IMG/VR virus record: IMGVR_UViG_3300045988_076131
Coordinates: 1 to 64,000 of that record
Reading direction: 5' to 3' (one strand)
Source of the DNA: a virus
DNA length: 64,000 bases
Shown: piece by piece, positions 1 through 64,000 of the stretch
How the letters are laid out: each line of letters begins with the position of its first letter
Position numbering within the stretch: the first letter of the stretch is position 1
Notes under the pieces: model-generated
What the model was told of the DNA's origin: nothing
Database searches by the model: none
What the model saw: only the letters and a program-made list of their open reading frames with translations
Made by a program: the position numbers and the translations under genes

Positions 1-42
1 TTCCCAAGCCAGAGGTCACGGGTTCGAACCCCGCTTGCCGCT
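1..42 (+). tRNA. tRNA-Gly(CCC), 3' portion only (5' part is upstream of the window)
   Basis: nt 1-7 TTCCCAA = anticodon loop (CCC); AGGTC variable loop; T arm ACGGG/TTCGAAC/CCCGC; acceptor 3' strand TTGCCGC plus discriminator T; CCA not encoded. Confidence 0.7.
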
Positions 43-83
43 CTTGATTATAAAGTGCTGAAAATCAGTGGTTTTAGTATAGT

Positions 84-116
84 AAGGAGGTTCTTTTTGA
101 GCCTCCTTTTTTTGTT
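84..116 (+). terminator. intrinsic terminator after the tRNA
   Basis: AAGGAGG...CCTCCTT hairpin followed by a T run (TTTTTTG). Confidence 0.6.
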
Positions 117-161
117 GTCCCAAACCTCAAAGTGGTGGTTTGGGGCGTTTTAAAGCGTTGT

Positions 162-223
162 GTGGGTCGGTTTGTGGGACGCTTTGTGGGTCGAGTCCCA
201 CGTTTGATACGCCCGAGTCCCAC
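162..223. repeat. cluster of five GTGGGWC heptamers (three direct, two inverted)
   Basis: GTGGGTC 162-168, GTGGGAC 174-180, GTGGGTC 186-192, GTCCCAC 195-201 and 217-223, between the tRNA terminator and the repressor stop. Confidence 0.6.
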
Positions 224-226
224 AAG

Positions 227-748
227 TCAGTTCTTCTTGAGACGTTCCCGAAGTTCGGCTATTTCCGCCTCCTGCCTGGTTATTAGTTTGTCCTTGTCGG
301 CGAGCCACGCCTGCTGACTTGCAATCAGTCGGTCTTTTTCCGATAGCAGTTGCGCCTGTGCGTCAATCTTTTGCTCTAATGCCGTTATTTTGCCCTCTGT
401 GGCGTTTATTGTCTGCGTGCCTTGATAGTTATCGCCGCTGATGACGTTTTGCGACACAGGGCTTGCATTTGCGTCGAGCATCTGGTTGAATGCGGCGAAC
501 TGCGCCTTGCCGATTGCTTTTTCTTCGGCAAACATCTCGCCGATGCCATTGTAAAGCCACTTGTAGTTAGCCTTGAAGGTGTTAGCGATACGCATAAGGT
601 ATTCTACCGAAAAGCCGTTTTTAATGGCACGGCTAAAACTTTGAGGTGTGATGCCGCATTGTTCGGCAAAATCACCCTGCTTTAGTCCGACTTGTTTAAT
701 CAAGACCTTAACCCTTTCAGTTGTCGAATTTGTTGTCATAATTACCAA
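227..748 (-). CDS. CI-type phage repressor (N-terminal HTH, C-terminal coiled coil)
   Basis: 173 aa; VKVLIKQVGLKQGDFAEQCGITPQSFSRAIKNG...WLYNGIGEMF fits the CI/XRE HTH pattern; Q/E/L-rich heptad tail; divergent from a Cro-like ORF. Confidence 0.75.
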   Translation of the reverse strand: MVIMTTNSTTERVKVLIKQVGLKQGDFAEQCGITPQSFSRAIKNGFSVEYLMRIANTFKANYKWLYNGIGEMFAEEKAIGKAQFAAFNQMLDANASPVSQNVISGDNYQGTQTINATEGKITALEQKIDAQAQLLSEKDRLIASQQAWLADKDKLITRQEAEIAELRERLKKN

Positions 749-858
749 AGTGTTAATTTAAACCGCATATTTGTTAATTGGCAACGATTAGTCTGTAAAA
801 GAAAGTTAAACTCGTAAACTTTTAGTTACCAACATAGTAATTGTATGGTAATTTTTAC

Positions 859-866
859 TACCTTTG
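859..866 (+). promoter_or_regulatory. candidate Bacteroidota -7 promoter box TACCTTTG (TAnnTTTG)
   Basis: exact match to TAnnTTTG in the divergent intergenic region upstream of the Cro-like ORF; flanked by inverted CAACGATT / AATCGTTG half sites at about 785 and 868. Confidence 0.35.
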
Positions 867-958
867 CAATCGTTGACAGAGCGCAGCGAAACGAACCCAA
901 TCAGCTCGCAAAACGCTCAATATATGTTTAGTATGCAAATATAGCAATTATACTCGAA

Positions 959-1132
959 ATGACAAAGAGAAAAAGAATAAAACTTCGACAGGGATGCCAA
1001 ATTCTGTTGGCAAAGGACTGCGGAGTAGGGGTCGCAACAGTCCGACGCGCCCTGCAATGGGAATGCGACTCGGACATTCAGAACCTCATACGCAAACGAG
1101 CACATGAACTCGGATACGTGAAACGCTGGTAA
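959..1132 (+). CDS. Cro/antirepressor-like small HTH protein (57 aa, below ORF-track cutoff)
   Basis: MTKRKRIKLRQGCQILLAKDCGVGVATVRRALQWECDSDIQNLIRKRAHELGYVKRW; HTH-like LAKDCGVGVATVRRAL; divergent from the repressor. Confidence 0.5.
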   Translation: MTKRKRIKLRQGCQILLAKDCGVGVATVRRALQWECDSDIQNLIRKRAHELGYVKRW

Positions 1133-1182
1133 CGGACGGTACTGCCGTCACAACATAAACCAAACTTAAAGCAAGAAAGATT

Positions 1183-1380
1183 ATGAAACAGGCGACAGTA
1201 ACACAGATTGAGAAGATATGGCTCTCGAACAAGGAGGCGCAAGCGTACCTCGGCGTGGGCATGGACTTTCTCAAGAACCTCCGTTCAAGCGGACGTATCT
1301 CGTTCTTCAAGGTCGGCACAACGGTATTCTACCGCAAGCGCGACATTGATAAGCTCATTGAGAAAAATAGAGTATGTTAG
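1183..1380 (+). CDS. excisionase-family (MerR-like) HTH DNA-binding protein
   Basis: 65 aa; WLSNKEAQAYLGVGMDFLKNLRSSGRISFFKVGTTVFYRKRDIDKLI matches the excisionase/MerR HTH pattern. Confidence 0.6.
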   Translation: MKQATVTQIEKIWLSNKEAQAYLGVGMDFLKNLRSSGRISFFKVGTTVFYRKRDIDKLIEKNRVC

Positions 1381-1499
1381 AGTTAGAAATTCATTTCATA
1401 ACGGTTTTAAAAACTTTTGTTTCGGCGATATTTTAATCGCTTCGTCGCGAGACGATTTTTCTACACTTAGAAGTTTTTTTACTCATAAGGTTATAATTT

Positions 1500-2290
1500 A
1501 AATTGTTAGACAAACATGTTTCAAGCGTGAAACAAGCCCTGCGGTCGTCGCGAGGTGGTCGCAGGTTTTAAAAACAACGCGGAGTGGTGCAAAGGTAAGC
1601 ACGTGTGGGTCAGATTTCTTTCATAGGGTTAATAGATAGAATCACTCATAATTAGTCAGTCATAAGTTAAATAAGCAGTTAGCCCCACAAGATGCAGGTG
1701 TCGTAACCGCCTCCGCGACTTTAATTTGTTGTTATTGTTTTTGGTGGAAAACAGTTTGTAGTTGATTTAAGTTATTATTTGATAAAATTCCCCCGCAAAT
1801 CTGCGAAGACAAGCGGGTTTAACAAGGTCGGAACGCACGATTGGAAGTGCTGAGAACAATGGATAGGGCGCAGTTGTCTGTTTTTAAGCTTTAAATATTC
1901 TGGATGATGCCATTTGCTGAATAAATTCCTAATGCCCGAGCCTCGGAAAGTTCTTGCGGGTCGCACCGCTTCCGACCACAAAATAAAGACGTTCTTTGAA
2001 TTATTGACACACAGAAGAAAGGCATATAGGACGGCGCGAGACTGACAATCCAAGACCGCCGCTCAAGGATGCTGAGTAACGAAAGACCTGCTAAAGCATC
2101 TCCTGACGTAGCGAAAGCCGTGAAAGCGGATAGAATGAACCATGTCGAACTCTGAATTGTCGGCACAGGCAAAGCAAAAGGGAATGCAGTAGGCTGCACG
2201 CTCGTCGTGCAAGACGGTCGCACCGCAAAAGGTCTATAAAGGTGCGGAAAACAACAGACAGTTAGTGTTTGTCATATTATATAATCAAAG
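1500..2290 (+). ncRNA. candidate large structured non-coding RNA (boundaries approximate)
   Basis: about 1.1 kb without a plausible + strand ORF between 1381 and 2505; dense local helices (GATGCT 2068-2073 / AGCATC 2095-2100; GCACG 2196-2200 / CGTGC 2206-2210; CCTGCG/CGCAGG near 1539-1565). Four GAAAG loops within 190 nt (1945, 2081, 2113, 2123). Followed by a tRNA-like gene and a terminator. Confidence 0.4.
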
Positions 2291-2378
2291 AGGAGAGTGC
2301 GCGATTGGTAAGGCGAAGTCCTCGGAACTTTATACGAGTTCCGGGACTATAATACTGGTTCGATTCCAGTCTCTCCTC
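2291..2378 (+). tRNA. tRNA-like gene with an atypical, extended anticodon arm (identity undetermined)
   Basis: perfect 7-bp acceptor AGGAGAG/CTCTCCT; D arm with GG loop. T arm ACTGG-TTCGATT-CCAGT and 5-nt variable ATAAT. The anticodon arm is 32 nt (AGTCC-T-CGGAAC loop TTTATACGA GTTCCG-GGACT) instead of 17. Confidence 0.55.
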
Positions 2379-2450
2379 CTGCTTTCTAATTCTTTTTAAT
2401 TGGGTTAATAGGAATATGTAACTGATAATTTAATGGTATTAAGATGGGTT

Positions 2451-2488
2451 GTGTGTGCCGTTCGCGAGAATAGCACACATTATTTTTT
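2451..2488 (+). terminator. intrinsic terminator closing the non-coding unit
   Basis: GTGTGTGC ... GCACACAT 8-bp stem followed by TATTTTTT. Confidence 0.6.
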
Positions 2489-2505
2489 ACTAAAAAGAAA
2501 CTAAC

Positions 2506-3012
2506 GTGAAGCAAACGAACATCTACAGTCACAAGGGATGGCTAAAAGACATAACAATTCGGGAATACCCGTATTCTTCTGCCGGGGAGATAGCCGCAAG
2601 ACACGGCGTTTGCAGCGGCAGCGTCTGGTATTGGGTTAAAAAACTGGGCCTCCAGCAGACGGACGAGACGAAAGCCAGGATTTGGGAAAAGACCTATTGC
2701 CGTATCGGTCGTACCGTTAAAGAACATCCCGAGATCTGGCGAAAGAGTGCAGAAACAAGAAAGCGCACAATGATGATGGAGCGGTTTCGTGTAATGTCGG
2801 GGATGCCTCAGAAAACAAAGATACGCATTGCGATGCGACCCACCAAGGCGTACAAGGCGATATGGTATCTGGTGAATATGCGCAACTACTTCCGCGACAT
2901 TGAGGTGGGTGGCAGGTTCACGCTCTATTACGATGAACAAACGAAACGCTCCGGCAAGGAAGACTACTACATGAAATCCTGCGGACTGACGTTTGAGCAA
3001 GTGCAAAATTAG
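2506..3012 (+). CDS. HTH-containing protein (GTG start)
   Basis: 168 aa; SAGEIAARHGVCSGSVWYWVKKLG resembles an HTH; basic C-terminal half. Confidence 0.5.
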   Translation: MKQTNIYSHKGWLKDITIREYPYSSAGEIAARHGVCSGSVWYWVKKLGLQQTDETKARIWEKTYCRIGRTVKEHPEIWRKSAETRKRTMMMERFRVMSGMPQKTKIRIAMRPTKAYKAIWYLVNMRNYFRDIEVGGRFTLYYDEQTKRSGKEDYYMKSCGLTFEQVQN

Positions 3013-3124
3013 TTCTTCATATATTAACCATTAAAACCAAGCCGACAAGGACGGCTTGCAGGTGCGAATCCTGCCGTTTTGAAAACTTTTTTGATTTTTG
3101 ATTAAACTTGTTCTATAACAAGTT

Positions 3125-3276
3125 GGGATTGCGTCATGGGCACCAGTAAGTCATGAACGCTGCAAGCAAGGAGTGACGGGTTCTTTTCATCTATGTTTGT
3201 AACAATTCAAGCCTGTCATGTACCGAGCCTCTGGGAGCAAAACACACCGAGCAGGGTTGAAATCCCTGCAATCCCT
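3125..3276 (+). ncRNA. tRNA-like acceptor/D/T-arm module enclosing a ~95-nt central region
   Basis: perfect 7-bp GGGATTG (3125-3131) / CAATCCC (3269-3275) directly abutting a T-arm-like hairpin CAGGG-TTGAAAT-CCCTG (3252-3268). D-like hairpin TCATG...CATGA starts 2 nt after the 5' acceptor strand; centre not foldable by eye. Confidence 0.3.
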
Positions 3277-3301
3277 CTATTTTTAAAAACGACTGAATAT
3301 T

Positions 3302-3565
3302 ATGGGAATTGTATTTTCATCGGTCATCATAGTTCTTTTGCTCGTCGTATTCGCAGCAGTCACCCAGGCTGCGGTCGAGTACCTCGTTGACTGTGACGAC
3401 AATAACACAAAAAGGAGATGTAGCTCATGGGTAGAACAAAAGGATGTCACGACTGCATGTGGGGCAACTGGCCCGAGATGTGCAAAGACCCGAAGCGAGA
3501 CCCGAAGTCAAACTATTGCTGCTGCCAGTGGGAATGGCGACACGAATAAAAAACATACGGAATGA
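3302..3565 (+). CDS. hypothetical small membrane protein (uncertain)
   Basis: 87 aa with a hydrophobic N-terminus (IVFSSVIIVLLLVVFAAV); overlaps an alternative 40-codon ORF in another frame. Confidence 0.3.
   Translation: MGIVFSSVIIVLLLVVFAAVTQAAVEYLVDCDDNNTKRRCSSWVEQKDVTTACGATGPRCAKTRSETRSQTIAAASGNGDTNKKHTE
3427..3549 (+). CDS. Cys/Trp-rich micro-ORF (40 aa, uncertain)
   Basis: MGRTKGCHDCMWGNWPEMCKDPKRDPKSNYCCCQWEWRHE; preceded by AAAGGAG; ends 12 nt before the next ORF. Confidence 0.3.
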   Translation: MGRTKGCHDCMWGNWPEMCKDPKRDPKSNYCCCQWEWRHE

Positions 3566-3810
3566 ACATAAGCGAGGTATATGAGCGCATCCGAGAACGA
3601 GAGTCGGGCGCAAGTGCAGAGTCTCGTACACGAGCAGAGCTGCACATACAGAAGATTAAGGAACTCCGAGAGAGGCACAAGACGTTTATCAAGATGCCGC
3701 ACACGAAAGCGTGCGATATGATAAAATACTGCCTTGCCATTGACAGAAACCTCGGCATCAACCGAATACATGAAAATGCGTTCGGGTTTATCTTCTTCAA
3801 GTATCAGTAA
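3562..3810 (+). CDS. hypothetical protein
   Basis: 82-aa ORF heading the + strand early operon. Confidence 0.45.
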   Translation: MNISEVYERIRERESGASAESRTRAELHIQKIKELRERHKTFIKMPHTKACDMIKYCLAIDRNLGINRIHENAFGFIFFKYQ

Positions 3811-3834
3811 CTAATTTTCTAAAAACATAAGGCA

Positions 3835-4275
3835 ATGAGAACAAGAACAGCAGTGTGGTACGAGACCACGGTACGCTACGAGCGTTCAAAGAGTGACGAA
3901 AACAATATCGCTACGGAAACATACGCCGTGGACGCATTGAGCTTCGCGGAAGCGGAACAGAGAATTACAGAGGAGATGAAACCGTATTGCTCGGGCGAGT
4001 TTGACGTGAAGAAAATCGCAATCGCTCCGTACGCCGAGGTATTCTTCTCCGAAGATGAAGACGATGACAAGTTCTTCCGTGCAGCAACCGTCGCAATGAT
4101 TACGTTTGACGAGCGCACCGGCAAGGAAAAGAAGAACAACGTCAACTACCTCGTTCAGGCAGAGAACATCGAAACGGCACGCCGATATGTCGTAGACGCG
4201 TTTTTCAATACGGCAATGGAATACGAAATCAACCGCCTCGTAGAAACAAAGATACTCGATGTGTTCGAGAAGTAG
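3835..4275 (+). CDS. DUF4494-like protein
   Basis: 146 aa; YAVDALSFAEAEQRITEEM...GEFDVKKI...DERTGKEKK..YLVQAENIETA...ETKILDVFEK matches my recollection of the Bacteroidota DUF4494 pattern. Confidence 0.55.
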   Translation: MRTRTAVWYETTVRYERSKSDENNIATETYAVDALSFAEAEQRITEEMKPYCSGEFDVKKIAIAPYAEVFFSEDEDDDKFFRAATVAMITFDERTGKEKKNNVNYLVQAENIETARRYVVDAFFNTAMEYEINRLVETKILDVFEK

Positions 4276-4300
4276 CATGATTTTAAAAACAGCATAACAA

Positions 4301-5140
4301 ATGGAAAATAACGAATACGAAGTGCTGCAAGTGCAGCATGATCAGAACATCGTTCAGTTGGACGCAGTAGAGCGTGCAAACGTAGACTCGCAGGTGGCAA
4401 CCGCAAAGCAATATCCGAGAAACGTCACACGAAGTATCAACAACTCAATCGCTATGGCGACTATGGATGTAAATACAGCGCAGAGCTGCGGTTATGCCCT
4501 TCCTCGCGGCGGCAAGCCTATCACCGGCCCGAGCGTGCATCTGGCAAAGTTAATTGTCTCCAACTGGGGTAATATACGTACTGAAACAAAGGTCGTTCGG
4601 ATTACCGACAAGCAGGTTATCAGCCGTGGCGCGTGTTGGGATTTGGAAAACAATGTGGCATCCGCTTTCGAGGTTCGCCGCTCAATCGTAGGCAGTAATG
4701 GCAAGAGATATTCGGACGATATGATTACCGTCACAGGTAATGCAGCCAACGCTATCGCATACCGCAACGCCGTGTTCGCCGTAATCCCGAAGGCTGTTAC
4801 CGACAAGGTGTACCAGGCGGCGCAACACTGCATCACCGGCGACCTCTCTGACAACGATAAGCTGATTGCCACACGCAAGAAGTGCATCGACTACTTCAAG
4901 GACGAGTACGGCATCACGGAAGAGGAGGTTATAATGATTTGCGGAAAGCAGACCGTCAATCAAATCAAGGCAGAGCAGATAGTTCTATTGCGCGGCGTAA
5001 TACAGTCGCTCAGAGATGGCGACACAACCATGGAAGAACTTATGAAGCCGTATCGCAAGGAAGAGAACAAGAAGAACGTTGCAGCCAAAGCAGCCGAAAC
5101 CGCAGTAGCCAACGCTGCAAAGAAGGAGACTAAGGCATGA
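4301..5140 (+). CDS. putative single-strand annealing recombinase (RecT/Red-beta-like by context)
   Basis: 279 aa; directly upstream of, and overlapping (ATGA), a YqaJ exonuclease and an SSB-like gene. Confidence 0.5.
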   Translation: MENNEYEVLQVQHDQNIVQLDAVERANVDSQVATAKQYPRNVTRSINNSIAMATMDVNTAQSCGYALPRGGKPITGPSVHLAKLIVSNWGNIRTETKVVRITDKQVISRGACWDLENNVASAFEVRRSIVGSNGKRYSDDMITVTGNAANAIAYRNAVFAVIPKAVTDKVYQAAQHCITGDLSDNDKLIATRKKCIDYFKDEYGITEEEVIMICGKQTVNQIKAEQIVLLRGVIQSLRDGDTTMEELMKPYRKEENKKNVAAKAAETAVANAAKKETKA

Positions 5141-5826
5141 TTACCGATAATGTAGAACAAAAAAGTATCGCCTGGTACCGCTCCCGCTTCGGAAATTTTA
5201 CAGGTTCCGAAGTTCACAATCTTATGAAGTCGGGTCGCAAGAAGGATGAGGTGTGGTCCGAAACGGCAAAGAGCTATATGTACAAGGTCGCCGCCGAGCG
5301 CATGTTCAACCCCGACTTCCTCAACGACGATGATGTGTTTGACGATTATCTCCATCAGACGAACTTCACCTCCAAGGCTATGCAGTTCGGCATTGAGCAG
5401 GAGCAGTACGCCCGAGAGACATACATCAAGCTCAACAACGATGTCGAGGTGTTTGAGGTTGCATCCTGCAAGCACGATACCATACCTCACTTCGCAGCCT
5501 CGCCCGACGGCATCGTAAGAGGTGCGGACTTGAAGTGCCTGGAAATCAAGTGCCCGAACATCGCAACACACATGATGTATGTGGATAAGATACACGACGG
5601 CGCATCACTGAAAGAAGTCAAGCCCGAATACTATTGGCAGACAATGGCAGAGATGGCTTGCACCGGCGCAACGGAAACGGACTTTGTTTCCTATTCGCCG
5701 TGGCTTCTGAACCCCATACACATCGTAAACATTCCACGCAACGACGAGGACATCGCGCTGCTTGAAGAGCGCGTGAAGCTCGCGAACGCTTTCGTGGAAG
5801 AAGTTATCAATAAGTCAAAATCCTAA
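5137..5826 (+). CDS. YqaJ-type (lambda-exonuclease fold) recombination exonuclease
   Basis: 229 aa; WYRSRFGNFTGSEVHNLM, SPDG, LEIKCP motifs typical of YqaJ PD-(D/E)XK nucleases. Confidence 0.8.
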   Translation: MITDNVEQKSIAWYRSRFGNFTGSEVHNLMKSGRKKDEVWSETAKSYMYKVAAERMFNPDFLNDDDVFDDYLHQTNFTSKAMQFGIEQEQYARETYIKLNNDVEVFEVASCKHDTIPHFAASPDGIVRGADLKCLEIKCPNIATHMMYVDKIHDGASLKEVKPEYYWQTMAEMACTGATETDFVSYSPWLLNPIHIVNIPRNDEDIALLEERVKLANAFVEEVINKSKS

Positions 5827-5834
5827 AAATTATC

Positions 5835-6236
5835 ATGGACGTAGTAGGAAAAATCATAGCGGCCCTGCCACCAAAAAGTGGCACGTCGCAGTCAACCGGC
5901 AAGCCGTGGCAGGTCAACACCTATGTGTTGCAGACCAACGAGCAGACACCGAAGAACATCGCCTTCGATGTGTTCGGTGCAGAGCGTGTCGAGCAGTACA
6001 ATCTCAAAGTGGGCGATATGGTCACAGTGTCAATCGACATCGACGCTCACGAATACAACGGACGTTGGTACAACCAAATCAGAGCATGGAACGTTGTGAA
6101 CCATGCTTCGGCACAGCAGCCGACCGCACAGCAGGCACCACCTCCGACACCGCAGCCTGGCACCTTGTTTCCGCAGCCACCTGCACCAGGAGCACAGCCC
6201 GCACCGTCAGCAGGAACTGACCAACTGCCCTTTTAA
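5835..6236 (+). CDS. SSB-like OB-fold protein (DUF3127-like) with P/Q-rich tail
   Basis: 133 aa; GKPWQVNTYVLQT...FDVFG...GDMVTVSIDIDAHEYNGRWYNQIRAWNV core; PQ-rich linker; acidic/aromatic end DQLPF like SSB tails. Confidence 0.6.
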   Translation: MDVVGKIIAALPPKSGTSQSTGKPWQVNTYVLQTNEQTPKNIAFDVFGAERVEQYNLKVGDMVTVSIDIDAHEYNGRWYNQIRAWNVVNHASAQQPTAQQAPPPTPQPGTLFPQPPAPGAQPAPSAGTDQLPF

Positions 6237-6336
6237 CGTTCGCAAGTACGTTCTGTGGGCGCAAGCCAACCTAAATGCTATCATAGTAGGGTAGGGTAGT
6301 TCCCCTGCCCTACAAACCAAATAAAAAGTCATTGTT

Positions 6337-7248
6337 ATGAAAAACAGAATTTCCCTCGATTTGTCAAATATGGAAGCCTTCAAGGAGCTGACCGACATAC
6401 AACTCGGTGAGCTTATGAGGGCCGTATTCGCTTACGCTTCCGACGGCACGATGTTGTCCGAGGATGCCGACCAAGCCGTCCGTGTCGCGTTCGCCTTTCT
6501 GAAGGCGGACGTGGACGCGGAACGCGACTCGTACAAAAGACGCTGTGAGCGCAACAAAGAGAACGCACGCAAGCGTTGGGCGAAGCGTAATAAAAGTAAA
6601 AGCGCACACAAGACAAGCACACCCAAAGATGCGGCAAGTCCTGTATTGCAGGAAAAGACCGCAACGGTAGACTACGAAAAGCTCGTCGCCTACTGGAACC
6701 GCCGTGTGGACGAAACGAAGTCCTCAATGGCGAAGGTGCTCAACATCACCCCTTACCGCAAGAAGCTGATCGAGGAGCGACTTGCGGAATACAACAATGA
6801 CAACAAGGCATTACAGAAGGTGCTTGACAAGGCTCTCGCAGACCCCTACCTTAACGGCAAGAACCCTTCAAAATGGGTTGCTGACTTCAACTGGCTACTG
6901 AAACCCGAGAACTTCTCGCGGCTCGTAGAGAGTGGTATTGCCACTCCAAATGAGCCGAAACCGCAAGCTGTGACGGTTACGATTACCGAAACCGATTTGG
7001 CAAGCGAACGTCTGGAAGCAGAACGACACAGAGAGGAAATAGAGTTCACACGCGCTGAACAGCAACGTAACAACCTCCTCGCAGCTATCAAGGCTGCGGG
7101 CAGAAACCCGAACTGCATCCAGGCAAGGATAGCATACAACGCCTACGAGGACGGCACACTTGCAAGGCTCGGTATAGAATGGACTCCTAAAACATCAACC
7201 AATGACACTGAAAGACGAAATACAGAAATGGCTAAGCGAGCATCCTGA
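6337..7248 (+). CDS. replication-associated protein (replisome-organizer/DnaD-like N-terminus)
   Basis: 303 aa; position after the recombination genes; basic KRRCERNKENARKRWAKRNK segment. Confidence 0.4.
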   Translation: MKNRISLDLSNMEAFKELTDIQLGELMRAVFAYASDGTMLSEDADQAVRVAFAFLKADVDAERDSYKRRCERNKENARKRWAKRNKSKSAHKTSTPKDAASPVLQEKTATVDYEKLVAYWNRRVDETKSSMAKVLNITPYRKKLIEERLAEYNNDNKALQKVLDKALADPYLNGKNPSKWVADFNWLLKPENFSRLVESGIATPNEPKPQAVTVTITETDLASERLEAERHREEIEFTRAEQQRNNLLAAIKAAGRNPNCIQARIAYNAYEDGTLARLGIEWTPKTSTNDTERRNTEMAKRAS

Positions 7249-7321
7249 CGCTACGGCAGAAGAAGCGATATGGGCAGGAGCATACATCGAAATCGACTTA
7301 TGGTGCAATAAAACAAAATAA
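7202..7321 (+). CDS. small hypothetical ORF (39 aa)
   Basis: MTLKDEIQKWLSEHPDATAEEAIWAGAYIEIDLWCNKTK; fills the gap in the operon. Confidence 0.3.
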   Translation: MTLKDEIQKWLSEHPDATAEEAIWAGAYIEIDLWCNKTK

Positions 7322-7323
7322 CA

Positions 7324-7449
7324 ATGACAACAACAACCGGAATAATATTACTCGTAGCCTACGTCGCCTTTGTGGTAGGCTCAATCGGCTACACAATCGG
7401 GTTTCTTCACGGAAGCTCTGCGAAATACAACGAATATAATGAACTTTAG
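7324..7449 (+). CDS. small membrane protein (41 aa)
   Basis: MTTTTGIILLVAYVAFVVGSIGYTIGFLHG...; one clear TM helix. Confidence 0.35.
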   Translation: MTTTTGIILLVAYVAFVVGSIGYTIGFLHGSSAKYNEYNEL

Positions 7450-7452
7450 CCT

Positions 7453-7560
7453 ATGGAAGCAATGGATAAAGAAGCCTACGAAATCAAAAAGGACGGCATG
7501 ACGCGAGCTGAACGTAGGGCGTATAAGCGTAGGCTGGTGAAACAAAAGAAAGGACAGTAA
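7453..7560 (+). CDS. small basic ORF (35 aa)
   Basis: MEAMDKEAYEIKKDGMTRAERRAYKRRLVKQKKGQ; stops 1 nt before the next ATG. Confidence 0.3.
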   Translation: MEAMDKEAYEIKKDGMTRAERRAYKRRLVKQKKGQ

Positions 7561-7561
7561 T

Positions 7562-8860
7562 ATGGCAAACGAAAACAAAATTATCGCCTATAAAGGCTTT
7601 GACAAAGATTTTAAATGCCGAGGTTTTCAATACGAGGTCGGCAAAACATACGAAATGGACGGCAATATTGCATGTTACAACCGTGGCTTTCACGCTTGCG
7701 AGTCGCCAATGGAGGTGTTCGACTATTATGATATGCTAACCTCTCGTTTCGCAGAAGTGGAACAATCCGGCAAAATGGACAAAGAAGCCGATTCAACAAA
7801 GACGTGTTCTTCGCGTATTAAAATCAAAGCAGAACTAAAACTTGCCGACATCATCAATTTGGGTGTTGAATGGCTGAAAGAAATTACTATGCCATCCAAG
7901 ATTGAAACAAATAACAGTTGCAATAAAGACTACTACGCTCAGATTGGTTCATCGGGCGACTACGCTCAGATTGGTTCATCGGGCGACTCCGCTCAGATTG
8001 GTTCATCGGGCTACTCCGCTCAGATTGGTTCATCGGGCGACTACGCTCAGATTGGTTCATCGGGCGACTCCGCTCAGATTGGTTCATCGGGCTACTCCGC
8101 TCAGATTGGTTCATCGGGCGACTACGCTCAGATTGGTTCATCGGGCGACTCCGCTAAGATTGGTTCATCGGGCTACTCCGCTCAGATTGGTTCATCGGGC
8201 GACTACGCTAAGATTGGTTCATCGGGCGACTACGCTCAGATTGGTTCATCGGGCTACTCCGCTCAGATTGGTTCATCGGGCTACTACGCTCAGATTGGTT
8301 CATCGGGCGACTACGCTAAGATTGGTTCATCGGGCAACTACGCTAAGATTGGTTCATCGGGCGACTCCGCTAAGATTGGTTCATCGGGCAACTACGCTAA
8401 GATTGGTTCATCGGGCGACTACGCTAAGATTGGTTCATCGGGCGACTACGCTCAGATTGGTTCATCGGGCTACTCCGCTCAGATTGGTTCATCGGGCTAC
8501 TACGCTCAGATTGGTTCATCGGGCGACTACGCTAAGATTGGTTCATCGGGCAACTACGCTAAGATTGGTTCATCGGGCGACTCCGCTAAGATTGGTTCAT
8601 CGGGCAACTACGCTAAGATTGGTTCATCGGGCGACTACGCTAAGATTGGCAGTAGTGGTAAAGATTCTGTCATAATGTGCGCAGGATACAACTCTAAAGC
8701 AAAGGCTGCTATTGGAAGTTGGATAACTCTTGCCGAATGGAAAAGGATAGAATATGTATGGAAACCGATTTGCGTAAAAACAGAACAGGTAGATGGGAAG
8801 CGCATTAAGGCAGACACCTATTACAAATTGATAGACGGCAAATTTGAGGAGGTTGAATAA
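7562..8860 (+). CDS. repeat protein: globular N-domain, 27 x 8-aa (x-x-A-Q/K-I-G-S-S-G) repeats, then a C-domain
   Basis: 432 aa; N-terminus KGFDKDFKCRGFQYEVGKTYEMDGNIACYNRGFHACESPMEVFDYY; the other frames of the repeat are low-complexity artefacts. Confidence 0.75.
   Translation: MANENKIIAYKGFDKDFKCRGFQYEVGKTYEMDGNIACYNRGFHACESPMEVFDYYDMLTSRFAEVEQSGKMDKEADSTKTCSSRIKIKAELKLADIINLGVEWLKEITMPSKIETNNSCNKDYYAQIGSSGDYAQIGSSGDSAQIGSSGYSAQIGSSGDYAQIGSSGDSAQIGSSGYSAQIGSSGDYAQIGSSGDSAKIGSSGYSAQIGSSGDYAKIGSSGDYAQIGSSGYSAQIGSSGYYAQIGSSGDYAKIGSSGNYAKIGSSGDSAKIGSSGNYAKIGSSGDYAKIGSSGDYAQIGSSGYSAQIGSSGYYAQIGSSGDYAKIGSSGNYAKIGSSGDSAKIGSSGNYAKIGSSGDYAKIGSSGKDSVIMCAGYNSKAKAAIGSWITLAEWKRIEYVWKPICVKTEQVDGKRIKADTYYKLIDGKFEEVE
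7928..8659 (+). repeat. 27 tandem copies of a 24-bp unit with a 192-bp higher-order duplication
   Basis: unit GAYTMCGCTMAGATTGGTTCATCGGGC; copies 12-19 and 20-27 share the same variant order (DYAQ,YSAQ,YYAQ,DYAK,NYAK,DSAK,NYAK,DYAK). Confidence 0.95.
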
Positions 8861-8862
8861 AC

Positions 8863-9069
8863 ATGGTAAACAAACAATACTTCCTTTTGGTTTTTGAGCA
8901 CGGAGATAGTATGCCGACAATCATTTCGGCTGATACAATCTCCGCGATGTACCCAAACAAAAAGTATCAAAAACTGATTATAATCAGGAAGGACAGCGGC
9001 AGTATTTGTTTTAAAAACGTGGCAAACTTCAAAATAGTTTCTGCCGAGGAAATTAACTTTAACATGTAA
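8863..9069 (+). CDS. hypothetical protein
   Basis: 68-aa co-directional ORF, 2 nt after the previous stop. Confidence 0.45.
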   Translation: MVNKQYFLLVFEHGDSMPTIISADTISAMYPNKKYQKLIIIRKDSGSICFKNVANFKIVSAEEINFNM

Positions 9070-9080
9070 CAACAACAGAT

Positions 9081-9407
9081 ATGAAGAAAACAATCAAAGA
9101 ATTTATTAACAGGCTGCGCGATGTGTGGGCTATCATACGAGGACGCAATTATGTTCTTATCCGCCACGACGAGAACACAAGCGAACAAGAGGGTTCCCGC
9201 ACAACAAGTTTTATTCTTGGCGCACATTGGCTTAGAATTAACGACCACGTAAATTATTTCTCCCGAGCAGATATGCTGCTTGACTTGCTGAACGACACGA
9301 ACAGCATAATGATGCTTACAAAGGATGCTGACGGTACGCTGACTTACTGCTACGACTGCAAGACGGAAGAAGATTTTGACGACCTAATCAGCATGGAGGT
9401 AAAGTAA
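9081..9407 (+). CDS. hypothetical protein
   Basis: 108-aa co-directional ORF. Confidence 0.55.
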   Translation: MKKTIKEFINRLRDVWAIIRGRNYVLIRHDENTSEQEGSRTTSFILGAHWLRINDHVNYFSRADMLLDLLNDTNSIMMLTKDADGTLTYCYDCKTEEDFDDLISMEVK

Positions 9408-9408
9408 T

Positions 9409-9573
9409 ATGGAGAGTGAGATTTACTACATCAACATGGATGGCAATATCTACTTCAAGGTTGAAGATGGTGTTGTCTGTTCGCAAGGCAAGCAGACCAG
9501 TGTATCGCCCGACAAGCTCTCCGACTTCCTTGCAATAGCAAAGGAGTTAGGGTTTAGAACCGGGAAGCTATGA
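9409..9573 (+). CDS. small hypothetical ORF (54 aa)
   Basis: MESEIYYINMDGNIYFKVEDGVVCSQGKQTSVSPDKLSDFLAIAKELGFRTGKL; ATGA overlap with the next ORF. Confidence 0.4.
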   Translation: MESEIYYINMDGNIYFKVEDGVVCSQGKQTSVSPDKLSDFLAIAKELGFRTGKL

Positions 9574-9754
9574 AAGCCGTACTGACATTAGACAATGGGA
9601 GAAAGATTGCCGCAGACATTTTGCCCCCCCCGATTGGAAACTCCGCAGACCACGCTTTCAAGACGAATACGAACGTTGGTTTGTAGAGGAGTTTAACAAG
9701 GCGCAGCCACACCTGATTCATAAGGTGGTGAAGGCGCACATATTAAGACACTAA
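9570..9754 (+). pseudogene. 61-codon ORF broken at a C8 tract (9624-9631) as assembled
   Basis: MKAVLTLDNGRKIAADILPPP then, with one extra C, DWKLRRPRFQDEYERWFVEEFNKAQPHLIHKVVKAHILRH; the downstream frame is protein-like. Confidence 0.45.
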
Positions 9755-9767
9755 TAATACAACAAAT

Positions 9768-10106
9768 ATGACAGAAGAAAGATTTTACTGCGAACGCCCG
9801 AAATGTAGCGTTCACAACAAAAAGACGAAGGCTCTTGCAAACAGCTTGAAGTTCTTCAAAAACGCCGAGTTTGGTTTCGGAGAGGACTTTACTCCCGAAA
9901 TGTTTTTCGACCGTCTTAAAGACGGCGTTGCAAGACTCAACAGCAAATACAAAGGCAAAGAGATTGAGGTCACGATGATGCGCTTCGGTGGTACAATATC
10001 GTACGACTTCAAGGACAATCCTAACAGCGACGCCTGTCTTGGTGGCTTGACTCTTATGCCAATAGTAACAACTATTTACAACATTAACAAGTTTAAAGTC
10101 GAATAA
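9768..10106 (+). CDS. hypothetical protein
   Basis: 112-aa co-directional ORF. Confidence 0.55.
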   Translation: MTEERFYCERPKCSVHNKKTKALANSLKFFKNAEFGFGEDFTPEMFFDRLKDGVARLNSKYKGKEIEVTMMRFGGTISYDFKDNPNSDACLGGLTLMPIVTTIYNINKFKVE

Positions 10107-10108
10107 CA

Positions 10109-10330
10109 ATGGGAATAGCATTAACAATGGGAATAGCATTAACAATCATTAATGCCGCCCTTCTTTGGGCGGTGTGGTACTTTCTCGGCAGAGCTTCGAT
10201 ATACGCAAAACTAATTAAGGAATACCGAGAGGCGTTAGAAGTCATAGGCGCGCAGGAAACAATGATACAGGCTTACAAAATGAAGTATAACACAGAGAAA
10301 ACGGAGGAAGAAAATGGAGAACAAGATTAA
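10109..10330 (+). CDS. small membrane protein
   Basis: 73 aa; begins with an 18-bp tandem duplication (MGIALT MGIALT); one TM helix; acidic tail. Confidence 0.5.
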   Translation: MGIALTMGIALTIINAALLWAVWYFLGRASIYAKLIKEYREALEVIGAQETMIQAYKMKYNTEKTEEENGEQD

Positions 10331-11018
10331 CATTGCGGAGATACTCCGCGATATGCCAAAAGGCACAAAGCTGTATTCGTCGCTGTTTGGTGAATGTATT
10401 CTCGATGAGGTTTGTACCTCTGACCGGAAAACATACCCGATTATTCTTTTAACCTCTGCGGATACTTTGGTAGGTTTTACAAAAATTGATGGTTTTGAAG
10501 ACGCGGAGTGTTCGCTCTTTCCTTCTGCCAAAATGCGTTGTTGGGACAAGTTCTTCAAGCGTGGTGATATTGTGTATAATCCGCCCAGCCAAATGTACGC
10601 TGTATTTGAGTGTTGGGCAAATGATGATTACACGGAGTTTAATACCACAATCAACTACTACAAAGACCACACCTTTGGCGAAGAGGAAGTTTGCGACACA
10701 GAATGTTTCGTAAAGGCAAATGATGAACAAAAAACATTGTTTATCGCAGCAGCAGAGAAGCATTACGGCGGCAAATACAACCCTGAAACGTTGCAAGTAG
10801 AGCCTGTTAAGGTTGTTGAACCTAAGTGTTCATTCAAGCCGTTCCAAGAGGTGTTAGTGAGATGCAACGAAGATAGCGTATGGTGTTGTGAACTCTTCTC
10901 TCACTACAACACATTCAATAAGCAATGCCCTTACGTCTGTTTATCAAGTGTCTACAAGTGCTGCATCCCTTATGAGGGCAATCAACATCTGTTAGGCACA
11001 ACAAACAATTCCAAATAA
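10314..11018 (+). CDS. hypothetical protein
   Basis: 234-aa ORF, Cys-rich C-terminal half. Confidence 0.6.
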   Translation: MENKINIAEILRDMPKGTKLYSSLFGECILDEVCTSDRKTYPIILLTSADTLVGFTKIDGFEDAECSLFPSAKMRCWDKFFKRGDIVYNPPSQMYAVFECWANDDYTEFNTTINYYKDHTFGEEEVCDTECFVKANDEQKTLFIAAAEKHYGGKYNPETLQVEPVKVVEPKCSFKPFQEVLVRCNEDSVWCCELFSHYNTFNKQCPYVCLSSVYKCCIPYEGNQHLLGTTNNSK

Positions 11019-11025
11019 CGCTAAT

Positions 11026-11277
11026 ATGGCAAAAGACTTCTCGCTTGCAAATGTTAAGTTCCGCGAGACAGAGCATATCGCTTTTGCGGATGAGTATATC
11101 ACATCGTATGTGTCAACGGACATCGTGCCCAAAATATACATGAGCGTGCATACTCCTCGTGATGCAACCGGGCTTGTTTCAGGCAAGCCCAAGCGTTACT
11201 ACCGCACACGATACAGCGCATGGGTAACGGAAAAGACATTTGCCAAGCAATATCAGAAAATAAGAGAAAAATTCTAA
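11026..11277 (+). CDS. hypothetical protein
   Basis: 83-aa co-directional ORF. Confidence 0.5.
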   Translation: MAKDFSLANVKFRETEHIAFADEYITSYVSTDIVPKIYMSVHTPRDATGLVSGKPKRYYRTRYSAWVTEKTFAKQYQKIREKF

Positions 11278-11279
11278 GT

Positions 11280-11834
11280 ATGATAAATCTTTCTTTAAAT
11301 AGACGCGACTTCCTTTATGCGGTTGAGGGCTTCGCAAGAGGCTCGCACCTCCGACAGCATGTTTGGCAGGAGATTGTATATAAGTCAATTCCGCAGATGT
11401 CAGACGACGATATGGACTTTCTGTGGTTCTATATGCGACGCAACATCTTCGAGAGATACTTCTACGAGCTGAACGGTAAGAAGAACACGCATTTCGGCTA
11501 CGAGGACTTCATGCACGCACTCGCTGCTTTGCACAGAGGAAACCGCTATAAGGTAACATTTTACAGTGAGATAGAGCACAAGCAGCTCCAAGCTCTCTGC
11601 TACCGCTTCGAAGGCGAATATCATCCGCTTTACCTCTACATTGACGGCAAGATAGTCGGCAAGACGAAGAAAAGCAGCGGTTTGCAATCGTTCAATGCGT
11701 TTGTTCCGAATGAGTGGATAAAGGCAGTTGCAAAGCACAAGACACCCGAAAACAAACACGTAGAACTCGGCAGAGAAGAATGGTGGAACGACTTGGAAAT
11801 TTACGATAATTTTAAAACGACTTACAATGGCTGA
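11280..11834 (+). CDS. hypothetical protein (start trimmed to MINLSLNRRD)
   Basis: track ORF 11220-11834 overlaps the previous gene; the ATG at 11280 follows its stop. Confidence 0.55.
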   Translation: MINLSLNRRDFLYAVEGFARGSHLRQHVWQEIVYKSIPQMSDDDMDFLWFYMRRNIFERYFYELNGKKNTHFGYEDFMHALAALHRGNRYKVTFYSEIEHKQLQALCYRFEGEYHPLYLYIDGKIVGKTKKSSGLQSFNAFVPNEWIKAVAKHKTPENKHVELGREEWWNDLEIYDNFKTTYNG

Positions 11835-12168
11835 TTTTTCAAATGTTAAAGTAGGCGATAAAATTAAGTATTACCCACGTTGGTGGGGTAACGCTCCGCA
11901 TTTCGCAACAGTTACAAAGGTAGCGCCAAAACATTTCGAAGATAGCAAGAAAGTCAAATTTCGCAAATCCGATGGTCGGTGTATTAGTAGCAGTTACATT
12001 AATTGTTCAATTGCGACAGAAGAAGATATTGCCGAGTTCAACAGACGTAAACTCCGAGAAAAAATGCTAATGGAGGCAAGCGTACTTTTGGGCATGGGTA
12101 GTTTTAGTCATAAAATCACTGACGAAGACGTGCAAGCGATTTACAACATTATCAACAAATATAGATAA
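11827..12168 (+). CDS. hypothetical protein
   Basis: 113-aa co-directional ORF. Confidence 0.55.
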   Translation: MADFSNVKVGDKIKYYPRWWGNAPHFATVTKVAPKHFEDSKKVKFRKSDGRCISSSYINCSIATEEDIAEFNRRKLREKMLMEASVLLGMGSFSHKITDEDVQAIYNIINKYR

Positions 12169-12172
12169 CAAT

Positions 12173-12529
12173 ATGATTGACAAAATAGATATACGAAAAG
12201 CGGCGTCGTCGAAACACAATCCTGCATTTGGAGTCTCTGGCTACTTAGCTGCAAGAACCGCTTTTGCCGCAGGTGTAGAATGGTTTAAGAAAGCTCTTTG
12301 GCATAGCCAGGATGAAATTCCAGAAGACGGAAGGATAATTCTTGTAAAGGGATGGTATGATTGCAAAAGGTCAGGAGATTATATCATAATTAATACTACC
12401 GAAGATATAAACTACAGTGATGTTGATCCTGATAGAAAGTTTCAATGGGAGTGCTTTTGTGAACGTGCTGTGACACCTATCACATGGTGCTACATAGAGG
12501 ACTTGCTACCGAAAGGAGGCGAGAAATGA
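12173..12529 (+). CDS. hypothetical protein
   Basis: 118-aa co-directional ORF. Confidence 0.55.
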   Translation: MIDKIDIRKAASSKHNPAFGVSGYLAARTAFAAGVEWFKKALWHSQDEIPEDGRIILVKGWYDCKRSGDYIIINTTEDINYSDVDPDRKFQWECFCERAVTPITWCYIEDLLPKGGEK

Positions 12530-12651
12530 AATATGAATTTTATCATACGCTGCCAATACACGGAATCAGCATAAAAGAAGTAGCCTCCCCAAAGGATTAC
12601 GGACAGGCGCTTCAAAACTCAAACAGAAGAAGAAAGGGTGCTAATAAATGA
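12526..12651 (+). CDS. small hypothetical ORF (41 aa)
   Basis: ATGA overlaps at both ends link it to its neighbours. Confidence 0.35.
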   Translation: MKYEFYHTLPIHGISIKEVASPKDYGQALQNSNRRRKGANK

Positions 12652-12965
12652 TTAAACCAGAAGATTTGCGCATTGGCGATATTGTGAAGGTGAAGACGGT
12701 ATCAGGCGCAGTTAAGTTGTGTATTGTTCAATCTTTAATGCAAGGAGCACGTGGTGCATCCGTTAAAGAGATAAACAACGACAATAATGGCTATACTATG
12801 GACATTAGCCCTATTCACCTTACTCTTGAACTCCTCGAAAAGAACGGATTTAAGGAGGAGCAGCATCAAAAGGAAGGCGCTTCGGAATGGTACGACTACT
12901 ATCATTACGACCTCGGCATTAATATCGTGTACGAGGTCGAAGAAAACAAGTTATGTAGCAGATAA
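12648..12965 (+). CDS. hypothetical protein
   Basis: 105-aa co-directional ORF. Confidence 0.55.
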   Translation: MIKPEDLRIGDIVKVKTVSGAVKLCIVQSLMQGARGASVKEINNDNNGYTMDISPIHLTLELLEKNGFKEEQHQKEGASEWYDYYHYDLGINIVYEVEENKLCSR

Positions 12966-12990
12966 AGAAAACTACTGGAACGGATACACA

Positions 12991-13131
12991 ATGAATGCCA
13001 TTGTTCAGTTTACTAAGTTTTGGCGTAATCACCGTTTACTAAAAGCTGAACGCGTCATAGAGAAGCATTTTCGTCGTGTAAATTCTCTGAAATCTGCCAA
13101 AATACTCAAACATATAAATAACAATTTATGA
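12991..13131 (+). CDS. small hypothetical ORF (46 aa; trimmed from track ORF 12787-13131)
   Basis: MNAIVQFTKFWRNHRLLKAERVIEKHFRRVNSLKSAKILKHINNNL; ATGA overlap with the next gene. Confidence 0.35.
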   Translation: MNAIVQFTKFWRNHRLLKAERVIEKHFRRVNSLKSAKILKHINNNL

Positions 13132-13790
13132 AAAAGATAATGTTCAGTGACAAGTACGGTCTCACACAGGCTGTACTCGAAGGCGGAAAGACCCAGACCA
13201 GGCGTATGCTAAATCCTACAATGTTTTTTCAAAAATTGGAGACCTACGAAGGGTGGTCAAATGAGGACATTAGGGCATGGAAAAGGTCATGTAATAGACG
13301 GCTCCACGAAGCCCAAGGAGATACGCTTCAGCAGATGCTTGATTACGCATTGTCGTCTTCACGTTATAAACTTAACGAGGTGGTAGCTGTGGCGCAAAAA
13401 TATAAGAATATTGCTTTAGATATGCCAGTAGAACTTGCTGCGGAGTTGATAAAACAACCAGGGTGGAATAACAAGATGTTTGTCAAGGCAGACCTTATGC
13501 CGCACCGCATCCGTATCACCAACATCCGTATTGAACGTTTGCAAGACATCAGCGATGAGGATGTAATACAAGAGGGATTTAGTAATATCTGCTTTAATAA
13601 GAATGTGGGTAACATGCTAAATGAATGGGGCTATGATTTATGTTATTATGATGCTTTTGGCAATTCACAGTCTTTACATTCGACAATAGCGAAGGAGGCA
13701 TATTCCTATCTTATAGCAAAATTATACGGATGGAACTTGTGGGATTTCAACCCTTACGCATTTGTCTACGATTTTGAACTTGTAAAATAG
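13128..13790 (+). CDS. ASCH-domain-like protein
   Basis: 220 aa; N-terminus MFSDKYGLTQAVLEGGKTQTRR resembles the ASCH beta-barrel start. Confidence 0.4.
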   Translation: MKKIMFSDKYGLTQAVLEGGKTQTRRMLNPTMFFQKLETYEGWSNEDIRAWKRSCNRRLHEAQGDTLQQMLDYALSSSRYKLNEVVAVAQKYKNIALDMPVELAAELIKQPGWNNKMFVKADLMPHRIRITNIRIERLQDISDEDVIQEGFSNICFNKNVGNMLNEWGYDLCYYDAFGNSQSLHSTIAKEAYSYLIAKLYGWNLWDFNPYAFVYDFELVK

Positions 13791-13796
13791 AGCAAT

Positions 13797-14042
13797 ATGG
13801 ATAGAACAAAGTACATGATAATAGACTGCAAACGCCGTCCACCTAAACGTGATTGCACCGTCCTTCTCTGCAAGGATAGGTTGACCGACAAGTTTTGTTT
13901 TGTCAATACAAGCTCAAAGCACGTTTGCTCATGCCGTTTTGATACGATTAAAGATGCGATAAAGGATTTAGAAAGCCAACCAGAGGTTATTTCGTATCGT
14001 ATTGTCGGGAGTGAGAAGTATCCGCTAAAACCAACAAAATAA
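13797..14042 (+). CDS. hypothetical protein
   Basis: 81-aa co-directional ORF. Confidence 0.5.
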   Translation: MDRTKYMIIDCKRRPPKRDCTVLLCKDRLTDKFCFVNTSSKHVCSCRFDTIKDAIKDLESQPEVISYRIVGSEKYPLKPTK

Positions 14043-14047
14043 ACATT

Positions 14048-14389
14048 ATGAACGAACAAATGAAACAGTACACTGGAACTAAGACAGTGAAGGCTATGCC
14101 TATGACAATGGGTGAAGCCTACGAGCGCAAGCTCTTGAAAGAGGGCGTAAGACCGTCAGAGTGTGAAACGGAGAAGGCTTACAAGCCGTCCGAAACACGC
14201 CTCGACCGCTTGCGCATTGAGTGTGACGAATTAAGAGCACGTTCAAAGGAACTGGATGCGTATCTGAATGAAGGCTTCGAAAAAGCTGCCGCAGAGATTG
14301 GTCGTTCATTGACTATGCTGCTCGTACTGCAAAGCTCGTACTTGCACAACTACCTGGACGTATTCGAAGCACTCCTTTTGGAGTGCTGA
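14048..14389 (+). CDS. hypothetical protein
   Basis: 113-aa co-directional ORF. Confidence 0.5.
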   Translation: MNEQMKQYTGTKTVKAMPMTMGEAYERKLLKEGVRPSECETEKAYKPSETRLDRLRIECDELRARSKELDAYLNEGFEKAAAEIGRSLTMLLVLQSSYLHNYLDVFEALLLEC

Positions 14390-14459
14390 AAAGAGAAAGA
14401 ACGTGGATAAATAAACAAATCTCCCAAGTGATAGTGGGAGGGTAAAAAAGAAGAATAAC

Positions 14460-14981
14460 ATGTGGCAGAAAGTATCAGAAAAGATGCCCGAAATGGGCGT
14501 AGAGGTTATTGGATATAACCGAGATTGGGTTGACGAGGATTTTAACCCAAACGGAACAAGAGTGTGTTTCTACGATGATACTGGTTGGTATTCCGCAAAG
14601 TGGGACAACGACCAAGACTCGTATAGTACCGTAGGCTGTGCACGGTGTGAATGTTCGGAAGACAACTGCGAATTTAGTAGTAGTTGTAAGTTAAAGGCAG
14701 ATCCGACACACTGGATTCCGATGCCAAAAATGGAAGAGGTTGAAATTATCGAACCAGGAAGAGAAGCTGACAAGCTCACCAAAATGGCAAAAGCGGTCTA
14801 CGAAATTGTTGACAATTACAGCGAAAAGAACGAGCTACACTGCCTGGTTCTTATGTCAGACAAAATAGGCGGAGCTTCTTTTACGATTGGCAGCGAAAGT
14901 GCGATAGCCAAAGAGTTTAAGGAACTTACAAAATGCCATGACGCATTTAAAAACATTCTTAATAAATTAAAACAGCTATGA
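14460..14981 (+). CDS. hypothetical protein (DUF551-like N-terminus)
   Basis: 173 aa; MWQKVSEKMPEMGVEVIGY... resembles DUF551 starts. Confidence 0.5.
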   Translation: MWQKVSEKMPEMGVEVIGYNRDWVDEDFNPNGTRVCFYDDTGWYSAKWDNDQDSYSTVGCARCECSEDNCEFSSSCKLKADPTHWIPMPKMEEVEIIEPGREADKLTKMAKAVYEIVDNYSEKNELHCLVLMSDKIGGASFTIGSESAIAKEFKELTKCHDAFKNILNKLKQL

Positions 14982-15385
14982 CAATCGAAGAAACAAAAGA
15001 ACGCATCGCCGTGATGCAGGCGTATGTGGACGGAAAGCAGATACAAGGGATGTGTTCGGATGGTAAATGGGTTGACGTTCCAGAACCCAGTTGGAGTATT
15101 AATGGCAACTTCCGCGTCAAGCCTGAACCCAAGTTCCGCCCGTTTAAGAATGCAGACGAGTGCTGGCAGGAGATGTTGAAACATGAGCCGTTCGGATGGG
15201 TTGTAATAATCGAAAATAATCTTTCAATCAAATACAACATTCAGGCTCTTATACAGAACGGAGTAAAAAGTACGGCTGTTTTGACTGACGATGTGATGTC
15301 AGAAAAGTTCCCATTTGAGGGAGTACTTCAGAAATTCACGTTTGTAGACGGCACACCGTTTGGAATAAAAAAGGAGGAAGTATGA
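14978..15385 (+). CDS. hypothetical protein
   Basis: 135 aa, ATGA overlap. Confidence 0.55.
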   Translation: MTIEETKERIAVMQAYVDGKQIQGMCSDGKWVDVPEPSWSINGNFRVKPEPKFRPFKNADECWQEMLKHEPFGWVVIIENNLSIKYNIQALIQNGVKSTAVLTDDVMSEKFPFEGVLQKFTFVDGTPFGIKKEEV

Positions 15386-15567
15386 TGAAAACAATAGGAG
15401 GAACCCTGCTTTTTACAGTGTGTGTATTGTTAGTGGTTGCGATACCCACTATTGTAGGTCTCCGTTTTGGTGCTTTATATGGCTTTATCTTATTTCTGAT
15501 TATAGCTGCAATCTATGGGCTGGTGTTAACCATATATGGAGATAAAATTGAAGATATGTTTTCATGA
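15382..15567 (+). CDS. small membrane protein (2 TM)
   Basis: 61 aa, hydrophobic throughout. Confidence 0.5.
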   Translation: MMKTIGGTLLFTVCVLLVVAIPTIVGLRFGALYGFILFLIIAAIYGLVLTIYGDKIEDMFS

Positions 15568-15752
15568 ACAGAAATAAAAAATTCACATTAGCAATGCTTT
15601 CGGTAGGGCTTGCTTCGGTAGTTTCGGCAGTCAATGCAATAATTAATGCTTATTTCGGTATACAATACTTTTTTGCGTTACTGTCAGCGGAATATGTAAT
15701 CTGCATACTATTGTTAATCAAATCCGATGATAAAACAGAAGATAAATTATGA
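15564..15752 (+). CDS. small membrane protein (2 TM)
   Basis: 62 aa, hydrophobic, ATGA overlaps. Confidence 0.5.
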   Translation: MNRNKKFTLAMLSVGLASVVSAVNAIINAYFGIQYFFALLSAEYVICILLLIKSDDKTEDKL

Positions 15753-16105
15753 ACAGAGAAATCAAATTCAGAGGCAAACGTCTCGACAATGGCGAATGGG
15801 TGTATGGCGACTTACTCCACCTTGTAGACGGCGTGTATATAAGCAACGACAACGGATGCAACATGGCGCAGGTAGACCCCGATACGGTCGGGCAGTACAC
15901 AGGACTAAAAGACAAAAACGGCAAGGATGTATATGAGGGCGATGTTATAGAAACTTATTCGCATTCGTATATTGTAACGTGGTTCAAAAGGTCGAGCGCT
16001 TTTCTCCTAAAAGAAGATGAGACTGATAACCTTAACGCTTTTACTCCGTCATTGGTGTTACAATCTTCCGATGCTGTTGTAACAGGCAATATTCACGACA
16101 GGTAG
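15749..16105 (+). CDS. YopX-family protein
   Basis: 118 aa; MNREIKFRGKRLDNGEWVYGDL...VGQYTGLKDKNGKDVYEGDVI is the classic YopX pattern. Confidence 0.7.
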   Translation: MNREIKFRGKRLDNGEWVYGDLLHLVDGVYISNDNGCNMAQVDPDTVGQYTGLKDKNGKDVYEGDVIETYSHSYIVTWFKRSSAFLLKEDETDNLNAFTPSLVLQSSDAVVTGNIHDR

Positions 16106-16118
16106 AAAGGAGGCTAAT

Positions 16119-16301
16119 ATGCAGGACGTAAAGATAACATTTAGGGTTCGAGTGTCTGACGATGAGAGCCGCGTCATAATTACAGAGCCGGCAATGACGC
16201 AGCCTATAAGTTTTGATGTCTTCATAGGTATCATCAGAAAACTTGCGGACTTTCAAGAAGAATGGAACGAGGAGCACAAATTAGAAAACAAAGAGAAATG
16301 A
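16119..16301 (+). CDS. hypothetical protein
   Basis: 60-aa co-directional ORF. Confidence 0.45.
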   Translation: MQDVKITFRVRVSDDESRVIITEPAMTQPISFDVFIGIIRKLADFQEEWNEEHKLENKEK

Positions 16302-16474
16302 ATCGTGAAAAATTCTGTTCAACGCCAGCATACAAAAAGCTAAGAAACGAGCTTAATACGCAGCTGTATATTCTTCGTCACACAAAAGACAAAGAAGCGA
16401 AGAGAGGCGTACAAGCCGAAATAGCACGCTTGAGGAATTTAATGGGAATCAAACCTAAAAACAAAGAACAATGA
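16298..16474 (+). CDS. hypothetical basic protein (start trimmed to MNREKF)
   Basis: ATGA overlap with the previous ORF. Confidence 0.45.
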   Translation: MNREKFCSTPAYKKLRNELNTQLYILRHTKDKEAKRGVQAEIARLRNLMGIKPKNKEQ

Positions 16475-16599
16475 CACAAGAAGAGATTCGGCACATAAAG
16501 AAACTGAAAGACGCTGGGTTTGACTGCGGCAGCAGCAGGTCAATGCTCGAAACTATACAGCTCTTGAAACTCTCAAAAGGAGAAACACGGAAAATTTAA
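16471..16599 (+). CDS. small hypothetical ORF (42 aa)
   Basis: MTQEEIRHIKKLKDAGFDCGSSRSMLETIQLLKLSKGETRKI; ATGA overlap. Confidence 0.35.
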   Translation: MTQEEIRHIKKLKDAGFDCGSSRSMLETIQLLKLSKGETRKI

Positions 16600-16617
16600 T
16601 AAAAACAAGCGACAATA

Positions 16618-16755
16618 ATGAAACAGGCAGATTATATCAGACTGACGGCACAGATTGCCGTGCTGAAAGAAATTGCCGTTGATTACAGCTGCAAGACGAT
16701 AGACAACATCATACAACAGCTTGAAGCAATTAAAAAGGAGGTAGAGAATGATTAG
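16618..16755 (+). CDS. small coiled-coil ORF (45 aa)
   Basis: MKQADYIRLTAQIAVLKEIAVDYSCKTIDNIIQQLEAIKKEVEND. Confidence 0.35.
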   Translation: MKQADYIRLTAQIAVLKEIAVDYSCKTIDNIIQQLEAIKKEVEND

Positions 16756-17128
16756 AGTAAACGCATACCGCTGTTCGCACTGCGGAAAGCTGTTTCTTAC
16801 GGAAATACGTTGCATAAAACATGAGGAAAAGTATTGCAACAAATCTCCTTGCAATATCGCAGCTTGCTATTCGTGCAAGTGGTACAAAGAAACGGAGCAA
16901 ACTACGACTATTACAAGGACAGGGGTCAATCCGCTGACAGGGTACGAATACGAATACGGAAAAGAGGTTCGCATAAATCTATGCTTGAAGCATCACAACG
17001 CCAAAATGTTCAACTCGTTTCATGCGTCAGAAGAACTTGTTGAGGATGCTGAGAACGGCGGCTTCCGTATCATGCCGACGATGAAAGAAGGATGTTTGGA
17101 CTATAAAAAGAAAGAAAATGAAGATTAG
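16748..17128 (+). CDS. zinc-finger-like protein
   Basis: 126 aa; CSHCGKLF...CIKHEEKYC (C2H2-like) plus further Cys pairs. Confidence 0.5.
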   Translation: MIRVNAYRCSHCGKLFLTEIRCIKHEEKYCNKSPCNIAACYSCKWYKETEQTTTITRTGVNPLTGYEYEYGKEVRINLCLKHHNAKMFNSFHASEELVEDAENGGFRIMPTMKEGCLDYKKKENED

Positions 17129-17369
17129 AAAAATAAAGAAGGAGTTTAAGATGCCACTTCGTCCGCTACGAAAAAATAGAAGCTACAAGGTGGCGAAAAG
17201 ACTGCGCAAACTATGGGGTATCGGTCCTTTTCCTGATACGATTAGCTACTCGCAAGATATTTGGCAGGGAAAAGCTTTCCTGCCCTTGTTCTTAACAATA
17301 AGGATTGGCAAAAAGCTACACAAGGCATATTTTTCGACCAATTCGCCACTTTTTAACCAGAAACATTAA
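17118..17369 (+). CDS. hypothetical basic protein
   Basis: 83-aa ORF. Confidence 0.4.
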   Translation: MKIRKIKKEFKMPLRPLRKNRSYKVAKRLRKLWGIGPFPDTISYSQDIWQGKAFLPLFLTIRIGKKLHKAYFSTNSPLFNQKH

Positions 17370-17386
17370 GTAAAAATCAAATAACA

Positions 17387-18396
17387 ATGGAAATACTCAA
17401 AGAAATCAAAGTTCCTACAGGTGAAATCTACACCGCAAAAGGAGACAAAGGCGCGTTGGAGTTTCTGACAGTAGCCGACTACGGAAAAGATGCAAACATC
17501 AAAGCCGACTTTCTCAGCATAACAAGAGAGCTGAATGGTGTGCCGAACGGAACACCAATGCCCTAACCGAAAAATGGGTGATAACAATCTCTACACAGTA
17601 CGGCTGCTCGATGAACTGCAAGTTCTGCGACGTGCCGAAAGTCGGGCCTGGGCGCAACGTAACTCTGAACGACCTGCGCAACGAGATAACAACGGCGTTA
17701 AGTATGCACCCAGAGGTTAACCATACCAAGCGTCTTAACGTACACTATGCGCGCATGGGCGAGCCGACATGGAACGAGGCTGTAATCGAACACGCACGTT
17801 TCTTCTTGCGTGATGATATTATTCCTTACATCGGAAATTCGCTTGTGCATCCTGTAGTAAGCACGATGCTTCCGAAGCATAATCGAGGCTTAAAAGACTT
17901 CATTCGTGAATGGGTTAGGGTAAAGAATCTCGACTACAACGGAAACGCAGGCTTGCAGTTCTCCATAAACTCTACTGACGACTCACAGCGAGAATACCTG
18001 TTCTCGGGTAACGCCATGCCATTGAGAGATATTGCAGAACTTGCCGACACACTTGAAACTCCGCGCGGTCGCAAGTACACCCTTAACTTCGCACTTGCTG
18101 ACGACTCAATCATTGACGGCAAGGTGCTTGCTTCGATGTTTGACCCACGCAAGTTTATGTGTAAGATTACACCGCTTCACCGAACAAACAGCTGCGAAGC
18201 CAACCATATTCAGACAAGTGGCGGCTACGACTCTTTCGTACCGTACAAGAAAGTGGAAGAAGATTTGAAAGCAAACGGATTTGATGTAATCGTGTTCGTT
18301 CCTTCGTATGACGAGGACAACGGGCTGATTACTTGTGGCAATGCAATCCTGTCCGGCAAGAAGCCGACATCAAGCTACAAGGAGGTAATATTTTAA
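17387..18396 (+). CDS. radical SAM enzyme (RlmN/Cfr-like layout), split by an apparent 1-nt deletion at CCC 17561-17563
   Basis: CxxxCxxC in ISTQYGCSMNCKFCD; ARMGEPTWN, LQFSINSTDD, CKITPLH, ITCGNA blocks parallel RlmN. The 59-aa upstream ORF (MEILKEIKVPTGEIY...GTPMP) joins in frame if CCC is CCCC (..PMPLTEKWVITIST..). Confidence 0.7.
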
Positions 18397-18410
18397 TCTG
18401 ACAAACAAAA

Positions 18411-18746
18411 ATGAGCAAAAAGAAAATATACATATCATCACCTATTACAGGCTACAACCTCAACGAGCGACACAAGTTTTTCGCTCGGATCGAGAAAGAA
18501 CTGACAATTCTCGGCTACAAGGCAATCAACCCAATGGCTAAGCCGTTGTCCGACTCTGCGCCGTACACGGAACACATGAAAGAGGACTTACGCCTGCTCC
18601 TCGGCTGCGACGGCATCGTCGTACCGAACCGATGGCGCTGCTCGAAAGGCTGTGAAACGGAACGCCGTGTGGCTGACGCTTGCGGAATACCCGTCGTAGG
18701 CGTGATAGGCGAAGCGCACGATTTGCAAATCTTAAACGCGATATAA
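18411..18746 (+). CDS. DUF4406 / nucleoside 2-deoxyribosyltransferase-like protein
   Basis: 111 aa; KIYISSPITG...NPM...DLRLLLGCDGIV pattern. Confidence 0.45.
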   Translation: MSKKKIYISSPITGYNLNERHKFFARIEKELTILGYKAINPMAKPLSDSAPYTEHMKEDLRLLLGCDGIVVPNRWRCSKGCETERRVADACGIPVVGVIGEAHDLQILNAI

Positions 18747-18748
18747 GT

Positions 18749-19495
18749 ATGAGTGCAAGTCAGTTAATAAGCCACACTCCGAGAATGGCGTATATTATCG
18801 CGCCAAGCGTAAAGCAGAAAGAGGAATTGCTAAGGAGCATTGACCGCTATTGTTCGCTGTATTACATCACAATGGGTTCTGCGTACAACATTGCTCAAAC
18901 AGCGATGATAGACGCTTACAACGCGATTAAAGATGACAAGAAGCTATACCGTCAGCAGACAAAGCAAAGCATCAACAAGGCTCTTGCTGCATACAACACA
19001 TGGGATGCGAAGATGCGCTTTGTCCTCGCCGACCGCTATCAGCTTTGGCTTGACCTATCCGATGCGTCGGAAGCGGAACTGAAACCGCTCGTCACAACAC
19101 TCTATTACTGTATCGACAACTACTTCTTGAAGAACAAGGTGCCGAAAAGTAAGATAATCGCCCGTATGGAGACGGCAATGGTGCTGATAGATATTGCTGT
19201 AAACCTGTTCAGAAACCTGTTTGACAATATTCAGAAGAAGATAGGAATGGACTTGCGCCAGGCGTTCAACGAAGGCAACGCACTGGAGCTGCAACGCAAC
19301 TGGAACAACGCCATGCAGTCAGTCATAAACACGATACCAGGAATGCCCGACATTGACATCAACGATGATGCGAACAGTGTTCAGGCGGCGAAGAATATCG
19401 TAACGAAAATCTCGAACGAGGGTATCTACGACCGCGCAGGAGAGTATGCGTTACAGGTGAACCCCGAATATAAGCCAGAGGATTACGGAGGATAG
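18749..19495 (+). CDS. hypothetical protein (start trimmed to MSASQLIS)
   Basis: last gene of the + strand early operon. Confidence 0.6.
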   Translation: MSASQLISHTPRMAYIIAPSVKQKEELLRSIDRYCSLYYITMGSAYNIAQTAMIDAYNAIKDDKKLYRQQTKQSINKALAAYNTWDAKMRFVLADRYQLWLDLSDASEAELKPLVTTLYYCIDNYFLKNKVPKSKIIARMETAMVLIDIAVNLFRNLFDNIQKKIGMDLRQAFNEGNALELQRNWNNAMQSVINTIPGMPDIDINDDANSVQAAKNIVTKISNEGIYDRAGEYALQVNPEYKPEDYGG

Positions 19496-19504
19496 CTTAA
19501 TATC

Positions 19505-19556
19505 AACCGCGCACGGGCAGCAGGAGTGAAATCTTGTTGTCCGTGCGCGGTTTTTT
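19505..19556. terminator. bidirectional intrinsic terminator between convergent operons
   Basis: 12-bp stem AACCGCGCACGG / CCGTGCGCGGTT followed by TTTTTT. Confidence 0.8.
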
Positions 19557-19557
19557 G

Positions 19558-19965
19558 TTATTTGCCTTGCAACGTAAATGCCCGACCGTACAGCAGCATC
19601 GTAAGAATAATCAGCGTGTAGTCCGCAATCCGTGTCGTTTCTGAAATGCACAGCGTGCCGTGCCCAAGCCTTATCAGAATAACTCCTGCAAGATACAGGA
19701 ACGGTATTCGCCACACCCAGCTGAATTTGAAAAGAAAGCTTGCCGGCAGTAAAACGGAGGGCAGCACGATATACGCAAGTGCATATAATGACACAACCAA
19801 AACGGCGTTCTCGTTCAGATCTAAACCCATTGACGCTGCGTTATGGTGAAACCAATACACGCCGGACCAGTGTAAAACCATAAGGAGTATAGGTATCGCT
19901 CTTATGCCGATTCTGTAAAACCAAAACAGCTTTTCGGCAAGCGTATTTGTCTGTATTGTTTTCAT
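19558..19965 (-). CDS. multi-pass membrane protein (paralog of 23550-24113)
   Basis: 135 aa, 4 hydrophobic segments; shares the FxWxWRIPFLY motif with the 187-aa protein. Confidence 0.6.
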   Translation of the reverse strand: MKTIQTNTLAEKLFWFYRIGIRAIPILLMVLHWSGVYWFHHNAASMGLDLNENAVLVVSLYALAYIVLPSVLLPASFLFKFSWVWRIPFLYLAGVILIRLGHGTLCISETTRIADYTLIILTMLLYGRAFTLQGK

Positions 19966-19975
19966 ACCGCTAAAT

Positions 19976-20356
19976 TTATGTTAGTTTCTTGAATATCCGT
20001 TCGCACAGCTCTCCCATGATGTAGCAAGCCTGCTCACCGCTCATGTCAATATCATACGCTTCGCAGATATGTGCGGTAACGTGCAACAGTTCGTGACCGA
20101 TTGTGTTAACCATCTCGCTTTCTTCTTCTGAGTGTCCGATAGTAACCACGCTCACCTTGTCCTTGACGTTGGAGTAGGTGAGTCCTCTGCTTTCGCCACC
20201 GCTTATGAAGTGACGGTAGGCTTTGCTTGTCGCTTCGCTGCCACACCCAATAGTCATAAGCTCGCTACAGAGATGCACCGCGTCGCCACTGCCATATCCG
20301 ATGAAGCAACGCACTTCCCAGTCGTACTTGTCGAGCCTTATGTCACGCCTAATCAT
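19976..20356 (-). CDS. HExxH metallopeptidase-like protein
   Basis: TIGHELLHVTAH motif; start set at MIRRDIRL (ATGA overlap with the upstream gene). Confidence 0.5.
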   Translation of the reverse strand: MIRRDIRLDKYDWEVRCFIGYGSGDAVHLCSELMTIGCGSEATSKAYRHFISGGESRGLTYSNVKDKVSVVTIGHSEEESEMVNTIGHELLHVTAHICEAYDIDMSGEQACYIMGELCERIFKKLT

Positions 20357-20781
20357 AACAAGTCCTCCCAAGGTATAGGCATACCGTTGTGGCAGCAGTC
20401 GGCATAGAAGCGGTTGAAGATGAAGCCGTCTTTCTGATCTGTGTCATCAACCACATCTTTCACATAATGCGCCATTTGCTGCTCGTCCTTTATCGACTTG
20501 CCCCAAAAGTCAGCTCTGCACATATTGGCTACATACACGTGGTCGTAGCCGACGAGATTTTCAAGCTGCAAGCCGTTCGTTTGCAACATCTCCTCGACCT
20601 TCTCTTTCGGTAGCATCTCCAAACGTTCTTCCTTGCCAGTAGCAGGGTTAATCGTTCGCATTTGCTTGACAGCCCACTCGCACATCTTCTTGTTGAAGTG
20701 ATAGCCGTTGTATCTTAAATAAGCTATCATTCCTTCGGGTTTCAAGTCGTACATATCCAAAGGCATCTTACATCTTCCCAT
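20353..20781 (-). CDS. hypothetical protein
   Basis: 142-aa ORF. Confidence 0.6.
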   Translation of the reverse strand: MGRCKMPLDMYDLKPEGMIAYLRYNGYHFNKKMCEWAVKQMRTINPATGKEERLEMLPKEKVEEMLQTNGLQLENLVGYDHVYVANMCRADFWGKSIKDEQQMAHYVKDVVDDTDQKDGFIFNRFYADCCHNGMPIPWEDLL

Positions 20782-20842
20782 AATATTTAGGTTTTAAAAG
20801 ACTGGCAGGGAAGCGAACCTCCCCACCAGTCGGGTTAATTAC

Positions 20843-21109
20843 TTAGTAGCGTCTGCGACCTCGATAACCACCGCGTCGTTCTCCGTAGCGACCATCGTCG
20901 TCATCATCGTACATATCGCGCTCACGGCGTTCGTTCTCGTATCGCCAATCGTCGCGGTAATCGGGCATAGGTGAACGCTCGCCGTATCGACCTTCGCCAC
21001 GCTGCAAGCTGTCAAGACACGCCATTGCCTTGCCGCCATAGCGCAAGCATTTCTCCACGTTCTCGACAAGCTCACCCATCTTGTTCTCTGTGATTTCTAT
21101 CATGTACAT
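20843..21109 (-). CDS. hypothetical protein with acidic / RG-rich disordered tail
   Basis: 88 aa; ...DMYDDDDDGRYGERRGGYRGRRRY. Confidence 0.5.
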   Translation of the reverse strand: MYMIEITENKMGELVENVEKCLRYGGKAMACLDSLQRGEGRYGERSPMPDYRDDWRYENERRERDMYDDDDDGRYGERRGGYRGRRRY

Positions 21110-21121
21110 AGCTCTTGCATT

Positions 21122-21640
21122 TTAGTTATTGCTGTTTGACTTTTTCAGTGCCTTTTGCAACATGCTTTCTATGTTTGACAAAGTACCCTCCATGCCGCAG
21201 ACCTTGGTTTCGAGCTGAGATATTTTCTGCTCCTGCTCCTTGTCTTTAGCTATCTGAGGATTGAGAACACACATTATCTTCTCGCAGTTGCACACCACCT
21301 TTTCGTGATAGTCCTTGCTTGCAAGCACCTCCTGCGAGTGTCGTAACATCGCTTCCACTTCGGCAATCATCGCTTCGCGACTTTCGCTTACTACCACATC
21401 GCCCGAGTTGGCAATCTGTCCGTTTGAAGGCAGTTGCTTGAACTCTGCTTCGCCGTCGGGCAACTTTACTTTCACATCTACAACCGTTTCCATAGGCTGC
21501 GCTGTAAACTGCCCTGGTTGATAGGTAGGGAACTTCGGCTGAGGATTACTTACGCTTACCACCTGTCCGATTTTCAATGTCGGCTCTTCGCCTTTTTCAA
21601 GCACATAGAATATGCTGTTTGTTCTTAGTCCACTGAACAT
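21122..21640 (-). CDS. hypothetical protein (C-terminal coiled coil)
   Basis: 172-aa ORF. Confidence 0.6.
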   Translation of the reverse strand: MFSGLRTNSIFYVLEKGEEPTLKIGQVVSVSNPQPKFPTYQPGQFTAQPMETVVDVKVKLPDGEAEFKQLPSNGQIANSGDVVVSESREAMIAEVEAMLRHSQEVLASKDYHEKVVCNCEKIMCVLNPQIAKDKEQEQKISQLETKVCGMEGTLSNIESMLQKALKKSNSNN

Positions 21641-21662
21641 AATACAATTCGCAATTTAGTTG

Positions 21663-22007
21663 TTAAACAATACCCGTCATTAGCTGAAGGGTGTTAGTAT
21701 CTCTCTCGAACCAGAGCTGGTATACACCGGTCCCGGCTACATCAGCAACCGTAAGAGCCGCACCTCCAAACTTGGTGACAGCCTGTGTTGCGCCGTTGGT
21801 CTCAAAGAGTATCGGCAGCGTGGTCGTTGTGCCCGTCGGTATCGCCTGTCGCAGATTTACGAATACCGTACCTCTGTAGTTGGCGTTCAAGAAGGCATGG
21901 TTTCTGAATGAGAATACCACACCGTTTGCACCCACCGACACACCGGTAGAACCGATAGCTGCCGAACCTCTTCTGTTGACCCATGAATAAGGATTACCCC
22001 AAATCAT
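21663..22007 (-). CDS. hypothetical protein
   Basis: 114 aa, G/T/A/V-rich beta-like composition. Confidence 0.55.
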   Translation of the reverse strand: MIWGNPYSWVNRRGSAAIGSTGVSVGANGVVFSFRNHAFLNANYRGTVFVNLRQAIPTGTTTTLPILFETNGATQAVTKFGGAALTVADVAGTGVYQLWFERDTNTLQLMTGIV

Positions 22008-22029
22008 AGTCGTTCCTCCAGTTAGATGG

Positions 22030-22965
22030 TTAGCCCCAAAAGCCGTTAGCTCCGTTGACTCCGTAAAGTCCGTATTGTGCTGCTACGCAGTTTGGGACAG
22101 CAACGAACGGCTGGTAAGGTACAGTCGCCGTCTCGGGCATCTTGCACTTGATACCTGCAACCTCCTGCTGCAAGCCTGCCAACACCGCATTGATAGGAGC
22201 GACCGCCTGACCTACAATCTGACTTGTCATAGCCGACGACTTAAACGTTGAGTTCTCCTCGCGCAGAGCGTCAATCTTATTCTGCATTTCGCGCATTTCG
22301 GCTTGCTTCTGACCGTTGACAATGGTCTGTGTGCTGTCCTTGATGGCGTTATGCAAGTCGCAGGTCTGTCTCTGTGTCTCATAAGCGACATTTGAGAAAC
22401 CGCGTTCCTGACCGACAGCTACGTTGTTGATGGCGTTCTGCAAGGTGTTGGTCTGCTGGCATGTGGCAAGTCTGTTCTCGCAGCAACAAGAAGCGAGCTG
22501 CTGTGCAATCTGCATATTGCCTTGCTGGAGAGCGTTGATAACTTGCATACCGCTCATGCCGACCTGATTGCCCACACCCTGAACCTGTGAGGTAAGAGCC
22601 GAGATAGCCGCCTGTATCTGACCTTCGGTGCAGTTAAGCTGCGTAGCGAGGTTGCTTAGAGCGTTTCTGTTTCCACCGATGGCATCCATGAGGAGCGAGC
22701 GACCGTAGTCATTGTTGATTTCATTAGCAATACCGCCTGCGCGACCATTGCCGAAACCACCCCAACCATTACCGCCCCAACCCATGAGGAAGAAAAGGAA
22801 AATTACCCACATGAAGCCGTCGCCCCAACCATTGCCGTTCTTGTTCATGGCAAGGAGGAGATTAGGGTCAAGACCTCTCTGCTGAAGCAGAGGAGCGAGC
22901 AAACTCATCATGCCGCCCTGTCCGCCACCTTCATTGCCGAATACATAAGTTTTTGACTCAGACAT
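22030..22965 (-). CDS. Gly/Trp-rich membrane-anchored protein with Q/N-rich coiled coil
   Basis: 311 aa; GNGWGDGFMWVIFLFFLMGWGGNGWGGFGNG then long Q/A/N helical region. Confidence 0.6.
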   Translation of the reverse strand: MSESKTYVFGNEGGGQGGMMSLLAPLLQQRGLDPNLLLAMNKNGNGWGDGFMWVIFLFFLMGWGGNGWGGFGNGRAGGIANEINNDYGRSLLMDAIGGNRNALSNLATQLNCTEGQIQAAISALTSQVQGVGNQVGMSGMQVINALQQGNMQIAQQLASCCCENRLATCQQTNTLQNAINNVAVGQERGFSNVAYETQRQTCDLHNAIKDSTQTIVNGQKQAEMREMQNKIDALREENSTFKSSAMTSQIVGQAVAPINAVLAGLQQEVAGIKCKMPETATVPYQPFVAVPNCVAAQYGLYGVNGANGFWG

Positions 22966-23026
22966 AATACAATCTTTTTTAAAAATTTTACCTTAGTTGA
23001 CTAAACACTATTGTAACGTTACACCG

Positions 23027-23034
23027 CAAAGTTA
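23027..23034 (-). promoter_or_regulatory. candidate -7 box TAACTTTG on the minus strand
   Basis: plus strand CAAAGTTA; 62 nt upstream of the 22965 start and just downstream of a terminator. Confidence 0.35.
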
Positions 23035-23174
23035 GCGAGTTGTGACGGATAATGCCATAACACGCTCAAAGATTTTATATTATGCTGATAATCAGATATA
23101 TAAGGTGATAGTCGGTACTATCACATCGCAAAACGTTCTTTCCAATGTTTAAAGAATTGGAAAGAATTGAAAAC

Positions 23175-23207
23175 AAAAAAAAGAGAAGCCTCTTTACTTG
23201 CTTCTCT
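23175..23207 (-). terminator. intrinsic terminator (minus strand)
   Basis: 8-bp stem AGAGAAGC/GCTTCTCT followed on the minus strand by T8. Confidence 0.6.
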
Positions 23208-23538
23208 TCTGTTTTATAAAGTGGAGAATATCCCACTTCTTCCAGTATCGTGTGTGTCCGCGCTTCTTGCACTCGCCGTTCGGTATCTCGCCGCGCTTTA
23301 CCATTCTGTTGAGCGTTGCATCGCTAACGCAAAGTTTGTCCTTTACTTCCTCTGCGCTCATCATCGGGTTGAGCATATTAGGAAGTATGTCCTGGCAGAG
23401 TGTTTCTATATCGTCGTCACTCATACCGCAAGCCGTCACTTTCTCGCCGTTGCGCTGCTGCTCGTCCGCCTTAAAGCACGAATTGGCAAGCGATTGCAAC
23501 AACGTGCCGAGCATTTTGTAACCGAAAATCTTTCTCAT
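23194..23538 (-). CDS. HTH DNA-binding protein (excisionase/MerR-like C-terminus)
   Basis: 114 aa; MSAEEVKDKLCVSDATLNRMVKRGEIP...YWKKWDILHF. Confidence 0.55.
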   Translation of the reverse strand: MRKIFGYKMLGTLLQSLANSCFKADEQQRNGEKVTACGMSDDDIETLCQDILPNMLNPMMSAEEVKDKLCVSDATLNRMVKRGEIPNGECKKRGHTRYWKKWDILHFIKQKRSK

Positions 23539-23549
23539 AGCATTTCTTT

Positions 23550-24113
23550 TTAACTGAACATCTTTTTGCCAAGGCTTGACTTGCTACAGAACCAGTCAAT
23601 AGCTCCATAGACATACAGCAACAACGTAAACGCCATGATTGCAAAATGCGCCATTATCATCTCTTTGGTGGTGTACCAACTCCAATATACAAGATGTATC
23701 GAGTTGACAGCAAAGAAGTAGAAGAACGGTATGCGATACTTCCAGCATAGCCAAAAGAAGCGTGACGCAAGAATAATAACCATCGGCAGTATATAGACCA
23801 TGACATAGATGAACGCATAGCACGCCCAGTTCGCCTCGTGTACCACAAACATCTCCTTCGGATTGCGGCTAAAATCGAACATGCCGTACATGTGCGTTAG
23901 CATTATAAAAAACGGAACCCACTTGCAGAACCAACGGAAGAACCGCAGTATTCTGCGTGAATACTGATTGCCGGACTCTGCCAGCAAAGACATAATCTCC
24001 GATATGTCCTTACCCTTCACAAGAGCAAGAAACATCCTTTTATCATCATCGTTCATAGTGATTTTTTTGGTTTGACGTAATTGTCTGTTAGTTTCTTGGT
24101 GCAAGTTAGTCAT
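23550..24113 (-). CDS. multi-pass membrane protein (paralog of 19558-19965)
   Basis: 187 aa; FFWLCWKYRIPFFYFFAVNSIHLVYW. Confidence 0.6.
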   Translation of the reverse strand: MTNLHQETNRQLRQTKKITMNDDDKRMFLALVKGKDISEIMSLLAESGNQYSRRILRFFRWFCKWVPFFIMLTHMYGMFDFSRNPKEMFVVHEANWACYAFIYVMVYILPMVIILASRFFWLCWKYRIPFFYFFAVNSIHLVYWSWYTTKEMIMAHFAIMAFTLLLYVYGAIDWFCSKSSLGKKMFS

Positions 24114-24293
24114 TTTTTCTCAAAGTTGTATACACTGTTATTTATATTTATATTTATTTAAACACCGTAAAAACCGCAAATCTTTAGTTCATGGGTAGTT
24201 CACTTAAACTCCTTGCCTATCCATCACGGACAGGCAAGGCTCCTGAAAACAAATCACCTTAAACTAAAAACTAACAACTAACCAATCTATATA

Positions 24294-24977
24294 TTATCTC
24301 TTTCTGTGTATCAGCCAAAGCAGCAGTGATATAGCGAATAACACCACCGCTCCGACCACTATCTTTCCTACGAACATCTGCGTCCGCTCCCACCATGTCG
24401 CCTTACGCTCAACTGGCACCGGCACTGGAATTGAGTCCGCTCGCAGGATAGACTTGTATATTGTGTCCGTCTTAACGCTCACCCTGTCACGCCATTTGTA
24501 CACATTCTTTGTCTTATATATTGTATCTCCTATCATGTAGCTCTCGACATAGATAGAATCATGTACGCGGAACGTATCGGCTTTGTAGTTGGTCTTATAC
24601 AACGTGTCCGTCTTGTTGATTACCCGTTCAAGCACAACCGGCTTCGGAGTCGTGCAGCTTGTCATAACAAGCAGGATCAAGTGCAGCATAGAACCAACGA
24701 TGATAGTGAAGCCGTAGCGGCAAATATCATCCCATTCGATACTCGGTAGTTTGTAACGCTTCCATTGATACACCTCGCGCAGCACCATTACGGGCAGCGC
24801 GAGCGCTCCCACGAATATAGATGCGATAAACCATCCGATAGCACCTTGTCGGTTTCGCTTATTCTCGTCGTAGTCTTCATCGACCACATCGTGCTTATCT
24901 GCCTTGTAGAAAAAAAAGAGCGTTATCGCTCCCAATACGATGCAGTTCAGCAGCATCAGTATTTCTCTTATATCCAT
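24294..24977 (-). CDS. membrane protein with internal D-T-x-Y-K repeats
   Basis: 227 aa; N- and C-terminal TM segments; TDTLYKT / GDTIYKT / TDTIYKS repeats. Confidence 0.6.
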   Translation of the reverse strand: MDIREILMLLNCIVLGAITLFFFYKADKHDVVDEDYDENKRNRQGAIGWFIASIFVGALALPVMVLREVYQWKRYKLPSIEWDDICRYGFTIIVGSMLHLILLVMTSCTTPKPVVLERVINKTDTLYKTNYKADTFRVHDSIYVESYMIGDTIYKTKNVYKWRDRVSVKTDTIYKSILRADSIPVPVPVERKATWWERTQMFVGKIVVGAVVLFAISLLLWLIHRKR

Positions 24978-24998
24978 ACGCTTTTACTTTTGACATTA

Positions 24999-25388
24999 TT
25001 AATCAGTTTCTTCTCTCCCATAATCACGAGGCGGTTTGCGCTTCATACATCCGTTCACGGTACACTCATTCCATTGCAGCTCGTGCATTTTCATAAGGAG
25101 CGTGTTCTTCTCGTCTTTGAGCTGACGGATGGTTGTTCGCTGCTTGCCAATGTCGTCGTAGAGCGAGTCAATTTTTTTGTTTAGTCGGTCGCGCTCCTCT
25201 ATGTGCTCCTCATGCTCATGGTCGTAAAGGTTGTGCCACTCCTGGGCGTAAGCGAGGGCGTTAGCGTCCTCCACCTTTTGTGCTTCAGCTGCCTCTTTGC
25301 GCTTCCGCGAGTTGTAGTAGAGCAGCTGCCCCACGATGCCGCCGCTAACAAGCAGCGAAAGTATCTGTAAAACCATATCCATCTGCAC
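24999..25388 (-). CDS. N-terminal TM plus coiled-coil protein (lysis accessory / spanin-like by context)
   Basis: 129 aa next to hydrolase and holin candidates. Confidence 0.4.
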   Translation of the reverse strand: MQMDMVLQILSLLVSGGIVGQLLYYNSRKRKEAAEAQKVEDANALAYAQEWHNLYDHEHEEHIEERDRLNKKIDSLYDDIGKQRTTIRQLKDEKNTLLMKMHELQWNECTVNGCMKRKPPRDYGREETD

Positions 25389-25392
25389 CTCC

Positions 25393-25854
25393 TTACTCTA
25401 TTGTTATCCAAATCTGCTCACACCGCTCGTCCGCAGCCTTCAGCATGGTGTACACTTTGCGGAACGTTGACGTTGAGTTCAGTACCTTGCCTTTCTCCTT
25501 ATTCTCGCCGACAAGGATGCAGCCATCCGTGTCCTTCGCCGTGTTACCGATGTGTATCAGCACACCCTGGTAGCCGGGCGTGTTGCACAGTCGCGGCAGT
25601 CTCCCCTTGCAGAACTGGTACTGCGGTCTACCTCCGAAGCGTGGCGACACCGTCTTCATGTCGACGAGGTATCTGCCCGTCGGAATGGCGGTTTCGCCCT
25701 TGATTTTAACTCCGCATATCTGTGCAACCGACATATTAGATGTCAGTCCTCTGTCTTTGTCTTCGAGCGTGTCGCAGACGTATGCGCCGTCAACGTACAT
25801 CTTACCGATGGTGTACGCCTCCTTCCTTGCTATTCGTTTTACCTTGATTTCCAT
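25393..25854 (-). CDS. DUF5675-like putative cell-wall hydrolase (endolysin candidate)
   Basis: 153 aa; GRYLV...GVLIHIGNTAKDTDGCILVG resembles the H-x-G...GC catalytic pattern of L,D-transpeptidase-fold enzymes. Confidence 0.45.
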   Translation of the reverse strand: MEIKVKRIARKEAYTIGKMYVDGAYVCDTLEDKDRGLTSNMSVAQICGVKIKGETAIPTGRYLVDMKTVSPRFGGRPQYQFCKGRLPRLCNTPGYQGVLIHIGNTAKDTDGCILVGENKEKGKVLNSTSTFRKVYTMLKAADERCEQIWITIE

Positions 25855-25864
25855 GTTTATAGAT

Positions 25865-26317
25865 TTAAATGAATAATGTTGTTACGATGTTGAGTATCGC
25901 GCAGCACTCGACGACAAACAGCCAGTAGCGGCGCTTACAGATGCAGAGCACAGCAGCGAGTACAGCGAACAAAACAGTAGGCAGTGCGCTGATACTGCAC
26001 GCCCATGCCACGCTTGCTATTGCCGACGTGATAGCTCCGCACTTGTGTATTGTGCGCTGGCTCTCGTCGAGGTACGCAGGAGCTGCGCCAACAAAGACAA
26101 TGCCCACACAGGTAAGGTATGCCATCCACTCCAGTCCACCCTTTGAAAGCATGAGCGGCAGGAACGATACTCCGAGCGTCACCATGAGCGCAGGGAAGAG
26201 CCAGTCTTTATCCGTGAGGTAGTACACCTCCGAGAGCATGGTGGGCACTCGTCTTGCCACGCAGCAGCTAAAAACATACAGCGCAAGAGCGAGGAGTATA
26301 ATGATAGCTAATGTCAT
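25865..26317 (-). CDS. 4-TM membrane protein (holin candidate)
   Basis: 150 aa, hydrophobic, immediately upstream of the hydrolase candidate. Confidence 0.45.
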   Translation of the reverse strand: MTLAIIILLALALYVFSCCVARRVPTMLSEVYYLTDKDWLFPALMVTLGVSFLPLMLSKGGLEWMAYLTCVGIVFVGAAPAYLDESQRTIHKCGAITSAIASVAWACSISALPTVLFAVLAAVLCICKRRYWLFVVECCAILNIVTTLFI

Positions 26318-26321
26318 AATA

Positions 26322-26939
26322 TTACACCTCCATCTTTAGCTGTGCAGGATATCCTGCCGTGATGTCGAACTTCTCCACCTCCTCGATGCTCGTCAGCTCG
26401 CTCACTGCTACCTTGTGCGCTGCCGTCACGTTAAAGCACTCGTATGCGTAGTTCTCGATGCTACGCATGAGCATTTCAGCTTGTGCGCACGGCATCGTGA
26501 AAGACATGCCCTTCATCCATATTGAGATGTTTTCCTCGCCCAACGCTACCTTGTCGGCGATATTCTGTCGCAAGCCCATGCGCTTATCGACGTTCGGAGA
26601 TGAAGGGTCGTCTTTGCTCCACGGAATAAGCATACCGTTCAGGTAAAAGCCGTTGACAGCAGAAGATTTGTCGTAAGCGTCTATCTCTGCCAATAGCATC
26701 TCCTTCGCTTCTTCGAGTGTCTTGCCCTCGTACTTCTTTTTGTTCTCGGCTCTGAGGTAGTCGCTGTATGCAACCACCTCATAATCCTGCAACTCCGCGT
26801 CTTTGGCGCAGTATATCTCACTCGTATAAGTGTCACCGCCTTTAAGTATAAATCCCTTGTCTGCCGACACCTTCACGCAGCCGTTTTTCACCTCCGTAAC
26901 GGTTACGTTGCCTTTCTTTTTCAGTTCTTCTATCTTCAT
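26322..26939 (-). CDS. DUF4376-like protein (tail-fibre associated)
   Basis: 205 aa; IDAYDKSSAVNGFYLNG...IENYAYECFNVTAAHKVAVSELTSIEEVEKFDITAGYP. Confidence 0.5.
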   Translation of the reverse strand: MKIEELKKKGNVTVTEVKNGCVKVSADKGFILKGGDTYTSEIYCAKDAELQDYEVVAYSDYLRAENKKKYEGKTLEEAKEMLLAEIDAYDKSSAVNGFYLNGMLIPWSKDDPSSPNVDKRMGLRQNIADKVALGEENISIWMKGMSFTMPCAQAEMLMRSIENYAYECFNVTAAHKVAVSELTSIEEVEKFDITAGYPAQLKMEV

Positions 26940-26946
26940 ATCTTTT

Positions 26947-29913
26947 TCAAGCTATAATATATCCCTTTGCCGTCATTGCTGCGATGTCATCCTCCGAAAG
27001 CACTGCCTTTGTTTGTTTACTAAGTGTTAACGTAAAGTCCGGCAAGCCGTTTGCCTTGCGGTCGTAAGAATTTACAACGAGGCTTTCCTTGACAGAAGCA
27101 TCCGTCCATGTAGTAAAGTATAAACTTGCTTTAGTTGCTGGGCATTTAAAGAATCCAGTACCTAATTTCAACGTTTTGGGTATAAAGTTGTATTGACCGA
27201 GATAGTCAATGTTTTTGCAACTCTCAAGATTCCAGCCGCTTAAATCCAAACTCCGCAACGAGGAGCATCCGTAGAATATTTGGTTCATGCTTGCAACTTT
27301 GCTCACATCCCAACCCTCAATGTTCAAACTCTGCAACGAGGAACAAGAAGCAAACATTCCGTACATGTCTGTAACCTTGCTCACATCCCAACCCTCAATG
27401 TTCAAACTCTGCAACGAGGAGCAACCAGAAAACATTCGTTTCAGTGTGACGTTCTTACTGATGCCAAGATTATTGAGGGTTAATGACGATATTTTGTTAC
27501 AGCCTTGAAAAAGTCCTTGAGCATTTCCTTCTTTAAAATAAGATAGTCTTATCGCTGATGTCAAATGAGACAAGTCTGCCCATAACAATGGGATGAACGA
27601 ACCATACTGCTTACCTCCAAATTGAAGTTGTTGTTTGGGGTATAGACGGGTTCTTGTCTTGCCTTTTATGATTACTGCTTTGTAATCTACATACACCGTC
27701 GTATCTGCCAAAAACAAGACATCTACCCAGTTTCCGTGCAGCTCGTCTATCTTCTTTCGTGTCTCGTCCTCCATCTGCGACAGGTTGCCCAGCTGCGTTG
27801 ATACGCTCGCCAGCACGCCATCTCTTGTAACCTTCATCGTCAAGTCTGCCACGCCCACCTTGTAGCTGACTACCACCTTTATAGCGGAGTTGCCCTTGAA
27901 GTGACTCATGTATCGACAGTAGCCGTCCTTCGGAAGCTCCGCGTCTGCGTTAAGACTAACGAGCGGCGAGTATGTGCCCACCTTTGTTTCGTACACCATA
28001 GGCAGAGCGTCTACCGCAGCGCCCGTCTCATCAGTAATGGCAAAGCTCTTGTCCTCGGCGTAGGTGTATGTGTATGTGTGTGTCGCGCCAAGATACGTAG
28101 CCGTCGCTGTTGCCGTTGTGCCGTCGGAGTTGTATGTGTATGTGTAATCAATACCGCGCGTCTCCACGCTCTGTATATACTCCGCAAAGATGCACACGCT
28201 TTCATCTATCACGTTCGGCTTGAACAGATATACGTTGCCCTTCTCCGCAGTAAACTCCGCAATAGCCCAGCCGCTCTTGTTTACCTTCGCACCGCTTGCC
28301 GATATAGCCTTGTTCGTCTCCTTCGCCGTCAGCACGATGTCTGGTCTGTCCGTGTATGCACCCATTGTTTCCGACAGGTGTTTCACCTCGCTCACCACGT
28401 CGCCCACCTCGGCATATCTTGCCAGTTGCAGTGATGTGCTCTCTCCCTTGCGGTTTGTGACGGTCAGAACATCGTTAGCGAGGGTAGCATCCACATTCTC
28501 TGCTGCCACTACCGCCGCGTTTGCTTTCTCTGCCGAAGAATTGGCTTTGGAGGTAGCAAGAGTGGCTTCACTTGCGGCATCAGAGGCTTTCTTTGTCGCT
28601 GCCTCGCAGTTCGCCTTAGTGGTTGCGAGGGTGGCTTCGCGCTGTTCTTCGGCTGAAACACGGGATGCTTCCGCAGCGATTCGGGTCTCTTCCGCTTTCT
28701 TACGCTGTGTTTCCGCCGTCTTTCTTTCCGTCTCGTTAGTCTTGCGTTCCTGCTCGTCGGCTTCACGTTCATTCTCTGCTGTCTGACGTGCCGTTTCTCC
28801 GTTGACTCGCTCTGATTCTGCCGTCTTTCGAGCGTCCTCGTTGCTCATGCGCTCTGTTTCTGCTGACACACGCTGCTGTTCTGCTGCAACTCTATCACTT
28901 TCGGACACCTTGCGTGCGCTCTCGTTACCTGCTCTTTCTGCCTCCGCAGTCTGACGCACCGATTCCGCAGCCTCCCTCGCTGTTTCTTGGCGTACACGCT
29001 CGGTTTCAGCCCCCAGTCGTGTGTTCTCGTTCTGCTTGCGTGTAGCTTCCGCGTCGGCACGCAGATTTTCGGCTTCTGCACGCTTACCCTCCTCCGCATT
29101 TGCCTTGTCGGTAGCCGTGTTTGCTGCACTTGCTGCACTGTTCGCCTTGCTGACGGCTGCGTCAATGTTTACTGAAAGCTCCGCAAAGGTTGTTGCTCTC
29201 TGCTTTTCAGCTGCTACACGGGCGGTTTCGTTTGCGGTACGTACCCTTTCCGCTTCCACACGTCCAACTTCAGCATTGGCGCGCTGCACCTCTGTTGCCT
29301 TTCGTGCATCTTCGTTGCTCACGCGTTCGACTTCCGCTGCATGGCGAACACCCTCACTCTCGCTGCGCTTGTTTTCTGCTGACACACGAGCGACTTCTGC
29401 CGATGCTCGCTGCTGTTCAGCCTCCGTGCGTTCGCTCTCGTTAGCCTTGAGCGTTGCGTCCGTCTGCTTAGCCGTTTCAATAGCCGTGTTTGCGTCGGTT
29501 ATGAGCTGTGTCAGTTCTGCCGTCGGAGGCAGGATAACAAGCGCCGTGTTCATCTCCACCGAGTCCTCGCCCTCGATAAGCTCGCCGTTGAACGCTGTGT
29601 CGCCCGAAGCGTTGTTATCTACGATGGCGAACTGCTCGTACTCCTTGCTGCGCCAGTCGTTGCCGAAAATCTTACCTCGGACTTCGAGGGCGTATGTACC
29701 CACCGATACGGCGTCGCCCTCGACGCGCGCATTGAGGATATTGTCCTCCGTCGTGTCGATAGCGTAGCTCAGAGCCACACGCCGATACTGGTTTACGATA
29801 TTTACAACGATGTCCGTGCAGGCAGGCAGCGGAAAAGCCACCTGCTCGCCGTTCACTATTTTGCATATTGGTATGCGCAGAGTGAAGTCATTACCTCTAA
29901 CTATTTTCTTCAT
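26947..29913 (-). CDS. tail fibre / receptor-binding protein with long coiled coil and C-terminal BspA-type leucine-rich repeats
   Basis: 988 aa; about 330 aa of AExxRxxAExxR-type repeats; C-terminus LQSLNIEGWDVSKVTDMYGMFASCSSLQSLNIEGWDVSKV...LRSLDLSGWNL. Confidence 0.7.
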   Translation of the reverse strand: MKKIVRGNDFTLRIPICKIVNGEQVAFPLPACTDIVVNIVNQYRRVALSYAIDTTEDNILNARVEGDAVSVGTYALEVRGKIFGNDWRSKEYEQFAIVDNNASGDTAFNGELIEGEDSVEMNTALVILPPTAELTQLITDANTAIETAKQTDATLKANESERTEAEQQRASAEVARVSAENKRSESEGVRHAAEVERVSNEDARKATEVQRANAEVGRVEAERVRTANETARVAAEKQRATTFAELSVNIDAAVSKANSAASAANTATDKANAEEGKRAEAENLRADAEATRKQNENTRLGAETERVRQETAREAAESVRQTAEAERAGNESARKVSESDRVAAEQQRVSAETERMSNEDARKTAESERVNGETARQTAENEREADEQERKTNETERKTAETQRKKAEETRIAAEASRVSAEEQREATLATTKANCEAATKKASDAASEATLATSKANSSAEKANAAVVAAENVDATLANDVLTVTNRKGESTSLQLARYAEVGDVVSEVKHLSETMGAYTDRPDIVLTAKETNKAISASGAKVNKSGWAIAEFTAEKGNVYLFKPNVIDESVCIFAEYIQSVETRGIDYTYTYNSDGTTATATATYLGATHTYTYTYAEDKSFAITDETGAAVDALPMVYETKVGTYSPLVSLNADAELPKDGYCRYMSHFKGNSAIKVVVSYKVGVADLTMKVTRDGVLASVSTQLGNLSQMEDETRKKIDELHGNWVDVLFLADTTVYVDYKAVIIKGKTRTRLYPKQQLQFGGKQYGSFIPLLWADLSHLTSAIRLSYFKEGNAQGLFQGCNKISSLTLNNLGISKNVTLKRMFSGCSSLQSLNIEGWDVSKVTDMYGMFASCSSLQSLNIEGWDVSKVASMNQIFYGCSSLRSLDLSGWNLESCKNIDYLGQYNFIPKTLKLGTGFFKCPATKASLYFTTWTDASVKESLVVNSYDRKANGLPDFTLTLSKQTKAVLSEDDIAAMTAKGYIIA
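27283..27438. repeat. two near-identical 78-bp tandem units encoding LRR repeats
   Basis: TTGCTCACATCCCAACCCTCAATGTTCAAACTCTGCAACGAGGA occurs twice, 78 bp apart. Confidence 0.9.
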
Positions 29914-29916
29914 ATT

Positions 29917-32900
29917 CTATTCTTTTGGTTGTTCTTCTTCTGTTGTGGTTATAGGCTCGTCAGCAGTACCTGTCGGGTCGGACTCGCTTTCAAGTGCAGG
30001 GTTAAAAAACGGTAACTGTCTGCCGTTCCATACCACAGTGCAACTATTCTGGCCTTTATTGACAACGCAGGTTATCATCGCGCCTTGGCCTCTTTCAAAA
30101 TATTTGCTGGCATGGTCGAAATCCATACTCGTATATCCGATTGTAGTCATTTCTGTATCGCTATCATTGACAACAATAATGGTCTGTCCGACATACGCCA
30201 TAGCCTCGTAAACCGTCTTTGTGCTCAGTTTGCCCCAGTTTGTATGGTTGGGCATGTAGAAAGGTGGAACAATAACAACATCAGCCTTAGTCATCGCCTT
30301 TATGTTACCCGTAAACTTCACAAAGCAGCCGGTCTTCTCGAAGTCAATCTGAATATTTCCGAGAGCCAGTGCCGGCACGTCTGTAACGTACTCCTTTAGG
30401 TTTTCAGGGGTAATCTCCGTCATCTTTTTGCGGATAAGCCCCGAGAATACGCCTGCGCCAACCTCAAGCATGCCATTCTCGTTCACGCTCGCCGTCACTT
30501 CTCCGCTGTTGTTCTTGACCATGAACTTGTTAGCCGTCGCCGTGATGGTGTCGTCCTCAAGGTCGATACCTGCTTTTTTCAGCCCCGACTCAAGTTTGCC
30601 TGCTTCCGTCTTGTCGTAGGGCGATAAGCTCCAGCCTCCGTATTCCGTGCCCTCCATTATCATCGGGCGGCACACGTCGATAGCGCCGTTTCTGCGCACG
30701 GCAAGTTCAAGCAACAGCTTCGTGCAGCCGTCGGGCACGGTAAACGTCGCAGTAAAGAGCTTCCAGCCACCTATATTCAGATAGATATTGCCCGACTTGA
30801 CAACAGCACCTTCCGTACCGCCGTCAAAGCGCTTGATAGAGTAGTAAGCACCGTTATCAAAAAGACTGACAATCTTCGCCCATACACTGAATACGTACGT
30901 CTTGCCAGCCGACACACGCACATCCTTAAAGTACAGACCTGTGTATGTGTCCGCTGTAGCGCCCGACGCACTGAACGTTGCGTAGTTTGAGCCGCCAACA
31001 CCCCCACCGCTTGTTATCTCCACCTTTTGCGAGTGAGCGGCTGCTATCTTTGTGATTTCATCCCACGGACGCAGCGCAGAGCCGACGATGCTGTTCTTTA
31101 GGTTCGTGGTCGTTTCAACCTGTAGAGAGATTTTGTCAGCGTTCTGCTCAACCTTCGAAATTCTGTTCTCCAGCTCCTGCTTGTTCGCAGACACTGTAGA
31201 AGTCAGTCCGTCTACGTTTGCCACAATCTCTGCAAGCGTCGTTTCCTTTGTTGTGTCGCCATCCTTCACTTTGAGTTTGAACATTGACGCAAGCGCATAA
31301 ATCTCGTCGCGTGACACCACGAATATCTCCTTGCCGTCGAGCGTATAGTCGTTCACGCCCTTGTACAGCTTGATTGACGGAGAATCAGAGCCGTAAGCCG
31401 AGAGGTAGAGCACCGACTGACGCGCCACATCGGTTGTATTGCCCATCTGAACAAGCTCATCGCCTACTTCGGGCTGTGAGTCGCCGTAGTTACCTCCCGA
31501 CAAGGCGAGGATGTCGATGTAGTCCGTACCAATCAGCATCACTCTGCGCCAATAATATTTGTTCTTTGCGTTCGCCGTCGTGCCCTCCTTTATGTTGAAC
31601 GTCTGGCAGCGCACAAGGTCGTTGACAGCAAACGGGTTTGTTATCTCCTCGTCGCCTCGCTTCGTTAAAAACGAACAACGGTAGACATCGTATCGCAAGG
31701 GCGTCGGTCCGTATTCGGGTAGCAACGTGCCCTTTTTCAAGAAGTCCACCTTACTGATCTTCATCGACGCAGGCGACAGGACTACCTCGCCGCCGACACT
31801 TTGCAGCTCTCTAATTACGAGCTTCACGAACTCCGCTGCCTTGCGCACAAGCAGACGGTCTACCTCCAGGTAGCTATCACCACCTCCGTTGTAATCGCCA
31901 AGTTTAAAGCCAGAGCCGTTTGCGCCAGACTTAAAGATTTGAGAGACGAGTTCTTTAAATATCGCCACACCTTCAGGAGTTACCCGATGTGTGCCATCGC
32001 CGAACGTCAGTCCTTTTTCAAAGTTTATAAGTTCTTGTGCTGTATCTCTTTTTACCTTAGAGAGGTACATTTTATCTGCAACAGACGCATTAAAACTATT
32101 ACCACCGGTTGAAATATTGCCCAGCCCCCTCACGACTTCTCCTTCTACAGACTGAATTATCTGCTTGATGTCGCTTTGCCCTGCTTCGAGGGAATTAACG
32201 AGTTCTACCTCCGCGCTTACAAGGGCATTATCATCAATCTTTACCTGATAGTTGCTTACAAAAGCATCTACAAGCTCGTTGTTGTATTTTATTGTGAGCT
32301 TTGTGTTCTCGTTGAGCATCGCGGCAAAGTCGGGATTCTCCTGCAGGAATATACGCGAGAATTTAACGGAATAACTGAACTTATCTTCGTTGTTCTCGCT
32401 CATGTGTTTAATAAGGGCCTCGTCGAGTCGTCTTTCTGCTGCCGTTATCAACACTGACGGCGCTTTTATACCGGTTATAACAAACTTGTCACCCTGCTTT
32501 GGTTTGAAGCCAGCCGACGCATTAGGCATGACAACTCCGAGCGTAGAGGTCTCCTTTTGGACCGCAATCCATATTTCTTTCGTTTGAGAATTTTGATTAA
32601 GCGTGTCGGACTTAATGTCACTTTCCTGCATTATGTAGTCCTGAAAATCTTCTCTAACGGCTTTTAGGTTGCCGTTTTTATCGACGCTCACTGGATTGTA
32701 GCAGATATTGTTTGCCTTATCCCAGTAGCACATTATCGGGAAAGAGCACGCAGGGCATCCATGACACTCAATCATTTCTATCTTTCCGGTTTCGCTTTCA
32801 AGAGCGTGTTTGAACAAGTCAAAGCCGAACTCACCGCTAAACTTATGGAGCTTGATGTAGAAATACGGATGCAGGAGGTTACTATTCTCGTCTTTCGCGT

Positions 32901-34830
32901 CGCTATCAGCCTTATCAAATGCCACATCTGCGATTTCTCCGAAAAGCTGACCGAGGCCATCCGTCTGAATTAAGTCGTTGCGTATTCCTTTAATGGTCGG
33001 CTTAATATCGTCAAATGTTACATACCCTTGATGTGGATTTTTGTCCTTGTATGGGTTGTTGAAATGATACAGACTATCAGTGCCAGGTATTGTGTAAATC
33101 TCTTTCTGGTCGTCGCTTGGGGAGTTGGTCGCATAGTAAAAGCGCTCCGCTCCTCCGCTTTTTCTGTAAATAGACGGCATGAGGTTCGCGGACGGATATA
33201 TCCATGTACGACCTGTTACCATGACGGACACTGCCTTTGTCGTATCGTTTCTTGTTATTTTAGCAAAGGTGTAATTCCCCTTTTCGTCCTTAGTAAAGTT
33301 GTATTCAAACGATATTGCGGCGGCGCTTGACAAACCTTCTATCTCTATTCCGCATTTGTCATAAGATGCACTTTTATCCCCGTCGTAAACCCATATATAT
33401 TCGGATTTGGGGGCGTATGAAAACTTTACAGAGCCAAGCGCGGACATATCGAAATACGACCTGTCTGCTTGGTGATACACACCCTGCGAGTCTTTCCAGC
33501 TTTTGCTTTTGTAAGAGTACAAAAAATCCAAATGTAGCGTATAATCGCCGTCTTCTTTAAACTCGTGTATACAAGTTGTTCCGACTGTCTGCCCTTTAGA
33601 GATACTTTTATCTTCGCTATTTGTGTTTACGTTATCTCGTAGATAAATATCACGGACAACCTCCTTGGAATCGTAAACAAGCCCTTTGTGATATTCGTTG
33701 GCCCAATCGTTATAAGCGAACCCAACTCCAACACTGGTTAGGTCAATAACCATTCCTTTTTTGGCGAGTATTCTCACTTGGTAGTGGGTAGTAATAGAAC
33801 ACTTGTCGCTCCCAATAGTGGACGAATATCCTCCTGTGTACGAGAGTCCTGATGTAAGAATTTCACCTTTATATACACCGTCTTCTTTGCCTTTGTACAA
33901 TGTAAGTTTCTTCTTGTCTCCAGTGCCAACAACTCCCCAATATTTCGATAACACAACGGACACCTTGTCATTGTCGATATTTTCCACATTGAATACGGCT
34001 TTTCCATACTCATCGGTATTCGGATAGTAATACGGTATATTGTCAGACGAACCGCACCCTGTAATCACATCTATTGCCTTGTTGTTAGTGTTGTTGCGCT
34101 GTATAGACATTAAAGCTGCGTCGCTGCCGTATTGCAGAACGTACTGACTTCCATAATTTCCGCTTGTACTTAAATCATGCTGCACGCTGCCCACGTGGCA
34201 CACCTTGCCAACCCAGTAATAATCAAGCTCAAATGTTGTTTTTATAAGCTGAATAACAGCTGATAAATACTGCGACTCAAAGGATAATTCTTTTATTTCA
34301 TCCGTACCATAACCTTCGTCTACTACAATGCAATAGCCATCAACTCCGTTTTTGTCATAAAGTCCACAGTAAGCCATACTGTTGTTTATGCGACTAACAA
34401 ACTCGCCAATGTCGCCACCAAACGAGAATTTAGTTTGATTGGAACGGTACTTGTCTCCTCCGTTCGTGTCGTTAGGGTCCTGCGATACGACATCAAAAAA
34501 CAAAGTGTTATCTAAGACCTCTCTTTTGGAAATAAAAGAAGCCTCGTGTTTGTATAATCCCGATGTGCTATCTTTGATTGAAGACGGAATAGATGTTGCA
34601 TAATATCTCTCGCCGTCAAACTCCACATACTCTTCGCGAGACCACTCTTTATCGAGAGGGCGCGAGAAATAGAATGACGCAGAAATAGACGGAGCTCCAC
34701 CTTCGCGATTACGGCTGTTTGTGTAGCTCTTGATACAGGCAAAATCTGCGTCAGACGGAAACAGATGTGTCTCCATAACTCCGTCTTTCGCCGTCTTGTC
34801 TATCTTTATGTATAATGCTTCCGCTTTCAT
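29917..34830 (-). CDS. large virion tail / host-recognition protein (1637 aa)
   Basis: size, position upstream of the fibre gene, and a C-terminal jelly-roll/CBM-like segment (TYVFSVWAKI...GWKLFTATFTVP). Confidence 0.55.
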   Translation of the reverse strand: MKAEALYIKIDKTAKDGVMETHLFPSDADFACIKSYTNSRNREGGAPSISASFYFSRPLDKEWSREEYVEFDGERYYATSIPSSIKDSTSGLYKHEASFISKREVLDNTLFFDVVSQDPNDTNGGDKYRSNQTKFSFGGDIGEFVSRINNSMAYCGLYDKNGVDGYCIVVDEGYGTDEIKELSFESQYLSAVIQLIKTTFELDYYWVGKVCHVGSVQHDLSTSGNYGSQYVLQYGSDAALMSIQRNNTNNKAIDVITGCGSSDNIPYYYPNTDEYGKAVFNVENIDNDKVSVVLSKYWGVVGTGDKKKLTLYKGKEDGVYKGEILTSGLSYTGGYSSTIGSDKCSITTHYQVRILAKKGMVIDLTSVGVGFAYNDWANEYHKGLVYDSKEVVRDIYLRDNVNTNSEDKSISKGQTVGTTCIHEFKEDGDYTLHLDFLYSYKSKSWKDSQGVYHQADRSYFDMSALGSVKFSYAPKSEYIWVYDGDKSASYDKCGIEIEGLSSAAAISFEYNFTKDEKGNYTFAKITRNDTTKAVSVMVTGRTWIYPSANLMPSIYRKSGGAERFYYATNSPSDDQKEIYTIPGTDSLYHFNNPYKDKNPHQGYVTFDDIKPTIKGIRNDLIQTDGLGQLFGEIADVAFDKADSDAKDENSNLLHPYFYIKLHKFSGEFGFDLFKHALESETGKIEMIECHGCPACSFPIMCYWDKANNICYNPVSVDKNGNLKAVREDFQDYIMQESDIKSDTLNQNSQTKEIWIAVQKETSTLGVVMPNASAGFKPKQGDKFVITGIKAPSVLITAAERRLDEALIKHMSENNEDKFSYSVKFSRIFLQENPDFAAMLNENTKLTIKYNNELVDAFVSNYQVKIDDNALVSAEVELVNSLEAGQSDIKQIIQSVEGEVVRGLGNISTGGNSFNASVADKMYLSKVKRDTAQELINFEKGLTFGDGTHRVTPEGVAIFKELVSQIFKSGANGSGFKLGDYNGGGDSYLEVDRLLVRKAAEFVKLVIRELQSVGGEVVLSPASMKISKVDFLKKGTLLPEYGPTPLRYDVYRCSFLTKRGDEEITNPFAVNDLVRCQTFNIKEGTTANAKNKYYWRRVMLIGTDYIDILALSGGNYGDSQPEVGDELVQMGNTTDVARQSVLYLSAYGSDSPSIKLYKGVNDYTLDGKEIFVVSRDEIYALASMFKLKVKDGDTTKETTLAEIVANVDGLTSTVSANKQELENRISKVEQNADKISLQVETTTNLKNSIVGSALRPWDEITKIAAAHSQKVEITSGGGVGGSNYATFSASGATADTYTGLYFKDVRVSAGKTYVFSVWAKIVSLFDNGAYYSIKRFDGGTEGAVVKSGNIYLNIGGWKLFTATFTVPDGCTKLLLELAVRRNGAIDVCRPMIMEGTEYGGWSLSPYDKTEAGKLESGLKKAGIDLEDDTITATANKFMVKNNSGEVTASVNENGMLEVGAGVFSGLIRKKMTEITPENLKEYVTDVPALALGNIQIDFEKTGCFVKFTGNIKAMTKADVVIVPPFYMPNHTNWGKLSTKTVYEAMAYVGQTIIVVNDSDTEMTTIGYTSMDFDHASKYFERGQGAMITCVVNKGQNSCTVVWNGRQLPFFNPALESESDPTGTADEPITTTEEEQPKE

Positions 34831-34853
34831 CTTATTATATGTTTATTTTCGTG

Positions 34854-36362
34854 TTATTCCCCTACGCTTCCGTTTGCCGGTTCGTTCTCATTATCAAGTC
34901 GTATTTCTTCGTCGGGTGTTGATACCGTGTTCTTCTCGATGCCGGTCTTAGTTGAAATTAATCCTGCACCCTTTAGCGTACAAAGCATCTGATTCCATGC
35001 CGCTTCGTCAAATGGCTGCCAAGGCTTAAACGATGCACTTACTTTCATTTTTGCAAATTCAGTAATAGCATTTGGATTCTCGCCGTTCGCCACAAGCTGT
35101 TTTGCAAGACCCTCCTTAAACAGACGGACGTGTTTGCTTACAAAGTTCTGCCACTCGATAACAGCGTTTGCCGTGCGCTCTATATCCAATGATCGCGTCA
35201 TCTGAATCGCGAGTCCGCTAATATCTCCACTTGACTTTACATCTTTTGGAAGAATAAATGTCACGCCACAGCCAATCTGTATCTGGTCAAGAATTGTTTG
35301 CATAAACTCAATCATGCCTTGAGGAGAAGGAGGTGTCTTAAACTCCGCAGAACCCTTGCCGTCAAGCGTAGTATCATTGAGGATTATTGAGCCTGCAATT
35401 TTCTTCGCTGTTTCGTTAAAACGTCCTTTGATGTAGAGAATACCCCAACCATGACGTTTTTGTATTACTGCAAACAGGTTGAAGATTATCTCGAAAAGTT
35501 CAATCAAATCCTGCACCTTATTCCACGCTACATCACCGCGCTTTGTGGTTAGCGGACTTTCAGAGAAGCCATGTTTCTCTGAATACGCCATGCGCCACTC
35601 GCCTGTTTCTGTTGTGCCGGAGCCGTTTCCTGCTGTCACATCCTCAACAACCTCATCGGTAAAGTGGTAGTGAGATGTATTATCGTAAGCGTCAATATGT
35701 CTTGAGCCGTCTTCTGTCTGATAATAGACACAATCAAGCAGAGGTTCTCCGTTGTCGTCTTTATGTGTGATTATTTGATAACCATCCACATAAGAAAACA
35801 ATCGACTTCTAACCTCGTTATTTTCGTTCATATATGTCAGCAGACCAGTATCGCCATAACTTAACTGTGTCGCAACAGCGAGCATCTCTGCACCGTCCTG
35901 GTTGCTATTCTCCCAATGCCACTTCAAATCCGCGAAATTCTTTTTCAGGGTTTCACTCGGGTTACTATCGTGAAGCACAAAGACACGTTTGTTGCCACAA
36001 AGAGAAAGGGCGCATTTCTCCACTATTCGCGCCTGTAGTGCGATGCCGAATTTTTTAAAATCAATTTCAACATATCCACCATTCTTGCCCTGTTGCTTAA
36101 CGCAGATGCTTGGCAGATTCTCGTCGAAGATTACACTGTGACAGTTAGGATCGAGTTCTTTAACAAATCGCTCCTGGCTTACAACCGTCATTTTAACGTT
36201 TGGTAATTTTGCCTCCATGCGGCTGTTCGTGCATACGGCCTTTCCGTCACGACTATCATTTACCGAAGGTGTGTCGCAACCGCGTAAAAACGGCTTCTTG
36301 AACAACATCTTTTCGGGATGCGTCAGGAAATCTGAAATTATATCTTCTCTACGTCTGCTCAT
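34854..36362 (-). CDS. portal protein (SPP1-like)
   Basis: 502 aa, one gene downstream of TerL; GDISGLAIQMTRSLDIERTANAVIEWQ region resembles portal core helices. Confidence 0.55.
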   Translation of the reverse strand: MSRRREDIISDFLTHPEKMLFKKPFLRGCDTPSVNDSRDGKAVCTNSRMEAKLPNVKMTVVSQERFVKELDPNCHSVIFDENLPSICVKQQGKNGGYVEIDFKKFGIALQARIVEKCALSLCGNKRVFVLHDSNPSETLKKNFADLKWHWENSNQDGAEMLAVATQLSYGDTGLLTYMNENNEVRSRLFSYVDGYQIITHKDDNGEPLLDCVYYQTEDGSRHIDAYDNTSHYHFTDEVVEDVTAGNGSGTTETGEWRMAYSEKHGFSESPLTTKRGDVAWNKVQDLIELFEIIFNLFAVIQKRHGWGILYIKGRFNETAKKIAGSIILNDTTLDGKGSAEFKTPPSPQGMIEFMQTILDQIQIGCGVTFILPKDVKSSGDISGLAIQMTRSLDIERTANAVIEWQNFVSKHVRLFKEGLAKQLVANGENPNAITEFAKMKVSASFKPWQPFDEAAWNQMLCTLKGAGLISTKTGIEKNTVSTPDEEIRLDNENEPANGSVGE

Positions 36363-36888
36363 TTTCTTTTACTTCTTTAAGTTGGTAATGTTTCATGCAC
36401 GCCGTCTTGGATGGCCAAAAGTTACATTCTCTGTTTGTGTGTGGGCAAACAATATCATGTTTACTCGGTACGATGATTATACGCTTCTGCTTCTGCGTCT
36501 CCTCCATTTCAAACTTATCGTTAAGTTTCACACGAAGGTCGCCTTCCATTTTTAATGCGTCTTTTATATCTATCGCCTTGCTTTCGCCAAGCATCTGAAC
36601 TCGCTCCAACAACTTTATAAGGTCGTTTTTGTTTTGTTCTTTAGTTATAGCTGCAACGTTTACTACTCCTACGCCGAACGGCTCTAAGGCTACAAGCATC
36701 TTCTTAAAGCGCGGTGTTTCGTAAAGAGCATCTCCGTCACCCTTCTTGCCGTAAGCAATGCGGTATGCAAAATTCTTGTCCTCGAACGTATCGCAAAGTG
36801 CAGCAAAGGCGACATCTTCTGCTGTCACCTTAGACCACTCTCCTCGCACGGAGTCAAGTATTATTTTTATATCGTCTGTTTTAATCAT
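36349..36888 (-). CDS. hypothetical protein between TerL and portal
   Basis: 179-aa ORF. Confidence 0.6.
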   Translation of the reverse strand: MIKTDDIKIILDSVRGEWSKVTAEDVAFAALCDTFEDKNFAYRIAYGKKGDGDALYETPRFKKMLVALEPFGVGVVNVAAITKEQNKNDLIKLLERVQMLGESKAIDIKDALKMEGDLRVKLNDKFEMEETQKQKRIIIVPSKHDIVCPHTNRECNFWPSKTACMKHYQLKEVKENEQT

Positions 36889-36898
36889 ATCTTATCAT

Positions 36899-38569
36899 TT
36901 ATCCCCACAACGTTTCATCATATATGCTTTGCGCGAACGGGTTCTTATGACGCTCTTCCTTGTATTCTGCCGTTGCCACAGCCACAAGTGCAAGGCTTTC
37001 TTGTATCTCCCTGCCGTACTCGTAGTTTACACAGGGCAGAAATCTCATAGCACACGGGTCAAGCAAGTCCATTGATCGACCTTTTCCAAGGTTACGGTTC
37101 ATCTCTTTCTTGCTCATCAACTTACGCTTGCCGTTCGGCATTTTCTCAAACCTAACTACGGCGCACTCCTCCAAAAACTCATTTTGTATAGTTACCTTGT
37201 ATTTGAGGTTTTGGTGTGTATAAGTCTTTTCCGCAACCGCATCTTCCATCGTCAACTCGCCGGCGTTAATCATCCTGCAAAGTCTGAGGTAACATAGGTC
37301 TTTAAGTGTCATGGCGGTGGGGTAGTATATACCTATCGGCTTTGCGCTGCTCATATACGGGTTAGCATCGGGTATATAGTCGTTAAAGTACCTACCTGCC
37401 GTTGCGTCATATATGATGTGACTCTCGGCGATACCGTGTTTTATGGCAAACTGACGAGCAAACTCGGCGTTCTGTCTCGGAGTTGAGTGTGGATGTATCT
37501 CTATATCGACTATATGAAAACCATTCCACGCTATCATAAGCATATTGTCCGTACCATAGTCTGCAAGGTCAATCGTTATCCACTTTTCTCCCGTTAAGGC
37601 AGGGTCGTTAGTAAAAACCCTGCGTGCATTGATGCCGCTAATCGGCAAATCCTCTTCTTCCTCGGGGTCTACATTCCAGTTTCCTTCAACAAGAGCCTGT
37701 GCCATCTTGCCGCCACTCGCCGCAATAGAGCCGATGTAACCGGCGTTTCCATCAAGCAAACCCTTATTCTCACTAAGTCTACCTTGATAAAATACAAAGC
37801 TCTTGATAATATCCTTGTAACTAAAATTGCCACCAATAGCAGCCAGTTTCCGGTCTATATCTATCTTGCATTTTAGGTACACCTCTTTTTTAGAGTCTCC
37901 CCATACCACATCTTTTACAGATGCCCCATTGACGTAGAAATACCTAACCTTGCCGTCTCTTTCAGGATTTATCTTGCCGTCAATCCCGATATACCAGTCT
38001 ATGAATGTTCTTATCCAGTGGCTTCTTTTCGGGTTCATGGTGGCAAAGAACTTACCTGTGAAAGTTTTGCTTTGTCCTCGGTTTCGTGTTATCACGTACG
38101 AGAAGGCCTCCCACGACATCTCTGTAAGCTCGTCGATCGCAATCATATCATACTCCCAACCTTTTGCACGCTCTCGGAGTTTATCCATGTTTGAGTCGTC
38201 AAGATAGGTAAGGTCACAGAAGGTGCCGTTTGGAAACGAAATGCGAGGGCTGTCACTTTCCTTTACCTTTATATAGTCTGCGCCGAATATCTGCTTAAAC
38301 TTCTCTACGAAGCCACCTCCTGCCTTCTGATTACCAAGACTACGACGCGAAATCATCGCGCGGAAGTCGGGGTCTGTCATTAAAGGTTCCGCCATAGCGA
38401 GAACGAGGGCAAACGACTTTCCGGCTGCCAAAATTCCACCGCCGAAACAAACATCTACGTTTGCGGTCACAAAAGACTCCTGAAAGCCTTCTTGCGGTTT
38501 TATTATAATATCCTTATCCTCGCCCCTCATACCACAAAAGTAATACTTTAATTCGCTTAGATACAGCAT
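36899..38569 (-). CDS. terminase large subunit
   Basis: 556 aa; Walker A-like GGGILAAGKSF, Walker B-like YDMIAIDELTE, C-terminal nuclease-size domain. Confidence 0.8.
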   Translation of the reverse strand: MLYLSELKYYFCGMRGEDKDIIIKPQEGFQESFVTANVDVCFGGGILAAGKSFALVLAMAEPLMTDPDFRAMISRRSLGNQKAGGGFVEKFKQIFGADYIKVKESDSPRISFPNGTFCDLTYLDDSNMDKLRERAKGWEYDMIAIDELTEMSWEAFSYVITRNRGQSKTFTGKFFATMNPKRSHWIRTFIDWYIGIDGKINPERDGKVRYFYVNGASVKDVVWGDSKKEVYLKCKIDIDRKLAAIGGNFSYKDIIKSFVFYQGRLSENKGLLDGNAGYIGSIAASGGKMAQALVEGNWNVDPEEEEDLPISGINARRVFTNDPALTGEKWITIDLADYGTDNMLMIAWNGFHIVDIEIHPHSTPRQNAEFARQFAIKHGIAESHIIYDATAGRYFNDYIPDANPYMSSAKPIGIYYPTAMTLKDLCYLRLCRMINAGELTMEDAVAEKTYTHQNLKYKVTIQNEFLEECAVVRFEKMPNGKRKLMSKKEMNRNLGKGRSMDLLDPCAMRFLPCVNYEYGREIQESLALVAVATAEYKEERHKNPFAQSIYDETLWG

Positions 38570-38639
38570 TTTAGTAAGCCTTATTTGACACGTATCAAAT
38601 ACACATTTGTAATTATTTGTGCTTCATGTAATATAAAGC

Positions 38640-38647
38640 TAATTTTG
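38640..38647 (+). promoter_or_regulatory. candidate -7 box TAATTTTG for the head/tail operon
   Basis: exact TAnnTTTG 26 nt upstream of the 38673 ATG, in the divergent TerL/scaffold intergenic region. Confidence 0.4.
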
Positions 38648-38672
38648 TTTCAAACAATAAAACACAAAGCAC

Positions 38673-39326
38673 ATGAAGTTTACAAAAGAACAGCTTTTAG
38701 ATGCCCTAAAAGCGAAACTCACTGCAAACGGGAAACACCTTTCCATCAGCGAGAAGACAATCAAGAGTTTGAGTGACTCCCACTACGACCTTTTGGTTAG
38801 CGAAGAAACAGAGGTTGACGATTTGGTTAGCAAAATTCTTCCACAGTACGTTTCCCTTAACGGAAACTACGAAAAGGACAACGCGGACTTTATCAAAAAG
38901 TGGAAGGAAGAGCATCCTGAGCCAAAGCCAAAGCCGGGTAAAACTCCTAATCCCGACGACAATGGTTCTTCTGAGGTAGAAAAGAAGCTGCTTGAGCGAC
39001 TTGAAGCCTTGGAAAGAAGGGAGGCGGAAGCGGAGGCTGCAAGATTAGTATCTGCGAAACGCGGTGAACTTCTTGAAAAGTTCAAGGAGAAAGGAATTAG
39101 TGACAACAAGTGGATTGATGTCTACTTGAAGAAACTGTCAATCTCCAAGGACACAGACATTGAGGCAGAAACAGCCGATGCGCTCGACTTCTACAACCTC
39201 TCTCATGCAAACAACGGAGGTCGCCGTACACCTGATAATAGCGGCAGCAATAACAACAGCGACATCAGCGCAGAGAGATGGAAAGGTGTAAACAAGGCAC
39301 TCGGTGGGATTACTCCTCAGAAGTAG
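38673..39326 (+). CDS. scaffolding-like protein
   Basis: 217 aa, helical, charged (LLERLEALERREAEAEAARL), upstream of the capsid gene. Confidence 0.5.
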   Translation: MKFTKEQLLDALKAKLTANGKHLSISEKTIKSLSDSHYDLLVSEETEVDDLVSKILPQYVSLNGNYEKDNADFIKKWKEEHPEPKPKPGKTPNPDDNGSSEVEKKLLERLEALERREAEAEAARLVSAKRGELLEKFKEKGISDNKWIDVYLKKLSISKDTDIEAETADALDFYNLSHANNGGRRTPDNSGSNNNSDISAERWKGVNKALGGITPQK

Positions 39327-39360
39327 TGTTGTAATTTATTAATTTTTTAAGGTAAGTTTT

Positions 39361-40113
39361 ATGGATAACTTTTTTTCAAGACAGGCTAACGGCGGTGCGG
39401 TATTCATGGGGCGCACCCTCGTACAGGCGCACGGCAATATTGGCGGCTATAGAAACGTCTTCGTGAAAATTGTCAATAGCAACAAGGGCGCGCTTAGCTA
39501 TCCAACCTCGGGTGGCATCGTAAAAAACCCGTTCCCTGGTCGTGCGAAAATCTACGCAGGTGATTTCTGCGAGTACACGCCAAACCTCGACGATACCCAC
39601 GGCGCAGAGGTGAAAATCCTGAAGTTCTACGAGGCAGCAAAAGAAGCTACAAGCACCGACGTAACCATCAAGATCGTTCGTGACGGCTATCGCCATATTC
39701 CGTTTGCCGGTGACAACATTATGATTGGTCAGAAAGACTTTACGACCAAGGCTAAGGCGGTTTCGGTCACACGCGTAGAGAAGTCAACGGAGGCTGGTGT
39801 GGATGTATGGGTTCTTACGCTCTCGGAGGCTCTCGGCGCAGCGATTAAGAAGGGCGATATTCTTGTCGAAGCAGCAGGAGCGGGAGCGAGCGTGCTTCCA
39901 ATGGTAACAAACCCCAACTCCTATGCAGACAAGGATATGGACTTCCTGTATGATCCGAGCACATCTGACGACGATTACGATGGCGCGAGATACATGTTTG
40001 CTCCGGCGTTAGCGCAGCAGGACACCATTATCGACCTTTTGGCTGTCGGCAAGCTACCACCTGCCGTTCTCGCCCTCAACAAGAGTCGCGTCAAGACTTG
40101 GTTTAACCTCTAA
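39361..40113 (+). CDS. head-associated protein (decoration or minor capsid, by position)
   Basis: 250 aa between the scaffold-like and capsid genes. Confidence 0.4.
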   Translation: MDNFFSRQANGGAVFMGRTLVQAHGNIGGYRNVFVKIVNSNKGALSYPTSGGIVKNPFPGRAKIYAGDFCEYTPNLDDTHGAEVKILKFYEAAKEATSTDVTIKIVRDGYRHIPFAGDNIMIGQKDFTTKAKAVSVTRVEKSTEAGVDVWVLTLSEALGAAIKKGDILVEAAGAGASVLPMVTNPNSYADKDMDFLYDPSTSDDDYDGARYMFAPALAQQDTIIDLLAVGKLPPAVLALNKSRVKTWFNL

Positions 40114-40150
40114 TAAATATCATGTTTAACACACAAAACTATTAGCAACT

Positions 40151-41326
40151 ATGAGATTTGATTTCAATAACTCCGATTGGGCCGCTCTGTTTCGTTCGCG
40201 CGACAATGGTAGCGAGCTGTTCCAGTCGCTCGTAGATAATACGCCTGTCCTCAATGATTTGGGCTGGGCCTTGTCTCAGGGTCATATCGCAGACGCTCCG
40301 ACACCGACCGCAGATGACGGCTCTGCTACATTCCGCATTGAATCGAGCAAGTTGGAGGCAGCTCCACTTATGGACCTTCGCGCCCCACTTGGCGAGAGTC
40401 ACCAGATGGACGCAGAGGGCGCAGAGGAGTATGTGGCTTCTATTCCTGACTTTATCGCTCGTGGCTGGACTGAGACAGCAGCACAGCGTGCCTATAAGGA
40501 GCGTATATATGCACAGCTCGGCAATACGGACAGAATTATTGCCAACTGGGTAGAAAAGGTACTTCTCCGCGGCTTGAACTCGGCTAAGTCTACCCTTAAT
40601 CAGATTGGAGCTCAGTTGGCCACCAAGGGCAAGGCTGACTACAAGGGCTTGGGCGCAGGTATCTACGCAAAGCTTCACGATGCACGTATTCCAGCTGAGA
40701 ATTTCGTTAAGGCTGGCGCAAAGGCTTGGACTGACCCTACATGCAAGATTCTTACACAGATGCGCAAGATTGAGGATAACTACCGCGACAAGCGAGGCGG
40801 CTACTCTGGAGCTCTCACATGGAGAATGACAAAGAATATGTACGTCAATACCTTCTTGCAGAATCAGGAGGTTCGCGACCTTTACGCCTCTTGGTGCAAG
40901 GCAAACTATATCGCCTACGTCGATGGTATGCCTATCACCAACGAGCAGTTCTTGCAGTCGTTCACTGACATTCAAGGTGTTTCACCGATCGGGATTGTCA
41001 CCGAGAAGGAGCGCAACAAGACGCGCACAACCGACACTATGGTGCAGGGATGGGCAGACAATATCGCGGTTCTCCGACCAGCAGGCGATATGTTCGAGTT
41101 CAAGTACGCCAATGTTCTTGAGCGTGAAATGTACACCAAGTATGGCGCGAAGAGTATCGACACAACTTTCGCAACTATGCTCAACGGACTGGTTACAGCA
41201 ATGAACACCACCACCGATAATGGCCGCTTGCAGGAGTGGCATACCGACGTGATGATGTCTGCAACACCGGCACTTCTCTCTTTCACAAACCATGTAATTA
41301 TCAACACTGCCAACGCAGGCGAGTAG
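40151..41326 (+). CDS. major capsid protein
   Basis: 391 aa, position and size; the 277-aa antisense ORF is rejected. Confidence 0.6.
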   Translation: MRFDFNNSDWAALFRSRDNGSELFQSLVDNTPVLNDLGWALSQGHIADAPTPTADDGSATFRIESSKLEAAPLMDLRAPLGESHQMDAEGAEEYVASIPDFIARGWTETAAQRAYKERIYAQLGNTDRIIANWVEKVLLRGLNSAKSTLNQIGAQLATKGKADYKGLGAGIYAKLHDARIPAENFVKAGAKAWTDPTCKILTQMRKIEDNYRDKRGGYSGALTWRMTKNMYVNTFLQNQEVRDLYASWCKANYIAYVDGMPITNEQFLQSFTDIQGVSPIGIVTEKERNKTRTTDTMVQGWADNIAVLRPAGDMFEFKYANVLEREMYTKYGAKSIDTTFATMLNGLVTAMNTTTDNGRLQEWHTDVMMSATPALLSFTNHVIINTANAGE

Positions 41327-41367
41327 TTATCATGGCATTACAATAATCAAATCCACTTCTCTTAAAA

Positions 41368-41751
41368 ATGGCAGTATTGAAGTTTGATATAATCGAATAC
41401 CTAAGCGGTTTGACAAGTTTTGTCTTTGACAAGGCCGTTCTTAACCGCGTAGCTTTTGAGTGCGGAGTTTGTCACGTTGAAACCTATGCAGACCTTTCAG
41501 AGGAGGATCGTGACAGATGCAAGGCGGCGTTACTCGAAACCATCGTGTTCGGGCCGTATCAAACGGCATCTTCCACAAGTCAGCATGGTTCTTACACTCT
41601 GACGGTGGGAGCACAGACCATTACATCGCAAGCATTAGAGACTATCAAGGCGGAGCTTCGCAGACTATATACAAAGTACTCCGAAGACACCAAGCTTGAA
41701 GCGCTCAATGCTTCCGGTGGGGAGATAAAATGGGTTTCAGAAACGGACTAA
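41368..41751 (+). CDS. head-tail connector/completion protein (by position)
   Basis: 127 aa. Confidence 0.4.
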   Translation: MAVLKFDIIEYLSGLTSFVFDKAVLNRVAFECGVCHVETYADLSEEDRDRCKAALLETIVFGPYQTASSTSQHGSYTLTVGAQTITSQALETIKAELRRLYTKYSEDTKLEALNASGGEIKWVSETD

Positions 41752-41754
41752 GCT

Positions 41755-42126
41755 ATGTACACCGATAGAAGCCGGATGGTAGAATACGAATACGATGGCG
41801 TGTTCTACCTAAGAGAACACGTAATTCCTTCTGACGGCAACCTGCTTGCGGAGGACAACGACAAGGAAGTTATCATTCACAAGACAAAGTGCGACATACA
41901 GAAAACGGACAAGTTGTTTAATTCAGGTGTCGTCTCTATGGGTTATAATATCTATTTCCCAATGCCGACAAACGAAAGCGGCGAAGAGAAGCTCCCTAAA
42001 GGTCTGAAGATTGGCATACGCTTTCGGGGCGATATTTGCGGACTTGAGGTTGACGGAATGGTTATAGGTATCGAACCGACAAAGCTTCATGGGTGCGTAG
42101 CTTACATAAAAGGAACTGACATTTAA
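41755..42126 (+). CDS. head-tail connector/completion protein (by position)
   Basis: 123 aa. Confidence 0.4.
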   Translation: MYTDRSRMVEYEYDGVFYLREHVIPSDGNLLAEDNDKEVIIHKTKCDIQKTDKLFNSGVVSMGYNIYFPMPTNESGEEKLPKGLKIGIRFRGDICGLEVDGMVIGIEPTKLHGCVAYIKGTDI

Positions 42127-42136
42127 CAAATAGATT

Positions 42137-42535
42137 ATGGCGCAAAAAACACAAAGAAGGCTGTCTCGCATTGAAAACTTCTTTTCGATGCTCCTTTCTA
42201 ATAAGGGTTTGTCCGACAATATCTTCATCGGAGAATTGCCACCTACCACAAACAAGGAGTGGGAAGACTTTGTAAATGTTGACATCGGACAGCAGCGCGA
42301 CTACGGCGGCTACTCGCTCGGTTACGCCAATATCTACCTGTATGCAAGACCGAAAGGCGCGTTGCGCCGAAAAAACGTAAAAACCCTCGACAAAATGGAG
42401 GGTGTCCTGGATATGATTATCGACGAGGCCAACAGCGAGGATTATGTTATTCAGGAGCTTTACCGCGACAGTGGCTATGACACAAACCGCCAGTTTCATT
42501 TCGATATGATCTCCGTTTCGGTTACAGTAAAATAA
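42137..42535 (+). CDS. tail completion protein (by position)
   Basis: 132 aa. Confidence 0.4.
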   Translation: MAQKTQRRLSRIENFFSMLLSNKGLSDNIFIGELPPTTNKEWEDFVNVDIGQQRDYGGYSLGYANIYLYARPKGALRRKNVKTLDKMEGVLDMIIDEANSEDYVIQELYRDSGYDTNRQFHFDMISVSVTVK

Positions 42536-42578
42536 TTTCAACACAAAAAATCAGATTAACGTTTAAAAACACAAGAAT

Positions 42579-43154
42579 ATGGCTAAAGTAACAAATACCG
42601 GCGCAGGCGCACTGAAGCTTGTTAAGCCTGACGCAATCGTTGTAACCCTGTTTACCGGTGAGGAGCAGGACGATACTCCAAAGGGCGATTCTTACGTTCT
42701 TGATGATGTTATCCGTGATACTACGAGTATCGCACAGGACGACAACAGTACAAGCGACATTGAACGAGAGACTTCCGACACGCCGATTCTTTCAGTCGTA
42801 ACAAGCGGCAAGTATCAGCTTGCAGCAGAGGTTGCGGACACACAGAAAGACCTTTTGGTTGCTTTGTGCGACTTCACCTACGACGAAACAACCAAAAAGG
42901 CGTACGCCCCTGCCGCATACAAGACAAAGTACGCAAAGGTCGATGTCGTGTTCGGCACCAAGGCGGTTGTTGTACCGAAGGTACAGCTCAACTCGAAGGT
43001 AACTATGGGGTCGCTTAATACAAGCATCGGCAAGATTGCTCTTGCTGGTACGGCACAGCTTGCGGCGCTCAAGATTGGCGCGAGCGGCACTCAGAAGACA
43101 ATCAAGACACCGTACTATCTTGACGAGAACTACACCATGCCGACAGGCGCGTAA
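42579..43154 (+). CDS. major tail (tube) protein (by position)
   Basis: 191 aa, upstream of the chaperone pair and tape measure. Confidence 0.5.
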   Translation: MAKVTNTGAGALKLVKPDAIVVTLFTGEEQDDTPKGDSYVLDDVIRDTTSIAQDDNSTSDIERETSDTPILSVVTSGKYQLAAEVADTQKDLLVALCDFTYDETTKKAYAPAAYKTKYAKVDVVFGTKAVVVPKVQLNSKVTMGSLNTSIGKIALAGTAQLAALKIGASGTQKTIKTPYYLDENYTMPTGA

Positions 43155-43236
43155 GTAGATTCTTTATAACTCTCGATTATATCTTCATGGGGCGGCGGCT
43201 TTAGTGCCGTTCGCTCCATTTTTAGTTTAAAGACTT

Positions 43237-43686
43237 ATGGCAGACTCATTGTACAAACAAGCCATCAACGCAATTCTTTTAGAATTGGAGAAAGATGCGG
43301 AAAGTGTAATGAACGAGTGTATTCAAGAAATCACATACACACATCGTTCATACAATCTGTACGACTCTTACGGATATGGTATATATCTCAACGGAAAGCT
43401 AACCAAATCCGGCTTCCTCTCTGCAACACCAAAAGCAACTGAAGGCAAGAATTGGTATGGAGAAAATATAAAAGGTCGTGATGCAATAAGCGACTATCTC
43501 AAGAAGGACTACAAGCCAAGTGGCGGGATAGACTTAGCTATAGTGGCAGCTATGCCATACGCCAAAGTGCTGGAAGATGGAAGCGGTAATCTCAAGAGGT
43601 CGTATAGAGTAATATCTATGTCCGTTCAGAAGTTGCGAGCTTTAGCGGCAAAATATAATGGAGTTGTCAAAGTAATCAGAAAGTAA
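43237..43686 (+). CDS. hypothetical tail-module protein
   Basis: 149 aa. Confidence 0.5.
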   Translation: MADSLYKQAINAILLELEKDAESVMNECIQEITYTHRSYNLYDSYGYGIYLNGKLTKSGFLSATPKATEGKNWYGENIKGRDAISDYLKKDYKPSGGIDLAIVAAMPYAKVLEDGSGNLKRSYRVISMSVQKLRALAAKYNGVVKVIRK

Positions 43687-43699
43687 AAGCAAGAACAAC

Positions 43700-44257
43700 A
43701 TGGGAAAGGTTCACAGTATAAAAAAAGACCCGACAAAAGCGAGGAAACAGGCCGAAGAGGATGCAAAAAGAGTAACCCCCAGTACACCCTTGTCCGATGC
43801 AGCAATGGAACGCCTTGCGCAGATTATGAATGACACGCCGACCATTGTAAGGCTACAAGGCACCGAATGGGAGATTAAAGCCCTAAAGCCTGGCACCCAG
43901 TGGATGATTGCGGAAGAAGCCTGCAAGATAGTAAAAGGCGAAAATCTGTCTATGGGTGATGTCATTAAGGAGTTTGCCGTCAATTTGCCTTCCGTGGCAA
44001 AAGTTATCACGCTCGCGCTACTGAACGACAAAGACCGCATTAACTCTGACGAACACCAACAAGTCTACGACCAGCTCCTATGGGGAGATTACGACATCAA
44101 GGACTGGGCGACACTACTCGTTGAGATTCTAAATCTTCTTGATGTGGATTTTTTCTTCGCGAGTACCAATGTGATTCAGACCGTTCGCAACCAGGCTCTG
44201 ACGAGAAAGACACAAGCAGCAGAATTGTGCCTGCAAGAACGGAGTATGGGCAGATGA
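43700..44257 (+). CDS. tail assembly chaperone (G-like, 0-frame product)
   Basis: 185 aa immediately upstream of the tape measure; contains a slippery heptamer. Confidence 0.7.
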   Translation: MGKVHSIKKDPTKARKQAEEDAKRVTPSTPLSDAAMERLAQIMNDTPTIVRLQGTEWEIKALKPGTQWMIAEEACKIVKGENLSMGDVIKEFAVNLPSVAKVITLALLNDKDRINSDEHQQVYDQLLWGDYDIKDWATLLVEILNLLDVDFFFASTNVIQTVRNQALTRKTQAAELCLQERSMGR

Positions 44258-44469
44258 TAGATTTCTTACGTGCCAACACATGGTGCTCGCAGGAAGAATA
44301 TAAATGGCAAATGACCGTTCCACAAGTCCGACTTGCATCAATGGACTTCACACATATCGAATACCTATCCGACAATGAGAAGCAGAACGGAAGCCTGAAA
44401 AACGCAAAGGTAATCAACGGAGTGGAAGACCTAAAAAATCTCAACGACCTCGGAATACCTATTTTATAA
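43700..44469 (+). CDS. tail assembly chaperone GT-like frameshift fusion product
   Basis: the -1 shift at 44149-44155 gives ...LLDVDFF/FLREYQCDSDRSQ...DLGIPIL, ending 22 nt before the tape measure ATG. Confidence 0.65.
44149..44155 (+). promoter_or_regulatory. -1 programmed frameshift site T TTT TTC
   Basis: 0-frame GAT TTT TTC; the -1 frame is open from here to 44469 and contains track ORF 44227-44469. Confidence 0.75.
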
Positions 44470-44491
44470 ACTCTAAAACTACGAATTAATT

Positions 44492-47400
44492 ATGGGCAAT
44501 TCAGCTTTAGGCGCAGCGCTATCAATACCGAAAAGCGCTCTTGATGCCATAAAGGAGGCAGACCAGAAACTGAAAGACATACAGAGTACCGCGAAAAACA
44601 CCGCAGCCGGAGTTACTAAGTCCTTTAAGAACATGGCGGTGGGTACACAACCGTTTCTTGACGCATTAGACAAGGTAATAGCAAAACTCAATACAATAAA
44701 CACCTCGGCAACAAGCGCAAGTAGCAGTCTGAGCAACATTGGAGCAAGCGCAGGCAGTATGAGCGGCAATATCACGCAGGCTTCGCAGAATATACAGCAG
44801 ATGGTTGCACAACTTTCAAACATGAAAGGTGCAGGCACAAGTAGTATCATGCAGGCAGTATTTGCGTTTCGGAGATTACAGGAGGCAACCAAGGGTGCAA
44901 GTGGCATGAATATCGCTGAACTCAAAAAAGAGATTGGCGCGATTGATAGCATATTGAAAGATACAAACTATAACCTTACCAAGGCAGACCAAGACTCCCT
45001 AATCAAGCGCAAGAAAACACTCCAGGACGAGCTGAAATACCAACAGCAGATGTGCGAGGAACGCGTTATTGCGTTTCAGAAAGCTCTTGATAAAATGTCG
45101 AGTGCGGAAGCTTCATTTAACGCCAAGCAAAGAAAAGCTTACTCTGACAGAAGTAAAGGATACCAAGAAAAGAACCACAAACAGAACACATCGTACAAAG
45201 GTGCGCTTGATTTCTCCGCAGCGGCTAACACGCTTAACCGACAGGCGCGTGCGATTGAGTATCTGAAAGAAGCCCGTATGAAGCTGTCACAGACGGATGC
45301 GGACTATAAGCAGAAACTTGAGACGCTGAACGCAGCAATCGCTCGGCACACTCAAAACCTCAAAGAAGCAGGCGTAAGCTCGCGCAATCTCGCCGAACAG
45401 ACATCATATATGTCGGGCTATATTTCTCGTTGGGCACAGCGCATGACGTTTGCGTTCTCTATTAATACCGTGCAAGGTTTTGTAGAGCAGATAGCCGCGG
45501 TGCGAGGTCAGTTCGAGTTGTCGCAGCGTTCGCTTGAAGCAATCTTGCAGAACAAGCCGAAAGCGGATGAGATATTCAACAAAACGGTAGAACTTGCCGT
45601 TAAATCTCCTTTCCGTATTAAGGATTTGGTTGATTATACACGACAGCTTTCTGCTTATCGAATTGAATCTGACAAACTTTATGATACCACCAAGCGACTT
45701 GCCGATGTTTCAGCAGGTCTTGGTGTTGATATGGGTAGACTTATCCTTGCTTACGGACAGGTAAAAGCGGCTGCGTATCTCCGTGGTTCAGAGGTGCGTC
45801 AGTTTACGGAGGCAGGCGTAAACATGTACGGAGAGCTACAGTCTTACTTCAAAGAGGTTAAAGGTGAAGCATATACAACAGCGCAGATTGTGGATATGAT
45901 TTCCAAGCGTAAGGTCACATTTGAGGACGTTGAGGCAATATTCAAACGTATGACCGATAAGGGTGGAATATTCTACAATATGCAGGAGATACAGGCAGAA
46001 ACTCTTCAAGGTAAGATTTCAAACCTGAAAGATGCTTTCGACGTAATGCTTAACGACATCGGCAAGTCAAACGAGGGCTTTTTCAAAGGCTCTATTCAGT
46101 TCGCCACAAACTTACTAAATCATTGGGAGGCTATAGCAAATGTTGCAAAAGCCTTGCTTTCCATTGTTGTTGCCATAAAGGTTAATTCTATGTTTATGCA
46201 GTCTAACTTAGGCAAAGCTTTTATTCTTAATGCCGCAATGGTGGGCAGATGGCGAGCCTTTTTAAACCTTATCGAATCTATGCCTACTGCTTTTGGCAAG
46301 ATGAAAACCGCAATTTCTGCTATAGGAGGTTCCTTAAAGGCTGCTTTGGGAGGTTTTGCTTTCTATGCTATTCTTCAAACTATAATGAACTATAGAAATG
46401 CGTTGCAGCAGTTTGACGGAACCATAAGAAAGGCACGTGAAAGCACCATTGACGCATTAGGAAAAATCTCCGAACTCTCTGCCAAATACAAAGACTTTTC
46501 TAATGTTATATATAGAACACAGAACAATGTTGATGACAGCAAAGCCATAGAAGAAAAACGCAAAGCTCTAAACAAACTTATCGAACAAGCGAACAGAGAT
46601 GGCTTGGAGATTAAGATTAATGTTACAGAGCTTAATGAAACACAGCTTGATAAAGAATTTGAGACTCTTAAAAAGAGATATAGGGATTTCGTCTTTGAAC
46701 TTGAAGCCATAAAGGAGCGTGCTGCCCAAAGCGACAAGAGCGGTTGGTGGTGGGGAGTATCCGGCATCAAAGAGGGTTTGGACGAATACAAAACGGCTGC
46801 TATAGACATTATCTCTCAAACCAACAAGATAGAGAAAGCGATGGCTTTAGCCAATATCGGCTATAAAGACGCGAACATACAAACACAGAAGTATTTTGAC
46901 ACTTTGCGCAATGGACGTATTGATGGTGAAGCCGATATTGATTATCTCAAACGTATGCACGATGCGTGGAAAGGCCTGGAAGATTATTATTCTCGCAATA
47001 GCATGGTCTTACCCGATTGGCTTGTCAAAGGACAGGGATACATGAAGGGCGTGTCGGACGGCTTCGATGATTTAAGTTCTGCAATAAAACAAACAGAAGA
47101 GAACTTTAAGGATGTTTTTGTTGGGAAAGGCGGCATAGAAGAGTTCAAGAAGAGATACCAAAAAGACCCTATAAAACTCAAAGTAGAAATAGACCAATAT
47201 GCCGCAGAAAACAGTTTGTCTGATACACAGAAGCGTTTGCTGTATGAAATTGCCGCAAAAAAATACGGCATTAAGTTCCCCGTAGAGGTTGACGATTCTG
47301 ATACAGAGCCTGCCATTAAGACCATTATAGAGGATTTGCAGGAGTATGCCGACAAAAACAAAATTAAGATAAGTGTTGAGGTAAAAGACCCGAAGAACCT

Positions 47401-50251
47401 TAACGACACTATTAATGACTATCAGAAGTCGGCTAAAGACTGGCAAGAAACGATAGACAACATCAAACGTTCGCCCAAAAATTTCTTCACTGGTGCTTAT
47501 CTCGATATTGGCAACGCAGAGAGATGGGGAAAACAGTACGTTGATAGTCACACTGTATTTACTAAAGAACTTGCGTTAAAATATGCCGAAAAACAAAAGC
47601 AAGCTGCACTGTATTGGAATGGACTCCTTGGAGGCAAAGACCCGTTTGCAAAAAAGAGTAATTCCAAAGCTCAACGTGACATTCTTCAGGAGCGCATATC
47701 ACTCCTGAAAGACATGAACGCCAAGTACAACGAGCTTATCAAGATTGAAAGCAAAGAGCGAGCTTTAACAGACACACGCAAGTACTTCAAGGAGGCAGCA
47801 CAAAATGTTGGATGGAACGCCAACGATATTCTCCCCGACGACAAATCTATTGCCAAGCGTATTCGAGAAATCGGCAATCAGTACAAGGATGTGGGTAAGC
47901 GTGGCAATGCACTCCGTATTGCAGCAGACATCGACTTGAACATATCTAAAACGGAGTACGACAAGCTTAAAGATGATATTTCTCGCAATATCGAAGACGC
48001 GTTCTCGCAGTTGCAGCTATACAAAAAACTCAAAGATGAGGGATTGTCAGACACGCTCATCAAAAACATGTTCGGCGATATTACCACATCATTTGAGAGC
48101 GTCCGCGAAAGTATTGACGACGAGTTTAACAAGTATATCTTCAAAGATTACGAGAGCAAATACGGTGGCGACATCAACAAATGGAGTGAGAATATCGTCA
48201 ATCAGTACAACAAGGATATTAGCAACACGGCGAATGTCCTCAAGGAGCGATTTGGCGACAGTGACATCTACAAGCAGTATCTTGACCGAGTACAAAAGCT
48301 CGACAAGCAGGTTTATCAAGACCAAGTAGAGCAAACACAGGAGTTAATCAAGGCATACAAGCAGCAGCTTTCCGACAAGTTGCAATTGGATAAGTGGTAC
48401 ATTGAGGAAAAGCAGAAAATCCAAAACAATGCGAATATTGCCAAGAATCCTGAGTTACAAAAGCAGTTGCAGGAGAATTTGACTGCCCAATACAAGAAAA
48501 AGACTGGCGAGAACACTTGGAAGAATTTCCAAGGCTCTGATATGTATGTTAAGATTTTCGAGAACCTCGACCATACATCCACCAAGGTACTCGACTATAT
48601 GATACAGAGGCTACAATCCTTGCGTGAAGAAATGAAGAACCTCGACCCTACACAAGTCAAGGCTATCACGGAGCAGATTAGCAAATTGCAGGAAACTCGA
48701 AATTCAAGAAATCCTTTCAAGGCTTTCACAAGTGGACTGAAGGAGTTGGTAAAGTACACTAAGGAATACAAGAAACTCGGTGGAGACAATGCTTTAATCT
48801 CCACAAGCGACAAGTACGACAAAGAAGAAAAGAATATAGAGAATCAAGGTAAGATTATCGCCAACTTGGATGCTGAATACAACAAGTCTATGTTGCTTAA
48901 CGGATTGGACGATGAGAAGACCATGACGTTGAAAACCAATCTTGATTTGTCGAAGAACCTACTCGACAATATGAAGAAGCAGCACAGTGAGACAAAAGGC
49001 ACTCTTGATACACTTAACAATGTTCAAGGCGAGACCGACAATGCTAAGAATAAGTTTAGCAAGTCCGTAACAGATATTACCTCTATTGTTTCATCTATGG
49101 CAACAGCATTCAATGGATTGTTTGATGTTTTGGGCGGTTCAGATGAACAACTCGAAAACACTCTTAGTGTCGTTGACAATATCGGTCAAGCAATCGGTTC
49201 GTACTATAGCGGAAACTATGCAGGTGTCGTATCGGGCGCAATGGGCGCGCTTACAGGCGTAGCTAAACTCTTTAGCAACGAAGGAAAGATTGATAAGGAA
49301 ATTGCACGCCAAGAACGCGCTGTAAATTCCTTGCAACACGCTTACGAAAAGCTTAAAAAGAGTATGGACGATGCCTTTGATACACAAAGGCTCTACGAAT
49401 ATAACAAAAAATCGGTCGATGCCCTTAAAAAGCAGCAGAAGGCGTACCAAGCAATGATTAATGCAGAGCGCGGTCGCAAGAAGCCCGATGAAGGTAAGAT
49501 TCAAGAATGGGAACAACAGATTGATGATTTGAACACAACCATCCAAGAATTAGGCGAATCTATGACAGAAGCACTTGGCGGTTTTGGTTCTCAATCTAAC
49601 TATAAATCTGCTGCTGAAGCTTTCTCGGAAGCGTGGGTAGATGCTTTCAATGAAGGTAGTGATGCACTCGAAGCACTCAATAATAAGTTTGACGAGTATT
49701 TCAATACAATGCTCACCAAGCAGTTAATGAATAGAGCTACTTCAAAATACATTCAGCCTATCCTTGAAGCATTCGATAAAGCGGTATCTGAGGGCAGCGA
49801 AGGTGGAAACAATGGTCTTGACGTTACCAAGAAAGAACTCGAAGGTATCAAGGAACTGAAAGACAAGAACCTTGCATTATTCAATGAGTATGCAAAGAAC
49901 TTGATGGATGTTCTCAACGTCAAGCCTACTGGCAGTTCAAATATCTCTGCTTTGCAGCAAGGTATTCAGTCTGTAACTGAATCAACCGCACAGGCGTTGG
50001 AGAGTCTGCTTAATTCCATGAGGTATTATTTGGCAACCCAACAGGCTGATGTGCGGATAATCCGTGATACACTGATTGAACGGCTCGGAGCGTCGGTCGG
50101 TGCAGTCTTGCAGGATGCGAACAATAACCCTGTATTGGTAGAGTTGCGCTTACAAACGACACTGCTCACTGATATTCGAGATACGTTATCAAGCTGTGTA
50201 AAGTCGGGCCACTCGCAGGGCAACAAGGGCATAAAGGTGTTTATGAACTAA
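44492..50251 (+). CDS. tape measure protein
   Basis: 1919 aa, highly helical, follows the G/GT chaperones. Confidence 0.85.
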   Translation: MGNSALGAALSIPKSALDAIKEADQKLKDIQSTAKNTAAGVTKSFKNMAVGTQPFLDALDKVIAKLNTINTSATSASSSLSNIGASAGSMSGNITQASQNIQQMVAQLSNMKGAGTSSIMQAVFAFRRLQEATKGASGMNIAELKKEIGAIDSILKDTNYNLTKADQDSLIKRKKTLQDELKYQQQMCEERVIAFQKALDKMSSAEASFNAKQRKAYSDRSKGYQEKNHKQNTSYKGALDFSAAANTLNRQARAIEYLKEARMKLSQTDADYKQKLETLNAAIARHTQNLKEAGVSSRNLAEQTSYMSGYISRWAQRMTFAFSINTVQGFVEQIAAVRGQFELSQRSLEAILQNKPKADEIFNKTVELAVKSPFRIKDLVDYTRQLSAYRIESDKLYDTTKRLADVSAGLGVDMGRLILAYGQVKAAAYLRGSEVRQFTEAGVNMYGELQSYFKEVKGEAYTTAQIVDMISKRKVTFEDVEAIFKRMTDKGGIFYNMQEIQAETLQGKISNLKDAFDVMLNDIGKSNEGFFKGSIQFATNLLNHWEAIANVAKALLSIVVAIKVNSMFMQSNLGKAFILNAAMVGRWRAFLNLIESMPTAFGKMKTAISAIGGSLKAALGGFAFYAILQTIMNYRNALQQFDGTIRKARESTIDALGKISELSAKYKDFSNVIYRTQNNVDDSKAIEEKRKALNKLIEQANRDGLEIKINVTELNETQLDKEFETLKKRYRDFVFELEAIKERAAQSDKSGWWWGVSGIKEGLDEYKTAAIDIISQTNKIEKAMALANIGYKDANIQTQKYFDTLRNGRIDGEADIDYLKRMHDAWKGLEDYYSRNSMVLPDWLVKGQGYMKGVSDGFDDLSSAIKQTEENFKDVFVGKGGIEEFKKRYQKDPIKLKVEIDQYAAENSLSDTQKRLLYEIAAKKYGIKFPVEVDDSDTEPAIKTIIEDLQEYADKNKIKISVEVKDPKNLNDTINDYQKSAKDWQETIDNIKRSPKNFFTGAYLDIGNAERWGKQYVDSHTVFTKELALKYAEKQKQAALYWNGLLGGKDPFAKKSNSKAQRDILQERISLLKDMNAKYNELIKIESKERALTDTRKYFKEAAQNVGWNANDILPDDKSIAKRIREIGNQYKDVGKRGNALRIAADIDLNISKTEYDKLKDDISRNIEDAFSQLQLYKKLKDEGLSDTLIKNMFGDITTSFESVRESIDDEFNKYIFKDYESKYGGDINKWSENIVNQYNKDISNTANVLKERFGDSDIYKQYLDRVQKLDKQVYQDQVEQTQELIKAYKQQLSDKLQLDKWYIEEKQKIQNNANIAKNPELQKQLQENLTAQYKKKTGENTWKNFQGSDMYVKIFENLDHTSTKVLDYMIQRLQSLREEMKNLDPTQVKAITEQISKLQETRNSRNPFKAFTSGLKELVKYTKEYKKLGGDNALISTSDKYDKEEKNIENQGKIIANLDAEYNKSMLLNGLDDEKTMTLKTNLDLSKNLLDNMKKQHSETKGTLDTLNNVQGETDNAKNKFSKSVTDITSIVSSMATAFNGLFDVLGGSDEQLENTLSVVDNIGQAIGSYYSGNYAGVVSGAMGALTGVAKLFSNEGKIDKEIARQERAVNSLQHAYEKLKKSMDDAFDTQRLYEYNKKSVDALKKQQKAYQAMINAERGRKKPDEGKIQEWEQQIDDLNTTIQELGESMTEALGGFGSQSNYKSAAEAFSEAWVDAFNEGSDALEALNNKFDEYFNTMLTKQLMNRATSKYIQPILEAFDKAVSEGSEGGNNGLDVTKKELEGIKELKDKNLALFNEYAKNLMDVLNVKPTGSSNISALQQGIQSVTESTAQALESLLNSMRYYLATQQADVRIIRDTLIERLGASVGAVLQDANNNPVLVELRLQTTLLTDIRDTLSSCVKSGHSQGNKGIKVFMN

Positions 50252-50346
50252 GATTACGGGAGGTTGAGTCATTTCCGACCTCCTGTAATTGTGTTAAATT
50301 GGTGTTAAATACAAAGTGGCACAATGGTTAACTGGCTCAATTATAC

Positions 50347-50354
50347 TACTTTTG
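50347..50354 (+). promoter_or_regulatory. candidate -7 box TACTTTTG for the lipoprotein moron
   Basis: exact TAnnTTTG 27 nt upstream of the 50381 ATG. Confidence 0.4.
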
Positions 50355-50380
50355 TATAATATTAACTATAAGCAATAAAT

Positions 50381-50977
50381 ATGAGAAATAGAATTATTAC
50401 AGCGATTATGGTAACATTTGCCTTTTTTGCGCTATCATGCACACAGAAACAACAGAAAGTAACCACCCATAAACCGACACCATCCACAAAGCAGGTTTTT
50501 CTAAACAAAACAAAGGATGCGCTTAAAAATTTTGTAAAAGACAAAGCAAACAATCCCGATGCTATGAAGATTAGCGGGATGAAAGTGGCGTTTCTTTGTG
50601 ATAGCGCTTGTGCTTTAAACTTTCGTTTCGTTGCAGAAAACAAACTCGGAGGGCATGTTAACGGAAAGGCTCAATTTATACTATTAGAATATCAAGACGA
50701 ATACTATTGGTCGTGGCAAGACGACAAAGACGATTCACCTCACTGTATTGGAGACTGGCTGGGGAATTTTGGCGCATTTTTTGCGGCAACTTTGCATTTG
50801 GAATTTAAAGACACTGACGCTTTTGTAAAATCTAAATGCCCCAAAGATAGTAGTGACTGTGCAAGCATCACCATGGAAGATGAGTATGTACAAGCATATT
50901 GTATAACAAAGAAGTTTGGCGAAAAGGCAGATATGACACCTTCTACTTCGTGTGATCATACAATTCCAGTACAATAG
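50381..50977 (+). CDS. lipoprotein (moron-like)
   Basis: 198 aa; signal peptide plus lipobox MRNRIITAIMVTFAFFALSC; own promoter-like box; hairpin 50985-51018 downstream. Confidence 0.7.
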   Translation: MRNRIITAIMVTFAFFALSCTQKQQKVTTHKPTPSTKQVFLNKTKDALKNFVKDKANNPDAMKISGMKVAFLCDSACALNFRFVAENKLGGHVNGKAQFILLEYQDEYYWSWQDDKDDSPHCIGDWLGNFGAFFAATLHLEFKDTDAFVKSKCPKDSSDCASITMEDEYVQAYCITKKFGEKADMTPSTSCDHTIPVQ

Positions 50978-51088
50978 CCATACCATTAGCCGCCACGCCT
51001 TTGTGCATGGTGGCTAATATTGTTCTTGTCTTATCGTTGGGGGGGTAATATTCCCCCAAATCTTATTTATATCACTATCAGTTCTCAT
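50943..51088 (-). pseudogene. cassette UJ, frame broken at C7 (plus-strand G7 51039-51045); needs +1
   Basis: MRTDSDINKIWGNITPP then NDKTRTILATMHKGVAANGMAIVLELYDHTK; the 3' end overlaps the lipoprotein gene end and a hairpin. Confidence 0.45.
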
Positions 51089-51216
51089 AAAACTCAATTA
51101 TATACGTTACACTATTATTCCCTCCTCCCTTATAGAGGGTGGCGCACATGCAAACGGCTTTGCTTTGCCCCCCTAATCTGTTTGGATATATTTTCCACTT
51201 GGTGTGTTGCTGTCAT
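51078..51216 (-). pseudogene. cassette UI, frame broken at G6 (51168-51173); needs -1 or +2
   Basis: MTATHQVENISKQIRG then QSKAVCMCATLYKGGGNNSVTYIIEFYEN. Confidence 0.5.
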
Positions 51217-51355
51217 AATTCGTAGATTGTTAAAACGTGCGGTAAACCATAGGAGTTGGTTCTGTGTGCTATCTCTGTCGTAAGACAGTTGTATTTACCC
51301 CCCCCCTCACTACTGATACAGGCTTTTTGTAGCCTTGGATAATCAGAATGTTCAT
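51213..51355 (-). pseudogene. cassette UH, frame broken at G9 (51298-51306); needs +1
   Basis: MNILIIQGYKKPVSVVRGGG then KYNCLTTEIAHRTNSYGLPHVLTIYEL. Confidence 0.5.
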
Positions 51356-51507
51356 ATCTCTTTCAATTCTAAAACAAATGGACGTAAATCAAAACCTCCC
51401 AAGCCGTGAGCGTAAAATGCAGTCAGCGTGCCTGTTTTTGCTCTGGGGGGGGTATGAATAACTATTGACTTATACAAAGTCGGATAAAAAACTATTCTAT
51501 TTTCCAT
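51352..51507 (-). CDS. cassette UG (51 aa, intact; C8 tract in frame)
   Basis: MENRIVFYPTLYKSIVIHTPPRAKTGTLTAFYAHGLGGFDLRPFVLELKEI. Confidence 0.55.
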   Translation of the reverse strand: MENRIVFYPTLYKSIVIHTPPRAKTGTLTAFYAHGLGGFDLRPFVLELKEI

Positions 51508-51641
51508 AAAGCTCTAATATTGCCGGTCTGATATTATAGTTCGGATCTATGCCTTTATAGTCGTTTGCCTTTATCGGCTGGCATTTACCCCCCCCCATAT
51601 ATAGACCTTGGCTTAAAATGGTCAAGTATATACTTCCTCAT
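51497..51641 (-). pseudogene. cassette UF, frame broken at G9 (51588-51596); needs -1 or +2
   Basis: MRKYILDHFKPRSIYGGG then KCQPIKANDYKGIDPNYNIRPAILELYGK. Confidence 0.5.
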
Positions 51642-51821
51642 ACACCTCTAACAAATAATTGATTTGCCCCCCCGCATAACAGAACTCGTTTTGAAATCGG
51701 GGCGGCACGAAAAAGCCATAAGATTGTGCCTTGTGCCGTATTTTCGTTCACCGCAAGCGTATTGCCCCCACACCTTTCTTCCAAGCTCAGTGCGGTACTG
51801 ATTAAGTATTTTACTTCTCAT
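51622..51821 (-). pseudogene. cassette UE, frame broken at G7 (51667-51673); needs +1
   Basis: MRSKILNQYRTELGRKVWGQYACGERKYGTRHNLMAFSCRPDFKTSSVMRGG then QINYLLEVYEEVYT. Confidence 0.5.
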
Positions 51822-51964
51822 ACAGTTCTAAGATTTTCATCACACTTCTATCATAACTACCGGTTAAAAGGCAAATACCCCCCGAATATGGAGTAAAACC
51901 GATGTTGTTGATGTGCGGTGTTCCCCCATTCGGAATTTCCGTTAAGTTGACTGATTTTCTTCAT
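51811..51964 (-). pseudogene. cassette UD, frame broken at G6 (51878-51883); needs -1 or +2
   Basis: MKKISQLNGNSEWGNTAHQQHRFYSIFGG then ICLLTGSYDRSVMKILELYEK. Confidence 0.5.
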
Positions 51965-52106
51965 ACATTTCAAATAATAAATTATCTTTCGCCGCAGAGG
52001 TGAGAGAGGATGATTTTTGTCCTCTAAGTTCAATTCTCTGTTCGTGTGGTGAATTGTACCAATCATCAATAGAACGTCCTCTAACGGCAATCACATTACT
52101 TCTCAT
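51942..52106 (-). CDS. cassette UC (54 aa, intact, no long tract)
   Basis: MRSNVIAVRGRSIDDWYNSPHEQRIELRGQKSSSLTSAAKDNLLFEMYEENQST; the RGR...EQRxE...LTS..KDN pattern is seen in variable regions of phage C5-MTases. Confidence 0.6.
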   Translation of the reverse strand: MRSNVIAVRGRSIDDWYNSPHEQRIELRGQKSSSLTSAAKDNLLFEMYEENQST

Positions 52107-52227
52107 ACGTTTCTAAAACACAATCGCATTGCGAGTTATTGCCTGCCCCATGTGCGCCAACACATAAAGCCGAGCCTTTGTGCGACTCAACAATATCTCC
52201 CTTGCGACTAATCTTTATCTTTCTCAT
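52096..52227 (-). CDS. cassette UB (43 aa, intact, no long tract)
   Basis: MRKIKISRKGDIVESHKGSALCVGAHGAGNNSQCDCVLETYEK. Confidence 0.55.
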   Translation of the reverse strand: MRKIKISRKGDIVESHKGSALCVGAHGAGNNSQCDCVLETYEK

Positions 52228-52332
52228 ACACTACAAACACATACCCCCCCCGATGTGCGGTCTGCAAGCATTGGTGTTTGACGGACTTATACCTTGCCTT
52301 GTTACAGCAACTCCGTGTAATCTATTTTTCAT
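52208..52332 (-). pseudogene. cassette UA, frame broken at G8 (52244-52251); needs +1
   Basis: MKNRLHGVAVTRQGISPSNTNACRPHIGGG then YVFVVYEKDKD. Confidence 0.5.
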
Positions 52333-52468
52333 AAATCTCAACAATTCCTGTATGCTGCCTATGTCCTGGAACGTACCACCAACCTATGTATCTTGCGTTT
52401 AACGCAGTGGATTTGGTGGTGGGGGGGGTGATACCACTCCCCATATTAAACGCTCTTGTCGTTCTCAT
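52322..52468 (-). CDS. cassette U0 (48 aa, intact; C8 tract in frame), start overlaps the MTase 3' end
   Basis: MRTTRAFNMGSGITPPTTKSTALNARYIGWWYVPGHRQHTGIVEIYEK. Confidence 0.55.
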   Translation of the reverse strand: MRTTRAFNMGSGITPPTTKSTALNARYIGWWYVPGHRQHTGIVEIYEK

Positions 52469-53678
52469 TATACAAGCCTTCAAGTCTTTGTTTTTCTAAA
52501 CCAAAGCTAAACTCCGCCAATTCACGCTTTTCTTCACCTGTAAGCGCATTAAACTCGTCAGAGGTACAAATATACTCAAACAACTCTTTAACGCTTACCT
52601 GTGGCTCTAAAAGATAGTCTTTGAGTTTTCTTTTATCTGTCCTTGCCATTAACTGCGCTACCGTTTCGTCTTTCAGGTAGTATTTCTCACCTGCCTCTTC
52701 TTGGAGAATATCCTTAATAACGATACCTCGGTCTTCCGGCTGCGGAATATCCACTTCAAGCGGAGGCCATGCAAACGGGTCGCTTTCATCATAAAACAAG
52801 CCTTCTCCTGCGACTGGCTTTGTCTTGATATTAGTCCAATAGATACGTCGTCTGTTCTGTGCCGATACAAGCGCAGAGTTAATATGAATACCACGCACAC
52901 CGATAGCGTGAGAAAGACATCTTTCCCACTTTTCAAGCATCTTGACGTTTTCAAGAAAGAAATAAATATCGGGATTGTACTTACGCAGCTCCGTAAGTAT
53001 TCGCATATATTCCCAAAAGAGATAGGACTGACCTTCAAACTGAAAGCCTTGTGACTTTAATTCGAGATAGCGTTCGAGGGTGTAAATTTCCTCGCCACTC
53101 TTTGTACTCATGCCTTTCATCTTTCCGCTAAAAGAAAACGATTGGCACGGAGAACCTCCGATTAAGATGTCGGGCACCCCGTATTTTTCAACTATCTCGT
53201 CTATATTCAAATCCGTAACGCTACCCAACTGGATAGTATTCGGAAAGTTGTGCATCGTGTTCGCAATAGCGTGCTTATCAATCTCCGATGCAAGATAAGT
53301 CGTTATGTTAGCACCGATGCCGCGTAACGAAACTTGTCCCCCTGAAATTCCGTCAAACAAAGACAAGACCTTGAGGTTGTTCAACTTGATTTTAGGAATG
53401 AAACTGAAAATATGCTTGATAGTTTCAATGTTCCAGCCGTTGCCAAGCCCTTTGTACTGCTGCGTTTCGCTTGTAACAAACTCGTAATCGTGCGGCATAG
53501 TCTGCAACTCGGCACACTCTTGCGGTGTCAGTCGTCTGATAGCTGCCACATATTTTACTCCATTTGCCTCAAACTCTACGCCCTGCTTATTATCGGGCAT
53601 GCGCTCCTGAAATTCCTTCAGTTGCTTTTCTTTTACCTTGCGGTAAACATCCCTTGCGATTACTTCTTTATTCTCCAT
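52446..53678 (-). CDS. DNA cytosine-5 methyltransferase, circularly permuted motif order (IX-X then I-VIII)
   Basis: 410 aa; RRLTPQECAELQTMPHDY (IX), YKGLGNGWNIETIKHIF (X), VLSLFDGISGG (I), ASEIDKHA, GGSPCQSFSFSG (IV), FLENVKML (VI), SAQNRRRIYW (VIII). Confidence 0.85.
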   Translation of the reverse strand: MENKEVIARDVYRKVKEKQLKEFQERMPDNKQGVEFEANGVKYVAAIRRLTPQECAELQTMPHDYEFVTSETQQYKGLGNGWNIETIKHIFSFIPKIKLNNLKVLSLFDGISGGQVSLRGIGANITTYLASEIDKHAIANTMHNFPNTIQLGSVTDLNIDEIVEKYGVPDILIGGSPCQSFSFSGKMKGMSTKSGEEIYTLERYLELKSQGFQFEGQSYLFWEYMRILTELRKYNPDIYFFLENVKMLEKWERCLSHAIGVRGIHINSALVSAQNRRRIYWTNIKTKPVAGEGLFYDESDPFAWPPLEVDIPQPEDRGIVIKDILQEEAGEKYYLKDETVAQLMARTDKRKLKDYLLEPQVSVKELFEYICTSDEFNALTGEEKRELAEFSFGLEKQRLEGLYNENDKSV

Positions 53679-53865
53679 GTATCTCCAAAATTAAATTATC
53701 TTGTGTAGAAGTACTTATTGTTCCGCATCTTTTGTCGGGTCGGCATGAGTACGAGCGCATGTTGGAGCGGTTGCACCACTCGCTCCTCGTACCACTATCG
53801 TACATTTTTCGGTATGCTCAGCCCAACTCGTTGCGGTATTTGTTCAGTATGACTATTTGCGCCAT
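53668..53865 (-). pseudogene. cassette U-1 upstream of the MTase, with an in-frame TGA (53818-53820)
   Basis: MAQIVILNKYRNELG*AYRKMYDSGTRSEWCNRSNMRSYSCRPDKRCGTISTSTQDNLILEIHGE; shares ILNxYRxELG and SCRPD with UE; its end overlaps the MTase ATG with the same junction design. Confidence 0.45.
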
Positions 53866-54404
53866 TGGCTCGCCTTTATGTCCTTCCTTTTTACTTTAAG
53901 CGACTTAGCACACTTCGTAACAGCCCGTTCGTATTCCCCGTAAACGAACAACTCTATCGAACCACCATTACTACCGAATATCAGACTGTCACCATCTCCA
54001 CAAACATAAACCCTTCCGAAAAAGTTGGGTGGAACAATGACACTCGCACGACCTCCGGCAATAACCGTAAGGGTACTCCTAAGCTCTATTTTGCCATGAG
54101 GTTCTACATAAAGCTCACTTGTGTACCCGTCTTTCTTGCGCTGATACTTGCCGTTGATGAAGTCCGCAAACTCATTCAGTAGAAACTCCTGCGAACACCC
54201 CCAACCGAAAGTTATTGCATCTGCAAGAAACTCAACGCCGTTGGAGTCTAACACCAAGTCCATAAGCTCTTTCTTTGAGGCGCAGCTATCCCACTTTTTC
54301 TTGTATTCTCCGCACAATCCCAACATAAGGGCATTGCGTTTCATGTTTAACAGCTCATTATTGCTCATTTCCGATTTTCTTTTTAACAACACTACGAATT
54401 TCAA
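53853..54404 (-). CDS. hypothetical protein
   Basis: 183-aa ORF. Confidence 0.6.
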   Translation of the reverse strand: MKFVVLLKRKSEMSNNELLNMKRNALMLGLCGEYKKKWDSCASKKELMDLVLDSNGVEFLADAITFGWGCSQEFLLNEFADFINGKYQRKKDGYTSELYVEPHGKIELRSTLTVIAGGRASVIVPPNFFGRVYVCGDGDSLIFGSNGGSIELFVYGEYERAVTKCAKSLKVKRKDIKASQWRK

Positions 54405-54696
54405 TATACAAAGGGTCGCTCATCGTGTACTGATGATATTTGCGGACGCACCGCATAACACTCTTCTCTGTCATGCAGGCACGCTGTGCAATCACTGGAT
54501 ATGTAAATCCGTAGTAGAAGTGCATTATATGAAAGCAGAAGTTGCGAGCAATACTTCTTGCGAGCGGTATGTTTTTCTTTCCAATATAAAGCTCCTCTGT
54601 GACGATAACACTACGCTTGTATTGGCGCATAACAGAACTCACTGCGTTACACACCATATCTTCAATTTTCTGCATCACAACTTCTTTTCTTTCCAT
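54358..54696 (-). CDS. DnaA domain IV-like HTH protein
   Basis: 112 aa; NIPLARSIARNFCFHIMHFYYGFTYPVIAQRACMTEKSVMRCVRKY resembles the DnaA C-terminal DNA-binding domain. Confidence 0.5.
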   Translation of the reverse strand: MERKEVVMQKIEDMVCNAVSSVMRQYKRSVIVTEELYIGKKNIPLARSIARNFCFHIMHFYYGFTYPVIAQRACMTEKSVMRCVRKYHQYTMSDPLYIEIRSVVKKKIGNEQ

Positions 54697-54707
54697 ATAA
54701 TATTTTT

Positions 54708-55115
54708 TTACTTCTTTTTACCACAAAAACCAAAATCGCGCACACGGAAGCCCATACACGGCTCTGACCACGGCGTATAACCAGGAAGCAACAACCCCTG
54801 CTCGACAAGCTTTTCGTGTGCTACTCTTGAAATGCACGGAGAGTAAGTCTTGACTCCCAATTTTGATGCTGTATTCACGTCGGGATATAAAGACTGGATA
54901 ATCTTGTCACGTCTATCGTGCACCGTGATGCCGTTCTGCAAGAAAGGCAAGAAAATGCCTTCTCTTATTACTCCCTGTGCGTCCGCCATTTGTACTACTC
55001 GCCAATCTCGAAGTCGAGCGAAGTTATACACAAAGAAATGTCCGCGCCCCGTTAGGTTGAGTATCGGATTTAGCTTGTGCTCCGGCTGCTCGTTTTGAAT
55101 GTTTTGTTCTTCCAT
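54708..55115 (-). CDS. hypothetical protein
   Basis: 135-aa ORF. Confidence 0.6.
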   Translation of the reverse strand: MEEQNIQNEQPEHKLNPILNLTGRGHFFVYNFARLRDWRVVQMADAQGVIREGIFLPFLQNGITVHDRRDKIIQSLYPDVNTASKLGVKTYSPCISRVAHEKLVEQGLLLPGYTPWSEPCMGFRVRDFGFCGKKK

Positions 55116-55150
55116 AGTCTATTCCATTTAGTCTATCCCATTTGTTTTTC

Positions 55151-55723
55151 TTACACCTCGTCCTTCTTGAGCTCCTTTGCGACCTGCTCCGCAATAATCG
55201 CCACCTGTCCGTCCTCGAAGTTCTTCTTCAAGTCCTCCTCGGACTCTTCTCTTACGGCGGTATTGATTGTATTTTCAAGCTCCTTGGATTTGGTTAAAAG
55301 CCAGTTCAAACGCTCGTTTGCGAACTTTACAGCCTCGTCCATATCGACGAAAGCGGTTGCAGGATGGCAAAGGTTCGCCTCTGTCATAATGATCATGCTG
55401 TCAAGCATATCAGCGTAGGTTGTGTCTGTTTCGGGAAATTTCAAATTCTCCTTTCCTTTGGTTTCGTGCTTCATATCTACGAGATTTGCAAGCCACATGA
55501 AAAGCGAAGCGTCGTTTGCCTTACCCTCTAAGTTTGTAATCCACCGCTTGCAGCGTACCTCCAAGCCGATGTGTGTGTGAAAGATAGCCTCGTCTTTTAA
55601 GAGAACTACGATAAATCTACCGAAATCCTCTACGCAGACAACCTTCTTTCTGTCAATACCTTCGATTGTTTTCAACAACCCTGCGTTGTTGTCAACTGTC
55701 TTTTTACTTGCTGCTTTTGCCAT
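55151..55723 (-). CDS. hypothetical protein
   Basis: 190-aa ORF. Confidence 0.6.
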   Translation of the reverse strand: MAKAASKKTVDNNAGLLKTIEGIDRKKVVCVEDFGRFIVVLLKDEAIFHTHIGLEVRCKRWITNLEGKANDASLFMWLANLVDMKHETKGKENLKFPETDTTYADMLDSMIIMTEANLCHPATAFVDMDEAVKFANERLNWLLTKSKELENTINTAVREESEEDLKKNFEDGQVAIIAEQVAKELKKDEV

Positions 55724-55754
55724 ATATTTATACGTTTATGTGTTTAAATTCGTT

Positions 55755-56264
55755 TTAAAGGCATTTCCTTCGCCCATATTCGCATATCAGCGTTGCGTCG
55801 CACTTGTTATCGTCTACGTTCTTGCACTTGCTTGTACGCCTAAAATCTTCGGTCGGAAACAGTCGTCTTGCGGCGTTGATGGATGTCGCCTTGTTGTCAG
55901 TGCTTTTCTTTCCGCAATAACTCTTGACAACCTTATCGTGACTTATCCAAATCTCCTTCTGCCAAGTCTTCGGAGGTACAAGATGATAGGGTATCTCAAG
56001 CGCAATCAACAGACCTTGCAGTACTCCGAACGTTTCTCCGAACGAGAATGTGGACTTTGCTGACGAACCGAAGATGGCGTGTATCTCCTCCATACAGCAC
56101 ACGCAATTTTCCTCGCACACCGTCTTGATGTTTTTCAGAAATATCGCAATGTCGTGATAGTCGCAATCCTGTAAGGAGCAATACTCGCGCGTGCCATCAG
56201 GGTGCATTACTGCTATGAAACCCTTTGAGCCAGGGTCTATGCCGATGTATGTCTTGCTTGCCAT
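55755..56264 (-). CDS. RuvC-like Holliday junction resolvase
   Basis: 169 aa; YIGIDPGSKG, MEEIHAIFG, FGVLQGLL, DDNKCDATLI acidic catalytic pattern. Confidence 0.7.
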   Translation of the reverse strand: MASKTYIGIDPGSKGFIAVMHPDGTREYCSLQDCDYHDIAIFLKNIKTVCEENCVCCMEEIHAIFGSSAKSTFSFGETFGVLQGLLIALEIPYHLVPPKTWQKEIWISHDKVVKSYCGKKSTDNKATSINAARRLFPTEDFRRTSKCKNVDDNKCDATLICEYGRRKCL

Positions 56265-56265
56265 A

Positions 56266-56751
56266 TTATTTTACTCCCGATGAATTAAAACCGTTGTCGC
56301 CACGCTTCTTGTCATCATTTTCTTCTTTTTTGATGACACCACTCACAAGTTCCGTGTTCGGTATTTCCACAATGCGCATCTGTGCTATCTTGGTGCCGGC
56401 TGGGATAATAATTTTCTTTGACAGATAACCCCCAAAATAATACAAAAGCACACCGTAAACTTTCATTTCTGCTTCCGAAAGTTGCTTAAAACACTCAAAG
56501 TCACAGTCCTTATTTACATAAGTCCGAATTGGAGGTGCAAACCTTTTTTGCTTAACTGCTATTGTATATTCAGATTTGTGTGGAAAAACAGAATCCATAT
56601 CCTCAATAACCGTGCATATAACCATTCCGTCCTCTCTGACTTCCGCATAACTTTCTATTTGCTGCTTTAGCTTTCCGACGGAATTATTTAGAAAAAACTC
56701 TATGGGCGCAAGGTAAATGTCACCAAGTTTTAATTTCTCATTTTTATCCAT
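56266..56751 (-). CDS. dUTPase-like protein (divergent)
   Basis: 161 aa; IPAGTKIAQMRIVEIP and C-terminal RGDNGFNSSG resemble dUTPase motifs 4 and 5. Confidence 0.4.
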   Translation of the reverse strand: MDKNEKLKLGDIYLAPIEFFLNNSVGKLKQQIESYAEVREDGMVICTVIEDMDSVFPHKSEYTIAVKQKRFAPPIRTYVNKDCDFECFKQLSEAEMKVYGVLLYYFGGYLSKKIIIPAGTKIAQMRIVEIPNTELVSGVIKKEENDDKKRGDNGFNSSGVK

Positions 56752-56754
56752 AAG

Positions 56755-57182
56755 CTACTCCTCCTTGTCTTTGATTTCTATAAAATCACCGACTCCCAAA
56801 CGAGCGTTGTTGATGCAATTACATATCCAACCCATGAGGTATGCCTGGTGCTCATTTCTGCCGTTATACATCCTTTCCAAATCGCACGCATCGTTGATAG
56901 ACGATAGAACATGATAAGCCTCATGACAGTTTTCATAGTCATATCGCTCTTCTTTGGAAATACAACGAGATTGCCGAAGTATTTCCCTGCCTTACTCATA
57001 CATTCGTCATAAACCATACCTCCGTAGCTTCCTTCACTCATAGGCTCGCCGTTGTGAACAAGAGGCTCGCCTTTCATGTTAGTAAAGCATTTGTCTATTT
57101 CTTCTTCCGACGTATTGTACATCACCCAAAGTTTCCTTGGGTAAATCTGCGGTGTATATTCGTAATATCCTTTCTTCTTCAT
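56755..57182 (-). CDS. HExxH metallopeptidase-like protein, split by an apparent 1-nt deletion in an A4 run (plus T4 56930-56933)
   Basis: track frame ends in odd sequence; with A5 it reads ..SDMTMKNCHEAYHVLSSINDACDLERMYNGRNEHQAYLMGWICNCINNARLGVGDFIEIKDKEE, stopping 3 nt before the next ATG. Confidence 0.55.
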
Positions 57183-57535
57183 AATTCACGAATTAGCTTA
57201 GTTATACGCTTGTATACCTTAATAATGATTGGAGCATCAAACCATTGTGTTTTAACGATATATGTCCTACCTTGTTTTATAACTCCAACGAGTTGGGCAT
57301 TACCCCAGACTCCATACAAATCTATACGATACGCTCCCTTATCTGTAGCCACAAGATAATAGGTCTCTGTACCAAACAACTCTTTGCTACCAGACATTTC
57401 TACGATTTTATCGACAGAGTAAACCGTAATAGTGTCGTACAACTTACGATTGCCTCCTTGGAATCTCAGACTCCTGCTACACGATGCCAATAGCGACACC
57501 ACCGCAACTAATACAAATAATAAAAACTTCTTCAT
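57179..57535 (-). CDS. lipoprotein
   Basis: 118 aa; MKKFLLFVLVAVVSLLASC lipobox. Confidence 0.65.
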   Translation of the reverse strand: MKKFLLFVLVAVVSLLASCSRSLRFQGGNRKLYDTITVYSVDKIVEMSGSKELFGTETYYLVATDKGAYRIDLYGVWGNAQLVGVIKQGRTYIVKTQWFDAPIIIKVYKRITKLIREL

Positions 57536-57542
57536 ATCTCAA

Positions 57543-57914
57543 CTATTTTATTTTAACTATGTCAACTATTTCTATTGGCGCAATAGATTTGATATAATGA
57601 TACCCTAACGGATCTGTATAGTTCAAGCTATTCCACCCTCTCCCGACACGAACATACGGAACCCTGCATGTACGGATGTTTATGCTATCCGCTTTGTCAG
57701 GGTAATGGATAACAATGGTTGCAGAATACCATACCGTATCGTCTTTAACAAATCCGCCGTTCTTGTATTTTTTACTTTGCCAAATAACAAAACCAAAGAT
57801 TAAAACCGCTAAGGCAAAAAGTGATAAAAAACACATTTCTGCACTCCAGTCATTCAACCATCTTTTCACGTTCATATCCTCAATATTTATTTGTGCAACC
57901 TTCCGATATGCCAC
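57543..57914 (-). CDS. membrane protein (1 TM)
   Basis: 123 aa. Confidence 0.55.
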   Translation of the reverse strand: MAYRKVAQINIEDMNVKRWLNDWSAEMCFLSLFALAVLIFGFVIWQSKKYKNGGFVKDDTVWYSATIVIHYPDKADSINIRTCRVPYVRVGRGWNSLNYTDPLGYHYIKSIAPIEIVDIVKIK

Positions 57915-58117
57915 TTAGAGCACAGTTCGCAGAAATACGGACGTTCTCCCATTGTTTTCAGCTTCGGGTTCTGCTCAAGAAACTCCCATGCCTCATCCTC
58001 GGTATCGTAGCCAACCTTCTGCTTCCACGAGTTCCCCTTGCGAGTCCAGTGCCTTGCGTCGGGATGCAAGGTGGAGTAGGGTGCTTTGTTGTGGTATCTG
58101 TTTTTGCTCATATCCAT
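57887..58117 (-). CDS. hypothetical Zn-ribbon-like protein (start trimmed to MDMSKNRYH)
   Basis: the upstream part of the track ORF overlaps the MTase gene; C-terminus YFCELCSKWH. Confidence 0.5.
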   Translation of the reverse strand: MDMSKNRYHNKAPYSTLHPDARHWTRKGNSWKQKVGYDTEDEAWEFLEQNPKLKTMGERPYFCELCSKWHIGRLHK

Positions 58118-58713
58118 TTTACGGTTGTTTCTCCGTTGTAACCTTTCTGCCATACAAACCATGCGTAGCTGACTGCACTGCCGCCCCCATTGCGCATTGC
58201 AGCGAACTTGCCGTTCTTTGCGCATAACACTCTCTTTGAGAATTGCAGTACGTACTTAGGTGGCGTGTTCTTATAGAGCCTCTCGTAGCGTTTCTGCCCC
58301 TCCAGGAATGTTGTCTTGAGAAACATCACACACAAACCTCCGTCGTGAAGCAAGTCAAGCGAGTGCAGCACGAACTCCAATGCGTACTTGTAGGGTGGGT
58401 TGGTCAGTATGCACTTGCAGCTGTCGGGCATCGTGTCCGCTTTAAAGAAGTCCTGCACGCCGCCGTAGCCTCGGTCTATAAGGTCGGTACTCACTACATC
58501 GTGCCCGAACTCAATAAGACGCTCTGACAAGCATCCAGTACCACAAGCGCACTCCCATATCTTCTTCGGCAGCTCGAAGTTGCGGACAAGTCTGTCAATC
58601 GCAACAGGGTTCGTAGCGTAGAAATCATGCTCCTCACGCTCCTTGTCCGTGTGGTTGCTCGCACCGATGGTTATGAAGGTGCTCTTGCCGTTTCCGTTCC
58701 AGTCCTTAGTCAT
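58108..58713 (-). CDS. N6-adenine DNA methyltransferase (NPPY type)
   Basis: 201 aa; ECACGTGCL (motif I) and ILTNPPY (motif IV). Confidence 0.8.
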   Translation of the reverse strand: MTKDWNGNGKSTFITIGASNHTDKEREEHDFYATNPVAIDRLVRNFELPKKIWECACGTGCLSERLIEFGHDVVSTDLIDRGYGGVQDFFKADTMPDSCKCILTNPPYKYALEFVLHSLDLLHDGGLCVMFLKTTFLEGQKRYERLYKNTPPKYVLQFSKRVLCAKNGKFAAMRNGGGSAVSYAWFVWQKGYNGETTVKWI

Positions 58714-58868
58714 TTTTTCTGCATTTCATTGTTGAACTCTCTTTGTAATATCCGTTCGATATTCGCAGGCGACCCATACCAATCATACTTCTCCTCGGCC
58801 GGAGCATTTTCTGCTGCCTCAATGGAGTTTTTGAGTGCTTCACACGCCTCTTTGTCCGAAAGCCCCAT
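58710..58868 (-). CDS. small hypothetical ORF (52 aa), possibly the 3' part of a frame-broken 78-aa gene starting at 58945
   Basis: MGLSDKEACEALKNSIEAAENAPAEEKYDWYGSPANIERILQREFNNEMQKK; TGA overlaps the MTase ATG; a G4->G5 change at 58863-58866 would fuse MAKIVLDPEESAIEAFAKLFLVLQETWG upstream. Confidence 0.4.
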   Translation of the reverse strand: MGLSDKEACEALKNSIEAAENAPAEEKYDWYGSPANIERILQREFNNEMQKK

Positions 58869-58946
58869 GTTTCTTGTAGCACTAAAAATAGTTTGGCAAA
58901 TGCTTCTATTGCGCTTTCCTCGGGGTCTAAAACAATCTTCGCCATA

Positions 58947-59722
58947 TCACTTCCTTGTTTTATCAAGTTCCATAATTGTAAGTATCGCATAGTTCGCAAG
59001 GTCAAGCAGGGAGTCTTTCATACTCTCGCCCTTCACCTTCGCCTCGTCAGACATCAGAGACTTCACGCGCTTTAGCTTCTCGGACAGGTGCCCGTAGGCG
59101 TATGTCATACCACACTCCTTAAACAGCTCCGCAAACTATTGCCGTAGTCGTGATTTTTAGCCTTGAAGGTGTCGTACATACCGTTGGTAATGTCGCGGAA
59201 CGCATCGGCATCTCCAGTTGGATGCTCTGTAAACGCGGAAGGCTTTGCAAGAACGCCAACTGGGTCAGAGGTAAATCCGTAATACTCCATACGGTATCTT
59301 TTACCGCCGCTACGACTGCCACCCCAAAAGGCGTTGTACGCCCAGTTGTTTTTCGGAATCTCTGCACTGAAAATGGGGTAGAGATTAGCGTCGATGGCAC
59401 GTATTCCGCGTTGCATCACGTCGCCCAGGGATATGTAGAGCGGTTTCTTTCCGAGCGCATCGCTGCGAACCTTGATGTACTCGCCGACCCATGCGCAATG
59501 CGGGTCTTTCTTGTCTGCTAAGCTTATCAGCTTCGGACCGCCGCATACCTCGAAAAGCGGTACTTGGAGCGTTACATAATTTTTGTCTCCGTGCGGAGTT
59601 TTCAGCGTTGTCAGATACTGGATGGATTCACACATATCCGTGGCACCTTGATGCTTACGCTCGATTTTGTTATTGGGCATCCTAAACTTCAAGCCCTCCT
59701 TAATGTCCTCTCTGTTAATCAT
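58947..59722 (-). CDS. fusion of an unknown N-domain with a DUF1599-like domain, split by an apparent 1-nt deletion (plus AAA 59133-59135)
   Basis: ..MYDTFKAKNHDYGNS then, with TTTT instead of TTT, FAELFKECGMTYAYGHLSEKLKRVKSLMSDEAKVKGESMKDSLLDLANYAILTIMELDKTRK, a DUF1599-like helix bundle. Confidence 0.55.
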
Positions 59723-59727
59723 TGTTA

Positions 59728-59940
59728 CTACTCCTTTCTTTGTAAAAAATCCATTAACATTTCGCGGTTGTCAGAATTATTATCTAAGCCGTAAACTTCA
59801 ACGATATGATTATCTACAACCTTATTCCATAGTTCGCAAGGAGTAACCTCACGAAATCCAACCTTGGCAAATCCGCTGTCGGCAAGTCTGTTTATTATCT
59901 TTATCATTCTCGAATTACTATCCTTTGCTACTCCTTTCAT
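59728..59940 (-). CDS. hypothetical protein (trimmed to MKGVAKDSNS...)
   Basis: 70 aa; the upstream part of the track ORF is the alternative frame of the neighbouring gene. Confidence 0.45.
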   Translation of the reverse strand: MKGVAKDSNSRMIKIINRLADSGFAKVGFREVTPCELWNKVVDNHIVEVYGLDNNSDNREMLMDFLQRKE

Positions 59941-60331
59941 TATATGGCACCCATATCTCCTCCATCTCGCGCAGCGCAAGCTCGTAGGCGTTTCTGTCTT
60001 TGTTTGTGGGGTTAGACTGCGCATGATAGTAAATGAGCGTGCACATGAGGCGGCGGAACGTGATAGCCGCATTGTAGTATTTCTGCGCATATTGCCCGAA
60101 GTTGTCAAGACAGAGACGGTCTAAACCGCGAGGCCGCATTTCGACTTTTATCGGACGCTCCAGCCACTTAGCATCAGTCGGATCACCGTTGTTCAATTCT
60201 CTTTTCAGGTCGTACGCCTCATCCTTCCATCCGCTCAACGCACCGTCCTGCAAAGCCCTATCGGCGCACTCTGTCTTTGGCTTTGGGCATTTCAGCAAAC
60301 GCTGCAAATCATCCAATAACTCCTGTTTCAT
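59918..60331 (-). CDS. hypothetical protein
   Basis: 137-aa ORF. Confidence 0.55.
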   Translation of the reverse strand: MKQELLDDLQRLLKCPKPKTECADRALQDGALSGWKDEAYDLKRELNNGDPTDAKWLERPIKVEMRPRGLDRLCLDNFGQYAQKYYNAAITFRRLMCTLIYYHAQSNPTNKDRNAYELALREMEEIWVPYNERSSKG

Positions 60332-60720
60332 ATCTCGTTCTTGTTTTCTTTTTCTTGTTTCTTCTTGTTTTCGTAATATCTCTTCAATGCCTCCGAAAGC
60401 TTCTTGTTCGCTTGCCTCTTCGCATCCTCTTTTGCCGACTCTCTTGTAAACAGCGTTTCAATAACCTCTTCTTTGCCGTATTCGTTCATCATTGCCTTGC
60501 CCTTCTTGATGTGGCGTTGTGTCTTTTCTCTTTTGAAGTAATAACGATGCTTTATGATGGTTCTACGCTCTTTATATGTCAGCTTTCGCTGCTCCGGCGC
60601 AAGCTCTTTTTCGTTCGGGTCCTCCGCAGGCTTGAAAAGCTCGTCTTCGTTAAATGAAGATGGTGTTTTTTCGCTTGCGGACTCCATCGCGTCACGCAAT
60701 TCGGAGAACTCGCCGGTCAT
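60328..60720 (-). CDS. hypothetical charged protein
   Basis: 130 aa, K/E-rich. Confidence 0.55.
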   Translation of the reverse strand: MTGEFSELRDAMESASEKTPSSFNEDELFKPAEDPNEKELAPEQRKLTYKERRTIIKHRYYFKREKTQRHIKKGKAMMNEYGKEEVIETLFTRESAKEDAKRQANKKLSEALKRYYENKKKQEKENKNEI

Positions 60721-60752
60721 CTCTTGAAGGAAGTCCGAAGTCCGGGTGTCAG

Positions 60753-61436
60753 TTAGGCTTTCGCTGCTCGTTTCTTCGGTTTTGCAGTCGCGGCCTTCTT
60801 TTTTTTTGCTACAGGAGCTTTTTTAGGCGTTGAGGTCGTCTTTTCTTCTGTTTCTACCTCCGCTGCCTTTTCGGCTGCCGTCGCCTCCTCGTGCTGTGCA
60901 TCAGCTTCGAGCATCATGCGCTCAATCTCACCCTGCTCGTCGTCGGCAACTGACGGCGTTGTATCTTCAGCATCGTCGTACTCTACAATTTTAGTGGCCG
61001 CGAGGTCGGACTCATCGCTCTCAAGCTGCAATCTAATACCGCGTTCACGGAGTTTTAAGATTACCTCCTCGTCGCTCATGGTCATTACCTTCGATTTCTC
61101 CTCTTCGTCCTCTGTGACGGTGAACAGATGATAACGTCGATCTTTCTCGTCGCCCACATTGACATAACGAGCCTCGTCAAGAAACATATACGGATGTATT
61201 CTCACACGCTCTCGTATGGGCGACATACGCCCGTAGTCCGTCTTGTAGATAATCAGTCCTTCGGCATTGCGCTCAATAGCATAATAGGAGAGGTCCCCAT
61301 TGAGTTTGCGAACAAGGGCGAGTGCTTTTATCCAAAATCCATCCTGCTCACCTCTCCACATCTTCGGTAAGCCAATCTGTGTAAGACCAAGGTCGGTCAA
61401 CGCTGATTTCAGCGAGTCTTCTGTAATATTTGCCAT
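60753..61436 (-). CDS. hypothetical protein with acidic region and Lys/Ala-rich histone-H1-like tail
   Basis: 227 aa; ...TSTPKKAPVAKKKKAATAKPKKRAAKA. Confidence 0.6.
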   Translation of the reverse strand: MANITEDSLKSALTDLGLTQIGLPKMWRGEQDGFWIKALALVRKLNGDLSYYAIERNAEGLIIYKTDYGRMSPIRERVRIHPYMFLDEARYVNVGDEKDRRYHLFTVTEDEEEKSKVMTMSDEEVILKLRERGIRLQLESDESDLAATKIVEYDDAEDTTPSVADDEQGEIERMMLEADAQHEEATAAEKAAEVETEEKTTSTPKKAPVAKKKKAATAKPKKRAAKA

Positions 61437-61449
61437 GTTTTTAATAATT

Positions 61450-62478
61450 TTATAAGTTATGAAACAGGTCGCTTTGCCCAGACTGCTGCATCATGGAGCG
61501 ATATTTGTCAAGCTGATTTGTCGGCACGAACAGCCTCTCAGTAACAGAGCTTGTCTTTGTGGCGCATAGGCTCTGCTTGTGTTTGATGTTCCGCACCTCC
61601 GTAAATCTGTCTGCCGGCATGTAATACTCACTTATCAACACCAACTCCTCCTGATTGCAGCACCAGTCGTAAAATTCACTGTGATTGAACGGCTGTGTAA
61701 CCGAAGAGTTCTTGCCATAAGCATTTGTAGAGAAATACGGAATATCCGCATATATAACAGAGTTAGGCTGTATCTTAACCTCTCTGTAGTCCACCTCGGA
61801 GTACCGAAAGCTCTGTAGACGTTCGAGGCTTTCGAGGCTCTGTAGACGTTCGAGACGTTCGAGGCTCTGTAGACGTTCGAGACGTTCGAGGCTTTCGAGG
61901 CGATCAGTGTCGTAGCTTGTAGACAAGCTTGCGAACGAACCCGCCGAATTAGTCTTTAAACACTCCCTTATGGCAGAGCGGAACTTAATCCTCCTGTTAT
62001 GCCAACCCATAACTTCTCTGAGTGCCTCCTTGCACACCTCGCTTACGCCTGGATATAGGTCGCTTAAAAGACCAAAATCTCCGTATATTATAGCATAATG
62101 ACACGCTTTCTTGTACGGCTCAATGGCTTTCGAGTACAGATAATCACGCTGATTATTGCCGAAGCTCCAGCAGCAGGAGATGTATGGGTCGGTGTCTTTT
62201 AGCTTGGAGAAGTCCTCGCGGCTCACCCATCTCGTTTCCATGGCGTATTTGCCGTCCATGCCGTCACGGAAAAGCCTCAACGCCCGTCCGTCTATGTCGT
62301 TGGCGTAGCAGTGTCTATACCTGCCTTCGAGTAGCATTTTATGGGTCACGGCGCAGCCACCGGCAAACAAATCGTAGAAATTGTCAACGTCTTTATACGG
62401 AATCGCCTCCACCAATCTGTCTACTACCTGCGACTTGCTGCCCTTGTACGGAACTCCCCACCACTTGCGCTTAACCAT
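61450..62478 (-). CDS. Dam-like N6-adenine DNA methyltransferase with an internal tripeptide-repeat insertion
   Basis: start set at MVKRKWWGVPYKGSKSQ; FAGGCAV (motif I) and IYADIPY (DPPY variant); RLESLERLERLQSLERLERLQSLESLERLQ insert. Confidence 0.7.
   Translation of the reverse strand: MVKRKWWGVPYKGSKSQVVDRLVEAIPYKDVDNFYDLFAGGCAVTHKMLLEGRYRHCYANDIDGRALRLFRDGMDGKYAMETRWVSREDFSKLKDTDPYISCCWSFGNNQRDYLYSKAIEPYKKACHYAIIYGDFGLLSDLYPGVSEVCKEALREVMGWHNRRIKFRSAIRECLKTNSAGSFASLSTSYDTDRLESLERLERLQSLERLERLQSLESLERLQSFRYSEVDYREVKIQPNSVIYADIPYFSTNAYGKNSSVTQPFNHSEFYDWCCNQEELVLISEYYMPADRFTEVRNIKHKQSLCATKTSSVTERLFVPTNQLDKYRSMMQQSGQSDLFHNL
61813..61902. repeat. 10 tandem 9-bp units inside the Dam-like gene
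   Basis: CTGTAGACG / TTCGAGGCT / TTCGAGACG variants, in frame (RLQ/SLE/RLE). Confidence 0.95.
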
Positions 62479-63037
62479 TCGACACCTTGCCTCCGTTTTT
62501 AAGCCAGTCCTCAATGGTTGTACTCGCACCGTCAAATGTTCTACCAAAAATATTGACAAGTTTCACCGAACACTGGAGATACGGCGTGTTTTTTATCACA
62601 TCGGAAGACGGCTCGCAGGCATCCTGCACAAGAAACAACGCCTTGCGCTGTCTGTAATCGTCTTTCCATAGCACCAGGGAGCCTTCCAGGTAGGAGTAAA
62701 GCTCATCCCATGCAGCCTCCATTTTCTTCGTCTGCTCCTCAATCGGCAAGCTCGTAGTGGTATCAATGTTATACCCGAACACATAAACAGAGAGCGTACA
62801 TGTTGTACTTTCGTGTGTGGCGTTCGGGTCTACAAAAACCCTGAGAGCGCCTGTTTCAGCATAACTCTCTGTGTACACGCCTTTCTGCTTACCCTTGGAG
62901 TTGAGACCAGTCATTGACTTGTAGCGAATAACACCGCCAAAATCATCCTCAAGACTCTTTGGCGTGCCGTCACTCGCCCACGCACCCTGCGCAGACTTCG
63001 TGTATCGCTGTATGTAAAATTTCTTATTATCGGCCAT
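62471..63037 (-). CDS. hypothetical protein, first gene of the minus-strand block (start trimmed to MADNKKFYIQRY)
   Basis: 188 aa. Confidence 0.55.
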   Translation of the reverse strand: MADNKKFYIQRYTKSAQGAWASDGTPKSLEDDFGGVIRYKSMTGLNSKGKQKGVYTESYAETGALRVFVDPNATHESTTCTLSVYVFGYNIDTTTSLPIEEQTKKMEAAWDELYSYLEGSLVLWKDDYRQRKALFLVQDACEPSSDVIKNTPYLQCSVKLVNIFGRTFDGASTTIEDWLKNGGKVSNG

Positions 63038-63395
63038 CAGATTTCGTTTTGAATACAAAGTAAGGACATACAAACAAGCATTGCAAGCTTTTGAACTGCA
63101 AACCCTATTTTTTAACATTTTATGTTAATTTATTTAACTATTGTACAGGTTGCAATAATTACAACCATAAGTTCAGGAGAAACAAGATATAAACATACAC
63201 AGGCGAGTAATAAAGACAAAAAGGCTGTTTATTTGTGTTCTAAGCGTGTTTTAACTGAAAGACTAATAACTACACCAAAAGGAAATGAAAGTGCGGCAGA
63301 ACGCAAATAAATAGGCAAATAAACGGCTTTTGAAGTATGGTGGAAATAATAATGAAAATAACAAAAAGTGAAGCACTGCTGCGTGTGACACCTCC

Positions 63396-63699
63396 AAAAA
63401 TAAAAAAAATAAAAAATTAAGGGAAAGGGTGGGTGCGGTGGGTGCGGTGGGTGCCTGGGGGGGTGGGGGTTTAACCCCTGCGGATGGCGAAGGCTCAAAA
63501 AGCAAAGAGTATAAAGCACGTAACACGCTGATACATAACTACTTACAGGCTCTATAAATACTATTTTTTACATACAAGACGGACGTATTACACGAAAAAG
63601 GCGAAAAAGGCGAAAAAGGTATTATATTTATATATACTATTAGATATATAGATATAATATATATAAATATATAATATATAGCTAATAATATATATATAC
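63396..63699. other. origin-like repeat region: A-run, G-rich iterons, A-tract repeats, AT-rich block
   Basis: GGTGGGTGC x3 plus G7/G5 runs (63421-63470); GCGAAAAAG x3 (63592-63619); about 80 bp of >90% A+T (63620-63699). Confidence 0.4.
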
Positions 63700-63727
63700 G
63701 CACGCGCGAGGAGCTGCACCTACACCA

Positions 63728-64000
63728 CTACGCCACGCCGAACTTTTTCGCCTCGTCGTGCCTGCCTGCCTTCCACTCCTGCTCCTGCCTTCTCTCTTCC
63801 CCCCTATATCCCCCCCCCACGGTGCGCAGCCTCGCCGCCGTTGTGCGCTCTGGATGCAGCGCCGTGCACCACTCGCCGCCTCGCTTTCCGTCGATCATTA
63901 GGCACGCCCGCCGCCCTTCCGTGCTGCCATCTGTAAAATGTTCTTTCAGGCGCGCGAGGCGTTCGGCTATTTTGCGCCGTTCTGCCGCTTTCTTTCGTGC
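63728..64000 (-). CDS. 3' end of an ORF entering from beyond the window (uncertain)
   Basis: open minus-strand frame ...KEHFTDGSTEGRRACLMIDGKRGGEWCTALHPERTTAA...AKKFGVA*; GC-rich; contains C9 (63810-63818) and C6 (63799-63804) tracts, so the frame is unreliable. Confidence 0.3.
   Translation of the reverse strand, partial: ARKKAAERRKIAERLARLKEHFTDGSTEGRRACLMIDGKRGGEWCTALHPERTTAARLRTVGGGYRGEERRQEQEWKAGRHDEAKKFGVA

What the first reader, a model, noticed from the sequence alone, without database searches (positions are those of the whole stretch)
1381..2489. About 1.1 kb non-coding transcription unit: candidate large structured RNA ending in a tRNA-like gene and a terminator
Between the excisionase-like gene and the next CDS there is no credible ORF on either strand. 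The two minus-strand track ORFs overlap each other and are low complexity.

The + strand is packed with short helices, including 2068-2073/2095-2100 and 2196-2200/2206-2210. It has four GAAAG loops within 190 nt and an 11-nt direct repeat GGTCGCACCGC at about 1968 and 2216. The unit ends with a tRNA-like gene (2291-2378) and a clean intrinsic terminator (2451-2488).

Large ornate RNAs of unknown function (the GOLLD and ROOL classes) have been reported in prophages and next to tRNA genes, so this is the class to test. I cannot recognise any specific family by eye.
Basis: partly seen in the sequence, partly recalled or inferred. Interest (0 to 1): 0.7.

Follow-up and report, generated by a model that had tools for sequence, protein, structure and literature searches.

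The report
Prophage RNA locus with tRNA-like modules
A 1.1 kb gene-free stretch in a gut Leyella/Prevotella prophage is a conserved, folded RNA locus made of several tRNA look-alikes with no usable anticodon plus a 310-base core, matches no catalogued RNA family, and probably relies on the host's tRNA-trimming enzymes to cut out stable small RNAs.

Summary
Window 1381-2505 has no conserved ORF. It contains a tRNA-like element (2290-2378, Rfam tRNA 37.2 bits) and ends in a conserved intrinsic terminator (2451-2488).

All 39 distinct relatives, which belong to one prophage lineage of human-gut Leyella/Prevotella, keep the region at 75-93% identity. Diversity in the core is 0.06, against 0.09-0.25 at third codon positions of flanking genes. 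Twenty base pairs show compensatory changes, against 2-6 in slid controls. G-U pairs place the RNA on the + strand.

It is not ROOL, GOLLD or any other Rfam 15 family, and it is not one RNA "ending in a tRNA". It is modular:
- two leader hairpins;
- a cloverleaf-like module, TL0 (1578-1718);
- a tRNA-like module with a fast-evolving insert, TL1 (1826-1978);
- a highly conserved 310-nt core (1979-2289);
- TL2, whose anticodon arm is either 12 bp long or absent.

A fourth module, TL3 (3125-3276), lies in the next intergenic region. None can decode.

Best reading (inferred): host RNase P and 3' tRNA-processing enzymes cut the transcript at these natural "tRNA scaffolds" and release stable RNAs. 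What those RNAs then do is unknown. Expression is untested.

The parts
1442..1460 (+). Terminator-like hairpin (TCGTC-GCGA-GACGA followed by TTTTTCT) just after the HTH_17 gene
   Evidence: Found by the consensus scan. Stem kept in all relatives. Weak in energy terms: -6.4 kcal/mol, z = -1.0.
1461..1517 (+). Variable AT-rich stretch. It may hold a weak internal promoter, and the RNA may start near 1507-1515 (inferred only).
   Evidence: This is the least conserved part of the upstream end. There is no perfect Bacteroidetes -7 box TAnnTTTG here. The nearest perfect + strand box is at 859.
1518..1569 (+). Two leader hairpins: 1518-1533 (GTTTCA-AGCG-TGAAAC), and 1534-1569 (15 bp, GCGA tetraloop, four consecutive G-U pairs)
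   Evidence: The G-U pairs are invariant in 39 sequences and would be A-C mismatches on the minus strand. Diversity 0.058.
1578..1718 (+). TL0, a cloverleaf-like module. Acceptor-like stem CGCGGAG/CTCCGCG (7 bp), then TG. D-arm-like GTGC-AAAGGTAA-GCAC. An 86-nt domain sits in place of the anticodon arm. T-arm-like hairpin GC(A)GGT-GTCGTA-ACCGC abuts the 3' acceptor strand. Discriminator A1718.
   Evidence: Recovered by single-sequence folds in 4 of 5 relatives and by the consensus fold. Nearly invariant, diversity 0.050. Weakest of the tRNA-like calls: 0 of 39 in the ARAGORN graft test, no covariation because it hardly varies, z = -0.8.
1719..1825 (+). AT-rich variable spacer with a conserved hairpin at 1792-1817 (CCCGC...GCGGG)
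   Evidence: helices 16-18; pair 1763/1777 is UA in 21 and CG in 15. Diversity 0.121.
1826..1978 (+). TL1, a tRNA-like module. 8-bp acceptor stem 1826-1833/1970-1977. D-arm 1835-1850 (GCAC-GATTGGAA-GTGC). Fast-evolving insert about 1851-1937, in three versions. Hairpin 1938-1953. T-arm 1956-1969. The T-loop is degenerate in this window (GTCGCA) and canonical (TTCGACT) in about half of the relatives.
   Evidence: The acceptor stem has 3 pairs with changes on both sides (GC to AU, UA to CG, GC to AU, helix 19). The D-arm hairpin forms in 39 of 39 with four different stem sequences. ARAGORN graft test: 20 of 39, against 0 of 400 shuffled controls. Diversity 0.25.
1979..2289 (+). Core RNA, the most conserved part. 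Helices 2021-2025/2069-2073, 2029-2038/2056-2064, 2087-2092/2188-2193, 2096-2104/2180-2187, GNRA hairpin 2118-2129, 2136-2150/2159-2171, 2194-2200/2206-2213, 2219-2224/2241-2246 and 2252-2273.
   Evidence: Diversity 0.063 against 0.09-0.25 at third codon positions of flanking genes. Compensatory pairs: 2021/2073, 2030/2063, 2098/2185, 2148/2160, 2198/2208 and 2200/2206. No Rfam match. Fold energy is not better than shuffles.
2290..2378 (+). TL2, a tRNA-like module. 8-bp acceptor stem including G-1:C73. U8, and a D-loop ATTGGTAA. T-arm ACTGG-TTCGATT-CCAGT. The anticodon arm is replaced by a 5+7-bp rod with loop TTATACG. In 10 of 39 relatives the arm is missing altogether.
   Evidence: Rfam tRNA 37.2 bits. 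z = -4.3. Compensatory changes in the acceptor stem (AU 30, GC 9) and in 3 T-stem pairs between the long and short forms. Graft test 39 of 39. ARAGORN does not call it in native form.
2379..2450 (+). Trailer: the nearly invariant CTGCTTTCTAATTC, followed by a variable spacer
   Evidence: Diversity 0.126. The consensus fold pairs 2382-2392 with 2074-2085 in the core, but no covariation supports this.
2451..2488 (+). Intrinsic terminator, 18 nt before the GTG start at 2506
   Evidence: 12-bp stem plus T-run, -16.4 kcal/mol, z = -3.6. Conserved, with one-sided G-U changes only (helix 43).
3125..3276 (+). TL3, outside the finding: a further tRNA-like module in the next intergenic region. Acceptor GGGATT/AATCCC. 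D-arm TCATG...CATGA. About 90-nt insert. T-arm GCAGGG-TTGAAAT-CCCTGC (canonical GCAGG-TTCAAAT-CCTGC in other relatives).
   Evidence: Acceptor pairs 3126-3128/3272-3274 and D-arm pairs change on both sides between the two haplotypes. Graft test 14 of 24. The T-loop hairpin scan also finds 3059-3073.

Best explanation
The gap is a non-coding RNA locus of a temperate Leyella/Prevotella phage. It lies in the early rightward region, after the cro-like and HTH_17 genes.

Shown here. The + strand folds into two leader hairpins, three cloverleaf or tRNA-like modules (TL0, TL1, TL2) and a 310-nt conserved core between TL1 and TL2. It ends at an intrinsic terminator. The modules keep the parts of a tRNA that processing enzymes read: a 12-13-bp acceptor/T-stem stack, a D-loop with GG and a T-loop. 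The anticodon arm is replaced by a long rod or a branched, fast-evolving insert, or is deleted. They therefore cannot decode.

Inferred. The primary transcript comes from the promoter box at 859 by read-through, or from a weak internal promoter. Host RNase P cuts it at the 5' edge of each module and the host 3' tRNA-processing and CCA-adding enzymes act at the 3' edge. This is tRNA punctuation, a natural version of the engineered 'tRNA scaffold'. It would release nuclease-protected small RNAs: the inserts carried in TL0, TL1 and TL2, and the core RNA with defined ends near 1979 and 2289.

Unknown. What the released RNAs do. My guess is control of early development or host takeover, including counter-defence.
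For: - Conservation. Every relative found keeps the whole region at 75-93% identity. Diversity is 0.050 in TL0 and 0.063 in the core, against 0.09-0.25 at third codon positions of flanking genes.
- Not coding.
- Structure. 97.9% of cells are paired. 20 pairs change on both sides, against 13.7 +/- 1.8 in shuffles (0 of 500 reach it) and 2-6 in slid controls. 154 cells change on both sides, against 7-22 in slid controls.
- Strand. G-U pairs far outnumber A-C pairs.
- tRNA-likeness. Rfam tRNA hit for TL2. With a generic anticodon arm grafted in, ARAGORN calls TL2 in 39 of 39, TL1 in 20 of 39 and TL3 in 14 of 24, against 0 of 400 shuffled controls.
- Dispensable arm. The long and short forms of TL2 differ by compensatory changes in the acceptor, D and T stems, so the anticodon arm is not needed.
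- No CCA needed in the gene. The host tRNA-Gly gene at the window start does not encode CCA either.
- Established knowledge. RNase P recognises the acceptor/T-stem stack and the D/T elbow and does not need the anticodon arm. A 7-bp acceptor stem is a major determinant (PMC4201824). Engineered RNAs inserted in the anticodon stem of a tRNA scaffold are processed and protected in bacteria (PMC3753655).
Against: - No expression or processing data were available.
- There is no perfect Bacteroidetes promoter box inside the unit.
- The core folds no better than shuffled sequence (z = +0.56).
- All homologues are one closely related, recombining lineage. Each compensatory change may be a single event, so statistical power is limited.
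- TL0 fails the graft test (0 of 39).
- In this particular window TL1 and TL3 carry non-canonical T-loops.
- One relative (L058) lacks 2172-2224 of the core.
Confidence: 0.5

Rival explanations
1. One large ornate RNA of about 800-970 nt works as a single molecule. The tRNA-like modules are built-in structural domains. This would be analogous to GOLLD or ROOL, possibly multimeric, with no internal processing.
For: GOLLD and ROOL are found in prophages near tRNAs. GOLLD has a conserved 3' region, a variable 5' region and sometimes tRNAs in its linker (PMC12286853, PMC5737381). The layout here is similar: a variable 5' half, a conserved 3' core and GNRA tetraloops. The consensus fold proposes long-range pairs 1513-1515/2404-2406 and 2074-2085/2382-2392 that would enclose TL2.
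Against: No Rfam hit to GOLLD or ROOL at E <= 10 in two divergent members. The long-range closing pairs show no covariation. Intact 7-8-bp acceptor stems with elbow nucleotides are expected to be cut by RNase P in vivo. The core is not unusually stable.
Confidence: 0.2
2. The tRNA-like modules are themselves the effectors. They act as decoys or inhibitors for host factors that bind tRNA, such as tRNA-cleaving defence nucleases. The fast-evolving inserts would reflect an arms race.
For: Phage tRNAs are known to counter tRNA-targeting defences (PMC11555353, PMC10802454). The scaffold is conserved while the TL1 insert evolves as fast as or faster than silent sites (diversity 0.25). The TL2 arm is present or absent among near-identical phages.
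Against: Known counter-defence tRNAs replace cleaved tRNAs and need an anticodon, and these modules have none. No defence system or target was identified. This reading does not explain the core, which is the most conserved part.
Confidence: 0.12
3. A cis-acting leader that controls read-through from the cro/HTH_17 transcript into the early genes. The RNA would modify RNA polymerase or sense a signal between the two terminators (1442-1460 and 2451-2488).
For: The position is right: between the lysis-lysogeny switch and the early genes, bracketed by terminators. The downstream gene starts 18 nt after the second terminator. The only perfect + strand promoter boxes are at 859 and 3192.
Against: Known RNA antiterminators, such as HK022 put (my own knowledge), are about 70 nt, not about 1 kb. 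Nothing explains several tRNA-like modules. No alternative terminator/antiterminator pairing was seen. TL3 lies in a different intergenic region.
Confidence: 0.08
4. A decaying island of phage tRNA genes (pseudogenes with insertions) that no longer has any function.
For: The modules look like tRNAs with disrupted anticodon regions. T-loops are degenerate in some alleles, including this window's TL1 and TL3.
Against: Stems are maintained by compensatory changes. Diversity in TL0 and the core is two to four times lower than at silent sites. No relative carries an intact tRNA at any of these positions.
Confidence: 0.04
5. A DNA-level element, such as a replication origin, packaging site or attachment site, or a hidden protein gene.
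For: The region has AT-rich stretches and inverted repeats. Minus-strand ORFs of 79-175 aa are present in relatives.
Against: Strand-specific G-U pairing. Universal tRNA elbow nucleotides and an Rfam tRNA hit. The ORFs fail every coding test.
Confidence: 0.04

Closest known systems
GOLLD and ROOL large ornate RNAs
   Same: Encoded in prophages and phages and associated with tRNAs. Hundreds of nucleotides long. GOLLD has a conserved 3' region, a variable 5' region and sometimes embedded tRNAs. Function unknown (PMC12286853, PMC5737381).
   Different: No match to either Rfam model. The embedded elements here are non-decoding tRNA mimics, not tRNAs. The core is only about 310 nt and is not thermodynamically remarkable. 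Distribution is one phage lineage rather than several phyla.
Engineered 'tRNA scaffold' for recombinant RNA (Ponchon and Dardel; PMC3753655)
   Same: The acceptor stem, T-arm and D-arm are kept, and the anticodon stem-loop is turned into an insertion site that carries a foreign structured RNA. In that system the chimera is processed and protected by the cell's tRNA machinery.
   Different: That system is man-made. Here the architecture is natural and present as four different modules. Processing and stability have not been measured.
Bacterial Y RNAs (YrlA), tRNA mimics (PMC4201824)
   Same: Non-coding RNAs with D-arm, T-arm and acceptor-like stem. One (M. smegmatis YrlA) is cut by RNase P and receives CCA. 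Some are phage-encoded.
   Different: In YrlA the RNA ends lie at the 'anticodon' side in a Ro60-binding stem, and the RNA is encoded next to Ro60 (rsr). Here the ends are at the acceptor stem. No Ro60 gene was found among the proteins scanned, and no Rfam Y-RNA match was seen.
tmRNA
   Same: A tRNA-like domain formed by the two ends of the RNA, with a large structured insert in place of the anticodon arm.
   Different: No tmRNA call by ARAGORN or Rfam. No tag reading frame. A full D-arm is present. There are several modules in tandem.
RNase P-processed phage immunity RNAs (P1/P7 C4 RNA, P4 CI RNA) and tRNA-like 3'-end processing (MALAT1-mascRNA, MHV68 TMERs); from my own knowledge
   Same: Small regulatory RNAs, or the ends of long RNAs, are produced by tRNA-processing enzymes acting on tRNA-like folds. 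C4 and CI are encoded in the immunity or early region of temperate elements.
   Different: No antisense target longer than 13 nt was found in the window. The modules here are full cloverleaves with large inserts. No sequence similarity was tested or expected.

Membership tests
GOLLD RNA (Rfam) | Match to the Rfam covariance model (sequence plus conserved 3'-domain structure) | tested here: not met
   No hit at the gathering score. No hit at E <= 10 on window 1100-3400 or on relative L059 2900-4010.
GOLLD RNA (Rfam) | Prophage or phage location near tRNAs; conserved 3' part and variable 5' part | tested here: met
   Prophage context. Conservation profile. This is context only and does not define the family.
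ROOL RNA (Rfam) | Match to the Rfam covariance model (multistem junctions and pseudoknots) | tested here: not met
   no hit at E <= 10.
tRNA (decoding) | Cloverleaf that reaches the Rfam RF00005 gathering score | tested here: met
   TL2 only: 37.2 bits against 29. 37.3 bits in L059.
tRNA (decoding) | 5-bp anticodon stem with a 7-nt loop that presents an anticodon | tested here: not met
   In TL2 the loop position holds 22 nt, which fold into a further 7-bp stem, or the whole arm is absent in 10 of 39 relatives. TL0, TL1 and TL3 carry 85-100-nt inserts. ARAGORN calls none of them in native form.
tRNA-like RNase P substrate | Acceptor stem of 7 bp or more stacked on a T-stem (12-13 bp in all), plus a D-loop GG / T-loop elbow | tested here: met
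   TL2 is 8/5, TL1 is 8/4 and TL3 is 6/6. Canonical T-loops occur in TL2 (all relatives), TL1 (about 20 of 39) and TL3 (14 of 24). Graft test; sequences.
tRNA-like RNase P substrate | Actual cleavage by RNase P at the 5' end of the acceptor stem | not testable with these tools
   Needs an in-vitro RNase P assay or 5'-end mapping.
tmRNA | tRNA-like domain plus a tag-peptide reading frame, detected by ARAGORN or Rfam | tested here: not met
Bacterial Y RNA (YrlA) | Rfam match and a neighbouring Ro60 (rsr) gene | tested here: not met
   No Rfam hit. No Ro60/TROVE domain among the 50 window proteins scanned with Pfam. Not every ORF was scanned.
Antisense immunity RNA (P1 C4 / P4 CI type) | Loop sequences complementary to target sites in the same operon | tested here: inconclusive
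   No complementarity longer than 13 nt between 1500-2500 and the rest of the window. Short kissing-loop matches cannot be told from chance.
Intrinsic terminator | G+C-rich stem followed by a U-run, conserved | tested here: met
   2451-2488: (helix 43).

The most novel reading that the evidence does not exclude
This phage lineage uses natural tRNA scaffolds. Each is a tRNA chassis (acceptor, D and T arms) that the host's tRNA-maturation machinery excises, caps with CCA and protects. In place of the anticodon arm it displays exchangeable, fast-evolving RNA payloads, and two such chassis bracket a conserved 310-nt RNA. This would be a modular way of expressing phage small RNAs, for instance immunity or counter-defence determinants, that has not been described in nature.
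Probability: 0.3. Interest if true: 0.85.

Novelty: new variant of a known kind. Interest (0 to 1): 0.66.

Why it matters
If the RNAs are made and processed as proposed, this would be a natural counterpart of the engineered tRNA scaffold. It would also be a new, abundant class of gut-phage non-coding RNA. The phage lineage is common in human gut metagenomes: its protein clusters hold hundreds of member sequences. It also has a cultured lysogen, Leyella stercorea MSK.21.24.

It would give a tractable system for a long-standing question raised by GOLLD and ROOL, namely why large phage RNAs sit with tRNAs. It would show how tRNA mimicry without decoding is used by phages of Bacteroidota, where RNA biology is poorly known. 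The TL2 acceptor stem with G-1:C73 raises the testable possibility of histidine charging.

Tried and rejected
- Rfam. Searches at the gathering score and at E <= 10 on the window and on a divergent relative found only tRNA.
- ARAGORN. Default settings gave nothing. Relaxed settings gave inconsistent calls, which I discarded.
- GenBank phages. BLAST in distant mode found no match.
- Search for more distant homologues. I used DNA patterns in viral contigs, a 20-mer in 185,579 species genomes (one real hit, L. stercorea, plus one chance hit in an Opitutales MAG), a protein-anchored scan of metagenomes, distant protein relatives and their contigs, and DUF4494-anchored relatives in cultured Bacteroides and Parabacteroides phages, which are densely coding there with no such gap. 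Everything that carries the RNA belongs to one lineage.
- The DUF4494 protein search returned only close relatives and was of no use.
- Hidden gene: rejected.
- Thermodynamic support for the core: not found.
- Antisense targets in the phage: none above chance.
- Linkage between module variants, as a sign of RNA-RNA partnerships: the variants form a mosaic with no clear association.
- Internal perfect promoter box: none.
- Phage-encoded RNA-processing enzymes: none seen among the 50 proteins scanned.
- The 11-nt direct repeat as a functional element: rejected because it is not conserved.
Full report
**Setting**

The window begins inside a host tRNA-Gly(CCC) gene. From there it runs through a prophage for all 64 kb:
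- a CI-like HTH repressor, 227-748 on the minus strand;
- a small cro-like HTH protein, 959-1132;
- an HTH_17 protein of the excisionase/regulator family, 1183-1380;
- further on, DUF4494, a YqaJ recombinase, DUF6291, large terminase, portal, tape measure and DNA methylases.

A 93% identical prophage is present in Leyella (Prevotella) stercorea MSK.21.24. The finding covers the 1.1 kb between the HTH_17 gene and a 168-aa gene that starts with GTG at 2506.

**The observation**

It is correct at the stated coordinates, give or take a base.

The only ORFs of any length are two overlapping minus-strand ORFs. Relatives also carry minus-strand ORFs of 79-175 aa, which is expected because the + strand is A-rich. 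They are not genes:
- variable sites fall 25/32/30 on the three codon positions;
- codon differences are 198 synonymous to 623 non-synonymous;
- 22 of 38 relatives have in-frame stops;
- 31 of 38 have indels that break the frame.

Rfam finds one family in the whole window, tRNA at 2291-2378 (37.2 bits, gathering score 29). Its alignment has a 21-nt insertion where the anticodon loop should be. ARAGORN finds nothing.

The terminator at 2451-2488 is a 12-bp stem plus a T-run with z = -3.6. GAAAG is truly enriched: five copies in 181 nt against 1.66 per kb. The 11-nt repeat exists but is not conserved.

One caveat applies. The fold energy of 1990-2289 is no better than that of shuffled sequence on either strand (z = +0.56 and -0.14). 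By energy alone, 'packed with helices' would be chance.

**Conservation and structure**

Protein-anchored and DNA-pattern searches brought in IMG/VR contigs, human-gut metagenome contigs and one isolate genome. All belong to one prophage lineage, and every one carries the whole non-coding region at 75-93% identity.

Nucleotide diversity across 24 genomes:

| Segment | Diversity |
|---|---|
| 1578-1718 (TL0) | 0.050 |
| 1979-2289 (core) | 0.063 |
| Third codon positions, six flanking genes | 0.09-0.25 |
| First and second codon positions, same genes | 0.004-0.18 |

These parts are therefore under purifying selection.

I aligned 39 distinct sequences (A3). The RNAalifold consensus has 238 pairs. 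Counting on that alignment:

| Measure | Observed | Shuffles | Slid controls |
|---|---|---|---|
| Cells paired | 97.9% | 96.9% | 39-45% |
| Pairs changed on both sides | 20 | 13.7 +/- 1.8 (0 of 500 reach it) | 2-6 |
| Cells changed on both sides | 154 | 49.7 | 7-22 |

About ten separate helices carry compensatory changes. Among them:
- the long-range helix 1826-1833/1970-1977, with three pairs;
- 2148/2160, AU in 18 and GC in 20;
- 2198/2208 and 2200/2206;
- 2098/2185;
- 2021/2073;
- 2030/2063.

G-U pairs are common and A-C pairs are rare. One example is the four consecutive invariant G-U pairs in hairpin 1534-1569. This places the RNA on the + strand, the same strand as the flanking genes, the tRNA-like element and the terminator.

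The limits should be stated plainly. The sequences are close relatives that recombine, so each compensatory change may be one event. The structure was also predicted on the same alignment that was used for counting.

**Anatomy: modules, not one RNA ending in a tRNA**

*TL2 (2290-2378).* It has an 8-bp acceptor stem (G-1:C73 plus seven pairs), U8, a D-loop ATTGGTAA and a T-arm ACTGG-TTCGATT-CCAGT. Its 'anticodon arm' is a 5+7-bp rod. In 10 of 39 relatives the arm is missing, and the D-arm is joined to the T-arm by seven nucleotides. The two forms also differ by compensatory changes in the acceptor, D and T stems. The top half and elbow of the tRNA are therefore what selection keeps, and decoding is excluded.

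*TL1 (1826-1978).* The same architecture recurs upstream:
- an 8-bp covarying acceptor stem;
- a D-arm hairpin that forms in 39 of 39 sequences with four different stem sequences (GCAC/GTGC, GGTAC/GTACC, GGTGC/GCACC, GGCAC/GTGCC);
- a T-arm GCGG-TTCGACT-CCGC that directly abuts the 3' acceptor strand.

An insert of about 85-100 nt sits in between. It exists in three diverged versions and evolves at least as fast as silent sites, with a diversity of 0.25.

*TL0 (1578-1718).* This is a nearly invariant cloverleaf: a 7-bp stem, then TG, a D-arm GTGC-AAAGGTAA-GCAC, an 86-nt middle domain and a T-like hairpin next to the 3' strand. Its T-loop has six nucleotides.

*TL3 (3125-3276).* It lies outside the finding, in the next intergenic region. 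Its acceptor and D stems change on both sides between two haplotypes, and its T-arm is canonical (GCAGG-TTCAAAT-CCTGC) in most relatives.

*An objective test.* I spliced a generic anticodon arm into each module and ran ARAGORN at default settings:

| Module | Called as tRNA |
|---|---|
| TL2 | 39 of 39 |
| TL1 | 20 of 39 |
| TL3 | 14 of 24 |
| TL0 | 0 of 39 |
| Shuffled controls | 0 of 400 |

No relative has an intact tRNA at any of these places.

*The core.* Between TL1 and TL2 lies the best-conserved segment, 1979-2289. It has at least five covariation-supported helices and a GNRA hairpin that varies GAAA/GCAA.

**How it most likely works**

*Shown.* A conserved, + strand, structured, non-coding locus made of tRNA-like chassis and a core, ending in a terminator.

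*Inferred from established knowledge.* RNase P reads the acceptor/T-stem stack and the elbow, not the anticodon arm (PMC4201824 describes this for a tRNA-like Y RNA). The 3' tRNA-processing and CCA-adding enzymes likewise act on the top half. Any transcript through this region should therefore be cut at the module borders. The host's own tRNA-Gly gene lacks an encoded CCA, as do the modules.

The design equals the engineered tRNA scaffold, in which the acceptor, T and D arms are kept and a payload replaces the anticodon stem-loop. That design makes foreign RNAs stable in bacteria (PMC3753655). The predicted products are the payload-bearing TL RNAs and a core RNA of about 310 nt with ends defined by TL1 and TL2.

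*Transcription.* It most likely comes from the perfect Bacteroidetes -7 box at 859, by read-through of the weak hairpin at 1442-1460, or from an imperfect internal promoter near 1500. No perfect box lies inside the unit.

*Not known.* What the products do. I found no antisense target in the phage, no RNA-handling enzyme among the 50 proteins scanned, and no association between module variants.

**Comparison with known systems**

The closest in context are GOLLD and ROOL. They are prophage-encoded, lie near tRNAs and have unknown function. GOLLD also has a conserved 3' part, a variable 5' part and sometimes embedded tRNAs (PMC12286853, PMC5737381). Membership fails: neither Rfam model matches in two divergent members.

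The closest in mechanism are:
- the man-made tRNA scaffold;
- tmRNA, a tRNA-like domain with a large insert (no ARAGORN or Rfam call, and no tag frame here);
- YrlA Y RNAs, which have the opposite topology and sit next to a Ro60 gene, not found here;
- from my own knowledge, RNase P-processed phage immunity RNAs (P1/P7 C4, P4 CI) and tRNA-like end-processing signals (MALAT1-mascRNA, MHV68 TMERs).

GenBank phages contain nothing similar. Distant cultured relatives that share DUF4494 have no such gap.

**Verdict**

The finding is real and is not already catalogued. 'A large RNA ending in a tRNA-like gene' is too simple. The locus is an array of non-decoding tRNA mimics with expanded or deleted anticodon arms, flanking a conserved core.

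My confidence by level of claim:
- a functional structured RNA locus: about 0.85;
- processing by tRNA enzymes: about 0.6;
- the whole best explanation as stated: about 0.5.

The main weaknesses are the lack of expression data, the narrow phylogenetic range, the unremarkable fold energy of the core, and the unknown final function.

Noticed in passing
window 3013-3301: The next intergenic region is also structured. It holds TL3 (3125-3276), with compensatory changes in its acceptor and D stems. It also holds a hairpin at 3039-3057 that changes AAGCCG/CGGCTT to GAGTTG/CAACTC, followed by a T-loop-like hairpin at 3059-3073. A perfect promoter box TATGTTTG at 3192 lies inside the TL3 insert.
   Followed up: partly
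window 1-230: The window starts inside a host tRNA-Gly(CCC) gene that ends near 44, with no encoded CCA. A terminator hairpin follows at about 84-110. After it come three direct TGTGGGWC and two inverted GTCCCAC motifs (150-225), which look like arm-type recombinase sites of the prophage left end. No integrase was identified among the 50 ORFs scanned with Pfam.
   Followed up: partly
window 750-958: A divergent promoter region lies between the CI-like repressor and the cro-like gene. Perfect Bacteroidetes -7 boxes sit at 859 (+, TACCTTTG) and 943 (-, TATATTTG).
   Followed up: no
window 7562-8860: This ORF combines DUF7666 with collagen triple-helix repeats. Its DNA carries a 27-nt tandem repeat array at about 7930-8650.
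   Followed up: partly
window 2506-3012; loci L064, L065: The 168-aa protein after the terminator has no Pfam family. Its distant relatives (33-38% identity) sit directly upstream of a large terminase or carry faint HTH_3/Terminase_5 hits. It may therefore be a small-terminase-like HTH protein, here placed in the early region. In some relatives (L028, L031, L061-L063) its 5' part is replaced and an extra 87-aa gene is present.
   Followed up: partly
locus L058 (equivalent of window 2172-2224) and L055 (2150-2158): One relative lacks 53 nt of the conserved core and another lacks the loop of hairpin 2143-2165. These are either natural deletion variants or assembly errors.
   Followed up: no
window 2290 and 2378: In all 39 relatives the TL2 acceptor stem has an extra G-1:C73 pair, the hallmark of tRNA-His identity. 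HisRS can charge minihelices that carry it (my own knowledge).
   Followed up: no
window 61845-61886: Two copies of GACG-TTCGAGA-CGTT lie 27 nt apart on the + strand, inside a minus-strand N6-adenine methyltransferase ORF. The T-loop hairpin scan picked them up, and they are probably chance.
   Followed up: no
window 17578-18396: A weak radical-SAM hit below the Pfam cut-off. The distantly related Bacteroides phage BKO1-TP3 also encodes a radical SAM protein near its DUF4494 gene.
   Followed up: no

Follow-up and report, generated by a model that had tools for sequence, protein, structure and literature searches.

A circularly permuted phage cytosine-5 methyltransferase core and twelve putative target-recognition mini-genes, most with a G/C homopolymer run

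How can a cytosine-5 methyltransferase (C5-MTase) act at defined sites if its gene encodes no target recognition domain (TRD), and what are the small reading frames that surround that gene? These questions are raised by a viral DNA stretch of 64,000 nt (hereafter the window; the host group of the phage is Prevotella), in which an earlier reading of the letters alone, the original prediction, placed 12 tandem mini-ORFs around a C5-MTase gene. All of them are present, one upstream (U0) and 11 downstream (U1-U11) of the core gene (Table 1). Gene callers called no gene inside the unit array, and Pfam and PHROGs searches of the units gave no match.

Table 1 Features of the C5-MTase locus in the window (slash, break point of the reading frame; ON, in frame; OFF, out of frame)
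Feature	Coordinates	Strand	Translation or sequence	G/C run	State in window	ON if
Array (core and 12 mini-ORFs)	53865-50943	-
Catalytic core, C5-cytosine MTase, 410 aa (PF00145, E 1.2e-38)	52446..53678	-
G run in core motif I codons (length varies in relatives)	53337..53341	-	GGGGGA		in frame
U0, putative upstream TRD unit	53668..53865	-	MAQIVILNKYRNELG (TGA) AYRKMYDSGTRSEWCNRSNMRSYSCRPDKRCGTISTSTQDNLILEIHGE stop	none	disrupted by in-frame TGA, 53820-53818
U1	52322..52468	-	MRTTRAFNMGSGITPPTTKSTALNARYIGWWYVPGHRQHTGIVEIYEK	C8, 52421-52428	ON
U2	52208..52332	-	MKNRLHGVAVTRQGISPSNTNACRPHIGG / YVFVVYEKDKD	G8, 52244-52251	OFF	G6 or G9
U3	52096..52227	-	MRKIKISRKGDIVESHKGSALCVGAHGAGNNSQCDCVLETYEK	none	intact
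U4 ('UC' in the original prediction)	51942..52106	-	MRSNVIAVRGRSIDDWYNSPHEQRIELRGQKSSSLTSAAKDNLLFEMYEENQST	none	intact
U5	51811..51964	-	MKKISQLNGNSEWGNTAHQQHRFYSIFGG / ICLLTGSYDRSVMKILELYEK	G6, 51878-51883	OFF	G5 or G8
U6	51622..51821	-	MRSKILNQYRTELGRKVWGQYACGERKYGTRHNLMAFSCRPDFKTSSVMRGG / QINYLLEVYEEVYT	G7, 51667-51673	OFF	G8 or G5
U7	51497..51641	-	MRKYILDHFKPRSIYGG / KCQPIKANDYKGIDPNYNIRPAILELYGK	G9, 51588-51596	OFF	G8
U8	51352..51507	-	MENRIVFYPTLYKSIVIHTPPRAKTGTLTAFYAHGLGGFDLRPFVLELKEI	C8, 51445-51452	ON
U9	51213..51355	-	MNILIIQGYKKPVSVVRGG / KYNCLTTEIAHRTNSYGLPHVLTIYEL	G9, 51298-51306	OFF	G10 or G7
U10	51078..51216	-	MTATHQVENISKQIRG / QSKAVCMCATLYKGGGNNSVTYIIEFYEN	G6, 51168-51173	OFF	G5 or G8
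U11	50943..51088	-	MRTDSDINKIWGNITPP / NDKTRTILATMHKGVAANGMAIVLELYDHTK	C7, 51039-51045	OFF	C8

The motif order of the core is circularly permuted (IX-X-I..VIII). Motifs IX (IRRLTPQEC) and X (GNGWNIETIKH) form the N-terminus and are followed by I (FDGISGG), IV (PCQ), VI (ENV) and VIII (QNRRR), and the C-terminus consists of the start of the variable region, followed by a helical tail of ~65 aa. The nearest solved structures are DNMT3A/B/C, followed by M.HhaI. In BLASTP comparisons with the canonical relative L039, core residues 102-347 (I-VIII) corresponded to L039 8-226 and core residues 38-96 (IX-X) to L039 375-438; the TRD block between them, L039 227-374, had no counterpart in the core. The core thus lacks a TRD, as had been proposed.

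Could the mini-ORFs supply the missing part? Canonical-order relatives (L018-L060, cores ~50% identical) carry 2-5 modules of the same type in tandem within one ORF, between motifs VIII and IX, and this region was matched by the HMMs of U0 (5.6e-10), U6 (1.1e-7), U4 (9e-5; TRDs of the type 'AMRGR...CLTTVQKDNLII'), U10 (6e-4) and U11 (7e-11; '...DDKAHTLLATSHKGAMANGMTLV'). The HMMs of U1, U2, U3, U5, U7, U8 and U9 detected no counterpart in 41 canonical proteins. In eight further proteins (P0031, P0032, P0042, P0047, P0052, P0060, P0085 and P0103), one unit is fused in frame immediately upstream of the core, so that it occupies the place of the TRD before motif IX; the N-terminal module of P0031 is 66% identical to U0 (E 1e-29). 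These similarities support the assignment of the units as putative TRD modules. With TRD-type units, a TRD-less core and natural unit-core fusions in relatives, the original label of the locus, a split relative of the multispecific phage MTases, is a fair one.

Orthologous units recur in relatives whose cores are 67-90% identical. U4 has small-protein homologues as well (n=18, 47-86 aa). L002, L015, L008, L089, L004, L013, L005, L007 and L080 each carry U0 as an intact ORF of its own, and genomes with cores 73-99% identical retain it as a separate overlapping ORF; in L062, even I-VIII and IX-X lie on separate ORFs, with mini-units in between. Both arrangements suggest that this family needs assembly from separate chains. 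There is precedent in natural two-chain C5-MTases such as M.AquI and in complementation between fragments across the variable region (PMC5944983, PMC3404938).

The units share a common design of 41-66 codons. The start M-(R/K/E) that had been ascribed to all of them holds for 10 of the 12 (U9 begins with MNI and U10 with MTA), and the hydrophobic tail is mostly (L/I/V)-E-x-(Y/H)-(E/G/D)-(K/E/N), differing in U8 (LELKEI) and U9 (TIYEL). The ATG of the following unit lies within, or directly past, the preceding tail, with Tyr-Glu codons (TATGAGAA) at most junctions and a junction consensus, GA-nn-T-n-TATGAGAA, present in 13 copies. Every unit has its own ATG and a stop shortly past its tail, and all along the array each unit is in frame +1 relative to the preceding one; U0 is in frame +1 relative to the core, and its stop overlaps the core ATG.

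The regular +1 offset raises the possibility, included in the original prediction, that core-unit, unit-unit or unit-core fusions arise by frameshifting of the ribosome or by slippage during transcription, either at a junction or at a G/C run. Fused and unfused unit-core forms interconvert easily in evolution, occasional database proteins span two successive units (P0133), and polymerase slippage is possible at long homopolymers. However, the junctions contain no known slippery heptamer for a +1 or -1 shift, the frame of the core stays open for just 4 codons upstream of its ATG, 12 successive shifts would give a negligible yield, and G/C runs are poorer sites of transcriptional slippage than A/T runs. 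The run-poor array of L004, moreover, has the same separate-ORF layout. With a start and a stop in each unit as well, fusion by recoding appears quite unlikely, and this part of the prediction found no support.

In the window, only U1, U3, U4 and U8 are in frame (4/12), and the remaining eight units are disrupted. Besides U0, these are seven downstream units that require a frame correction, the site of which is a G/C homopolymer run each time. The scrambling of units in the ORF track, pointed out previously, is therefore real for these seven, but its cause is the runs rather than the ORF caller: the frame breaks are a genuine feature of the sequence. The permutation of the core, the runs, the small share of intact units and the TGA within U0 had all been overlooked in the original prediction.

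Runs of G6-9 or C7-8 are found in 9/12 units, within the codons of a Gly/Pro-rich loop, and their position in this loop is shared between paralogous units. Of the 13 G/C runs of >=6 nt in the whole 64 kb, nine fall within 1.4 kb of the array (Poisson p 2e-15). Run density is 1.58 per kb in split arrays versus 0.076 per kb in the flanks (~20-fold enrichment), and canonical multi-TRD genes contain zero G/C runs across 77.7 kb. Run lengths differ among loci sharing identical 22-nt flanks, and 24/97 indels relative to 7 close relatives are located in G/C runs. Over 7.2 kb, L090 and the window share 99.96% identity, and the sole indel is in the U7 run (G9 to G8), which turns U7 ON in L090. Part of the run-length variation between metagenome assemblies could represent consensus or sequencing error.

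Of the seven frame-shifted units, five (U2, U6, U7, U10 and U11) have an in-frame copy in some relative. The U2 run is G6 (L002, L015, L008), G9 (L089), G7 (L091) or interrupted and in frame (GGGGGGAGG, L001); U6, a paralogue of U0, is ON in L002 and L089 (G8) and L015 (G5); and L004 carries an intact U7 orthologue without a run. U10, whose run is G6, G7, G8 or G9 in relatives, is ON in L087 and also in L004 and L013, both without a run, and U11 is ON with C8 (L001) or an interrupted run (CCCCTCC in L002; ACTTCTCC in L003, L014, L087 and L088) and OFF at C6. The U5 run is G7 in L002 and G9 in L015, and the restored reading of this unit is confirmed by L004, in which both halves lie in one frame across the break point (..NVYGIGCCLKT). 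U8 is ON at C8 (window, L090, L001) and OFF at C7 (L002, L015, L008) and C9 (L091). The run of U1, a unit with orthologues in L003, L006, L004 and L080 and small-ORF homologues (P0139-P0141), is C7, C8, C9 or interrupted (CCCCTCCCCC) in near-identical loci. U9 varies in run length (L002, L008, L091) and is OFF in 6/6 loci carrying it. Across loci, run-bearing units are mixed, the run-less units are always intact (U3 in 9/9 loci with a complete copy, U4 in 17/17), and interrupted runs are in frame without exception.

Is the locus then the decaying remnant of a multi-TRD gene, broken by indels and largely non-functional, with assembly noise as the source of the run-length differences? The eight disrupted units would fit such an origin, as would the frame-shifted cores of L008, L012 and L080 and the state of U5, U9 and U10, which are OFF in nearly all run-bearing genomes, where chance would give one third in frame; this last point also counts against a switchable enzyme. 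Some units are broken even in the run-poor L004 array, so some decay does occur. Selection speaks against decay as the general explanation: dN/dS is ~0.18 for the units (vs L003), indicating purifying selection, and in comparisons with 70-80% relatives, which include units frame-shifted in the window, pN is 0.22-0.27 and pS 0.76-0.82, that is, the protein is conserved while synonymous sites are saturated. The placement of the ATG in the preceding tail is likewise conserved to ~67% core identity, the core family has >8000 relatives in databases, and neither the consistent integrity of run-less units and interrupted runs nor the enrichment of runs at one loop position would be expected of a ruin. 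We therefore regard decay as the least probable of the alternatives. The dN/dS value, the orthologues in relatives and the five HMM matches to the canonical TRD region place the unit array beyond chance.

The reading towards which we lean, with some reserve, is a split multispecific phage MTase, with a single permuted core to which the TRD mini-proteins would bind in trans, each of them toggled independently by slipped-strand mutation. The core would supply all catalytic and AdoMet motifs together with the beginning of the variable region, and the two DNA-reading loops of the TRD that it lacks would come from the separate 41-66 aa mini-proteins, probably translated from one operon via stop/start overlap. 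Each mini-protein would dock between the C-terminal and N-terminal extensions of the core and confer one sequence specificity, so that several restriction sites would be methylated and the phage protected at them. A slipped-strand change in run length would bring a single unit into frame or take it out, regardless of the other units and with the core unaffected, and from such independent switching many combinations of methylation specificity could therefore arise within a phage population. The benefit may lie in protection from type II restriction, balanced against exposure to methylation-dependent restriction. We infer unit translation, assembly in trans, the specificities and methylation motifs, the rate of switching, its occurrence within populations and its selective benefit. 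One point against docking in trans is L009, in which a unit is covalently fused to the core, so that any downstream unit would have to displace it from the site that both need.

Do the mini-proteins have to be specificity subunits? They might instead regulate or inhibit the core, host MTases or restriction enzymes, acting perhaps as dominant-negative TRD fragments or DNA-mimic decoys; purifying selection says only that the peptides matter, and docking is deduced from sequence, as AlphaFold models of a unit had low confidence and lent docking no support (pLDDT 46-51 within the fused protein, 49 alone). Such a role is very improbable, considering that a core without its own TRD would be non-specific or inactive alone and that the same module is integral to fused enzymes (N-terminal) and canonical relatives (internal TRD).

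Another alternative, reminiscent of pilS/pilE or hsdS cassettes, is that a single unit is used, the one joined to the core N-terminus by fusion or translational coupling, and that the 11 downstream units form an archive, whose members reach the expression site when the conserved junctions recombine or undergo gene conversion. The repeated junction consensus, gains and losses of whole units between close relatives with breakpoints at junctions, the paralogy of U6 and U0 and the persistence of downstream units in the fused-type genomes L009 and L011 are compatible with it. Yet the copies are all direct repeats, so that the core would be lost in a simple crossover between them. None of the neighbouring genes was recognised as a recombinase, and the U0 type is stable across cores 70-99% identical; silent copies would not need an ATG and a stop of their own, and homopolymer switches would serve no purpose in them. 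A silent library is thus rather unlikely.

In the split-enzyme reading, independent homopolymer switches on TRD mini-genes would be a way to vary DNA methylation of which we found no description; literature searches likewise found no published account of a split core with TRD mini-ORFs, in agreement with the novelty originally claimed. A further G run lies in the core itself, within the codons for motif I. It is G6 in L001 and L002, where the core is in frame, and G7 (L008) or G8 (L012, L080) in the frame-shifted cores, and it is possible that this run acts as a master switch.

Twelve short units flank the core C5-MTase ORF on the minus strand of this Prevotella phage, one upstream (U0) and eleven downstream (U1-U11), and the M-initial starts and LE-x-Y-E-K-like tails described in the original prediction were confirmed. 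The units start with M-(R/K/E) in all but two cases (MNI in U9 and MTA in U10), and most are closed by a (L/I/V)-E-x-(Y/H)-(E/G/D)-(K/E/N) tail. At most junctions, the next unit begins within the preceding tail, its ATG lying inside the Tyr-Glu codons (TATGAGAA), so that successive units are offset by +1, with a stop/start overlap of ~11 nt. Each unit has its own ATG and its own stop, and neighbouring units lie in different frames. U1, U3, U4 and U8 are in frame (ON) in the window, U2, U5, U6, U7, U9, U10 and U11 are out of frame (OFF), and U0 is interrupted by an in-frame TGA. Stop-codon reassignment was rejected, given that the units are in different frames and that the 1919-aa tape-measure gene is normal in code 11. 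A 'TIVVRG' string in another frame of U0, considered as a frameshift remnant, was dropped when the orthologues gave the true U0 frame. Among close relatives, U0 is knocked out in different ways: by the TGA nonsense codon in the window and locus L090, an indel frameshift in L001, an internal deletion between two GATAAT repeats in L091 and a G9 run in L006.

Coordinates of the array, the core and other features of the window
Feature	Position	Strand	Description
Array (U0-U11 and core)	53865-50943	-	12 short units flanking the core ORF
Core ORF	53678-52446	-	410 aa, C5-cytosine DNA methyltransferase, PF00145 E 1.2e-38
Core motif I run (FDGISGGQ)	53337-53341	-	GGGGGA (G5A), in frame in the window
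Nonsense codon in U0	53820-53818	-	in-frame TGA
Convergent ORF	50381-50977	+	198 aa
Tape-measure gene	44492-50251		1919 aa
Small ORF	9570-9754	+	broken by a C8 run
C8 run in small ORF	9624-9631		
Low-complexity region	63380-63900		non-coding

Pfam and PHROGs scans of the units returned no family, megablast of the region against GenBank phages gave no match, and gene callers generally annotate nothing within the array. U4 and U1 have been called independently as small proteins in other assemblies; word-based database searches with these two units recovered small ORFs only; neither canonical MTases nor C-terminal fusions were among the hits. A scan for sigma-70 promoters and terminators stayed at background level, the sigma-70 model being ill-suited to Bacteroidota. 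The convergent 198-aa ORF directly after the tape-measure gene, with a lipoprotein-like signal (..FFALSC..) and no PHROGs family, shares 35 nt with the end of U11.

These features raise the question of whether the units are genes or remnants. A search for the same layout in related phages, as proposed with the original prediction, recovered orthologous units in L003 (90% core identity), L080 (81%), L004 (73%), L006 (70%) and L009 (67%). The dN/dS of the units was 0.18 in a comparison with L003 (235 codons); for the 70-80% relatives, pN was 0.22-0.27 and pS 0.76-0.82 (synonymous sites saturated), with the frame-shifted units of the window included in their restored frames. These restored readings are confirmed, because most units of L004 are intact ORFs without long runs. 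Both the selection data and the run pattern described below contradict decay combined with assembly noise, which would leave the locus largely non-functional, and the substitution patterns argue that the units are functional coding sequences, not debris.

The core carries C5-MTase motifs I, IV (PCQ), VI (ENV), VIII (QxRxR), IX and X, all readable in its sequence; its PDB matches are DNMT3A/B/C and M.HhaI, and Foldseek gives a DNMT3-like core. The original prediction missed a circular permutation of the core, which places motifs IX-X ahead of motif I and has its site in the variable region, as in M.BssHII. In BLASTP against a canonical-order relative (L039), core residues 102-347 aligned with residues 8-226 (motifs I-VIII) and core residues 38-96 with residues 375-438 (motifs IX-X), while the TRD block of that protein (residues 227-374) has no counterpart in the core. 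The enzyme is thus, as had been claimed, an MTase with all catalytic motifs but without its TL segment, and it departs from the canonical arrangement, in which motifs run from I to X and one chain also contains a TRD between VIII and IX. When a de-permuted construct (core 98-408, U4 and the core N-terminus) was compared with PDB sequences by phmmer, only motifs I-VIII and X aligned and the TRD did not. AlphaFold2 gave a mean pLDDT of 82 for the core of a natural fusion (P0042), 46-51 for its N-terminal unit and 49 for U4 alone; the helices of the P0042 model at 40-75 and 386-453 are family-specific N- and C-terminal extensions of the core. Four PHROG families (phrog_17284, 16427, 16528 and 26324; ~210-245 aa) match only the IX-X region of the core, via their C-terminal ends, which suggests that stand-alone 'TRD + IX-X' beta-like MTase subunits are common in phages.

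Do the units represent the TRD that the core lacks? The core family is large (>8000 database relatives, 79 IMG/VR loci), and 17 IMG/VR loci match the core at 63-99% identity. In the fused relatives P0031, P0032, P0042, P0047, P0052, P0060, P0085 and P0103 (446-478 aa), one unit stands in frame ahead of the core's own start Met, which puts the place of a unit directly before motif IX, the canonical TRD position. The N-terminal module of P0031 shares 66% identity with U0 (E 1e-29); U9 gave no significant BLASTP match to P0042. The canonical-order relatives (L018-L060), with cores ~50% identical, have a single ORF for I..VIII-TRDs-IX-X that contains 2-5 modules in tandem, of which 'CVAMRGR..EQRKNIQQLEPREDGKTNCLTTVQKDNLIVV' resembles U4, U0 and U6, '..IRSIDDKAHTLLATSHKGAMANGMMLV' resembles U11 and U10, and '..GFGGRHFREIKSGKSCTLLARARNDG..' resembles the GG..K..C.TL units. 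A profile HMM was built for each unit of the window from its orthologues and searched against 41 canonical proteins, with BLASTP alongside. The best matches of five unit HMMs fell between motifs VIII and IX (U0, 5.6e-10; U6, 1.1e-7; U4, 9e-5; U10, 6e-4; U11, 7e-11). The predicted TRD-like character of the cassettes is thus upheld for 5 of the 12 units, while the profiles of the other seven had no counterpart among the 41 proteins. Fusion position and profile matches lead us to regard the units as TRD modules; the alternative is that they encode peptides with another role. The units also resemble the two TRD recognition loops of M.HhaI (GKGGQGE...ITLSAYGGG), a likeness that serves as a lead only.

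The scrambled frames have a common cause that the original prediction overlooked, namely homopolymer runs. A G6-G9 or C7-C8 run is present in nine units, and in seven of them the frame changes exactly at the run. Of the 13 G/C runs of ≥6 in the whole 64-kb window, these 9 lie within 1.4 kb of the array (Poisson p ~2e-15). Translated, they yield GGG or TPP in a Gly/Pro-rich loop that shortly precedes the TL-like motif. Across 17 loci of the split family, run density is 1.58 per kb in the arrays versus 0.076 per kb in the flanks, and in 77.7 kb of canonical multi-TRD genes no such run was found.

Every run varies in length between loci with identical 22-nt flanks, for example C7/C8/C9 in U1 and U8, G5/G7/G8 in U6, and G6/G7/G8/G9 in U2 and U10. 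L090 and the window share 99.96% identity over 7,234 nt, and the sole indel, G9 to G8 in U7, brings U7 into frame. Between the window and seven close relatives, 24 of 97 indel events fall in G/C runs of ≥6, which make up ~1% of the aligned sequence. Units without runs are always intact (U3 in 9/9 loci, U4 in 17/17), and run-bearing units are a mixture of ON and OFF among loci; five of the seven frame-shifted units (U2, U6, U7, U10 and U11) have an in-frame copy in some relative. Interrupted runs are all in frame, namely CCCCTCCCCC, GGGGGGAGG, CCCCTCC, ACTTCTCC and the GGGGGA of the core. The core run is G6 and in frame in L001 and L002; lengths of G7 (L008) and G8 (L012, L080) throw the core out of frame, and this run within the motif I codons is a possible master ON/OFF switch. 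A nanopore-type homopolymer artefact was rejected as the main cause, since the runs are ~20-fold enriched in the arrays, occupy homologous loop codons and are absent from canonical relatives. The loci are consensus assemblies, and some run-length differences could be assembly errors. With coding-sequence runs that set the frame, length polymorphism, and both ON and OFF states among near-identical genomes, the runs appear to behave like simple-sequence-repeat (SSR) contingency switches, and they may also switch within populations.

In our view, the most economical reading of these data is a split multispecific MTase. The permuted core would form one chain, and each TRD module would be a separate mini-protein, probably translated by stop/start coupling, that docks between the family-specific helical extensions of the core and is switched independently by slippage. 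The presumed benefit would be protection from several type II systems combined with limited exposure to methyl-dependent restriction. Runs are tolerated in this family and absent from its single-ORF relatives because the TRDs are split from the core; a frameshift in any TRD of a canonical gene would cost it motifs IX-X. The family appears to require assembly in trans, because U0 is conserved as a separate ORF and locus L062 splits even the catalytic motifs. In L062 (IMGVR_UViG_3300021387_000261, about 6000-7660), a gene of canonical order is divided three ways: motifs I-VIII occupy the first ORF, further TRDs and IX-X the last, and between them lie mini-units whose runs are C8/C9/C9 and whose YEE/MKR junction is the same. 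One of these mini-units seems to start with ACG or TTG where others have ATG. Precedents for trans assembly are the two-chain M.AquI and fragment complementation across the variable region (PMC5944983, PMC3404938).

Two other readings concern how the units would reach the core. Recoding into fusion proteins, also envisaged in the original prediction, finds no footing in the sequence, as slippery sites are absent. A library of silent cassettes recombining at the junctions would agree with the mosaic unit content, whose breakpoints lie at junctions and fit evolutionary shuffling; against it, the repeats all run in the same direction, none of the neighbouring genes was recognised as a recombinase, and every unit has retained a start and a stop of its own. 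The split MTase reading has points against it as well: U5, U9 and U10 are OFF in nearly all loci, broken units occur in run-poor arrays too, structure prediction was uninformative for the unit, and in L009-type genomes free units would have to compete with a covalently fused unit.

The small second polypeptide of M.EcoHK31I is required beside the chain with the conserved motifs. Like M.AquI (alpha/beta) and M.EcoHK31I (alpha and a small beta), the window system places part of the variable region on separate, conserved ORFs, a likeness known here from the genes alone; unlike these two-chain enzymes of one specificity, it would combine a complete catalytic chain with up to twelve alternative small chains. 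Engineered M.BspRI, M.HhaI and M.SssI, cut in the variable region, also show fragment complementation (PMC5944983, PMC3404938). The permuted core follows M.BssHII, M.Alw26I, M2.Eco31I, M.Esp3I and M2.BsaI, in which IX-X precede I-VIII and the break lies in the variable region (PMC5944983), but in those enzymes the TRD is part of the chain, whereas here only fused relatives such as P0031 and P0042 have it attached. The multispecific C5-MTases of Bacillus phages (SPR, phi3T, rho11s, SPbeta, H2; also M.(phi)BssHII) are likewise phage-borne, with several TRDs on one core; PMC8936443 (with Wilke 1988 and Sethmann 1999 cited therein) describes TRDs of ~40-50 aa, each with one specificity and varying in number and order between relatives. 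This layout is shared by the canonical-order relatives of the window core. The proposed status of a split relative of SPR, phi3T and rho11s holds as regards the TRD homology of five units and would imply methylation of several unrelated targets by one enzyme; it fails in that the TRDs are not contiguous with the catalytic motifs in one polypeptide, between VIII and IX, but form separate, mostly run-bearing mini-ORFs beside a permuted core.

As in known phase-variable MTases (PMC3936762, PMC4889913), including Type III mod phasevarions and poly-G/C MTase genes of Helicobacter, Campylobacter and Neisseria, a coding homopolymer flips the frame and its length is polymorphic among close relatives. 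Those systems are chromosomal with one switch per enzyme, whereas the phage array has up to nine independent module switches plus that in core motif I, and its enzyme class (C5) also differs. Type I hsdS cassettes (e.g., SpnD39III) similarly offer one methyltransferase a library of alternative TRDs; however, they rely on site-specific inversion among inverted repeats, act with an m6A enzyme and have only a single hsdS expressed at any time, while here the units repeat in direct orientation, no neighbouring gene was recognised as a recombinase, and several modules may be ON together. A full-text literature search found no description of a TRD mini-gene array or of homopolymer-switched TRDs in a phage, in agreement with the earlier claim of a novel architecture.

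We tentatively propose, while rating it at somewhat less than an even chance, a combinatorial epigenetic contingency system of the phage, made up of a permuted core, diffusible TRD peptides of ~50 aa, slipped-strand switches for each gene and a master switch in the core. A single phage lineage could then explore up to ~2^11 methylation patterns and escape both methylation-sensitive and methylation-dependent restriction in Prevotella. If this is true, the DNA-reading module of a C5-MTase can be a free, exchangeable mini-subunit of ~50 residues, which bears on the old open question of how alternative TRDs are presented to one catalytic site in multispecific MTases, and targeted methylation tools would gain a natural set of plug-in specificities. 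Arrays of simple-sequence contingency switches would then be used by phages too, and not by bacterial pathogens alone, to diversify the phage's own epigenetic coat. The core family is abundant in human-gut Prevotella phages and its arrays go unannotated by gene callers; this layer of phage-host conflict would therefore be invisible in virome annotation.

Several minor observations concern repeats outside the array. In L082 (Prevotella sp. oral taxon 376 F0043), two repeat-rich ORFs lie downstream of a canonical multi-TRD MTase, one with ~20 tandem GSSGD(S/Y)AKI repeats and the other with long GSGYG-type repeats. The small ORF near the start of the window is broken by its C8 run into MKAVLTLDNGRKIAADILPPP and DWKLRRPRFQDEYERWFVEEFNKAQPHLIHKVVKAHILRH (the latter ending at a stop); the halves would be joined by C9 or C6, and a further homopolymer switch, separate from the MTase array, may thus be present here. 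The window's other long G/C runs lie in the low-complexity region near its end, where A-runs, three GGGTGCGGT repeats, G7/G5 runs, three GGCGAAAAA repeats and ~90 nt of ATATA-like sequence are followed by CCCCCTATATCCCCCCCCC; this stretch could represent a genome end, an origin or an attachment region.

Follow-up and report, generated by a model that had tools for sequence, protein, structure and literature searches.

We consider it likely that the region described here is a phage-encoded, split, multispecific C5 cytosine methyltransferase with tract-switched TRD minigenes; that tracts switch within a population, that the minigenes are translated and that their products act in trans is inference. 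The locus lies in a 64-kb window (the whole stretch of DNA that was analysed) from a gut phage, probably of Prevotella, and consists of one C5 DNA methyltransferase gene with one TRD minigene upstream of it and 11 downstream. What we established by observation is the anatomy of the locus, the correspondence of its cassettes to TRD modules, a polymorphism of tract length between otherwise identical sequences, the consequences of tract length for the reading frame, and purifying selection. As far as sequences can support it, the array has the architecture of a contingency locus and is not a product of assembly error or decay; in-population switching was not shown.

The catalytic methyltransferase gene

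The 2 features that concern the catalytic protein are as follows.

52446..53678, minus strand: circularly permuted C5 DNA methyltransferase, 410 aa, predicted catalytic subunit (from the ORF, Pfam and motifs)
53338..53342, minus strand: motif-I G5 run (GGGGGA, encodes SGGQ), in frame (from homologue comparison)

The C5 methyltransferase motifs I, IV (PCQ), VI (ENV), VIII (QxRxR), IX and X (GNG/GNS) were all found in the 410-aa ORF, in the order IX-X (RRLTPQECAELQ, GLGNGWN), I (LFDGISGGQ), IV (GGSPCQSFS), VI (ENV) and VIII (QNRRR). Since RRLTPQECAELQ and GLGNGWN occupy residues 48-83, ahead of LFDGISGGQ at residues 106-114, motifs IX-X precede motif I and the protein is permuted. Pfam PF00145 was matched with an E value of 1e-38, residues 102-250 aligning to profile positions 1-116 only. 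Motif VIII is followed by a helical C-terminal extension, and reading of the motifs and comparison with relatives indicated no TRD core in the protein itself. An AF2 model of a close homologue gave a confident catalytic core with helical N- and C-terminal extensions, and PDB sequence and fold searches matched the core to the DNMT3 and HhaI class.

The motif-I run is also in frame as G6 in L001, L002, L086 and L092 and as G7 in L087 and L093; as G7 in L008, and as G8 in L012 and L080, it frameshifts the whole methyltransferase. In several relatives the methyltransferase is broken at sites without G/C tracts, so some of the loss of function is ordinary mutation.

The array of TRD minigenes

The cassettes are listed below in their order on the coding strand. 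All are minigenes that encode modules of 41-67 aa.

53668..53865, minus strand: U-1, upstream TRD cassette, UE-like, reading MAQIVILNKYRNELG-stop-AYRKMYDSG...QDNLILEIHGE-stop
52322..52468, minus strand: U0 minigene, 48 aa, C8 tract at 52421-52428 (TPP), in frame
52208..52332, minus strand: UA minigene, G8 tract at 52244-52251, out of frame, needs +1 or -2
52096..52227, minus strand: UB minigene, 43 aa, intact, no tract here
51942..52106, minus strand: UC minigene, 54 aa, intact, no tract
51811..51964, minus strand: UD minigene, G6 tract at 51878-51883, out of frame, needs -1 or +2
51622..51821, minus strand: UE minigene, G7 tract at 51667-51673, out of frame, needs +1 (or -2)
51497..51641, minus strand: UF minigene, G9 tract at 51588-51596, out of frame, needs -1 (or +2)
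51352..51507, minus strand: UG minigene, 51 aa, C8 tract at 51445-51452 (TPP), in frame
51213..51355, minus strand: UH minigene, G9 tract at 51298-51306, out of frame, needs +1 or -2
51078..51216, minus strand: UI minigene, G6 tract at 51168-51173, out of frame, needs -1 or +2
50943..51088, minus strand: UJ minigene, last cassette, C7 tract at 51039-51045, out of frame, needs +1 (or -2)

The ATG of each downstream minigene lies within the final codons of the gene before it (..cTGT-ATG-AGA-AGT-AA..), that of U0 inside the last codons of the methyltransferase, and from these embedded start codons we infer that the array is probably read by coupled termination and re-initiation; translation of the minigenes was not itself shown. 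Cassette U-1 is interrupted by an in-frame TGA at 53818-53820, where L002, L008, L015, L086 and L087 have CGA and an intact cassette; its terminal stop and the ATG of the methyltransferase overlap. In P0031-type homologues the cassette at this position (UE-like in P0031) is joined in frame to the N-terminus of the methyltransferase. Gene callers called zero genes within the array, and such loci are therefore invisible in present annotations. We also observed that at every ATGA junction the TGA terminates a second frame as well.

The first-pass annotation took the cassettes to be specificity modules, and homology bears this out. Canonical relatives of ~50-60% identity (L018-L060 and the Prevotella sp. 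oral taxon 376 isolate L081/L082) have 2-4 homologous modules built into the polypeptide between motifs VIII and IX, and other homologues carry one module in frame on the N-terminus of the permuted enzyme. In the window, twelve TRD-like cassettes, homologous to the tandem modules of the fused relatives, serve a locus with one catalytic core. They are not parts of one polypeptide: every module is encoded by an ORF of its own, which has an ATG and a stop codon, and the frames differ. UC is homologous to the AMRGR...CLTT.QKDNLI TRD module of the fused relatives, and UJ is the cassette closest to such a module (57% identity over 28 aa to residues 347-374 of L039, which adjoin motif IX on its N-terminal side). 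Homologues of UG among 1.84 billion representative proteins were solely stand-alone ORFs of 57-88 aa. On this homology the cassettes are TRD modules; that each has a distinct methylation target is inferred.

Other searches were less informative. The 11 repaired cassettes, concatenated, had no match at E <= 0.001 in a collection of 5.8 billion proteins, short modules in an artificial concatenate being a poor query, and an un-permuted construct (I-VIII + UJ + IX-X) aligned with PDB sequences over its catalytic motifs but not over the TRD. For P0060, a natural fusion with an N-terminal TRD, AF2 (with 41 homologues) gave a well-modelled core and a module pLDDT of only ~52, and the catalytic core was the sole match of this model in Foldseek, so structure is uninformative on how modules dock. 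The gene layout is compatible with a split enzyme: the catalytic ORF stops before any TRD core, and in a sister lineage (L062, L117) an alpha protein carries motifs I-VIII and a beta protein the TRD with motifs IX-X. Subunit assembly and activity are inferred.

Homopolymer tracts and reading frames

The nine tracts that the first-pass annotation had placed one per cassette within 1.4 kb proved exact in every coordinate and length, and its division of these cassettes into 2 that are in frame and 7 that are not was reproduced exactly by three-frame translation and a cassette parser. Frames were assigned by a tract-centred classification and checked by eye against the translations. In each broken cassette the post-tract frame is open to a conserved end of the h-h-E-h-Y-E-K type that overlaps the next ATG, again as claimed, and the correct post-tract frame contains no stop. 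The further claim that the tract is the only lesion also holds, because purifying selection acts on the sequence past the tracts in out-of-frame copies too: in six families the post-tract pN/pS was 0.11-0.33 at a pS of ~0.4-0.65, and it was equal for pairs with both copies out of frame.

The tracts are concentrated in the array, in which 9 of the 13 G/C runs of at least 6 nt in the 64-kb window are found; the 4 runs in the remaining 62.6 kb would give an expectation of ~0.09 per 1.4 kb. GGGGGG, counted on both strands, was observed 33 times; dinucleotide shuffles gave 7.4 +/- 3.2, and none of the 100 reached 33. Array tracts are G/C runs only, never A/T, though the region has only ~41% G+C. 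In seven of the nine cassettes the GGG or TPP encoded by the tract shares alignment columns and precedes, by 0-3 residues, a conserved Lys with which the recognition core begins in the cassette alignment. A sigma-70 promoter scan, which is unsuited to Bacteroidota, gave 9 sites versus 9 expected and was uninformative.

Across genomes, 31 of 99 tract-bearing cassettes were in frame, the out-of-frame offsets being represented 30 and 32 times. Length 8 is the main in-frame length (21 in frame, 10 out), whereas lengths 6, 7, 9 and 10 pooled gave 10 in frame and 58 out, and a single cassette may be in frame in some genomes and out of frame in others. The in-frame fraction is close to a random 1/3, a value that neutral drift of the tracts would also give.

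Tract lengths in related genomes

Our comparative set comprised 38 unique related contigs with homologous arrays of the permuted type, and the minigene architecture is present in all 38. A comparison of tract lengths across related genomes, which the first-pass annotation had proposed, showed that lengths differ between identically flanked tracts, and that the window differs in this respect from a nearly identical contig. Of 58 orthologous tract pairs with flanks of 30+30 nt that are identical, 44 differ in length, by up to 3 nt, versus 10 of 105 pairs of A/T runs of at least 6 nt; in the flanks, A/T runs of 5-6 nt differ in 0 of 49 comparisons. With identical 18-nt flanks we observed G6, G7 and G9 for UD, G6, G6, G6, G7 and G9 for UI, and C8, C8, C7 and C9 for U0. 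Overall, differences in tract length reach 3-4 nt.

Orthologues of UA have G6 (in frame in L015), G7, G8 (in frame in L088) or G9, and those of UD have G7 or G9, with an in-frame G8 in L106. The UE tract is G8 and in frame in L002, G5 and in frame in L015, and G9 and out of frame in L087 and L088; UI varies from G6 to G9 and is in frame in, for example, L091 (G6), L093, L105 and L110 (each G8); UJ is C8 and in frame in L001. For UG, orthologues have C7, C8 or C10, and in L003, L014, L090 and L091 a G7-G9 tract (GGG) replaces the C tract (TPP). The position equivalent to UB, tractless in the window, bears G7-G10 in L080, L092, L093 and L110.

Over ~7.2 kb the window and contig L166 differ only in the UF tract (G9 versus G8, the latter in frame) and in two substitutions, the other 8 of the 9 tract lengths being equal, six out-of-frame ones included. 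L006, L099, L101 and L102, which are separately deposited assembly records, have identical arrays including the out-of-frame tracts. Assembly noise is thus low, and switching cannot be so fast that the consensus differs in every sample. The pattern of slipped-strand contingency loci, which had been suggested from the window alone, is therefore upheld in that tract length is polymorphic, A/T runs in the same assemblies are stable and post-tract sequence is selected; switching within a population is not thereby shown.

The expectation that homologous arrays elsewhere bear tracts was met in many relatives but not in the clade of L004, L007 and L013, whose arrays are largely without tracts and mostly in frame; the tracts are thus a derived, lineage-specific feature. 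In L007, the array of this clade that was read most closely, most cassettes are single intact ORFs from embedded ATG to stop, without homopolymers, and the tractless intact ORFs of the clade validate our reading of the repaired cassettes. The L062-like sister lineage, in which the split enzyme is non-permuted, has TRD minigenes with C/G tracts of 6-11 nt, mostly 8-11; L117, of this group, has seven tracts.

Alternative explanations

The out-of-frame states could be ascribed to homopolymer errors of sequencing or assembly, with all cassettes truly in frame at one fixed length. We cannot verify the exact state of an individual tract in a single assembly, and the window and L166 do disagree at one tract; yet such errors would have had to recur at the same tracts in L166 and in four separately deposited records, to produce differences of 3-4 nt beside stable A/T runs in the same contigs, and to persist in many high-coverage short-read assemblies (NODE_..._cov_ names, up to ~290x). 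They could not create the tracts themselves, and we give this explanation next to no weight. It also seems to us extremely unlikely that the cassettes are remnants of a once-fused multispecific enzyme, with mutation-prone and functionless tracts, as the out-of-frame state of two thirds of the tract-bearing cassettes, the nonsense codon in U-1 and the broken methyltransferases of several relatives might suggest. Purifying selection beyond the tracts, out-of-frame pairs included, excludes decay; further evidence against it comes from open post-tract frames at all tracts of the window, the restriction of the runs to G/C at one structural position, retained through a change between C and G, and conservation of the architecture in 38 arrays and a second lineage. 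Very unlikely, too, is a silent store from which spare cassettes recombine, at junctions or tracts, into an expressed slot (eg U-1), the tracts being incidental. Close relatives do differ by gains and losses of whole cassettes, chimeric cassettes occur (in L088 the N-part of UF is joined to the C-part of UI exactly at the G tract, and in L086 UE-N to UI-C), and there are homologues with a single N-terminally fused module. However, every cassette retains a start that overlaps the previous end, in 2 diverged lineages and at different codon positions, and silent cassettes would need none; all cassettes are in direct orientation, so that intramolecular recombination with the upstream slot would delete the methyltransferase; a duplicated methyltransferase or transposed cassette was found in 0 of 38 parsed arrays; and the presence of one tract per cassette would be left unexplained.

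A more serious possibility, though still an unlikely one, is that RNA polymerase or the ribosome slips on the G/C runs, so that tract length is nearly neutral and all cassettes yield some in-frame product. GGG-G and CCC-C are known shift-prone sequences. An in-frame fraction of ~1/3 with the two out-of-frame offsets equally common, purifying selection just as strong on out-of-frame copies, and sister-lineage tracts of up to 9-11 nt would all fit such slippage. Against it, in-frame copies are enriched for length 8, the in-frame length of most families, and lengths centre on 7-8, which argues that exact length still matters; both shift directions are needed and in-frame states occur as well, which leaves no single programmed direction; and change of length at the DNA level was seen directly. 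Slippage in decoding and switching at the DNA level are not mutually exclusive.

Two other candidates were considered. Programmed frameshifting in a single fixed direction was rejected, because the cassettes need both directions and in-frame states exist. Fusion of cassettes to the methyltransferase by read-through is unlikely, since a start codon is conserved at every junction.

Proposed mechanism and its implications

Under our preferred reading, that of a split methyltransferase with modules switched at the DNA level, the catalytic subunit (52446-53678, minus strand), which lacks a recognition core, would be supplied with modules by the TRD minigenes. Each module is presumed to bind the catalytic subunit non-covalently and to direct methylation to its own DNA motif, an inference for which the split enzyme M.AquI and the tandem TRDs of multispecific Bacillus-phage enzymes serve as precedents. 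In 9 of the 11 downstream modules a poly-G or poly-C tract of 6-9 nt stands just upstream of the putative recognition core. Slipped-strand mispairing during phage DNA replication would alter the length of these tracts and so shift each module, independently of the others, into frame (usually at length 8) or out of it. Progeny phages would then hold different subsets of active modules and have different methylation patterns, and in some relatives the motif-I G run could act as a master switch for the whole methyltransferase. The benefit is likely to be one of bet-hedging, in that methylation would shield the phage from methylation-sensitive restriction in some hosts but expose it to methylation-dependent (Type IV) restriction in others. 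It may also be that the many modules compete for the single catalytic subunit. The rate of switching within populations, assembly in trans and the selective benefit are, like translation of the minigenes, inferences.

Taken to its full extent, this proposal describes a combinatorial, epigenetic bet-hedging device, in which one catalytic subunit is served by a dozen trans-acting recognition mini-proteins of ~50 aa, each with its own poly-G/C switch, and in some relatives a motif-I switch acts on the whole enzyme. We advance it tentatively, the chances being slightly against its holding in full. If such a device is real, the progeny of a single burst would between them show many of the methylation patterns that are possible, which number 2^9 or more. 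Should the model hold, gut phages, whose hosts are probably Prevotella, would vary their own DNA methylation stochastically, module by module, which would bear on phage survival in hosts with methylation-sensitive and methylation-dependent restriction; a recognition domain of ~50 aa could also be supplied to a C5 methyltransferase as a separate subunit, a property of use in the engineering of programmable cytosine methylation. Slippery repeats are known to serve bacteria for phase variation, and multispecific methyltransferases are a known phage counter-defence; the locus joins both, in modular form. We found no earlier description of tract-bearing TRD minigenes in the literature. Tracts of this type should not be "polished away" as homopolymer errors.

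Comparison with known systems

The multispecific C5 methyltransferases of Bacillus phages (M.SPRI, M.Phi3TI, M.Rho11sI and M.H2I), studied in the Trautner laboratory, combine one core with several independent TRDs of ~40-50 aa, each module having one target, and their presumed role is protection from several host restriction enzymes. The relatives L018-L060 and L081 have exactly this fused tandem-TRD layout. In the window, by contrast, the modules are separate minigenes, the catalytic protein is permuted, and most modules bear a frame-switching poly-G/C tract.

Methyltransferases that are phase-variable through SSRs include the Type III mod phasevarions of Haemophilus, Neisseria and Helicobacter and the SSR-bearing Type I hsdM/hsdS genes (PMC7383803; PMC11868660). 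As in these, a repeat within the gene slips and toggles the frame, lengths vary between close genomes, and coding sequence past the repeat is kept. Those systems, however, are host-encoded N6-adenine enzymes with one repeat per gene, which switch a whole enzyme or S subunit and regulate host genes, whereas the present system is a phage C5 enzyme with up to nine or more independent tracts in the locus, one per specificity module. The term "phasevarion", invoked in the first-pass annotation, does not fit in its strict sense of a host regulon under a switching methyltransferase. Most likely the locus is a phage methyltransferase for anti-restriction, with no regulon implied; there are no expression data.

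Split or permuted C5 methyltransferases are represented by M.AquI (alpha/beta), M.BssHII, M.Alw26I, M2.Eco31I and M.Esp3I (PMC5944983). The window enzyme resembles the permuted ones in having motifs IX-X ahead of I-VIII, and the alpha/beta division of the sister lineage (L062, L117) is like that of M.AquI. In known permuted enzymes, mostly of type H, the TRD is covalently attached, and known split enzymes have two subunits and one specificity; the window differs from both in what we infer to be a battery of alternative TRD-only subunits. Finally, the Type I hsdS shufflons, or inverting specificity genes, of Mycoplasma, Streptococcus pneumoniae and Bacteroides (PMC9881135) share with the window the stochastic switching of TRD modules in one locus to give combinatorial methylation specificities, a property that for the window is inferred. 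In the shufflons half-genes are inverted site-specifically, whereas in the window complete modules would be switched in frame, each independently, by homopolymer slippage.

Organization of the methyltransferase and its recognition modules

The cassette array lies on the minus strand, immediately after the gene for a C5 DNA methyltransferase. The relevant features are:

52446-53678, minus strand: C5 DNA methyltransferase, 410 aa (Pfam PF00145)
53338-53342, minus strand: G run encoding motif I (FDGISGGQ) of the enzyme, G5 and in frame in the window
53668-53865, minus strand: U-1, a twelfth target-recognition (TRD) cassette, UE-like, located upstream of the enzyme and ending in a stop that overlaps its ATG

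The enzyme is circularly permuted, with motifs IX (RRLTPQECAELQ) and X (GLGNGWN) first and I, IV, VI and VIII following; motif VIII is followed by a pre-TRD segment that is conserved (DIPQPEDRG..KDIL..KYYL) and by a helical extension, and the protein has no recognition core of its own. Relatives at ~50-60% identity, among them phage contigs of ~90 kb (L018-L060) and a genome from cultured Prevotella sp. oral taxon 376 (L081/L082), have C5 methyltransferases of the canonical, non-permuted kind, in which two to four tandem modules are fused between VIII and IX. UJ aligned with residues 347-374 of one of these (L039; 57% identity over 28 aa), just ahead of motif IX, and UI, UC, UD and UH likewise aligned to modules of fused relatives. 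Also, the homologous proteins P0031, P0042, P0047, P0060, P0085 and P0103 are permuted enzymes with one cassette (UE-like in P0031) fused in frame at the N-terminus. Their order, TRD-IX-X-I..VIII, is that of natural permuted C5 methyltransferases such as M.BssHII (PMC5944983). By homology to the tandem fused modules and to the N-terminal fusions, then, the cassettes are TRD modules.

All TRD modules of the window are free-standing ORFs, and a UG query against 1.84 billion representative proteins matched only stand-alone ORFs of 57-88 aa and spurious repeat translations. In an AF2 model of P0060 the core was confident and the N- and C-terminal extensions were helical, but the fused module had a pLDDT of only ~52; since Foldseek also matched the core only, the structure does not reveal how a module docks.

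Downstream of the enzyme there are eleven cassettes (U0, UA to UJ; 41-67 aa), each with an ATG that lies within the final codons of the ORF before it, so that successive ORFs are in different frames. A typical junction reads ..L-E-L-Y-E-K-stop (cTGT-ATG-AGA-AGT-AA), and that of the first cassette ..G-L-Y-N-E-N.. (TGT-ATA-ATG-AGA-ACG). Because most junctions are ATGA, both non-ATG frames stop there while the ATG frame goes on; we infer from this arrangement that the junction would reset the frame and be suited to termination and re-initiation. In contigs near-identical to the window, public gene calls place no gene across the 1.3-1.5 kb of minigenes (L166, 4234-5700; L167, 4234-5508), and the system is consequently invisible in existing annotation.

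U-1 is broken at codon 16 by an in-frame TGA (53818-53820), present also in L012 and L093; the codon is CGA in L002, L008, L015, L086 and L087. The L006 copy of U-1 is out of frame and has a G9 tract. The junction between upstream cassette and enzyme reads ..LEMFEK-MNKK.. in fused P0031 and ..LEMYEKYE-stop, overlapping MKNMNK.., in unfused L004, where an A-rich stretch encodes EK/MNK. This junction might be toggled by a 1-nt indel, an inference from protein sequences made without a DNA comparison for P0031.

L008 has seven G in the motif-I run, and L012 and L080 have eight, which frameshifts the whole enzyme; the run could be a master switch. The L014 methyltransferase is frameshifted near 5710, at a tetranucleotide repeat that is (TTTC)3 there and (TTTC)2 in L003, and those of L016, L017, L106 and L108 at other sites. 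Disruption of the catalytic gene is unusually frequent among relatives of the window enzyme.

Homopolymer tracts in the window

The first-pass annotation had listed nine G/C tracts of 6-9 nt, seven of them frame-breaking. Their coordinates and lengths were confirmed on the window sequence, and three-frame translation with a cassette parser reproduced every row of its cassette, tract and frame table. As it had also claimed, the post-tract frame is open to the conserved end in 7/7 broken cassettes. These tracts make up 9 of the 13 G/C runs of at least 6 nt in the whole 64 kb; from the density outside the array we calculate that ~0.09 would be expected in 1.4 kb. Counting both strands, the window has 33 copies of GGGGGG, whereas shuffles that preserve dinucleotides give 7.4 +/- 3.2 (0/100 reached 33). 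When the eleven cassettes are repaired and aligned, the GGG or TPP encoded by the tract occupies shared columns in 7/9 tract-bearing cassettes, 0-3 residues ahead of a conserved Lys at the start of the core K-x-x-x-[LIM]-x-[AT]; fused relatives have ordinary residues at the equivalent position (NIRSIDDKAHTLLAT against NITPPNDKTRTILAT).

Several other sites may be recorded here. Together with a G5 run located 8 nt upstream of it (TGGGGGAATATTACCCCCCCAA, coding strand), the C7 tract of UJ makes an imperfect inverted repeat of ~10 bp (51037-51059), detected on the opposite strand by a terminator scan, that might influence slippage. The only other long G/C run within a likely coding region is a plus-strand C8 tract (PPP) at 9624-9631, inside a 38-aa ORF (MKAVLTLDNGRKIAADILPPP..., 9570-9686); after it a second frame is open for ~40 codons (DWKLRRPRFQDEYERWFVEEFNK...), and the ORF may be another frame-switchable small gene. 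The window's other G/C runs are located in non-coding 63400-63820, which has A-rich runs, three GGGTGCGGT-like repeats, G7, G5, GCGAAAAAG repeats, an extended AT-rich block of TATATA type and, after that, runs of C6 and C9. It might be an origin, a packaging site or an attachment region.

Tract lengths in related genomes

Permuted-type loci were fetched from IMG/VR (17 loci), a Prevotella MAG (one, L080) and metagenomes (27 loci). We parsed 45 arrays, the window included, of which 38 were unique after removal of seven exact duplicates. Orthologous tracts differ in length between genomes even where the 18-nt flanks are identical and the methyltransferases are 96-99% identical.

Lengths of orthologous tracts with identical 18-nt flanks
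U0: C8/C8/C7/C9
UA: G8/G6/G6/G6
UD: G6/G7/G9
UE: G7/G8/G5
UG: C8/C8/C7/C7/C7
UI: G6/G6/G6/G7/G9

Over all arrays, 44/58 tract pairs with identical 30+30-nt flanks were unequal, by up to 3 nt, whereas A/T runs of at least 6 nt in the same contigs were unequal in only 10/105 pairs. Among the five closest genomes, G/C runs of at least 7 nt in the array were unequal in 16/18 comparisons and A/T runs of 5-6 nt in the flanks in 0/49. The methyltransferase of L166 (ENA ERZ28575677) is identical in protein sequence to the window's, and over ~7.2 kb only three events separate the two: two substitutions in the tape-measure gene, and a UF tract that is G8 and in frame in L166 but G9 and out of frame in the window. 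The remaining eight tract lengths are as in the window, six of eight out of frame. The point differences at 49669 and 49693, and the U-1 CGA-to-TGA change, are transitions at CpG dinucleotides, the pattern expected of 5-methylcytosine deamination; with three events the link is only suggestive.

Four separately deposited records (L006, L099, L101 and L102) have byte-identical arrays, out-of-frame tracts included, and there are four further exact pairs. It follows that there is little assembly noise and that the out-of-frame states are real.

Frame states and selection

A frame state was assigned to 99 cassettes with a tract. The frame is kept in 31 of them; it is lost in 62 whose offset was measured (one offset in 30, the other in 32) and in six further, terminal cassettes. 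Lengths 6, 7, 8, 9 and 10 number 21, 30, 31, 15 and 2; length-8 tracts are in frame in 21/31 cases, and the other lengths are mostly out of frame. The coding-strand base is G in 73 and C in 26 and never A or T, in a region of only ~41% G+C. Post-tract segments of six cassette families gave pN/pS of 0.11-0.33 at pS of ~0.4-0.65, and the same where both copies of a pair were out of frame; the cassettes are therefore not pseudogenes.

In most genomes the tract of the UG family is a run of C (TPP); in L003, L014, L090 and L091 a run of G (GGG) occupies that site. UB, without a tract in the window, has G7-G10 in L080, L092, L093 and L110. To judge from these sequences, what is conserved seems to be the tract itself. 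The same array of minigenes occurs, nearly free of tracts, in a clade at 73-76% identity (L004/L007/L013), and in L007, its most closely read array, cassettes are mostly in frame. This validates the repaired reading and shows the tracts to be derived.

A sister lineage at ~60% identity (L062, L113-L117, L120 and L164) has a non-permuted, split enzyme: an alpha part (I-VIII) followed by TRD minigenes, and a beta part (TRD and IX-X). The C/G tracts in its minigenes measure 6-11 nt, most of them 8-11 nt (L117 has seven tracts), and the start codons likewise overlap the preceding end.

Discussion

We consider it probable that this locus encodes a split multispecific phage C5 methyltransferase whose separate recognition minigenes are toggled independently by poly-G/C contingency tracts. 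Slipped-strand mispairing would alter tract length and so switch each module on its own, and the minigenes would be translated by coupling. The inferred benefits are bet-hedging between methylation-sensitive and methylation-dependent restriction and less competition among modules for one catalytic subunit. Our data demonstrate the anatomy, the TRD identity, the hypervariability of tracts relative to substitutions and A/T runs, the frame consequences and the purifying selection. The whole evidence base is comparative and drawn from consensus assemblies, and for any single tract the recorded state may be that of the population majority.

Slippage during decoding is consistent with the random in-frame fraction, yet it leaves the enrichment of length 8 among in-frame copies unexplained, and length change was seen directly in the DNA; we regard it as an unlikely substitute for DNA switching, to which it may be additional. 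Whole cassettes are gained and lost between close relatives, as would suit a silent store for recombination, and chimeras were found in L088 (near 5285, the UF N-part and UI C-part joined exactly at the G tract) and L086 (4632-4778, UE N-part and UI C-part, joined within cassettes). Such a store does not explain why a start codon is conserved at every junction, and we give it little credence, although tracts and junctions may also be recombination or deletion points.

Decay is very improbable in view of the purifying selection on post-tract segments. Assembly error we can scarcely credit, given out-of-frame states that are reproducible and length differences that reach 3-4 nt. The host is taken to be Prevotella, on the basis of one MAG and of remoter matches to phages of Bacteroides and Phocaeicola.

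A full-text literature search found no description of TRD minigenes or per-module homopolymer switches, which, within the literature searched, are apparently undescribed; the locus is otherwise a variation on known systems. The Bacillus-phage multispecific enzymes carry their modules in a single polypeptide, a criterion that the window locus fails. The earlier phasevarion-type reading holds as a likeness to phase-variable methyltransferases, but not as a phasevarion in the strict sense. As we interpret it, the locus works like the phase-variable methyltransferases and, simultaneously, like the multispecific phage methyltransferases.
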